Below, one piece after another: positions 1 through 24,000 of a stretch of DNA of 24,000 nucleotides. A model generated the notes under the pieces. It ran no database searches, was not told where the DNA came from, and was given only the letters and a program-made list of their open reading frames with translations. Position numbers and translations under genes: made by a program. The stretch covers positions 20,851 to 44,850 of the forward strand of contig NZ_JACRTG010000004.1 in NCBI RefSeq assembly GCF_014385195.1, in the 5' to 3' direction. Position 1 is the first letter of the stretch; each line of letters starts with the position of its first letter. The DNA comes from Paratissierella segnis. GTDB lineage: Bacteria; Bacillota; Clostridia; Tissierellales; Tissierellaceae.

Positions 1-54
1 TAAAATCCTCCTAACAATTTTAATTAAATTGTTAGGTCCAATTTATATGTTATG

Positions 55-334
55 TCATAAAAAAATCTTTCGCTCCTATCAATATAGCTATAGCTATACT
101 CATAGGGACGAAAGATTATAAATCCGCGGTACCACCCTAATTATGACATATGTCATCGCTCAATCAGACCTAACAGTCCTATCCCTTGTAACGATGGGCT
201 TTCGGATTCGTCTACTTGAAAAATTCGTTTAACGAATCAGCTTAGGAGTGAATATTGCATATCATCTTACTGTTGGCTTCCACCTTTTCCAACTCTCTAG
301 AAATAAGATAGGATATCTTTCTCTCCGTCAAAGC
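55..334 (-). promoter_or_regulatory. T-box leader (tRNA-sensing attenuator) with inferred specifier UUC (Phe). It controls a gene that starts just beyond the left window edge.
   Basis: Read on the minus strand. Stem I starts GCTTTGACGGAGAG (GA/K-turn-like) and carries AGAGAG and GGTGGAAG distal motifs. The specifier loop 3' side ends ATATTC-A-CTCC (codon at plus 250-252). The canonical T-box core GGGTGGTACCGCGG lies at plus 124-138. A 14-bp terminator stem plus U7 lies at plus 59-115. A GGAGGA RBS lies at plus 6-11, next to the window edge. Confidence 0.85.
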
Positions 335-352
335 TTTTTTTGAATTGATACT

Positions 353-381
353 ATTCTATGCTGTTATGAACAATTTGTCAA
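353..381 (-). promoter_or_regulatory. sigma-A type promoter for the Phe T-box leader
   Basis: On the minus strand, TTGACA (plus 376-381), a 17-nt spacer, then TAGAAT (plus 353-358). Confidence 0.6.
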
Positions 382-393
382 TAGATTTTCAAA

Positions 394-1377
394 TTATTTT
401 ATTTTTTCTGAAGTTTTAAAGACTTCATCATTTTCATCTAGCTTTAGAGATTTAAGAGTATTTTCATTAAATACTTTTTTTGTATTGGCTGATGTTTCTG
501 ACGGCAGTTCTCCGGGAGCTTTATTATTTACTAAAATTTCTTGAGCCATTTTAGCAGATTGCTTTCCCAGCTCATAGTAGCTAATACCATCAGTTATCAG
601 TATTCCGCCTTTAACATGAGAATCTTCAGCTCCAACTGTTATAAGATTATTTTCAACAGCCTTTTGCGCTACTACATTGATTGCAGATGCTACCATATTG
701 TCTGTGATGGTATATATGGCATCCACTTTTTTAATTATAGAATCCACTGCTTGAGGAATTTCATTTATAGTTGATATACCAACCGTTATGACTTCTAATC
801 CCTCATCCGGTGCTAAGCTTTTAACCTCATCTATCTGAACTTCAGAATTGTTTTCTCCCGTATTGTACAAAATGCCTATTTTTTTAATATTTGGGTCTAT
901 TTGTTTGAACATTTGTAATTGGGATTTAGTGGGTGCTAGATCCGATGTTCCTGTTACATTTCCTCCCGGATGTTTCATTGAATCTACTAATTCCGATTCG
1001 ACCGGGTCTGTAACCGCACTAAAGATTATAGGAATATCATCTGTAGCTTGTTTTGCACTTTGTGCAGCCGGTGTTGCAATTGCATATATTAAATCCACTT
1101 CATCTTTTACAAACTTTTGCGCAATACTCAATGTATTTGGAATCTCTCCCTGAGCATTTTGATATATAATTTCCGCGTCTACTCCCAATTCTTTTAATCC
1201 GTCTATGAACCCTAATCTGGCATCATCAAGAGCAGGGTGTTCAGAGAGCTGACTGATTCCTATCGTATATTTTTGTGCCTTTGAAGATGCTTTGCTTCCG
1301 CTATTTGTACAACCTGATAACATCAATACACCTACCATAACTACTGCAATTAAACTCTTTACTTTACCTTTTTTCAT
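394..1377 (-). CDS. ABC transporter substrate-binding lipoprotein of the ABC_sub_bind (PF04392 / COG2984) family, probably an amino-acid-binding component
   Basis: 327-aa ORF with a lipoprotein signal (LMLSGC). The N-terminal region YTIGISQLSEHPALDDARLGFIDGLKELG is typical of the family as I recall it. A GGAGGA RBS lies 7 nt upstream, and the gene is directly preceded by a T-box leader. Confidence 0.88.
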   Translation of the reverse strand: MKKGKVKSLIAVVMVGVLMLSGCTNSGSKASSKAQKYTIGISQLSEHPALDDARLGFIDGLKELGVDAEIIYQNAQGEIPNTLSIAQKFVKDEVDLIYAIATPAAQSAKQATDDIPIIFSAVTDPVESELVDSMKHPGGNVTGTSDLAPTKSQLQMFKQIDPNIKKIGILYNTGENNSEVQIDEVKSLAPDEGLEVITVGISTINEIPQAVDSIIKKVDAIYTITDNMVASAINVVAQKAVENNLITVGAEDSHVKGGILITDGISYYELGKQSAKMAQEILVNNKAPGELPSETSANTKKVFNENTLKSLKLDENDEVFKTSEKIK

Positions 1378-1432
1378 TTAAAATCCTCCTAACAATTTTA
1401 ATTAAATTGTTAGGTCCAATTTATATGTTATG

Positions 1433-1714
1433 TCATAAAAAAATCTTTCGCTCCTATCAATATAGCTATAGCTATACTCATAGGGACGAAAGATTATAAA
1501 TCCGCGGTACCACCCTAATTATGACATATGTCATCGCTCAATCAGACCTAACAGTCCTATCCCTTGTAACGATGGGCTTTCGGATTCGTCTACTTGAAAA
1601 ATTCGTTTAACGAATCAGCTTAGGAGTGTATATATCGTATCTTGTTATTGTTGGGTTTCACCTTTGTCCCAACTCTCTAAAAATAATCTAGGATACGTTT
1701 CTCTCCTTCAACGC
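1433..1714 (-). promoter_or_regulatory. T-box leader with inferred specifier UAC (Tyr), controlling the 394-1377 binding-protein gene
   Basis: Read on the minus strand. Stem I starts GCGTTGAAGGAGAG and has AGAGAG and GGTGAAA motifs. The helix CGTATC/GATACG sits above the specifier loop, which ends ATATAC-A-CTCC (codon at plus 1628-1630). The T-box core GGGTGGTACCGCGG is at plus 1502-1516, and the terminator plus U7 at plus 1437-1493. Confidence 0.85.
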
Positions 1715-1732
1715 TTTTATGTAATAAATAAC

Positions 1733-1761
1733 ATTCTAAAGGCTTTATCCCAAAAAGTCAA
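1733..1761 (-). promoter_or_regulatory. sigma-A type promoter for the Tyr T-box leader
   Basis: On the minus strand, TTGACT (plus 1756-1761), a 17-nt spacer, then TAGAAT (plus 1733-1738). Confidence 0.6.
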
Positions 1762-1817
1762 TACCTTTTTTAAAAAAATAAAATAATGTAGTTATTCTAT
1801 GATAATATTGTAGTTAA

Positions 1818-2351
1818 TCATTGTGCCACAAACTCTGCGCCCCGTTCGGTTTTCACTTCTATGGAACTGACATTTAGATATAAATCTGTATAATATTCTT
1901 CCGTGACCAATTCTGGCGTACCAGTTACTCTTATCCAGTCATTTTCATTGGGAAAGTTTCCGTCGTATTTTAAGAGGAATCCGCCCCATCCATCATTTCC
2001 GCAGCAACCCGGGCCATTGCGATAAACGACAGGAGTTGTTTCATTACCGTCCCATGAGTAGAAAAGTGCATATATTCCCTCTACAACAATCGTTTTATCT
2101 TTATAGTCATCAAAGTTAAAATATATATCATTGATCTGAGTTAAGAACATCTTTTCACCGATTTCTAAAATATCTGAGTCTGATGATTTATCATCTTCTT
2201 CTAATGAATCGGAAGCTACAGGCATTTGAATTTCAGTGGTTTCACTGGATGAGGGTTCTTCAAAATCAGCTTTACCGACTCCGCTGCCACAAGCGGATAA
2301 AAGCATACAAAGAAAAAGAATAGTGCACATCATTTTGTATTTATTTATCAT
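1818..2351 (-). CDS. Lipoprotein of unknown function with an acidic linker and a C-terminal beta-rich domain carrying a GPGCCGNDGWGG motif. It is the last gene of the zinc-type ABC operon.
   Basis: 177-aa ORF with lipobox LLSAC. It overlaps the permease stop by 11 nt, which suggests translational coupling. The CC-x-x-D motif recalls the C-terminal domain of DUF1980/TIGR03943 proteins; this is from memory and unverified. Confidence 0.7.
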   Translation of the reverse strand: MINKYKMMCTILFLCMLLSACGSGVGKADFEEPSSSETTEIQMPVASDSLEEDDKSSDSDILEIGEKMFLTQINDIYFNFDDYKDKTIVVEGIYALFYSWDGNETTPVVYRNGPGCCGNDGWGGFLLKYDGNFPNENDWIRVTGTPELVTEEYYTDLYLNVSSIEVKTERGAEFVAQ

Positions 2352-3183
2352 GGATAGTTACTCCTTTCACCGTTTTGATCAGCCAATAAAGGAAGAACAC
2401 AATTATATTGCATAAGACGATACTGGCTCCTGTAGGTGTTGCATAGACATAGGATATTGTCAATCCAATCCATAGACATATAACTGAGATGATTGCCGAA
2501 TTTACGATGACAGTCTTAAATCTTTTGCATAACCGCATGGAAGTTAGTGCTGGGAATACGATCAAGCTGGTAATCAGCAAAGCTCCCATCATCCGCATAC
2601 CCAGCACTATGATCAATGCAGTTAGGAGGGCAATCAGCATATTATAAAGTTCGGCGTTGGTTCCTGTCGCCTTCGCAAAAGATTCGTCAAAAGTAACGGC
2701 AAAGATGCGGTTGTAGAATAAGACGAATAGGAGAAGTACAACAACTGATAGAATAACACTCAAATTGACATCACTTTGTGACATGCTGAGGATGCTGCCG
2801 AACAGATAGTTGCATACATCTGTATTCATGCCTGTTGTCATAGAAATAATCATCACTCCTACGGCTAGAGCCCCTGTAGAAATCAGGGCAATCGCAGCAT
2901 CGCCTTTGATTTTGCTGCTTTCACTGATTCTGAGTAATAGAAATGCCGCCAACACGACGATAGGAATTGAAACCGTAAGTGGAGACATATTCAGCGCTGT
3001 AGCCAACGCCAAAGCGCCAAAACCTACATGGGAAAGTCCATCTCCAATCATGGAATACCTTTTAAGTACAAGACTTACACCCAGCAGCGACGAACAAAGA
3101 GCTACTATTGTACCTACAAAAATTGCCCTTACCATAAAGGGATAAGAAAACATCTCTTTGAGCAAATCAAGCACGAAAACCAC
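2341..3183 (-). CDS. znuB: Metal (zinc-type) ABC transporter permease, ABC-3 / ZnuB family
   Basis: 280-aa polytopic membrane ORF with the sequence character of TroCD/ZnuB permeases. It overlaps the upstream ATPase gene and sits in a znuA-znuC-znuB context. Confidence 0.85.
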   Translation of the reverse strand: MVFVLDLLKEMFSYPFMVRAIFVGTIVALCSSLLGVSLVLKRYSMIGDGLSHVGFGALALATALNMSPLTVSIPIVVLAAFLLLRISESSKIKGDAAIALISTGALAVGVMIISMTTGMNTDVCNYLFGSILSMSQSDVNLSVILSVVVLLLFVLFYNRIFAVTFDESFAKATGTNAELYNMLIALLTALIIVLGMRMMGALLITSLIVFPALTSMRLCKRFKTVIVNSAIISVICLWIGLTISYVYATPTGASIVLCNIIVFFLYWLIKTVKGVTIHDK

Positions 3184-3877
3184 CTCCCATAAACCTACGG
3201 CCTATTTCACTATTTTTATAATCCGCTGTTGTTCCGAAGAAAAGCTGAGTGTGATAGAGATGAAGAATATGCTTTGCATATTGTACTGCCGAATGGATGT
3301 CATGGGAAACCATAATAACGGTAATCTCCATATCTTGGTTAATCTTTCGTATCAACTCGTATAATTCCTGTGTAACCATCGGATCTAGTCCTGCCGCGGG
3401 TTCATCTAATAAAATCAGTTTTTGGGTGGAACATAAGGCACGAGCCAATAATACCCGTTGCTGTTGGCCGCCGGATAGCTCGCGATAGCAACGATCTCTC
3501 AGATCTATAATATCCATTCGCAGTAAGTTTTCCTCGACAAGAGTTTTTTCTTTTTTTGTATAAAATGGTTTGATACCCAATCTATTTAAGCATCCGGAGA
3601 GAACAACTTCATAGACGCTTGCAGGGAAATCCTTTTGTACTATAGTCTGCTGAGGAAGATAGCCGATTTCGTTAGCCATAAGTCCGTTTTCTATACTGAT
3701 AGTACCGCTTGATGGTTTTTTGAGCCGCAGCAAACCTTTAATCAATGTGCTTTTTCCGGCTCCATTTTCTCCTACAACACAGAGATAATCACCCTGTTCT
3801 ACAGAAAAATTGAGATCTTTCACAGCGGGGAATCCATCATATGTAAAGGAAATATTTTTGCATGTAATCAAATTCAT
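3167..3877 (-). CDS. znuC: Metal ABC transporter ATP-binding protein, ZnuC family
   Basis: Walker A GENGAGKST, signature LSGGQQQR, Walker B LILLDEP and H-loop SHD. At 236 aa its size is typical of cluster-9 metal importers. Confidence 0.9.
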   Translation of the reverse strand: MNLITCKNISFTYDGFPAVKDLNFSVEQGDYLCVVGENGAGKSTLIKGLLRLKKPSSGTISIENGLMANEIGYLPQQTIVQKDFPASVYEVVLSGCLNRLGIKPFYTKKEKTLVEENLLRMDIIDLRDRCYRELSGGQQQRVLLARALCSTQKLILLDEPAAGLDPMVTQELYELIRKINQDMEITVIMVSHDIHSAVQYAKHILHLYHTQLFFGTTADYKNSEIGRRFMGGGFRA

Positions 3878-3969
3878 AATACAAATGTTACCTCTCTTTC
3901 AAATAGAATTAAAAATAAAGTTAAATAAGATTAGCAGCAGTGATATATTTACTACCGCTGCTGACCCTG

Positions 3970-4956
3970 TTAGTTTAAGGCGGTACGGAGACTTTCCACA
4001 TTTTCGGACATCATAGATAGGTATGTGACTCCTGCATCCATTTGATCTTTGGTAATATTGTGACAGGAATACAGTGTCATTTTCTCCGCTCCTGTTGCTT
4101 CACAAATGGAATCTGCAATTTTTCCATCTGAAAGCTCTATTGTGAATACAACGGGTAATTGTTCTTTTTTAATCTTATCCACTAGAAATGCCACTGTAGC
4201 AGCACTGGCTTCAGTTTCTGTCGAACAGCCTGTAAACGCAGCATAATAGCTAAGATCATACTCATCAGCAAAATATCTGAACGGGAAACGGTCACCGAAT
4301 ACAATAGTTTTGCGCTTTGCACTCTCTACAACCTCACGGAAGGAAATATCCAAATCATTCAACTGTTTAATATAGTTTGCACTGTTTTTTTCATATATGT
4401 CGGCATTTCCCTTATCTTTCTCGATCATTAAAGAAGTAATTTTATTCACGATTTCAATGGCATTTTTGGGCGAAGTCCATACATGTTCGTCAATTTCTTC
4501 TTCATGTTCGTGTTCATCTTCATGTTCGTGTTCATCTTCATGCTCATCTTCATGTTCATGCTCCATTCCCTCCACGATTTCCTCTGTTACGGTAGTAATA
4601 CAATCCACCAGTCGTAAGGTGTCCGGCTTCTTATCTCCCATAGAATTCAGAATATCGTCTACCCATACATCATTTTCACCGCCGATATAAATAAACAGGT
4701 CACAATTTTGGATGGATTTGATGTCTTGGGGAGTGGGTTCATAAGAGTGACTCTCCGCACCAGGTTTTAGCAGCATTGTTACGTCTGCTTTATCGTCTGC
4801 GATTTGACGCGCAAAATCGTATTGCGGAAAAATTGTTGTGACAATAGATAATTTATCCATGTCTGAGTTTTCATCCTGCGTATTCGATGAATTGCAACCG
4901 GTCAGGCAGGAAAGGGTCAATATAAGCGTCAAGCAAAGAATAAATATTTTTTTCAT
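3970..4956 (-). CDS. znuA: Zinc ABC transporter substrate-binding lipoprotein (ZnuA/AdcA, TroA-like) with a His/Glu-rich loop
   Basis: The lipoprotein signal MKKIFILCLTLILTLSCLTGC follows a GGAGG RBS. I therefore place the start at 4956 rather than the ORF-track 4992. The loop HEHEDEHEDEHEHEDEHEHEE is characteristic of zinc-specific members. Confidence 0.88.
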   Translation of the reverse strand: MKKIFILCLTLILTLSCLTGCNSSNTQDENSDMDKLSIVTTIFPQYDFARQIADDKADVTMLLKPGAESHSYEPTPQDIKSIQNCDLFIYIGGENDVWVDDILNSMGDKKPDTLRLVDCITTVTEEIVEGMEHEHEDEHEDEHEHEDEHEHEEEIDEHVWTSPKNAIEIVNKITSLMIEKDKGNADIYEKNSANYIKQLNDLDISFREVVESAKRKTIVFGDRFPFRYFADEYDLSYYAAFTGCSTETEASAATVAFLVDKIKKEQLPVVFTIELSDGKIADSICEATGAEKMTLYSCHNITKDQMDAGVTYLSMMSENVESLRTALN

Positions 4957-5059
4957 GTTATTATAACCTCCGTAATTCTGATTTTTGGGCACAAAAATAC
5001 AAGGACATTGTTATGCAGCCTTAAAAATGGACATAATACGCCCTTGTTGGATGGAGGGT

Positions 5060-5359
5060 TTAATTATTCATTCGGATTTTTTGATTTATAGGAGTTGAGC
5101 ATGGCAAAATGGGCAATGCTGCAATTAACGCCGCCAAAGCCACAATAAGTGAGGAGATAATAGCGAAAGAAGCTACAATCCCTGATGAGAGCTGCTTTAA
5201 GGTTTGTTTCACGATATGAATACAGGCACAAATAGGACAGAATTCACCTGTACAGTCATGATCCGCTTCTTCTGCGATATATATTAAGGAAAAGAGGGAC
5301 ACAAGGATAAAGCATAAGCATACTAAAAAAATTAAATGACGCTTAAATTCTTTTTTCAC
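5060..5359 (-). CDS. Small two-TM membrane protein with the motif H-x-C-x4-C-P-x-C-x-C-x-H. It is the first gene upstream of znuA; function unknown.
   Basis: 99-aa ORF with a GTG start 6 nt after a strong AAGGAGGG RBS. It has two hydrophobic helices, with HDCTGEFCPICACIH between them. Confidence 0.65.
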   Translation of the reverse strand: MKKEFKRHLIFLVCLCFILVSLFSLIYIAEEADHDCTGEFCPICACIHIVKQTLKQLSSGIVASFAIISSLIVALAALIAALPILPCSTPINQKIRMNN

Positions 5360-5495
5360 AGTAGTCCCTCCTTTTAAATAAATTCAAACAGATCGATTTA
5401 AGTACATTAATTACATGTTCAGTTTACTATATAAGTTCATGCGGTGTCAAGATAAACTGAAAATGGTCGTGTAAATAGGGAAATGTTTTGACTTT

Positions 5496-5547
5496 AATGA
5501 GTTTCAAGAGAAGCTACCTTAAATGCATAATTAGAAGCTTTTCTTAT
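5496..5547. repeat. Copy 1 of a 52-bp direct repeat in the divergent intergenic region
   Basis: AATGAGTTTCAAGAGAAGCTACCTTAAATGCATAATTAGAAGCTTTTCTTAT is identical at 5598-5649. It contains an internal imperfect inverted repeat AAGAGAAGC / GCTTTTCTT. Confidence 0.9.
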
Positions 5548-5597
5548 AACGAATAGGAAAATTCTACTTTAATTGAAGTAATAAAGAATTTTTCGTC

Positions 5598-5649
5598 AAT
5601 GAGTTTCAAGAGAAGCTACCTTAAATGCATAATTAGAAGCTTTTCTTAT
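5598..5649. repeat. Copy 2 of the 52-bp direct repeat
   Basis: Identical to 5496-5547, with starts 102 bp apart. Confidence 0.9.
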
Positions 5650-5733
5650 TGTATATGGGTTTTTAATGCGATACAATATTAAAAAGGGAAATGTGAGGTA
5701 ATACGTTTTTATGCTTATACTAAGGAGAATACA

Positions 5734-6621
5734 ATGAAAATAATATATATTATAACTTTAGTTATATTTTTACTAACAGGATGTAAACAAGAATTAAATA
5801 ATGATATTCCCAACCAGGAGGATAAGCCTAATGAATTGATAGTACAAGAACCTGAAACCTCTGACGAAGAACTTATCAATCCTGAAGGGGTGACAATAGA
5901 AGAAAGATATTTGGCTCCAAAAGGATACAAAAGAATAGAGACTCTTGAAAATAGCTTTGGTGAATTTTTGAGGAATCAGAAATTGAAGCCATATGGGGAA
6001 AAAGTACTTTATTATGATGGAAGAGAGAAAAACAAAAGCAACGTATATGACAGCGTATTTGATATTGATATAGGAGATAGGGATTTGCATCAGTGTGCAG
6101 ATGCGGTTATGCTGTTGAGGGCTGAATATTTATATTCTCAAGGGTTTTATGATAAGATACATTTCAACTTTGTTTCTGGATTTAAAGCTGAATATAGTAA
6201 ATGGATGGAAGGATATAGGATAAAGGTTGATGGGAACACTGTAAGCTATTATAAAAGAGCTGATCCGACAAATACATATGAATCCTTTAGGAAGTTCATG
6301 GATATGGTATTTGCTTATTCAGGGACATTGTCTTTGGATAGAGAATTGGAGAGTGTAGAAATAGATGATATGGAAATAGGAGATGTGTTTATAGTCGGAG
6401 GAAGTCCGGGGCACGCTATAATTGTTGTAGATATGGCAGAAAATGAAATTGGAGAAAGACTTTTTATGCTAGCCCAATCCTATATGCCTGCTCAGCAAAC
6501 ACAGCTTTTGGTAAATCTGGGTGATAAAGAGATAAGCCCTTGGTATAGATTAAAAGATGGAGATAAACTTAAAACCCCGGAATGGACTTTTGATTGGGAT
6601 GATTTGAAAAGATTTAAATGA
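5734..6621 (+). CDS. Lipoprotein, DUF4846-like
   Basis: 295 aa with lipobox LLTGC. The blocks DLHQCADAVMLLRAEYLY, IHFNFVSGF, GDVFIVGGSPGHAIIVVDMA and LAQSYMPAQ match my recollection of DUF4846 proteins. Confidence 0.7.
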   Translation: MKIIYIITLVIFLLTGCKQELNNDIPNQEDKPNELIVQEPETSDEELINPEGVTIEERYLAPKGYKRIETLENSFGEFLRNQKLKPYGEKVLYYDGREKNKSNVYDSVFDIDIGDRDLHQCADAVMLLRAEYLYSQGFYDKIHFNFVSGFKAEYSKWMEGYRIKVDGNTVSYYKRADPTNTYESFRKFMDMVFAYSGTLSLDRELESVEIDDMEIGDVFIVGGSPGHAIIVVDMAENEIGERLFMLAQSYMPAQQTQLLVNLGDKEISPWYRLKDGDKLKTPEWTFDWDDLKRFK

Positions 6622-6646
6622 TACCAAGTAGAAAGAAGGGAAGATT

Positions 6647-7108
6647 ATGATAAGGGAGATTATTGAGACTGATTTTGAACAACTCAAAGTTATGTACCGG
6701 GAAATACAAGATATTCATGTGATAAATAGACCTGATGTTTATAAGGCTGTCAACCCTCTAAGTTGTGAATACTTTCAATTTTCATTAACGGACAAAGATA
6801 CTTTAGCTACTGTGTATGAGAAGGATAATGAATTGATTGGATTCTGTGTTACTGTATTAAAATCTATCAGTAACCATCCCGTCATGAAAGATAAAAAAAG
6901 TGGATTTATGGAAGCCTTGTTTGTAAAACAGAACTATAGGAAACAAGGTATCGGTCGAGAATTGTTTATTGATATAAAGGATAAGCTTAAAGAAAGAGGC
7001 ATAGATAAATTGGAATTGATGGTTTGGAGCTTTAACGAAGGTGCAATTAATTTTTACAGAAATGAAGGAATGGAAACAAGAAGTGAAATTATGGAGTTAT
7101 CGTTATAA
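6647..7108 (+). CDS. GNAT family N-acetyltransferase
   Basis: 153 aa with the acetyl-CoA motif RKQGIGRELF and a C-terminal FYRNEGM. Confidence 0.85.
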   Translation: MIREIIETDFEQLKVMYREIQDIHVINRPDVYKAVNPLSCEYFQFSLTDKDTLATVYEKDNELIGFCVTVLKSISNHPVMKDKKSGFMEALFVKQNYRKQGIGRELFIDIKDKLKERGIDKLELMVWSFNEGAINFYRNEGMETRSEIMELSL

Positions 7109-7133
7109 ATAAAAAATAGAGGGAGGAAGATAA

Positions 7134-7815
7134 ATGAAAAAAATATGTACTAGTCTTTTATTAATAATGTTAATTATAATGGCTTCAACATGATACGAAC
7201 TATATTCTTAATTACAATTATGGGAAATATATAGAAGCTATATTTGATTTGGATTTTCAGTATTATCCTGAGACTAAGGATTCGTATGAGAAAATTTGGG
7301 AAGAAGGACAGGAAGTTTTAGCTTCTTTTAAAAAACTGGATGATCTTATTTTAGCAGATAGAGAAAAATATAAGGAAGAAGTAAAAGTTCTAAATGATAT
7401 TTTAGACGATTATGTTCCCCGAGGTATTTTCAACAAAGATGAAATATATACTTTTAGAAAATTAGACACCGAAAATACTTTCTTATATACAAGGATTATG
7501 AAGAATGATGAAGAAGTGTTAATTAAGATTGAATCATCGTTTAATAATGAAGGGAAGCTTATTCGATATCATTTAAAGAATCATGGATATAATTTAGAAG
7601 AAAATGAATTGACTCAGGCTGAAACCTTAAATCTAGCCAATGAATTTGTAAATAAATATGTGGGGGAGAGTGTTGAAATAATCAAAATTCCTGATTTATA
7701 TCCCAGCCTTTATGAAGAGGGGAAACATGAAAGTTATGGGGATAAAGATGGGAAATATACTGTAGTTGTTGATTTGGAACATGGCTTTGTAGAGTATTTC
7801 GCGATTCTACTATAG
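7134..7815 (+). pseudogene. Disrupted gene for a secreted or anchored protein of unknown function: signal peptide in one frame, body in the +1 frame
   Basis: A GGGAGGA RBS (7121-7127) precedes ATG 7134, which encodes MKKICTSLLLIMLIIMAST and then a stop at 7191-7193. The 188-aa body (track ORF 7249-7815, TTG start, no RBS) is open in the next frame from 7180 (WLQHDTNYILNYNYGKYIEAIFD...). A single indel near 7180-7190 would fuse the two parts. Confidence 0.5.
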
Positions 7816-7943
7816 AGATGCAAACTCGTTAATCTATGTATGCCTTTAGAAGATGCCCTACGAAAATAGATTGGAATATAAATGTTTTAATTTTGATCCA
7901 ACTCTTTGGGTATATATGAAACAAATAAGTTTTGGAGGGAAAT

Positions 7944-8393
7944 ATGCAAGAATTTGATTTTGTATTAAAAGAGACAGATGGTAAAGATATTTCATTAAAG
8001 GATTTTAGAGGTAAAAATGTTGTACTGTACTTTTATCCCAAGGATAATACTTCAGGATGTACGGCTGAGGCGTTAGAATTCGTGGAACTTTTAGATGAAT
8101 TTGAAGAATATAATACAGTTGTTATAGGGGTAAGCAGGGACAGCTTAAAATCTCATGCTAAATTTAAGGATAAATTCGATATTCCATTTTTGCTTCTTAG
8201 CGACGAAACAAAAGAGGTACACAATTTGTTTAATGTAATGAAAATGAAGAAATTATATGGTAAGGAGCATTTGGGCGTTGAGAGATCAACATTCGTATTT
8301 GACCGTGAAGGCAACCTTATTAAAGAATTTAGAAATGTAAAGGCAAAGGGTCATGCTAGGCAAGTATTGGATTTTGTAAGTAGTATAGATTAA
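7944..8393 (+). CDS. bcp: Thiol peroxidase / peroxiredoxin, Bcp type
   Basis: FYPKDNTSGCTAEA active-site block. I place the start at ATG 7944, after the GGAGGG RBS; the track start 7932 is a TTG inside the RBS. Confidence 0.88.
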   Translation: MQEFDFVLKETDGKDISLKDFRGKNVVLYFYPKDNTSGCTAEALEFVELLDEFEEYNTVVIGVSRDSLKSHAKFKDKFDIPFLLLSDETKEVHNLFNVMKMKKLYGKEHLGVERSTFVFDREGNLIKEFRNVKAKGHARQVLDFVSSID

Positions 8394-8422
8394 ATTGTGC
8401 TCTATTAAAAGAGGTGATTATT

Positions 8423-8686
8423 ATGGTATCTAAGAAAAAGAATAGTAATCCAAATGACATTGAACTAATGCCATTGAAATCAATCAATAACAATTATGAA
8501 TTAGATATAATAAAGAGCATTTTGGATGATAATAATATTCCATATATTGTAAAAGAATATGGTCCCGGTGGGCATATGAAAATCATTGGCGGGGAAACGA
8601 CAATTTATGGGACTGAGATTTTAGTGGAAAAATCAACATATGAACAAGCTAAAGATTTACTGGATCAAATGACATTTGAAGAATAG
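8423..8686 (+). CDS. DUF2007-like small protein (putative signal-transducing protein fold)
   Basis: 87 aa from ATG 8423, after an AGAGGTG RBS. The pattern ELDIIKSILDDNNIPYIVKE ... ILVEKSTYEQAKDLL is typical of DUF2007 as I recall it. Confidence 0.6.
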   Translation: MVSKKKNSNPNDIELMPLKSINNNYELDIIKSILDDNNIPYIVKEYGPGGHMKIIGGETTIYGTEILVEKSTYEQAKDLLDQMTFEE

Positions 8687-8692
8687 CAAATA

Positions 8693-8727
8693 AAAGCCTT
8701 ATTGTTGGGAATCAGCAATAAGGCTTT
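8693..8727. terminator. Bidirectional intrinsic terminator between convergent genes
   Basis: AAAGCCTTATTGTTG - GGAAT - CAGCAATAAGGCTTT, a 15-bp stem with one G-U pair and T-rich flanks on both strands. Confidence 0.75.
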
Positions 8728-8731
8728 GTTG

Positions 8732-10129
8732 TTATTTAATTGATGTAATCCTCCAAGATTCATTTACTTGTTCCGCTTTTATATCAAAAGTAGAAGTGGA
8801 TACATCATCAGGTACGCTTGTTTTTAATGTAAAATCAATTCTATAGCTATAATCCCCGGTTTTAGATATTTTATAGGAATCCACCCAAGGGCTTGAAGTA
8901 CCGGTTACAAAGTTTAATTCATATAGTGTTGAATATTTTTCTTTTCTTAATTTATCAGACAATAGACCGTATTGAACTGCTCCATTTCTAGATGTTACTG
9001 CATCTGCATACATTTCCACAGCTTCTTTTTCTGACGATGGAAATCGGAAATCTTTAATAAGTCTATCAAAATTGTTTTCATATCCATCCTTGTCAAAAGC
9101 CCTTACTGCAAAGCTGCCATCACTTAAATATCCTAAATATATATTTTCGTCCAGTGTATCCCTAAAAAATTGAAATGGAACATAGGTAATTCCATCTATT
9201 ATAAATTGAGAATCATCTTTAATAGCACCTTTGCCGTCAATAATTGCTCCATCATTTCTATTCCAGCTAATTTTATATCCCATTGCTTCAGCCATATCTC
9301 TTAAAGGAATAAGAGGCATGTCTTTCTCAAGTACCTTGTGCCCACCTTTTATATCATTTCCGTTATAATTGATATAACCCCTTTCTGCTCCATCTTTAAT
9401 TGAATTATATATATTATCTTTTAGTAAATCCTTGATTTGATCCAATTCAATTTCAAATTGTGGAATTCCTGAGGCGTAAGCAGCTATTTCATATAAGCCA
9501 AAATAAATCACAAGTTTGTTACCGTTTAAATAATAGTCGAACTCGCCATTTTTTTCCAGAATGGTTTGTGAGGTACTATCCACGTAAGTTTCTGGATCTT
9601 CTTTTATAGATGAAATAATCAGCTCATTTACAAGTTTTGTTCCGGCTTTTGAATCCTTAAACAAGTCTTTAAAGCCATATATTTCACCAGTTGATATATT
9701 TGCAGTAATGGAATTTATAAAGTTCATTCCATGGGCGCCGCCTGAATAGGTGTCGATGTACAACTGTACTGAAAGAATATCTCCATTTAGCGAATAATCA
9801 TAGTAAATATCCAAAGTGGATCTTGCATTGAAGGTTTCATTGAAGGTTTCTCCATTCTTTATGGCTTCTTCCTTTATTTTCTCTAATTCTATCCCTGTAG
9901 TTCGGGCATCTCCAATATAATCGATTACTAAGTTTCTTATTTTTGTGTTGATTTCATCAGCTCCCTTAAAGCCTTCAAAATATGGAACTGCAACATTGAT
10001 ATTGCATAAACCTTCGTCAAGTTTTACGACACTTTGTTTTACTGCGAAGCCATCATCCGCATATGATGGGATCACAGCAGCTACAGCCATTACTATGGCC
10101 AAAATAAATACTAAATATTTTTTCATCAT
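8732..10129 (-). CDS. Secreted protein with a DUF3298/DUF4163 (RsiV/PdaC-like) domain, a copper-amine-oxidase-N-like stalk domain and a C-terminal domain of unknown function
   Basis: 465 aa with a signal peptide. YSGGAHGMNF is the hallmark block of DUF3298. PLIPLRDMAEAMGYKISWN resembles the Cu_amine_oxidN1 repeat. Confidence 0.7.
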   Translation of the reverse strand: MMKKYLVFILAIVMAVAAVIPSYADDGFAVKQSVVKLDEGLCNINVAVPYFEGFKGADEINTKIRNLVIDYIGDARTTGIELEKIKEEAIKNGETFNETFNARSTLDIYYDYSLNGDILSVQLYIDTYSGGAHGMNFINSITANISTGEIYGFKDLFKDSKAGTKLVNELIISSIKEDPETYVDSTSQTILEKNGEFDYYLNGNKLVIYFGLYEIAAYASGIPQFEIELDQIKDLLKDNIYNSIKDGAERGYINYNGNDIKGGHKVLEKDMPLIPLRDMAEAMGYKISWNRNDGAIIDGKGAIKDDSQFIIDGITYVPFQFFRDTLDENIYLGYLSDGSFAVRAFDKDGYENNFDRLIKDFRFPSSEKEAVEMYADAVTSRNGAVQYGLLSDKLRKEKYSTLYELNFVTGTSSPWVDSYKISKTGDYSYRIDFTLKTSVPDDVSTSTFDIKAEQVNESWRITSIK

Positions 10130-10290
10130 AAAAACCCCTTTCGCATCTTTTTAATTATACTTTACCACCGGTAGAAGTATTTGGGGTGACAAAAGGGTTA
10201 CATAGTTAATAAATTATTGATAAATATCAACATAATGATATAGTTAATATTATAGAAGTTTGATAAAATTATTGGAGGATTAAATGAAGC

Positions 10291-10800
10291 ATGAATACAG
10301 ATTTTGTCGAAGTTACATTAACTACAGTAAGTAAGGGCTTACTTGAGGAAGTTTTGGATATATATGTTACTAATGCAGAATATTTTAAAGTCTCATCAGG
10401 TGAAAAACCTTCATTGGAAACTATCATTGAAGATAAAAACGAGATACCGCCAGGTTTGAAATTAGAAAACAAAAATTATAAATTGATAAAAAAAGGCGGA
10501 CTTAATATTGGAGTAGTAGACTATTTAGAAGGCTATCCGGATAAAGATACAGTGTATATAGGATTATTAATGATTCATGGGGACTATCATAGGCAGGGAT
10601 ATGGAAGAGCTTTCATAGATAGATTCGCAAGAGATATGAAATTAAAAGGCTATAAGAGACTAAGATTAGGGGTGCTGGAACAAAATAAAAAAGCTTTTGA
10701 GTTTTGGACTAAAATGGGATTTGAAGCAGTAAAGGAGGTAAATAGCACAATTCATCCGGAAAGAAATTGGAAAATTAAAGTCATGGAAAAAGTTATTTGA
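10291..10800 (+). CDS. GNAT family N-acetyltransferase
   Basis: 169 aa with HRQGYGRAFI and a C-terminal FWTKMGF. Confidence 0.8.
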   Translation: MNTDFVEVTLTTVSKGLLEEVLDIYVTNAEYFKVSSGEKPSLETIIEDKNEIPPGLKLENKNYKLIKKGGLNIGVVDYLEGYPDKDTVYIGLLMIHGDYHRQGYGRAFIDRFARDMKLKGYKRLRLGVLEQNKKAFEFWTKMGFEAVKEVNSTIHPERNWKIKVMEKVI

Positions 10801-10903
10801 GCGAAATTGGAGTAAAATATGATATAGTAAAATAAATATATTTTTGAAACTTAGCTATTGTGATAGATTACAAGAAGCATAGCAAAAAATAATCTTAGGG
10901 GCG

Positions 10904-11707
10904 ATGACTGTGAAAATAGAAGATTTACGTAAATTAGAAAATGAAACTGAAAGAGTATCTGCTCTTTATGATATTTTTGATGAAGGGACAAGACTATCTA
11001 CTAAATCAACACAAATTGAATTTCTAACGACAATAAGGCAAATAGAAAAGCATCTAAGATCAGGAATGAGAATTCTAGATTTAGGAGCCGGAACAGGAAA
11101 ATATAGCATATATTTTGCAAAACATGGTTATGAAGTTACTGCAGTCGAGCTGGTAGAAAAACATGTTAAGGAGATTAGAGATAGAGTGAGTTTGGACATG
11201 CCTATCCAAGTATTTCAGGGCAATGCTTTAGATTTATCTATGATTGAAGATAATACATATGATATTGTACTATGTTTTGGACCATTGTATCATTTAACAA
11301 AAATTGAAGATAGGATGCAATGCATAAAAGAGGCAAAGCGAGTGTGTAAGGCTAATGGCAAGATGTTCTTTGCATTTATTTCAAATGATATGGTCATCAC
11401 TACTGAAACATTTTTGTATACTCCCGATTTTTTATTGAGTGATTTATATGATCACAATAGTTTTAAGGTCGAAGATTTTCCTTTTGTTTTTCATACGATA
11501 GACGATTGCAGAGGACTATTGAGAAATGCAAATGTTAAAATAATATCGGAAGTAGCAGCTGACGGTTTAAGTGAACTCTTTGCAGATAAAATCAATAGTA
11601 TGGATGAAGAAAGCTATATTCAATGGTTAAATTTCCACTTTTATTGTTGTGAAAGACCTGAATTTTTAGGAGCAAGCAATCATTTGTTGTTTGTAGGAGA
11701 AAAGTAA
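10904..11707 (+). CDS. Class I SAM-dependent methyltransferase
   Basis: Motif I ILDLGAGTGKYSIYFAKHGYEVTAVE, plus post-I and motif II-like blocks (DIVLCFGPLYHL). Confidence 0.85.
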   Translation: MTVKIEDLRKLENETERVSALYDIFDEGTRLSTKSTQIEFLTTIRQIEKHLRSGMRILDLGAGTGKYSIYFAKHGYEVTAVELVEKHVKEIRDRVSLDMPIQVFQGNALDLSMIEDNTYDIVLCFGPLYHLTKIEDRMQCIKEAKRVCKANGKMFFAFISNDMVITTETFLYTPDFLLSDLYDHNSFKVEDFPFVFHTIDDCRGLLRNANVKIISEVAADGLSELFADKINSMDEESYIQWLNFHFYCCERPEFLGASNHLLFVGEK

Positions 11708-11730
11708 ATTTTTACAAAGGAGTGTTTTTT

Positions 11731-12093
11731 ATGACCGGAAGAGAGCTTGTGGTATGTTTGTGGGATGAAATGGCAAGTCAGAATTGGGATAAAGTGAAAT
11801 TATGTTTTGACGAAAATGCAATAATTCGTTGGCATAATACAAATGAATCTTTTAATGTCGAGGAGTTTATTTTGGTAAACAGCAAATACCCTGGGAATTG
11901 GAACATATCAATTAAGCGGATTGAACAGTCCCAAAATGTGATTATTAGTGTAGCATTGGCACAGTCCTTAGATAGTGATGTGTGTGCATATGCAACATCT
12001 TTTTTTGAAGTTGAAAATGGTAAAATAATTTGTTTGGATGAATATTGGGGAGACGTTACTGACAGACCACAGTGGAGAGAAGCTGTAGTGTAG
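11731..12093 (+). CDS. SnoaL-like / NTF2-fold small protein
   Basis: 120 aa from ATG 11731, after an AAGGAG RBS. The size and the pattern W..M....WD.V...F.E.A ... E.GKI fit the NTF2-like fold. This is a weak assignment. Confidence 0.45.
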   Translation: MTGRELVVCLWDEMASQNWDKVKLCFDENAIIRWHNTNESFNVEEFILVNSKYPGNWNISIKRIEQSQNVIISVALAQSLDSDVCAYATSFFEVENGKIICLDEYWGDVTDRPQWREAVV

Positions 12094-12095
12094 GA

Positions 12096-12791
12096 CTACT
12101 TGTCCAACTCTATATCAATAGGTGAGCCTATTGATATAGAGTTTTTATCTATTATAGAATCGTAAGCCAGTATCTCCACACCTTTTTCACTAGCTAACCT
12201 TACAGCTTCTGAAAATTTATTATCCATTTTCCAATTGAGCCTAAAAACCTTTGGACCTTTCATTTGTATTAGAAAAAATATAATTCCCCTATATCCTTGT
12301 TTTACAGCCTCAATCATTTCAAGTGCATGTTTTGTACCCCTTTCAGTCGGGGCATCCGGGAACATGGATATTCCGTCATTTTCTAGAGTAACCCCTTTTA
12401 CTTCTATAAAACCTTTCTTAACCTCATCTTCAAAATATATATCAAATCTGGAATTATTAAAACTTACTTCTCTCTTTATATAAGTTAAATTTGTAAGCCC
12501 ATCTATACTATTTTCGCGAAGTGCATTGTATACTACAAAATTAGGAACCTGAGAGTCCATATTAATTAACATATCATTTTTCCATACAGAAATTAATGAA
12601 TATTTTGTCTTCCTATTAGGGTTTGAAGAACAATCCTCTAATATTACTTTTACTCCTGGGATAAGGAGTTCTCGGCACCTACCCGTATTTTTAACATGTA
12701 CTGTTTCTTTTTTTCCATTTATCAATACATGAGAAATAAATCTATTTGGTCTATTTAAAAATATTCCTTCAACTATTTTTTCGTATTGCAT
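12096..12791 (-). CDS. sfsA: Sugar fermentation stimulation protein A homolog (SfsA, nuclease-fold DNA-binding protein)
   Basis: The N-terminus GIFLNRPNRFISHVLINGKKETVHVKNTGRCRELL and the later block FPDAPTERGTKHL-like are characteristic. I place the start at ATG 12791, after an AAGGTG RBS. Confidence 0.85.
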   Translation of the reverse strand: MQYEKIVEGIFLNRPNRFISHVLINGKKETVHVKNTGRCRELLIPGVKVILEDCSSNPNRKTKYSLISVWKNDMLINMDSQVPNFVVYNALRENSIDGLTNLTYIKREVSFNNSRFDIYFEDEVKKGFIEVKGVTLENDGISMFPDAPTERGTKHALEMIEAVKQGYRGIIFFLIQMKGPKVFRLNWKMDNKFSEAVRLASEKGVEILAYDSIIDKNSISIGSPIDIELDK

Positions 12792-12937
12792 AACCATCAC
12801 CTTATAATTTTAAGAAACTTATTTAATTGTAACATTAAGAGACATCTATGGCAAATTTAAGAGGAAATGCTGATTAAGTGTTCTTTACTGTATTTTCAAT
12901 ATTTGTGTTATTGTTTGGATATATATATGATTTTTAT

Positions 12938-12976
12938 AAAAAAATAGTGAAGGTAGCTAGATGCAGCTACTTTCAC
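12938..12976 (-). terminator. Intrinsic terminator downstream of 13000-13425
   Basis: On the minus strand, GTGAAAGTAGCT - loop - AGCTACCTTCAC followed by a T7 run (plus A-run 12938-12944). Confidence 0.8.
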
Positions 12977-12999
12977 CGGAACATATACATTTGGAGGGA

Positions 13000-13425
13000 C
13001 TAGTCTTCCTTAGGTTTTATACTCTTAGGGATTGCTCTTTTAGGCAATACTTTGTCAACTTCTTCCTGAAACTGTTCCTCTGTAATCTCCCCATTTAACA
13101 ATTTAGTTTTTAATTCCCTAAGTTTTGCCTTGGTTTCTTCCGGCAATTCCTTTTTAGGAACTTCTTCATTACATTGGGTTTTATTTGGAAACAATTTTTT
13201 CATTTCTTCATGAAATTGCTCTTTTGTTATTTCACCCGTTTTTAGTTTTTCTTTTAGCTCTTTTACTTTAAGCTTTGTTTCTTCGGGAATCTCTTCCATT
13301 TTTAAATTACCGTTATCGTTTTTTAAAATTTGAATCCTATCAAAATCATTATTTGCAAAGGAAACAGCAGGTATAGATAAAACTAAAGATAGTGCCAATA
13401 GTATTATTCTCTTTTTCAAAATCAT
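13000..13425 (-). CDS. Secreted protein with two SHOCT-like repeats
   Basis: 141 aa with a signal peptide and an internal duplication: PEETKLKVKELKEKLKTGEITKEQFHEEMKKLFP and PEETKAKLRELKTKLLNGEITEEQFQEEVDKVLP. Confidence 0.6.
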   Translation of the reverse strand: MILKKRIILLALSLVLSIPAVSFANNDFDRIQILKNDNGNLKMEEIPEETKLKVKELKEKLKTGEITKEQFHEEMKKLFPNKTQCNEEVPKKELPEETKAKLRELKTKLLNGEITEEQFQEEVDKVLPKRAIPKSIKPKED

Positions 13426-13784
13426 AAGATCACTCCCTTAATTTTATTTTTGCCTCCATTTTTATTATGTGTTAATAAATCATAATAACTATAGAATAAA
13501 AAGGTAATTTTTTAAGAAATTGCTTTTATATAGTGAAATAAAAGCGCTAATATAATATAATCTTATTTACATGGTTAAATATTAATAGGCGGGAAAAAAT
13601 TATGATTACCAATGACTTTTTATTTTTATATTGACTTTGATAAATGGAGAAAAATATGCTTTAAAAGCTATGATTTAAAAATTTTAATTTAATCTGGAAT
13701 AGAACTAAACTTGCATTGGTATTATTATTTAGAATCAACATATATTAGTGAACGTAAGAGTGAGTATTTTAATGAACAAAAGGG

Positions 13785-14741
13785 ATGATTAAATTGTTAG
13801 ATTTAATATTGTTAGGTAGTGGCGGTGGAATGCCTATGCCAAATAGGCATCTATCCTCACTTTTGTTAAGTTATCAGGGCCGAAAGATATTGATTGATTG
13901 CGGAGAAGGCACACAGGTTGCTATGAGGAAGATGAATACCGGGTTTAAATCCATTGATATCATATGTATTACACATTTTCATGGGGACCATATCTTTGGG
14001 TTACCGGGATTGCTTTCCACTATTGGGAATAGTGACAGAACTGAGCCTATTATTATAATAGGTCCTCATGGGCTGAAGGCTGTGCTAAAAGGAATCCTTA
14101 TAACAACTTATCTTCCTTATGATATATATATTATAGAAAATTCTGAGACTTCATTGGGATTTATATTGGATTCTAAACTTCTTAAGTTAAATGAGTTTCA
14201 AGGGAACGGGAAGAATGATATGATTATAGACACAATAGAGCTTGAGCATTCATCTCCTTGTGTAGGCTACAGTTTTTATTTTTCAAGGGCACCCAAATTT
14301 CTTATCGAGAAAGCATCTTTGAACAATGTGCCCCAAGATATTTGGAAAAGACTTCAAAAAGGGGAAAATGTGTTCTATAATGGAGAATTATATGAACCAA
14401 ATATGGTTTTGGGAGAAGAGCGAAGGGGCATTAAGCTATCATATATTACGGATTCCAGACCTGTAGATGCAATTCCTGAATTTATAAAAGGCAGCGATTT
14501 ATTTGTATGTGAGGGCACTTATGGAAGTGATGAGGATTTGGATAAGGCGATGAAAAACTTTCATATGACTTTTTCTGAGGCTTCCAAATTAGCATCAAAA
14601 GGAGAAGTCAAGGAATTATTGTTAACACATTTTAGCACTTCTATTGAAAATCCCGAGGAATATAAGGAAGACGCAAAAAAGATATTTGAAAATACAATAA
14701 TAGGTTACGATGGTTTAGAAAAGACAATCAGGTATCAATGA
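13785..14741 (+). CDS. rnz: Ribonuclease Z (metallo-beta-lactamase fold tRNA 3' endonuclease)
   Basis: LLGSGGGMP, HLSSLLL, ILIDCGEGTQ and the HFHGDH motif. The start could be ATG 13785 or TTG 13794. Confidence 0.85.
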   Translation: MIKLLDLILLGSGGGMPMPNRHLSSLLLSYQGRKILIDCGEGTQVAMRKMNTGFKSIDIICITHFHGDHIFGLPGLLSTIGNSDRTEPIIIIGPHGLKAVLKGILITTYLPYDIYIIENSETSLGFILDSKLLKLNEFQGNGKNDMIIDTIELEHSSPCVGYSFYFSRAPKFLIEKASLNNVPQDIWKRLQKGENVFYNGELYEPNMVLGEERRGIKLSYITDSRPVDAIPEFIKGSDLFVCEGTYGSDEDLDKAMKNFHMTFSEASKLASKGEVKELLLTHFSTSIENPEEYKEDAKKIFENTIIGYDGLEKTIRYQ

Positions 14742-14807
14742 TATCTATAAATAGAAGAGGTAAATTAGCAATAGGTGGGAATAACCCATGGCGAATGGAA
14801 AATATAA

Positions 14808-16082
14808 CTAAAGATACATCAATACTTCTGCTTTAAACAGATTATCCGTATAGCTATACTCAAGGAGTCCATTATATTTTTCAAGAGTGGACTCTATATT
14901 TTTGAGCCCAAGCCCGTGATTATCCTTATCATCTTTAGTGGTTATTAAACCTTTGGCGCCTACAGATATCTTTCCATCAAAATTATTTTGGATTTGGATT
15001 ATAAGTACCCCACGGTCATACTTTATAGATACCCAAATAGTTCTGTTTTCCTTTAATTTTTTCAAAGCTTCTACAGAATTATCGAGAAGATTTCCAAGGA
15101 TAACAACCATGTCAAAAGATTCCAACTCCAAATCGGAAGGAACTTTAATATCAAGATGGGTATTTACGCCTATGGACTTTACATAGTCAAGCTTATAATT
15201 TAATATACTGTCTATCACAAGATTTCCGGACTCCACAATTTTACTGTTAAAGGGGGCGTATTTTTCAAGCTGGTTTATATAGTTTAGAGCTCTGGAGATC
15301 TCATTTTCTCTTATAAGGGAGCCGATAGCTCCTATGTGGTTAGCTATATCGTGTTTTAGAGAAGCAGTTTTTTCTACAGAAGATTTCATAAGCCAAAATT
15401 GATTATCATAGTATCTTTTTTCCTGCTCCAATATGGATTTTTCAATCTTCATTTCAGCAGAGGATTTCAGCGCATCATATAGGTAAAATAAGAGAACGAT
15501 AATCAGAAATAAGAGAGAAATGATTATGCTTGCTTTGACAGTATGTATTTGTGAGTCTACAAGAGCAACCACTATATATAGGGAGCTTAAAGATATAATT
15601 AAAATGGACAACCAATAGCTTGTGGAAAGTTCGAAACCCTTTTTAATATTGCTATAGTTTTCAATAAACAAAGCTGCAAAAAATCCAATAAGTTTTGAGA
15701 AAATATATCCCAGTGAAAATGAATATCCTGGGTTTTTGCCAAATACGGATATGACCAGATAACCTGTTAATAAAGAAACAATAGTTTCTGAAATCATTAA
15801 AATTAAATATATTAAAAATACTGCTATAAATCTATTTTTATATGTAGCTTCATAATTAAATGAAATAAGAGCCAGTAATATAATATTACTTACAAGTGTA
15901 ATGATAGGTATATTTACTATTAAATATAAGGCGCTTATAATGAAATAATAAGAAAAATAAGATAATATCTCTATTTTATTGTTTGAGGCTATATCTTTAA
16001 AAAATACATGCATAAGCTTATATATTGTATATACATATATCAATTCCGATGACAGATAAATGATATAATTGTTTAAATCCAT
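14808..16082 (-). CDS. agrC: AgrC-like (HPK10, GHKL) membrane sensor histidine kinase
   Basis: About 200 aa of polytopic N-terminus, H-box SLKHDIANHI, N-box LGNLLDNSVEA and G-box HGLGLKNI. I place the start at ATG 16082, 6 nt after GGAGGAG and 1 nt after the regulator stop; the track gives 16100. Confidence 0.85.
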   Translation of the reverse strand: MDLNNYIIYLSSELIYVYTIYKLMHVFFKDIASNNKIEILSYFSYYFIISALYLIVNIPIITLVSNIILLALISFNYEATYKNRFIAVFLIYLILMISETIVSLLTGYLVISVFGKNPGYSFSLGYIFSKLIGFFAALFIENYSNIKKGFELSTSYWLSILIISLSSLYIVVALVDSQIHTVKASIIISLLFLIIVLLFYLYDALKSSAEMKIEKSILEQEKRYYDNQFWLMKSSVEKTASLKHDIANHIGAIGSLIRENEISRALNYINQLEKYAPFNSKIVESGNLVIDSILNYKLDYVKSIGVNTHLDIKVPSDLELESFDMVVILGNLLDNSVEALKKLKENRTIWVSIKYDRGVLIIQIQNNFDGKISVGAKGLITTKDDKDNHGLGLKNIESTLEKYNGLLEYSYTDNLFKAEVLMYL

Positions 16083-16083
16083 A

Positions 16084-16803
16084 TTATTCTCCTCCACCAA
16101 CCAATCTAATAAGCTTTTCTCTCATGGATTTTCTTCTGGATTGGCTTATTGGAAGTTCTATATTATTAGACATAATTACTCTATCGTACAAATAGGACCT
16201 TATATAAAGGTTATTTACTAAATAGGACTTGTGGATATAAAGGAAACCTAGATTTTTGACTTTATCATACACATAATCCATAGAACCATAAAAAGAATCC
16301 CTGCTATCTTTTGTAATTATATTTATCTTTCTATCATCACTTTCAAAGTATATTATATCCTTTGACTCTATTTTGTTGTAAGTATGTCCTTTTTTATACT
16401 GAAAATAGCTATTTTTCGAGTTAATAATCCTAAGAGCAGTAAGAAATAATTCCTCAACATGTTCTAAATGCAAAGGCTTAATTAAGAAATCTATCGGCCT
16501 TATTTGAAAAAGATCCATAGCATAGCTTTGTTTTCCTGAAATATATGCTATCTGTGTGCTATCATCCATCATATCATTTCTGATTTTTAAGCCTAATTGA
16601 ATACCATCCATATCCTCCATCTCAATGTCAAGAAATATTAAATCAAAGGAATTTTCATCCATTATATGATTTAGCAGTTCTACTCCAGAGAAAAAAACAT
16701 CAATTTCAACAAGGACTGAATGCTTTTTACCAAGTTCAATAAGCATTTTATCAAGCTGAGAGGTAACTTCTACCACATCATCACAAATAGCAATTTTTAG
16801 CAT
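16084..16803 (-). CDS. agrA: LytTR-family response regulator (AgrA-like)
   Basis: Receiver domain (KIAICDD ... DLIFLDIEMEDMDG) plus a C-terminal LytTR-type DNA-binding domain. I place the start at ATG 16803, after an AAGGAGGG RBS. Confidence 0.85.
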   Translation of the reverse strand: MLKIAICDDVVEVTSQLDKMLIELGKKHSVLVEIDVFFSGVELLNHIMDENSFDLIFLDIEMEDMDGIQLGLKIRNDMMDDSTQIAYISGKQSYAMDLFQIRPIDFLIKPLHLEHVEELFLTALRIINSKNSYFQYKKGHTYNKIESKDIIYFESDDRKINIITKDSRDSFYGSMDYVYDKVKNLGFLYIHKSYLVNNLYIRSYLYDRVIMSNNIELPISQSRRKSMREKLIRLVGGGE

Positions 16804-16828
16804 GTCCATCCCTCCTTTAATTATTAAC

Positions 16829-16857
16829 ATTATACCAATAATTTTAAATTTCTACAA
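16829..16857 (-). promoter_or_regulatory. Extended -10 promoter for the regulator-kinase operon
   Basis: On the minus strand, TTGTAG (plus 16852-16857), a 17-nt spacer, then TGGTATAAT (plus 16829-16837). The -35 element lies inside repeat copy 1. Confidence 0.6.
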
Positions 16858-16879
16858 AAATATATATAAATTTCTACAA
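16845..16879. promoter_or_regulatory. Pair of 13-nt direct repeats, candidate LytTR (AgrA-like) binding site
   Basis: TAAATTTCTACAA occurs at 16845-16857 and 16867-16879, a 22-bp period. The pair sits just upstream of a weak -35 and a TATAAA -10 (16896-16901) for agrD. Confidence 0.6.
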
Positions 16880-16947
16880 TATCCGGCACGAATAATATAA
16901 AAATGCTATTATTAAATTGCCAAAAGAATATGAAAGGAGGGAAGACA

Positions 16948-17091
16948 ATGAAAAAGATATTATTATATATCAGTAGTTTAGTTGCCAGCTTTGCGTTTAT
17001 AGTTACTTCATCAAATGTAAATACAACATGTGCTTTCCTAATTCATCAACCTAAACTGCCGCAGGGAGCAGAAAAATTATCTAAGCATTAA
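16948..17091 (+). CDS. agrD: AgrD-type autoinducing peptide precursor (47 aa)
   Basis: MKKILLYISSLVASFAFIVTSSNVNTTCAFLIHQPKLPQGAEKLSKH. It has an amphipathic leader, a single Cys, then four residues followed by HQP and a charged tail, as in clostridial AgrD. An AAAGGAGGG RBS lies 6 nt upstream. The stop overlaps the agrB ATG (TAATG). Confidence 0.8.
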   Translation: MKKILLYISSLVASFAFIVTSSNVNTTCAFLIHQPKLPQGAEKLSKH

Positions 17092-17672
17092 TGATAGGAG
17101 CATTTGCAGATAAGATAACGAATTACCTTATGAAAAACGGATTTGTTCCGCGTGAAGATCGAGAGATTTATGCATATGGTTTGCACCTAGGCATAATAAT
17201 GATTATAAACTTTATAACTTTCATTTTAATCGGTTTATTTTTCAAAATGGTCAAAGAAAGTTTAGTGTTTATGATATTTTATATTCCTTTGAGAACCTAT
17301 GCAGGAGGATATCATGCTAAAACACCGACAAGGTGTTATTTCCTATCTATACTTATGATTCTATCAGTGCTTTTGGCTGTAAAGACTGCTTCTTGGACAA
17401 ATTCTATGGTTATAGGTATGTCGTTGTTAAGTGGGATAACCATATTTGCTCTAGTGCCTGTAGAGGATGGAAATAAACCTTTATCTAATTCACAAGTGAT
17501 ACGATATAAGAAAGTGGCAAGAATGATTTTGGCAATTGAACTGATTGGAATTTCAATATTATTATACGGAGGATATTTTAACATAACCTTACCTATGGCA
17601 TTGTCAATTGTGACTATAAGCATTATGGTCATTCTTGGTAGGGTGAGAAATAAGCTAAATGTCATAAAATAA
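17091..17672 (+). CDS. agrB: AgrB-family membrane peptidase (AIP maturation)
   Basis: 193 aa, polytopic. The block LRTYAGGYHAKTPTRC carries the His-x6-Cys catalytic pair arrangement typical of AgrB. Confidence 0.85.
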   Translation: MIGAFADKITNYLMKNGFVPREDREIYAYGLHLGIIMIINFITFILIGLFFKMVKESLVFMIFYIPLRTYAGGYHAKTPTRCYFLSILMILSVLLAVKTASWTNSMVIGMSLLSGITIFALVPVEDGNKPLSNSQVIRYKKVARMILAIELIGISILLYGGYFNITLPMALSIVTISIMVILGRVRNKLNVIK

Positions 17673-18043
17673 GTATAATATGTCGAAAGCGGATCACTAG
17701 AGAAAAGAAATAAAAAGGGGTATAGGGATATATAATAAATTGTAAGTTATTAAAGTAGAAAACATTTTTATGATGTTGGTATGCCAATTATGGTGTTTTT
17801 GCACTAATACTAGCAAATTGCGCATATTAGTCAAGAAAATTCTATCGGTGATGTACTTTAAGTGTATAATTATGATAAGATTAGTAAATGAGTAAATATC
17901 AATATTCTAGGGGAAGTGAGATATTATCTCATTACATTGCATTACTATATAATTTTAATGACTTGATATTTTGCTTTGACTGTAATTTCTTATTTGTATT
18001 ATGAATTTATATACCAATTTATGTTGCTAGTAAAGAAGCTGAC

Positions 18044-18084
18044 AACAAATAGGCTGCATCAAAAAAAGATGCAGCCTATTTGTT
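18044..18084. terminator. Strong hairpin, probably an intrinsic terminator, ending the agrDB-side transcript
   Basis: AACAAATAGGCTGCATC - AAAAAAA - GATGCAGCCTATTTGTT, a 17-bp perfect stem with a T-rich 3' end. Confidence 0.75.
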
Positions 18085-18158
18085 TATAACGAATGAGCTC
18101 TTTCTCTTTTTTTATGCTATTATAATCTATAGTAATATTTATTATGAGAGGAAATTAA

Positions 18159-19300
18159 ATGGATATGGTCAGTATTGTAAAATGTATAGAATATGATTAT
18201 AATGAAGTGCTAAATTCGGTTAAAAAGTGTCTAGATGGCATCGAAGGGATTAAGAAGATTGAAAAGGGCAGCAGAGTTCTGGTAAAAACCAATCTGCTAA
18301 AGAAAAACAAACCAGAGGATGGAGTTACGACACATCCATATATAGTAGAAGGCGTAGTAAGATATCTTCAAGATCTGGATTGTCAGGTAATAGTAGGGGA
18401 TAGCCCCGGTGGTCCGTTAACAAAGAGAATACTAAAAGGAATATATGAAACATCAGGTTTGATTGGAGTACAAGAGAGAACAGGCTGTGAGTTAAACTAT
18501 GATGTAGATTCAAAGGATATTTATAATGAAAATGCAGAATTTGTAAAGCATATGAAAATTGTAAAAGCTTTCGATGAAGTGGATTATGTAGTTTCCTGTG
18601 CAAAGCTTAAAACCCATGGGATGATGACTTATACAGGAGCGGTCAAGAATCTGTTCGGAGTTATCCCCGGTGTAACTAAAGCGGATTATCATCTTAAGAT
18701 GAATGACTCAAATAATTTTGCAAATATGTTGTTGGATATATGTGAATATATAAATCCCGTTTTCTTTATTATAGATGCAATTGAATGTATGGAAGGCAAC
18801 GGACCTTCTTCGGGAGATATACGAAAAGTAGGACTGATTATGGCATCTGAAAACCCTTATTTGTTGGATTATTTTGCTGTAAAAGTTGCTGGTATAGACT
18901 ATAAGTTGGTACCAACTATAACCGAATCCTTGAAAAGAAATTTACTTAAAATTAGTGATATAGAAAAAATTCCTTTAAATATAGGTGTGATGGCGTCAAA
19001 CCATTTAAACTACCTAACTCTATAAATATTAACTTTATAGGAGGTAGGGTTCCGAGATTTGTAGAGGACTTCGTTAACAATTATTTAAGACCTATGCCTG
19101 TGGTGAATAAAGGGAAATGTATATCTTGTAAAATATGCATGGAAAATTGCCCTGCTAAAGTAATTACTATGCAAAATAGTAAACCTAAGATTAATACAAA
19201 GAATTGCATAAGATGTTTTTGCTGTCATGAATTATGTCCTAAAAAGGCTATAGATATAAAAGAACACCCTATACATAGGTTGATATTTGGACAAAAATAA
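18159..19300 (+). pseudogene. DUF362 domain protein fused to a 2x[4Fe-4S] ferredoxin domain, interrupted by a frameshift near 18985-18995
   Basis: Track ORFs 18159-19025 (DUF362-like, VIVGDSPGG ... AKLKTHG ... MEGNGP) and 19094-19300 (CISCKICMENCP ... CIRCFCCHELCP). The ferredoxin frame is open back to 18959 and reads DGVKPFKLPNSININFIGGRVPRFVEDFVNNYLRPMPVV, which is a typical linker of single-chain DUF362-ferredoxin proteins. Confidence 0.6.
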
Positions 19301-19320
19301 GGATGGGCTTTCCATCCTTA
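19298..19320. terminator. Bidirectional terminator hairpin
   Basis: TAAGGATGG - GCTTT - CCATCCTTA followed by TTTCATTTC. It lies between convergent genes. Confidence 0.7.
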
Positions 19321-19341
19321 TTTCATTTCAATGATTATTAT

Positions 19342-19569
19342 TTAATCATATAATTCTGGATCTTTAGGATTTTGTAAAATGATATTGGATGAATGAATCA
19401 AGGCATCTAATCCCTTATTAAAAGGATCATCGGGATATGGATTTTCATTTTCATAAATGTAATCTGTAATACCAACATAATCTATATCATCTAATTCATC
19501 CAAATTTGGATTTGAATCTTCATTAAAATCTTCGAAGGTAATGTCATAATTTTTAGGCCTTTTTTTCAT
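19342..19569 (-). CDS. Small acidic hypothetical protein (75 aa)
   Basis: ATG 19569 follows a GGAGGTG RBS; the track start 19611 lacks an RBS. MKKRPKNYDITFEDFNEDSNPNLDELDDIDY... has no recognisable family. Confidence 0.5.
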   Translation of the reverse strand: MKKRPKNYDITFEDFNEDSNPNLDELDDIDYVGITDYIYENENPYPDDPFNKGLDALIHSSNIILQNPKDPELYD

Positions 19570-19597
19570 ATAAACACCTCCGAAACTAGTATATCCA

Positions 19598-19636
19598 AAT
19601 TCACAATTCACAATTCACAATTCACAATTCACAATT
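19598..19636. repeat. Heptanucleotide microsatellite, (AATTCAC)x5 plus AATT
   Basis: Perfect tandem copies at 19598-19632 plus a partial copy. It lies between the metQ stop (19635-19637) and the small ORF. Confidence 0.95.
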
Positions 19637-20435
19637 AAAATGCCGGTACTACTCCACCATCATAGTTTTCCTCGATGAATTTTCTAACTTTATCTGACTG
19701 CAAAGCTTTTAACAATTTTTGAAACTTTTCTTGATTTTCTTCACCCTCTCTTACAGCTACAATATTAGCATAAGGTGAGTCTTTATCCTCTATTATTAAT
19801 CCGTCATTAACCGGGTTCAATCCTGCTTCCAAAGCATAATTCCCATTGATTACAGCGCCATCAACATCATCTAGTACTCTTGGAAGCCCTGCAGCTTCCA
19901 AAGCTGTTATTTTTATGTTTTTAGGGTTTTCAACTATATCTTTTTCCGTAGCACTTAGTCCGGCACCTTCTTTTAATTTAATTAATCCGTTGTGCTCCAA
20001 TAAAATCAATGCCCTGCCCCCGTTAACACTATCATTTGGAACTACGATCTCAGCATTATTGGGTATTTCGTCCAAAGAATTATATTTATTTGAATACAAT
20101 GCCATAGGTTCAACATGTACACTTCCCAAAGATATCAATTTTACGTTTTGCTTAGCAACAAAATCTTCTAAATAAGGAAGATGCTGAAAGAAATTTGCAT
20201 CCAATTCTCCATCGTTTAAAGCAATATTTGGCTGGACATAATCTGTAAAGGTAACTGTCTTAACCTCTATACCTTCTTTTTTCAAATCATCAATTACCAA
20301 TGAAATTAGTTTTTCATGGGGTTCAGGGGACACTCCAATGATTATTTCATTATCTTTTTCTGACTTTTCACTGTAGCCTGCTAATAAGGATAAAGATAAA
20401 ATAGATATTATTAAAATTGAAAATATTTTTTTCAT
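19635..20435 (-). CDS. metQ: Methionine ABC transporter substrate-binding protein (MetQ/NlpA family). The lipobox cysteine is replaced by Tyr.
   Basis: 266 aa. The blocks IIIGVSPEPHEKL, FTDYVQPNIALNDGELDANFFQH and NGNYA are typical of MetQ. The signal peptide ends LLAGY (TAC at plus 20373-20375) where LLAGC is expected. Confidence 0.88.
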   Translation of the reverse strand: MKKIFSILIISILSLSLLAGYSEKSEKDNEIIIGVSPEPHEKLISLVIDDLKKEGIEVKTVTFTDYVQPNIALNDGELDANFFQHLPYLEDFVAKQNVKLISLGSVHVEPMALYSNKYNSLDEIPNNAEIVVPNDSVNGGRALILLEHNGLIKLKEGAGLSATEKDIVENPKNIKITALEAAGLPRVLDDVDGAVINGNYALEAGLNPVNDGLIIEDKDSPYANIVAVREGEENQEKFQKLLKALQSDKVRKFIEENYDGGVVPAF

Positions 20436-20453
20436 TTATATTCCTCCAATAAT

Positions 20454-21095
20454 TTATTTTTTGTTAATACTGGTTGATAGTTTATTTCCTAAAAATTGTA
20501 TTGATTGTACCAAAAAAACAATAATTAAAACTGAATAAATCATAACATCTGTTTTAAAACCATAATATCCAAAACGTATTGCCAAATCTCCCAGGCCACC
20601 GCCGCCAAGAGCTCCTGCCATAGCGGAATATCCGATTAGATTGATTATAGTAAGGGTTATTCCCAATATAATAGAGGGCATGGCTTCGGGTATCAATACC
20701 TTGAAAATAATTTGTGGAATACTGGCACCCATGGATAGGCTTAATTCAATTACACCTTTATCTACTTCTTTAAAGCTACTTTCCATAACTCTGGCAACGA
20801 AAGGAGCAGCTGCTATGGATAATGGAATTATAGTAGCAGTAGTCCCTATTCTTGTACCAACTATGAGTTTGGACAATGGAAACAATAAAATCATAAGAAT
20901 TAAAAATGGAAATGATCTTAATGCATTAATTATTCCATTGAGAATTTTATTAAGTAGCGGTTGTTCCCATATATTGCCCTTTTCAGTTACTACTAGGAGT
21001 ACCCCTAAAGGGAATCCTAACAGTACCGAGAAAATAGTAGAGAATAATACCATATATAGGGTTTCCATTAAAGGTTGTACAAATAAATCAGCCAT
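20454..21095 (-). CDS. metI: Methionine ABC transporter permease
   Basis: 213-aa polytopic ORF in the MetI-like permease family. Its start overlaps the metN stop. Confidence 0.88.
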   Translation of the reverse strand: MADLFVQPLMETLYMVLFSTIFSVLLGFPLGVLLVVTEKGNIWEQPLLNKILNGIINALRSFPFLILMILLFPLSKLIVGTRIGTTATIIPLSIAAAPFVARVMESSFKEVDKGVIELSLSMGASIPQIIFKVLIPEAMPSIILGITLTIINLIGYSAMAGALGGGGLGDLAIRFGYYGFKTDVMIYSVLIIVFLVQSIQFLGNKLSTSINKK

Positions 21096-22099
21096 TATAT
21101 CACCTCCACATGTACATTTTCATTTTTAAGATATGAAAGTGCACGATTTATTTCATCATCTTCACCAATGAATTCCAGCATCAGATATCCAACATTTGTT
21201 GCTTGCAGCTTGTTGATATTTCCGGAAAGTATATTTATATTTATATCGAAATTTTTCATAACTTCTGAAATTATAGGTTTTTTTGCACTATTTCCAAGAT
21301 AACTTAGTCTAATAATTTTTCCTTGAAAATCATCAGGATTTATAAACTCATCGTCTATATTTTCAGGTATAGCATTTACAAAATTTTTAGCAGTCTTAGT
21401 TTGTGGTGATTTAAACAAATTTTCAACGGTATTTACTTCTATAATTCTTCCATTTTCCATGATTGCAACTCTATCGCATATTTCCTTAACTACTTCCATT
21501 TGATGTGTTATCATTACAATGGTAAGTCCAAGTTCCTTCCTAATTTTATTTAGTAGAGAAAGTATGGACTTAGTTGTTTTTGGATCAAGTGCAGAAGTAC
21601 CTTCATCACTTAATAACAATTTTGGCTTATTAGCTATGGCTCTGGCAATTGCCACCCTTTGTTTTTGTCCGCCGCTAAGTTGGCTTGGATAGGCATATTT
21701 TTTATCTGTCAATTCAACGTAAGATAATAGTTCGTTTACTCTATTTTCAATTTGTTCACTACTTTGTCTTTCTAATTGTAATGGGAAAGCAATATTTTCA
21801 TATACTGTTTTTTGAGAAAGAAGATTGAAATGCTGAAAGATCATGCCAATTTCCTTCCTTTGTTTCCTTAAATCCTCCTTGCCCAATCCCGTTATATCAA
21901 TTCCATCTATAACAATCTTTCCGCTTGAAGGTTCTTCTAGTCTATTGACACATCTTATAAGGGTAGATTTACCGGCACCGCTTAAACCGATAATACCAAA
22001 AATCTCCCCTTTTTCTATTTTAAGATTGACTTCTTTGACTGCAGTTAAGGTATCTTCTCCTACTATAAAGTTTTTCGTGAGATTTTCAATTTGTATCAT
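21095..22099 (-). CDS. metN: Methionine ABC transporter ATP-binding protein with a C-terminal NIL domain
   Basis: Walker A GLSGAGKST, signature LSGGQKQR and Walker B LLLSDE. A C-terminal regulatory domain of about 90 aa is present. The gene is preceded by a SAM riboswitch. Confidence 0.92.
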   Translation of the reverse strand: MIQIENLTKNFIVGEDTLTAVKEVNLKIEKGEIFGIIGLSGAGKSTLIRCVNRLEEPSSGKIVIDGIDITGLGKEDLRKQRKEIGMIFQHFNLLSQKTVYENIAFPLQLERQSSEQIENRVNELLSYVELTDKKYAYPSQLSGGQKQRVAIARAIANKPKLLLSDEGTSALDPKTTKSILSLLNKIRKELGLTIVMITHQMEVVKEICDRVAIMENGRIIEVNTVENLFKSPQTKTAKNFVNAIPENIDDEFINPDDFQGKIIRLSYLGNSAKKPIISEVMKNFDININILSGNINKLQATNVGYLMLEFIGEDDEINRALSYLKNENVHVEVI

Positions 22100-22126
22100 T
22101 ATTACACCTCATTTGTTTTTTACATT

Positions 22127-22259
22127 AAAAAAACCTCTTGATAAAAGAGGCGGCCGTTCCTCTCTCATCTCTCGGTAAATACCGTTGGAATTAGCACCTT
22201 GTAATTTCACAGGTTGCTGGGCTTCATCGGGCCAATCCCTCCACCTCTCTGGATAAGAG
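22127..22259 (-). promoter_or_regulatory. SAM-I (S-box) riboswitch with terminator
   Basis: On the minus strand: CTCTTATCCAGAGAGGTGGAGGGATTGGCCCGATGAAGCCCAGCAACC ... AAGGTGCTAATTCCAAC ... GAGAGATGAGAG, then CCTCTT-TTATC-AAGAGG plus T7. Confidence 0.92.
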
Positions 22260-22345
22260 TTATGATTTTCTAACGAATAGGAAAATTAAACTTTATAATG
22301 AGAATTTCCTTAAGTTTTCGATAGAAACTTTTCAATTTAAATTTT

Positions 22346-22374
22346 ATTCTATATCTTATCATTTGCTTTGTCAA
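22346..22374 (-). promoter_or_regulatory. sigma-A type promoter of the metNIQ leader
   Basis: On the minus strand, TTGACA (plus 22369-22374), a 17-nt spacer, then TAGAAT (plus 22346-22351). It lies about 80 nt upstream of the riboswitch. Confidence 0.6.
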
Positions 22375-22555
22375 CTAAAATTTTAGAATATTGTGGTTAT
22401 ATTTTGATAATGTCACCTATAATTATCTTTTAAGACCCCATGGCTTGACCCTAAAATCGTAGATCCCTCGTTGCACTCAAGGATGACACCAGCAGTGATT
22501 ATACTGCCTTTTATCAACTGTATTTTCACTGTTGCTTATCACTTTGCCCTATGTT

Positions 22556-22590
22556 TTACCTATTACCTATTACTTATTACCGATTACCTA
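22556..22590. repeat. Heptanucleotide tandem array, (TACCTAT)-like x5
   Basis: TACCTAT TACCTAT TACTTAT TACCGAT TACCTAT. Confidence 0.9.
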
Positions 22591-22748
22591 TCTTTCCTGT
22601 TTTTCACTCTTAGTTCTTAACTCTTCATATCTTAAAACCAGAGATCCTTCGGTAGTTAAGTTAATCCTGCCCGTCTCGCCCTTAGATTACAAAGGGTACA
22701 CAGCAGGACGACCCAAGGGTCGATTGTGAATTGATTTGTGTATTGCCT

Positions 22749-22777
22749 TTGTTCATTTAAGTAAAAAGTGTTATAAT
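22749..22777 (+). promoter_or_regulatory. Extended -10 promoter upstream of the ferredoxin/hydrogenase genes
   Basis: TTGTTC (22749-22754), a 17-nt spacer ending in TG, then TATAAT (22772-22777), so TGTTATAAT reads as TGnTATAAT. Confidence 0.55.
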
Positions 22778-22815
22778 TAAATAAATTGTAAACCGTCATT
22801 TGTATGTAGATAATT

Positions 22816-22829
22816 TAACAATATTGTTA
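22816..22829. promoter_or_regulatory. Perfect 14-bp palindrome, candidate operator
   Basis: TAACAATATTGTTA is immediately followed by a second TATAAT (22830-22835). It fills the spacer of a possible TAGATA-17-TATAAT promoter. Confidence 0.45.
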
Positions 22830-22881
22830 TATAATTAATTGTGAAAGATATTTAGTATAAAAGATTAATAGGAGGAGTTTC

Positions 22882-23154
22882 ATGAAAATTAAAGTATGCA
22901 TGGGTTCAAATTGCACTTTATTGGGAGCAATGAATTTACTGGACCAAATTGAGGATTTAAAGGGTATTCTTGAAAGTAATGATGAGAAATATAATGACGA
23001 AAAATTGGAAATTGAGCCTGTTACATGTATGGGTTATTGCAAAAAGATGGGTACTGGTATTTCGCCCGTAGTTATGTTAGATGGCGATATTATTTTCAAT
23101 GCCACCGGTCAGATCGTTATGGAAAAGATTATGGATAAAAAGATAAAGGATTAA
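22882..23154 (+). CDS. Thioredoxin-like [2Fe-2S] ferredoxin (NuoE/HndA-like)
   Basis: 90 aa with Cys pattern C-x4-C-x37-C-x3-C (C6, C11, C49, C53). An AGGAGG RBS is present, and the gene lies directly upstream of a hydrogenase-like gene. Confidence 0.75.
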   Translation: MKIKVCMGSNCTLLGAMNLLDQIEDLKGILESNDEKYNDEKLEIEPVTCMGYCKKMGTGISPVVMLDGDIIFNATGQIVMEKIMDKKIKD

Positions 23155-23182
23155 TCCTTTAATTTGGGAGGAATAAGAGCCA

Positions 23183-24000
23183 ATGAAAGAAAGCTACGTT
23201 GATCTTGTAAATATAAGAAGAAAAGTCTTTGCTTTGATTGCTAAAATGGCTTATGAAGATGCAGACCTTAATGAGCTTGAGAAAGCTTCATATGATTTAA
23301 TACCAGGTGAGATAGCTACATATAGAGAAAGTATTTTTAGAGAAAGAGCAATTATTGAAGAGAGATTAAGATTAACTATGGGGCTTGATGCAAGACATAT
23401 GAATGAATTTACCAGAGTAACTGATGGGATTGATGAAATTAATGTAAATGAAATAAAAATAAATCTACCATTAGTTAATGTAATTACATTCGCTTGTGAA
23501 GCTTGCCCTACTAGAGCGTTTCAAGTTACTGATAATTGTAGAAAATGTCTGGCGCATCCTTGTACCAATGTATGCCCAGTAAATGCTGTTTCTATTGGAA
23601 AAGATAGAGCGATTATAGATAAGGAAAAATGTATTAAATGCGGCAAGTGTAAAGAGGCTTGTCCATATAGTGCAATAGTTGAATTTCACAGACCTTGTGC
23701 ATTTGTTTGCGGTGTAAATGCAATAGAAAGCGACTATTTAGGAAGAGCTAAAATAAATGAGGAAAAATGTGTATCTTGCGGACGTTGCGTAATACAGTGT
23801 CCATATGGAGCAATTGCTGATAAATCTCAAATTTATCAGGTTGTAAAGGGATTAAAAAACAAGGAAAATATGTACGCGATAATTGCCCCATCTTTTATTG
23901 GACAATTTGGTGTTTTGGCTAGTCCGATTCAGATCGTAGAAGGAATAAAACAGTTGGGTTTCAAGGATGTAGTTGAAGTTAGTTTAGGAGCGGATATTAC
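23183..24000 (+). CDS. [FeFe]-hydrogenase-like protein, 5' partial (N-terminal helical region, two 4Fe-4S dicluster motifs, start of the H-cluster domain). It continues past the window end.
   Basis: Not in the ORF track because it is open at the window end. My own translation from ATG 23183 reads MKESYVDLVNIRRKVFALIAKMAYED ... CEACPTRAF ... CRKCLAHPCTNVCP ... CIKCGKCKEACP ... CVSCGRCVIQCP ... YAIIAPSFIGQFG. It resembles group B-type [FeFe] hydrogenases from memory. Confidence 0.75.
   Translation, partial: MKESYVDLVNIRRKVFALIAKMAYEDADLNELEKASYDLIPGEIATYRESIFRERAIIEERLRLTMGLDARHMNEFTRVTDGIDEINVNEIKINLPLVNVITFACEACPTRAFQVTDNCRKCLAHPCTNVCPVNAVSIGKDRAIIDKEKCIKCGKCKEACPYSAIVEFHRPCAFVCGVNAIESDYLGRAKINEEKCVSCGRCVIQCPYGAIADKSQIYQVVKGLKNKENMYAIIAPSFIGQFGVLASPIQIVEGIKQLGFKDVVEVSLGADI

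What the first reader, a model, noticed from the sequence alone, without database searches (positions are those of the whole stretch)
1..1761. Twin T-box leaders, identical for 250 nt and diverging exactly at the specifier codon (UUC versus UAC)
Plus 1-250 is base-for-base identical to 1379-1628. This block covers the RBS, the terminator/antiterminator, the T-box core and the middle stems.

On the minus strand, the first mismatch is the middle base of the triplet in the canonical specifier position. That position is NNN plus a purine, immediately 5' of the helix closing the specifier loop. The downstream copy reads TTC-A-CTCC (plus 250-252) and the upstream copy reads TAC-A-CTCC (plus 1628-1630).

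Beyond that point stem I is only roughly 70 percent similar by eye. It still keeps the GA motif, the AGAGAG bay and the GGTG distal loop, and the helix above the specifier loop is compensated (ATATC/GATAT versus CGTATC/GATACG).

UUC and UAC are the usual Phe and Tyr specifiers. Both tRNAs normally carry an A discriminator, which can pair with the shared UGGU bulge, so one common expression platform is functionally coherent.

This looks like a duplicated aromatic-amino-acid uptake module. Ligand (tRNA) specificity seems to have been switched in stem I while the 3' half was kept homogenised, either by gene conversion or by a very recent duplication. From memory, transporters of this family have been linked to His and Trp T-boxes. 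I do not recall a Phe/Tyr pair.
Basis: partly seen in the sequence, partly recalled or inferred. Interest (0 to 1): 0.7.

Follow-up and report, generated by a model that had tools for sequence, protein, structure and literature searches.

The report
Twin Tyr/Phe T-box leaders, gene-converted
Two ordinary tRNA-sensing T-box riboswitches, one reading tRNA-Tyr and one tRNA-Phe, each control one of two tandem paralogous amino-acid-binding protein genes; recent gene conversion has made them identical from just after the single specificity-determining nucleotide onward.

Summary
Window 1-250 equals 1379-1628 exactly, and the first mismatch is the middle base of the T-box specifier (UUC versus UAC). 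Both leaders pass Rfam RF00230 (121 and 129 bits; threshold 93).

The window edge hides most of the repeat. In contigs of the same species (Paratissierella segnis) the identical run is 599 nt. It covers the rest of the leader and the first 116 codons of both binding-protein genes.

The operon is P1, T-box(Tyr), SBP1, P2, T-box(Phe), SBP2, permease, ATPase.

This is gene conversion between old paralogs, not a recent duplication:
- dS is 0 in codons 1-116, 0.2 in codons 141-200 and saturated elsewhere.
- The C-terminal parts fall into separate clades that track the specifier.
- 17 related loci carry the same pair with divergent 3' halves, always in the order Phe then Tyr. Here the order is reversed.

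Across 81 related leaders the specifier middle base is the only fully diagnostic position, and all have a UGGU bulge.

These are canonical T-boxes on a known aromatic-amino-acid ABC family, and a tidy case of concerted evolution. Exact identity rests on short-read assemblies. The tRNA response and the ligands are inferred, not tested.

The parts
1733..1761 (-). Promoter P1 (TTGACT-17-TAGAAT) upstream of the Tyr T-box leader
   Evidence: Promoter scan, 10 of 12 matches; the -10 hexamer ends 13 nt before the Rfam hit starts. This is a consensus match only.
1479..1720 (-). T-box leader, Tyr copy (Rfam RF00230, full-length match)
   Evidence: 129.1 bits against a gathering score of 93; model positions 1-219. 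The same call is made in L001.
1628..1630 (-). Specifier codon UAC (Tyr), followed by A and the closing helix CUCC
   Evidence: Covariance-model alignment. The homologous column is xAC in 49 related leaders that precede Y-type binding proteins.
1030..1628 (-). Upstream copy of the 599-nt identical block: third specifier base, stems II/IIA-B/III, T-box sequence, terminator, RBS, and SBP1 codons 1-116
   Evidence: Alignment of the two units in L001 and run-length counts in six assemblies. Permutation test: 0 of 20000 shuffles. dS = 0 over codons 1-116.
1503..1516 (-). Conserved T-box sequence AGGGUGGUACCGCG, with the UGGU bulge at 1509-1512
   Evidence: Sequence and covariance-model alignment. 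UGGU is present in all F-type and Y-type leaders examined.
1435..1495 (-). Intrinsic terminator of the Tyr leader: hairpin 1442-1495 plus U7 at 1435-1441. It overlaps the 3' arm of the antiterminator.
   Evidence: Identical to the downstream copy, which folds at -29.5 kcal/mol with z = -6.8.
394..1377 (-). SBP1: 327-aa lipoprotein substrate-binding protein (PF04392), Y-type lineage, predicted Tyr binder
   Evidence: Pfam 244.9 bits. Best PDB match is 6HNI, the Tyr-binding CD0873, at 1.5e-68. It carries the Y-type residue at all six lineage-diagnostic positions outside the older conversion tract (130, 134, 137, 254, 263, 298). It sits in the Y clade of the C-terminal tree.
778..958 (-). Older conversion tract inside SBP1 (codons 141-200), F-type in both paralogs
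   Evidence: 96% nucleotide identity; dS 0.20, dN 0.02. Both copies are closer to F-type than to Y-type relatives here, and SBP1 has F-type residues at 156 and 185.
353..381 (-). Promoter P2 (TTGACA-17-TAGAAT), 12 nt after the SBP1 stop codon and upstream of the Phe T-box leader
   Evidence: Promoter scan, 11 of 12 matches. No terminator-like site lies between the SBP1 stop and P2.
101..340 (-). T-box leader, Phe copy (Rfam RF00230, full-length match)
   Evidence: 121.4 bits against a gathering score of 93.
250..252 (-). Specifier codon UUC (Phe), followed by A and CUCC
   Evidence: Covariance-model alignment. The homologous column is xUC in 32 related leaders that precede F-type binding proteins.
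1..250 (-). Downstream copy of the identical block, cut by the window edge. The remaining 349 nt (one base, then SBP2 codons 1-116) lie left of the window.
   Evidence: Within it: T-box sequence at 125-138, terminator hairpin at 64-117, U7 at 57-63.
7..36 (-). Shine-Dalgarno AGGAGG (7-12), partly enclosed in an 11-bp hairpin (10-36); the twin is at 1385-1414
   Evidence: Sequence and ViennaRNA fold. The SBP2 start codon begins 2 nt left of window position 1.

Best explanation
**What it is.** The element is a pair of canonical transcription-attenuating T-box riboswitches in Paratissierella segnis (Tissierellaceae). They sit in one aromatic-amino-acid ABC-uptake locus: P1, T-box(UAC, Tyr), SBP1, P2, T-box(UUC, Phe), SBP2, permease, ATPase.

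**How each leader works (inferred from family membership).**
- Stem I reads the tRNA anticodon with its specifier.
- Uncharged tRNA pairs its NCCA end with the UGGU bulge.
- That pairing stabilises the antiterminator against a -29.5 kcal/mol terminator followed by U7.

**Expected regulation (inferred).**
- Tyr limitation should induce SBP1.
- Phe limitation should induce SBP2 together with the shared permease and ATPase.
- P1 transcripts that pass the first switch meet the second switch, because no terminator separates SBP1 from P2.

**Evolution (shown).**
- The two T-box+SBP units are old paralogs that co-vary with the specifier throughout Tissierellia.
- In this species a recent gene conversion made them identical over 599 nt. 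The run starts at the third specifier base and ends at codon 116.
- An older conversion covers codons 141-200.

**The boundary (inferred).** The tract stops right next to the one nucleotide that distinguishes Phe leaders from Tyr leaders. The most likely reason is selection: a conversion that overwrote that base would leave one binding protein under the wrong amino-acid signal.
For: **T-box membership**
- Rfam scores are 129.1 and 121.4 bits against a threshold of 93. The specifiers align at the consensus position.
- The terminator folds at -29.5 kcal/mol with z = -6.8, followed by U7.
- 13 of 17 stem I pairs show compensatory changes.

**Operon layout**
- The full operon was recovered from six independent assemblies that are about 99.7% identical to the window.
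- Both protein sequences are also on record under adjacent accession numbers from P. segnis genome entries.
- Both leaders have their own promoter-like site.

**Conversion rather than recent duplication**
- The identity profile is mosaic: 100%, then 72%, 96%, and 81 falling to 48%.
- dS is 0, saturated, 0.20, then above 1.5 along the gene.
- The run of 599 gives P of about 5e-57.
- The C-terminal tree separates F and Y clades, with SBP2 in F and SBP1 in Y. The N-terminal tree groups paralogs by genome for this species, L007 and L010.
- In relatives, exact-identity runs are at most 218 nt and none comes nearer than about 129 nt downstream of the specifier.
- Three strain SNPs inside the block appear in both copies.

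**Specifier and protein lineage co-vary**
- Every UUC leader precedes an F-type SBP and every UAC leader a Y-type SBP. The few most distant loci (Peptoniphilaceae L027, L028; L034, L070, L071) are too diverged to type.
- The six lineage-diagnostic residues outside the older conversion tract follow suit.
- The specifier middle base is the only fully diagnostic column between 32 F and 49 Y leaders.

**Shared platform is coherent**
- All F and Y leaders with data at that position carry UGGU.

**Ligand class**
- The closest solved structures bind Tyr, Phe and Trp (PMC6816091).
Against: - Every sequence seen comes from short-read assemblies (the metagenome contigs carry SPAdes-style NODE names). 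A few real differences between the copies could have been merged, which would also explain SNPs shared by both copies. Identity of at least about 99% is safe; exact identity is not proven.
- No tRNA genes were available. The A73 discriminators of tRNA-Phe and tRNA-Tyr rest on general knowledge and on the invariant UGGU.
- Both SBP1 and SBP2, and nearly all F-type relatives, keep the Glu that hydrogen-bonds the tyrosine hydroxyl in CD0873 (E251), as well as Y267. The structural rule from PMC6816091 therefore does not separate a Phe binder from a Tyr binder here. The Phe assignment of SBP2 rests on the T-box alone.
- The regulatory logic leaves the permease and ATPase behind the Phe switch only. 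Tyr uptake during Tyr-only limitation would then depend on leaky read-through or on another translocator.
- The donor of the block is unresolved.
- The selection argument for the tract boundary rests on one event in one species.
Confidence: 0.8

Rival explanations
1. The two units come from a very recent tandem duplication of one T-box+SBP unit. Stem I and the C-terminal two thirds of the protein then diverged rapidly. The identical block is what remains of the duplicate.
For: Perfect identity over 599 nt, tandem arrangement with 1378-nt spacing.
Against: - dS is saturated in codons 117-140 and 201-326 while it is 0 in codons 1-116.
- The divergent segments of SBP1 and SBP2 are each closer to a different old lineage found in other genera.
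- The Y stem I matches Y leaders of other genomes, such as L024.
- 17 related loci already carry both units with divergent 3' leader halves.
Confidence: 0.04
2. The repeat is an assembly artefact. Either the duplication is not real, or the perfect identity comes from the assembler merging two similar but non-identical copies.
For: - All sources are short-read de Bruijn assemblies.
- A 599-nt repeat exceeds typical read length.
- The three strain SNPs appear in both copies, which is what a merged repeat traversed twice would produce.
Against: - The same layout (upstream flank, Y stem I, block, SBP1 C-terminus plus F stem I, block, SBP2 C-terminus, permease) is found in six independent assemblies. 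Both proteins are also on record from P. segnis genome entries.
- The unique middle segment is joined to the block at both ends, so a tandem array is the only linear solution.
- The tandem two-unit architecture is conserved in 17 related loci.
- The assembler did resolve the neighbouring tract that differs by 5%.
- Merging could hide only a handful of differences, which would not change the conclusion.
Confidence: 0.08
3. The conversion is real, but its end next to the specifier is coincidence or mechanics, for example heteroduplex rejection where stem I divergence begins. It is not the result of selection on the specifier.
For: - There is only one such event.
- Stem I just upstream is 79-81% identical with mismatches every few bases, which could stop branch migration.
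- In relatives, tracts end at various places.
Against: - The 3' leader halves of relatives are also only about 75-95% identical between the F and Y copies, so divergence alone did not stop the tract there.
- The endpoint falls within a few bases of the single fully diagnostic nucleotide in a unit of about 1400 nt.
- No leader/SBP lineage mismatch was seen among the typable units in about 70 loci. This argues that specifier-erasing conversions are removed.
Confidence: 0.35
4. The two leaders are not functionally distinct. Either both binding proteins take up the same substrate (for example both Tyr), or the F-type protein binds both Phe and Tyr, and the specifier difference only tunes expression.
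For: Both proteins keep E251 and Y267, the residues that define tyrosine recognition in CD0873.
Against: - The specifier co-varies with the protein lineage wherever the lineage can be typed, across 81 leaders, and with diagnostic residues 134 M/W, 137 P/V, 254 H/Q and 263 D/N.
- Both units are retained side by side in at least 18 loci.
Confidence: 0.15

Closest known systems
Bacillus subtilis tyrS T-box leader and the UAC-to-UUC specifier swap (Grundy and Henkin; cited from my own knowledge and as summarised in PMC2494555)
   Same: Stem I specifier UAC, UGGU bulge read by an A73 tRNA, and competing terminator and antiterminator. A single middle-base change, UAC to UUC, re-targets the switch from tRNA-Tyr to tRNA-Phe. 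The twin leaders here are a natural version of that experiment on an identical 3' chassis.
   Different: Here the switches control transporter binding-protein genes, not an aminoacyl-tRNA synthetase. The two versions coexist in one operon. Nothing has been tested experimentally.
TrpXYZ, the T-box-regulated tryptophan ABC importer of Streptococcus suis and S. pneumoniae (PMC9382623; PDB 3LFT)
   Same: Same transporter family (PF04392 binding protein, BPD_transp_2 permease, ABC ATPase) under a T-box leader.
   Different: - TrpXYZ has a single binding protein and a Trp specifier.
- SBP1 and SBP2 score 273 and 266 bits on the NCBIfam TrpX equivalog, below its 390-bit cut-off.
- Both keep Tyr at the position where the Trp binder has Gln.
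Clostridioides difficile CD0873 tyrosine-binding lipoprotein and its paralog CD0876 (PDB 6HNI; PMC6816091)
   Same: Closest solved structure (E = 1.5e-68). It is a lipoprotein binding protein for an aromatic amino acid, and the Glu that binds the tyrosine hydroxyl is conserved. Two roughly 70%-identical paralogs sit in neighbouring systems.
   Different: - In C. difficile each paralog has its own translocator.
- Neither appears by that locus tag in the table of T-box-regulated C. difficile units in a 2024 review.
- No gene conversion has been described there.
T-box duplication followed by a specifier change (Wels et al. 2008, PMC2494555; Vitreschak et al. 2008, as cited in PMC3766115)
   Same: This is the general evolutionary mode. 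T-boxes duplicate with or without their gene and acquire a new specificity through specifier change, including a Tyr-to-Phe case in the B. cereus group.
   Different: Those cases involve divergence after duplication. Here an old Phe/Tyr pair has been re-homogenised by conversion up to the specifier. A full-text search for T-box, specifier and gene conversion together found no paper.
argT-hisJQMP of Salmonella and E. coli: two paralogous binding proteins with separate promoters sharing one translocator (own knowledge)
   Same: Tandem paralogous binding proteins with different substrate preferences feed a single permease/ATPase, and each has its own regulatory input.
   Different: Regulation there uses protein factors and promoters, not riboswitches, and the transporter family is different.
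Concerted evolution of bacterial paralogs by gene conversion, for example tufA/tufB (own knowledge)
   Same: Mosaic identity, dS near zero inside the tracts, and paralogs that cluster by genome.
   Different: Here the tract spans a riboswitch expression platform plus a coding N-terminus, and it abuts a single functionally divergent nucleotide.

Membership tests
T-box leader (Rfam RF00230) | Covariance-model score at or above the curated gathering score (93 bits) over the full model | tested here: met
   129.1 and 121.4 bits, model positions 1-219 of 219, not truncated.
T-box leader (Rfam RF00230) | Stem I has a specifier loop presenting a codon followed by a purine, next to the closing helix. 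It also has the distal AGAGA and GGUG motifs. | tested here: met
   UAC-A-CUCC and UUC-A-CUCC sit at the consensus place. AGAGAG and GGUG are present. 13 of 17 stem I pairs show compensatory changes in relatives.
T-box leader (Rfam RF00230) | Conserved 14-nt T-box sequence with a UGGN bulge, inside an antiterminator that competes with an intrinsic terminator | tested here: met
   AGGGUGGUACCGCG is present. The terminator hairpin folds at -29.5 kcal/mol (z = -6.8) followed by U7, and shares its 5' arm with the antiterminator.
T-box leader (Rfam RF00230) | Read-through induced by the cognate uncharged tRNA, with a discriminator base complementary to the N of UGGN | not testable with these tools
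   No tRNA genes in the window or in the 25 loci scanned. Indirect support: every F and Y leader with data at that position carries UGGU.
PF04392 ABC_sub_bind (aromatic/His amino-acid ABC binding proteins) | Pfam score above the gathering threshold, with an operon encoding a BPD_transp_2 permease and an ABC ATPase | tested here: met
   244.9 and 223.6 bits against 25.9. Permease PF02653 scores 87.7 bits and ATPase PF00005 114.5 bits.
TrpX equivalog (NCBIfam NF041285) | Score at or above the curated 390-bit cut-off | tested here: not met
   272.9 and 265.9 bits. These are related paralogs, not TrpX.
CD0873-type tyrosine binder | Glu at the CD0873 Glu-263 position (binds the Tyr hydroxyl) and Tyr at the Tyr-279 position (excludes Trp) | tested here: inconclusive
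   Both residues (E251, Y267) are present in SBP1. They are equally present in SBP2 and in the F-type relatives, so the rule does not discriminate here. Binding was not measured.
Gene conversion / concerted evolution between paralogs | Segmental identity far beyond the background level, heterogeneous dS, and segment-specific phylogenetic incongruence | tested here: met
   A run of 599 against a shuffled maximum of 89. dS of 0, 0.20 and above 1.5. The N-terminal tree groups by genome and the C-terminal tree groups by lineage.
Gene conversion / concerted evolution between paralogs | Strain polymorphisms shared by both copies within a genome | tested here: inconclusive
   Three SNPs in L005 and L006 occur in both copies. 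Merging of the repeat by a short-read assembler would give the same picture.

The most novel reading that the evidence does not exclude
The specifier's middle nucleotide is a selectively held barrier to ongoing concerted evolution. On this reading, P. segnis carries a natural one-base specifier-swap pair. An identical chassis (stems II, IIA/B and III, antiterminator, terminator and RBS) and an identical binding-protein N-terminal region are kept the same by repeated conversion. That chassis serves both a class I tRNA (Phe) and a class II tRNA with a long variable arm (Tyr). If true, tRNA choice in this T-box lineage is set by a single base and nothing downstream of stem I contributes to discrimination.
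Probability: 0.4. Interest if true: 0.6.

Novelty: new member of a known kind. Interest (0 to 1): 0.42.

Why it matters
The pair is a ready-made natural control for T-box specificity. Two leaders in one cell share every nucleotide downstream of the specifier and differ by U versus A at the decoding position, plus ordinary stem I variation. That makes it easy to test how much of tRNA discrimination lies outside the codon-anticodon and discriminator contacts.

It also assigns likely substrates, Tyr and Phe, to two widespread subgroups of a poorly annotated ABC binding-protein family in Tissierellia, and supplies candidate specificity residues at positions 134, 137, 254 and 263.

Finally, it shows gene conversion acting across a riboswitch and its gene as one unit.

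None of this changes how T-boxes are understood to work.

Tried and rejected
- **tRNA genes.** I looked for tRNA-Phe and tRNA-Tyr to check A73. None was found in the window or in 25 loci.
- **Donor of the block.** Nucleotide identity to F-type and Y-type relatives does not resolve it. The 3' leader is 88.1% versus 85.0% identical, and the N-terminal coding part is equal. The N-terminal tree leans only weakly to F-type.
- **Structure-based ligand rule.** The CD0873 rule (Glu-263, Tyr-279) was applied to separate a Phe binder from a Tyr binder. Both residues are conserved in both lineages, so the rule was dropped as a discriminator.
- **Closer relatives.** I searched for relatives that might lack the conversion. 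The best hits in genome and metagenome collections are only 68-75% identical, so the event cannot be dated.
- **Literature.** Vitreschak 2008 and the MMBR 2009 T-box review are not held in the library. I could not check whether a Phe/Tyr pair on this family was tabulated there.
- **Terminator scan.** The simple scan found none because the loop of this terminator is long. Direct folding shows the terminator clearly.
- **Specifier calls.** My first regex-based calls on metagenome loci were unreliable. I replaced them with hmmalign column reads.
Full report
**1. Observation**

Window 1-250 is identical to 1379-1628. The first difference is at 251 versus 1629, which on the minus strand is the middle base of UUC versus UAC.

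Rfam finds two complete T-box leaders on the minus strand, at 1479-1720 (129.1 bits) and 101-340 (121.4 bits); the gathering score is 93. Both alignments put the triplet, the following A and the closing helix CUCC at the consensus specifier position.

The shared part contains:
- the T-box sequence AGGGUGGUACCGCG;
- a terminator hairpin of -29.5 kcal/mol (z = -6.8) followed by U7;
- the Shine-Dalgarno sequence.

Each leader has a near-consensus promoter-like site 13 nt upstream: TTGACT-17-TAGAAT and TTGACA-17-TAGAAT.

**2. What lies beyond the window edge**

The gene between the leaders (394-1377, minus strand) encodes a 327-aa lipoprotein of family PF04392.

Exact-protein look-up returned six independent metagenome contigs that are about 99.7% identical to the window. 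Both protein sequences are also on record under adjacent accession numbers from Paratissierella segnis (Tissierellaceae) genome entries.

These contigs show the full operon: P1, T-box(UAC), SBP1, P2, T-box(UUC), SBP2 (328 aa), permease (BPD_transp_2), ATPase. There are no further T-boxes.

Aligning the two units shows that the identity does not stop at 250 nt. It runs for 599 nt, from the third specifier base through the rest of the leader and the first 116 codons of both genes.

After that the profile is mosaic:
- about 72% identity over codons 117-140;
- about 96% over codons 141-200;
- then a fall from 81% to 48% towards the 3' end.

With 203 differences in 1330 columns, no shuffle out of 20000 gave a run longer than 89.

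**3. Recent duplication or gene conversion**

dS between SBP1 and SBP2 is 0 in codons 1-116, too saturated to estimate in 117-140, 0.20 in 141-200 and above 1.5 in 201-326. A single recent duplication cannot produce that pattern.

Scans of genome and metagenome collections gave 73 related loci, all from Tissierellia or unclassified anaerobic-digester and bioreactor contigs. T-box detection and gene classification show the following.
- UUC leaders precede binding proteins closer to SBP2 (F-type). UAC leaders precede proteins closer to SBP1 (Y-type). The few most distant loci are too diverged to type.
- A tree of residues 201-327 splits cleanly into F and Y clades, with SBP2 in F and SBP1 in Y.
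- A tree of residues 25-116 groups the paralogs by genome for this species, L007 and L010.
- Six lineage-diagnostic residues follow the leader type in SBP1 and SBP2: 130 L/I, 134 M/W, 137 P/V, 254 H/Q, 263 D/N, 298 N/K (Y-type residue first).
- At positions 156 and 185 SBP1 carries the F-type residue. This marks codons 141-200 as an older tract copied from the F copy.

The units are therefore old paralogs. This species has undergone at least two conversions, and the latest is the 599-nt block.

Conversion of the N-terminal coding part also occurred in L010 (218-nt exact run) and L007. No other genome has a tract that comes nearer than about 129 nt downstream of the specifier.

**4. The specifier as the only discriminator**

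Across 32 F and 49 Y leaders from other genomes, the middle specifier base is the only column that is fully diagnostic. The next best columns are only partly diagnostic, each with 12-13 exceptions among the Y leaders.

All of these leaders carry UGGU where the column could be read. That fits A73 in both tRNAs, which I know from the general literature but could not check here. An expression platform shared between the two leaders is therefore functionally plausible.

The tract ends within a few bases of this nucleotide. No leader/protein lineage mismatch was seen among the typable units in any locus. Together these suggest that conversions erasing the specifier are selected against. This rests on one event, so I rate it at about even odds against chance or mechanical termination.

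**5. Arrangement**

Seventeen related loci have the two units adjacent, always Phe first and Tyr second, followed by the permease and ATPase. Only this species has Tyr first.

Other genomes have single units with a translocator, an orphan Tyr unit (L024), or two complete systems side by side (L042, L049). Its C-terminal part is closest to Y-type proteins of single-unit loci: sister to L033 in the tree, and 69-70% identical overall to L033 and the orphan L024. The tandem here may therefore have formed independently. I could not test that.

**6. Expected behaviour (inferred)**

- Tyr limitation lets P1 transcripts through the first terminator, producing SBP1.
- Those transcripts then meet the Phe leader, because only 12 nt and no terminator separate the SBP1 stop codon from P2.
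- Phe limitation lets transcripts into SBP2, the permease and the ATPase.
- The translocator is thus tied to the Phe signal here and to the Tyr signal in relatives. Uptake of the other amino acid must rely on basal read-through or on another translocator.

**7. Ligands**

The closest solved structures are CD0873 with tyrosine (6HNI), VC_1101 with phenylalanine (3LKV) and SP1069 with tryptophan (3LFT).

Both SBP1 and SBP2 keep the Glu that binds the tyrosine hydroxyl in CD0873, and the Tyr that excludes tryptophan. Aromatic amino acids other than Trp are therefore the likely substrates. The split between Phe and Tyr rests on the T-boxes and the lineage-specific residues, not on a structural rule.

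Both proteins fall below the NCBIfam TrpX equivalog cut-off.

**8. Caveats**

All sequences seen are short-read assemblies. The tandem layout is forced by the unique segment that joins the block at both ends, and it is conserved in relatives. However, a few real differences inside the block could have been merged by the assembler. The three strain SNPs shared by both copies are ambiguous for the same reason.

**9. Comparison with the literature**

- T-box duplication with specifier change, including Tyr to Phe, is described (PMC2494555; PMC3766115).
- T-box control of this transporter family is described for Trp (PMC9382623).
- I found no paper combining T-box, specifier and gene conversion.
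- I could not read Vitreschak 2008.

**Verdict.** These are canonical T-boxes on a known transporter family, and the evolutionary pattern is neat and well supported. Interest is moderate.

Noticed in passing
window 1-1761 compared with L007, L009, L010, L012, L014, L017, L028, L034, L040, L044, L054, L058, L060, L063, L064, L068, L072: The unit order is reversed in this species. Here the Tyr unit comes first and the Phe unit sits next to the permease. All 17 other adjacent pairs are Phe first, then Tyr. The tandem may have formed independently, possibly from an orphan Tyr unit such as the one in L024.
   Followed up: partly
window 10-36 and 1388-1414 (minus strand): An 11-bp hairpin (CCUAACAAUUU / AAAUUGUUAGG) encloses the first three bases of the Shine-Dalgarno sequence, downstream of the T-box terminator. 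Several relatives have a different anti-SD hairpin (UAUCCU...AGGAGGAUA) at the same place. This could be a second, translational or stability layer.
   Followed up: partly
L007 5385-5698; L010 3691-3979; L033 451-657: Insertions of 200-300 nt lie between the T-box terminator and the start codon of the binding-protein gene. The L007 and L010 inserts share sequence (AUGACCUAA.ACAACGAA...GGUUGUGAGUU...). No Rfam family matched at the gathering threshold. Their nature is unknown.
   Followed up: no
window 22162-22259 (minus strand), with genes at 19635-22099: A SAM-I riboswitch (89.3 bits) lies upstream of a metNIQ-type methionine ABC transporter: ABC_tran+NIL, BPD_transp_1 and an NlpA lipoprotein. 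This is a standard arrangement.
   Followed up: yes
window 1818-4992 (minus strand): A ZnuA / ABC ATPase / ABC-3 permease / DUF1980_C operon ends 57 nt upstream of promoter P1. No obvious terminator lies between them, so read-through into the Tyr leader is possible.
   Followed up: partly
L005 11214-12055: In one assembly the ATPase gene of the operon is split into ORFs of 155 and 94 aa. This is either a frameshift in that strain or an assembly error.
   Followed up: no
L011 3233-3488 (-), L031 1508-1748 (-), L030 1025-1234 (-), L013 514-774, L019 6674-6934, L062 about 986, L059 about 362 (-): Further T-box leaders with other specifiers sit close to, and often divergent from, the Phe or Tyr units in relatives. 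This suggests clusters of T-box-regulated amino-acid genes. Their specifiers and downstream genes were not examined.
   Followed up: no
SBP1/SBP2 residues 134, 137, 254, 263 (window about 589-978, minus strand): The residue pairs M/W, P/V, H/Q and D/N separate Tyr-leader proteins from Phe-leader proteins across 34 relatives. The Glu used by CD0873 to bind the tyrosine hydroxyl is invariant in both groups. The Phe/Tyr discrimination rule in this clade must therefore differ from the published one.
   Followed up: partly
window 14808-16830 (minus strand): A GHKL histidine kinase (HATPase_c_5) and a LytTR response regulator form a pair. They are unrelated to the finding.
   Followed up: no
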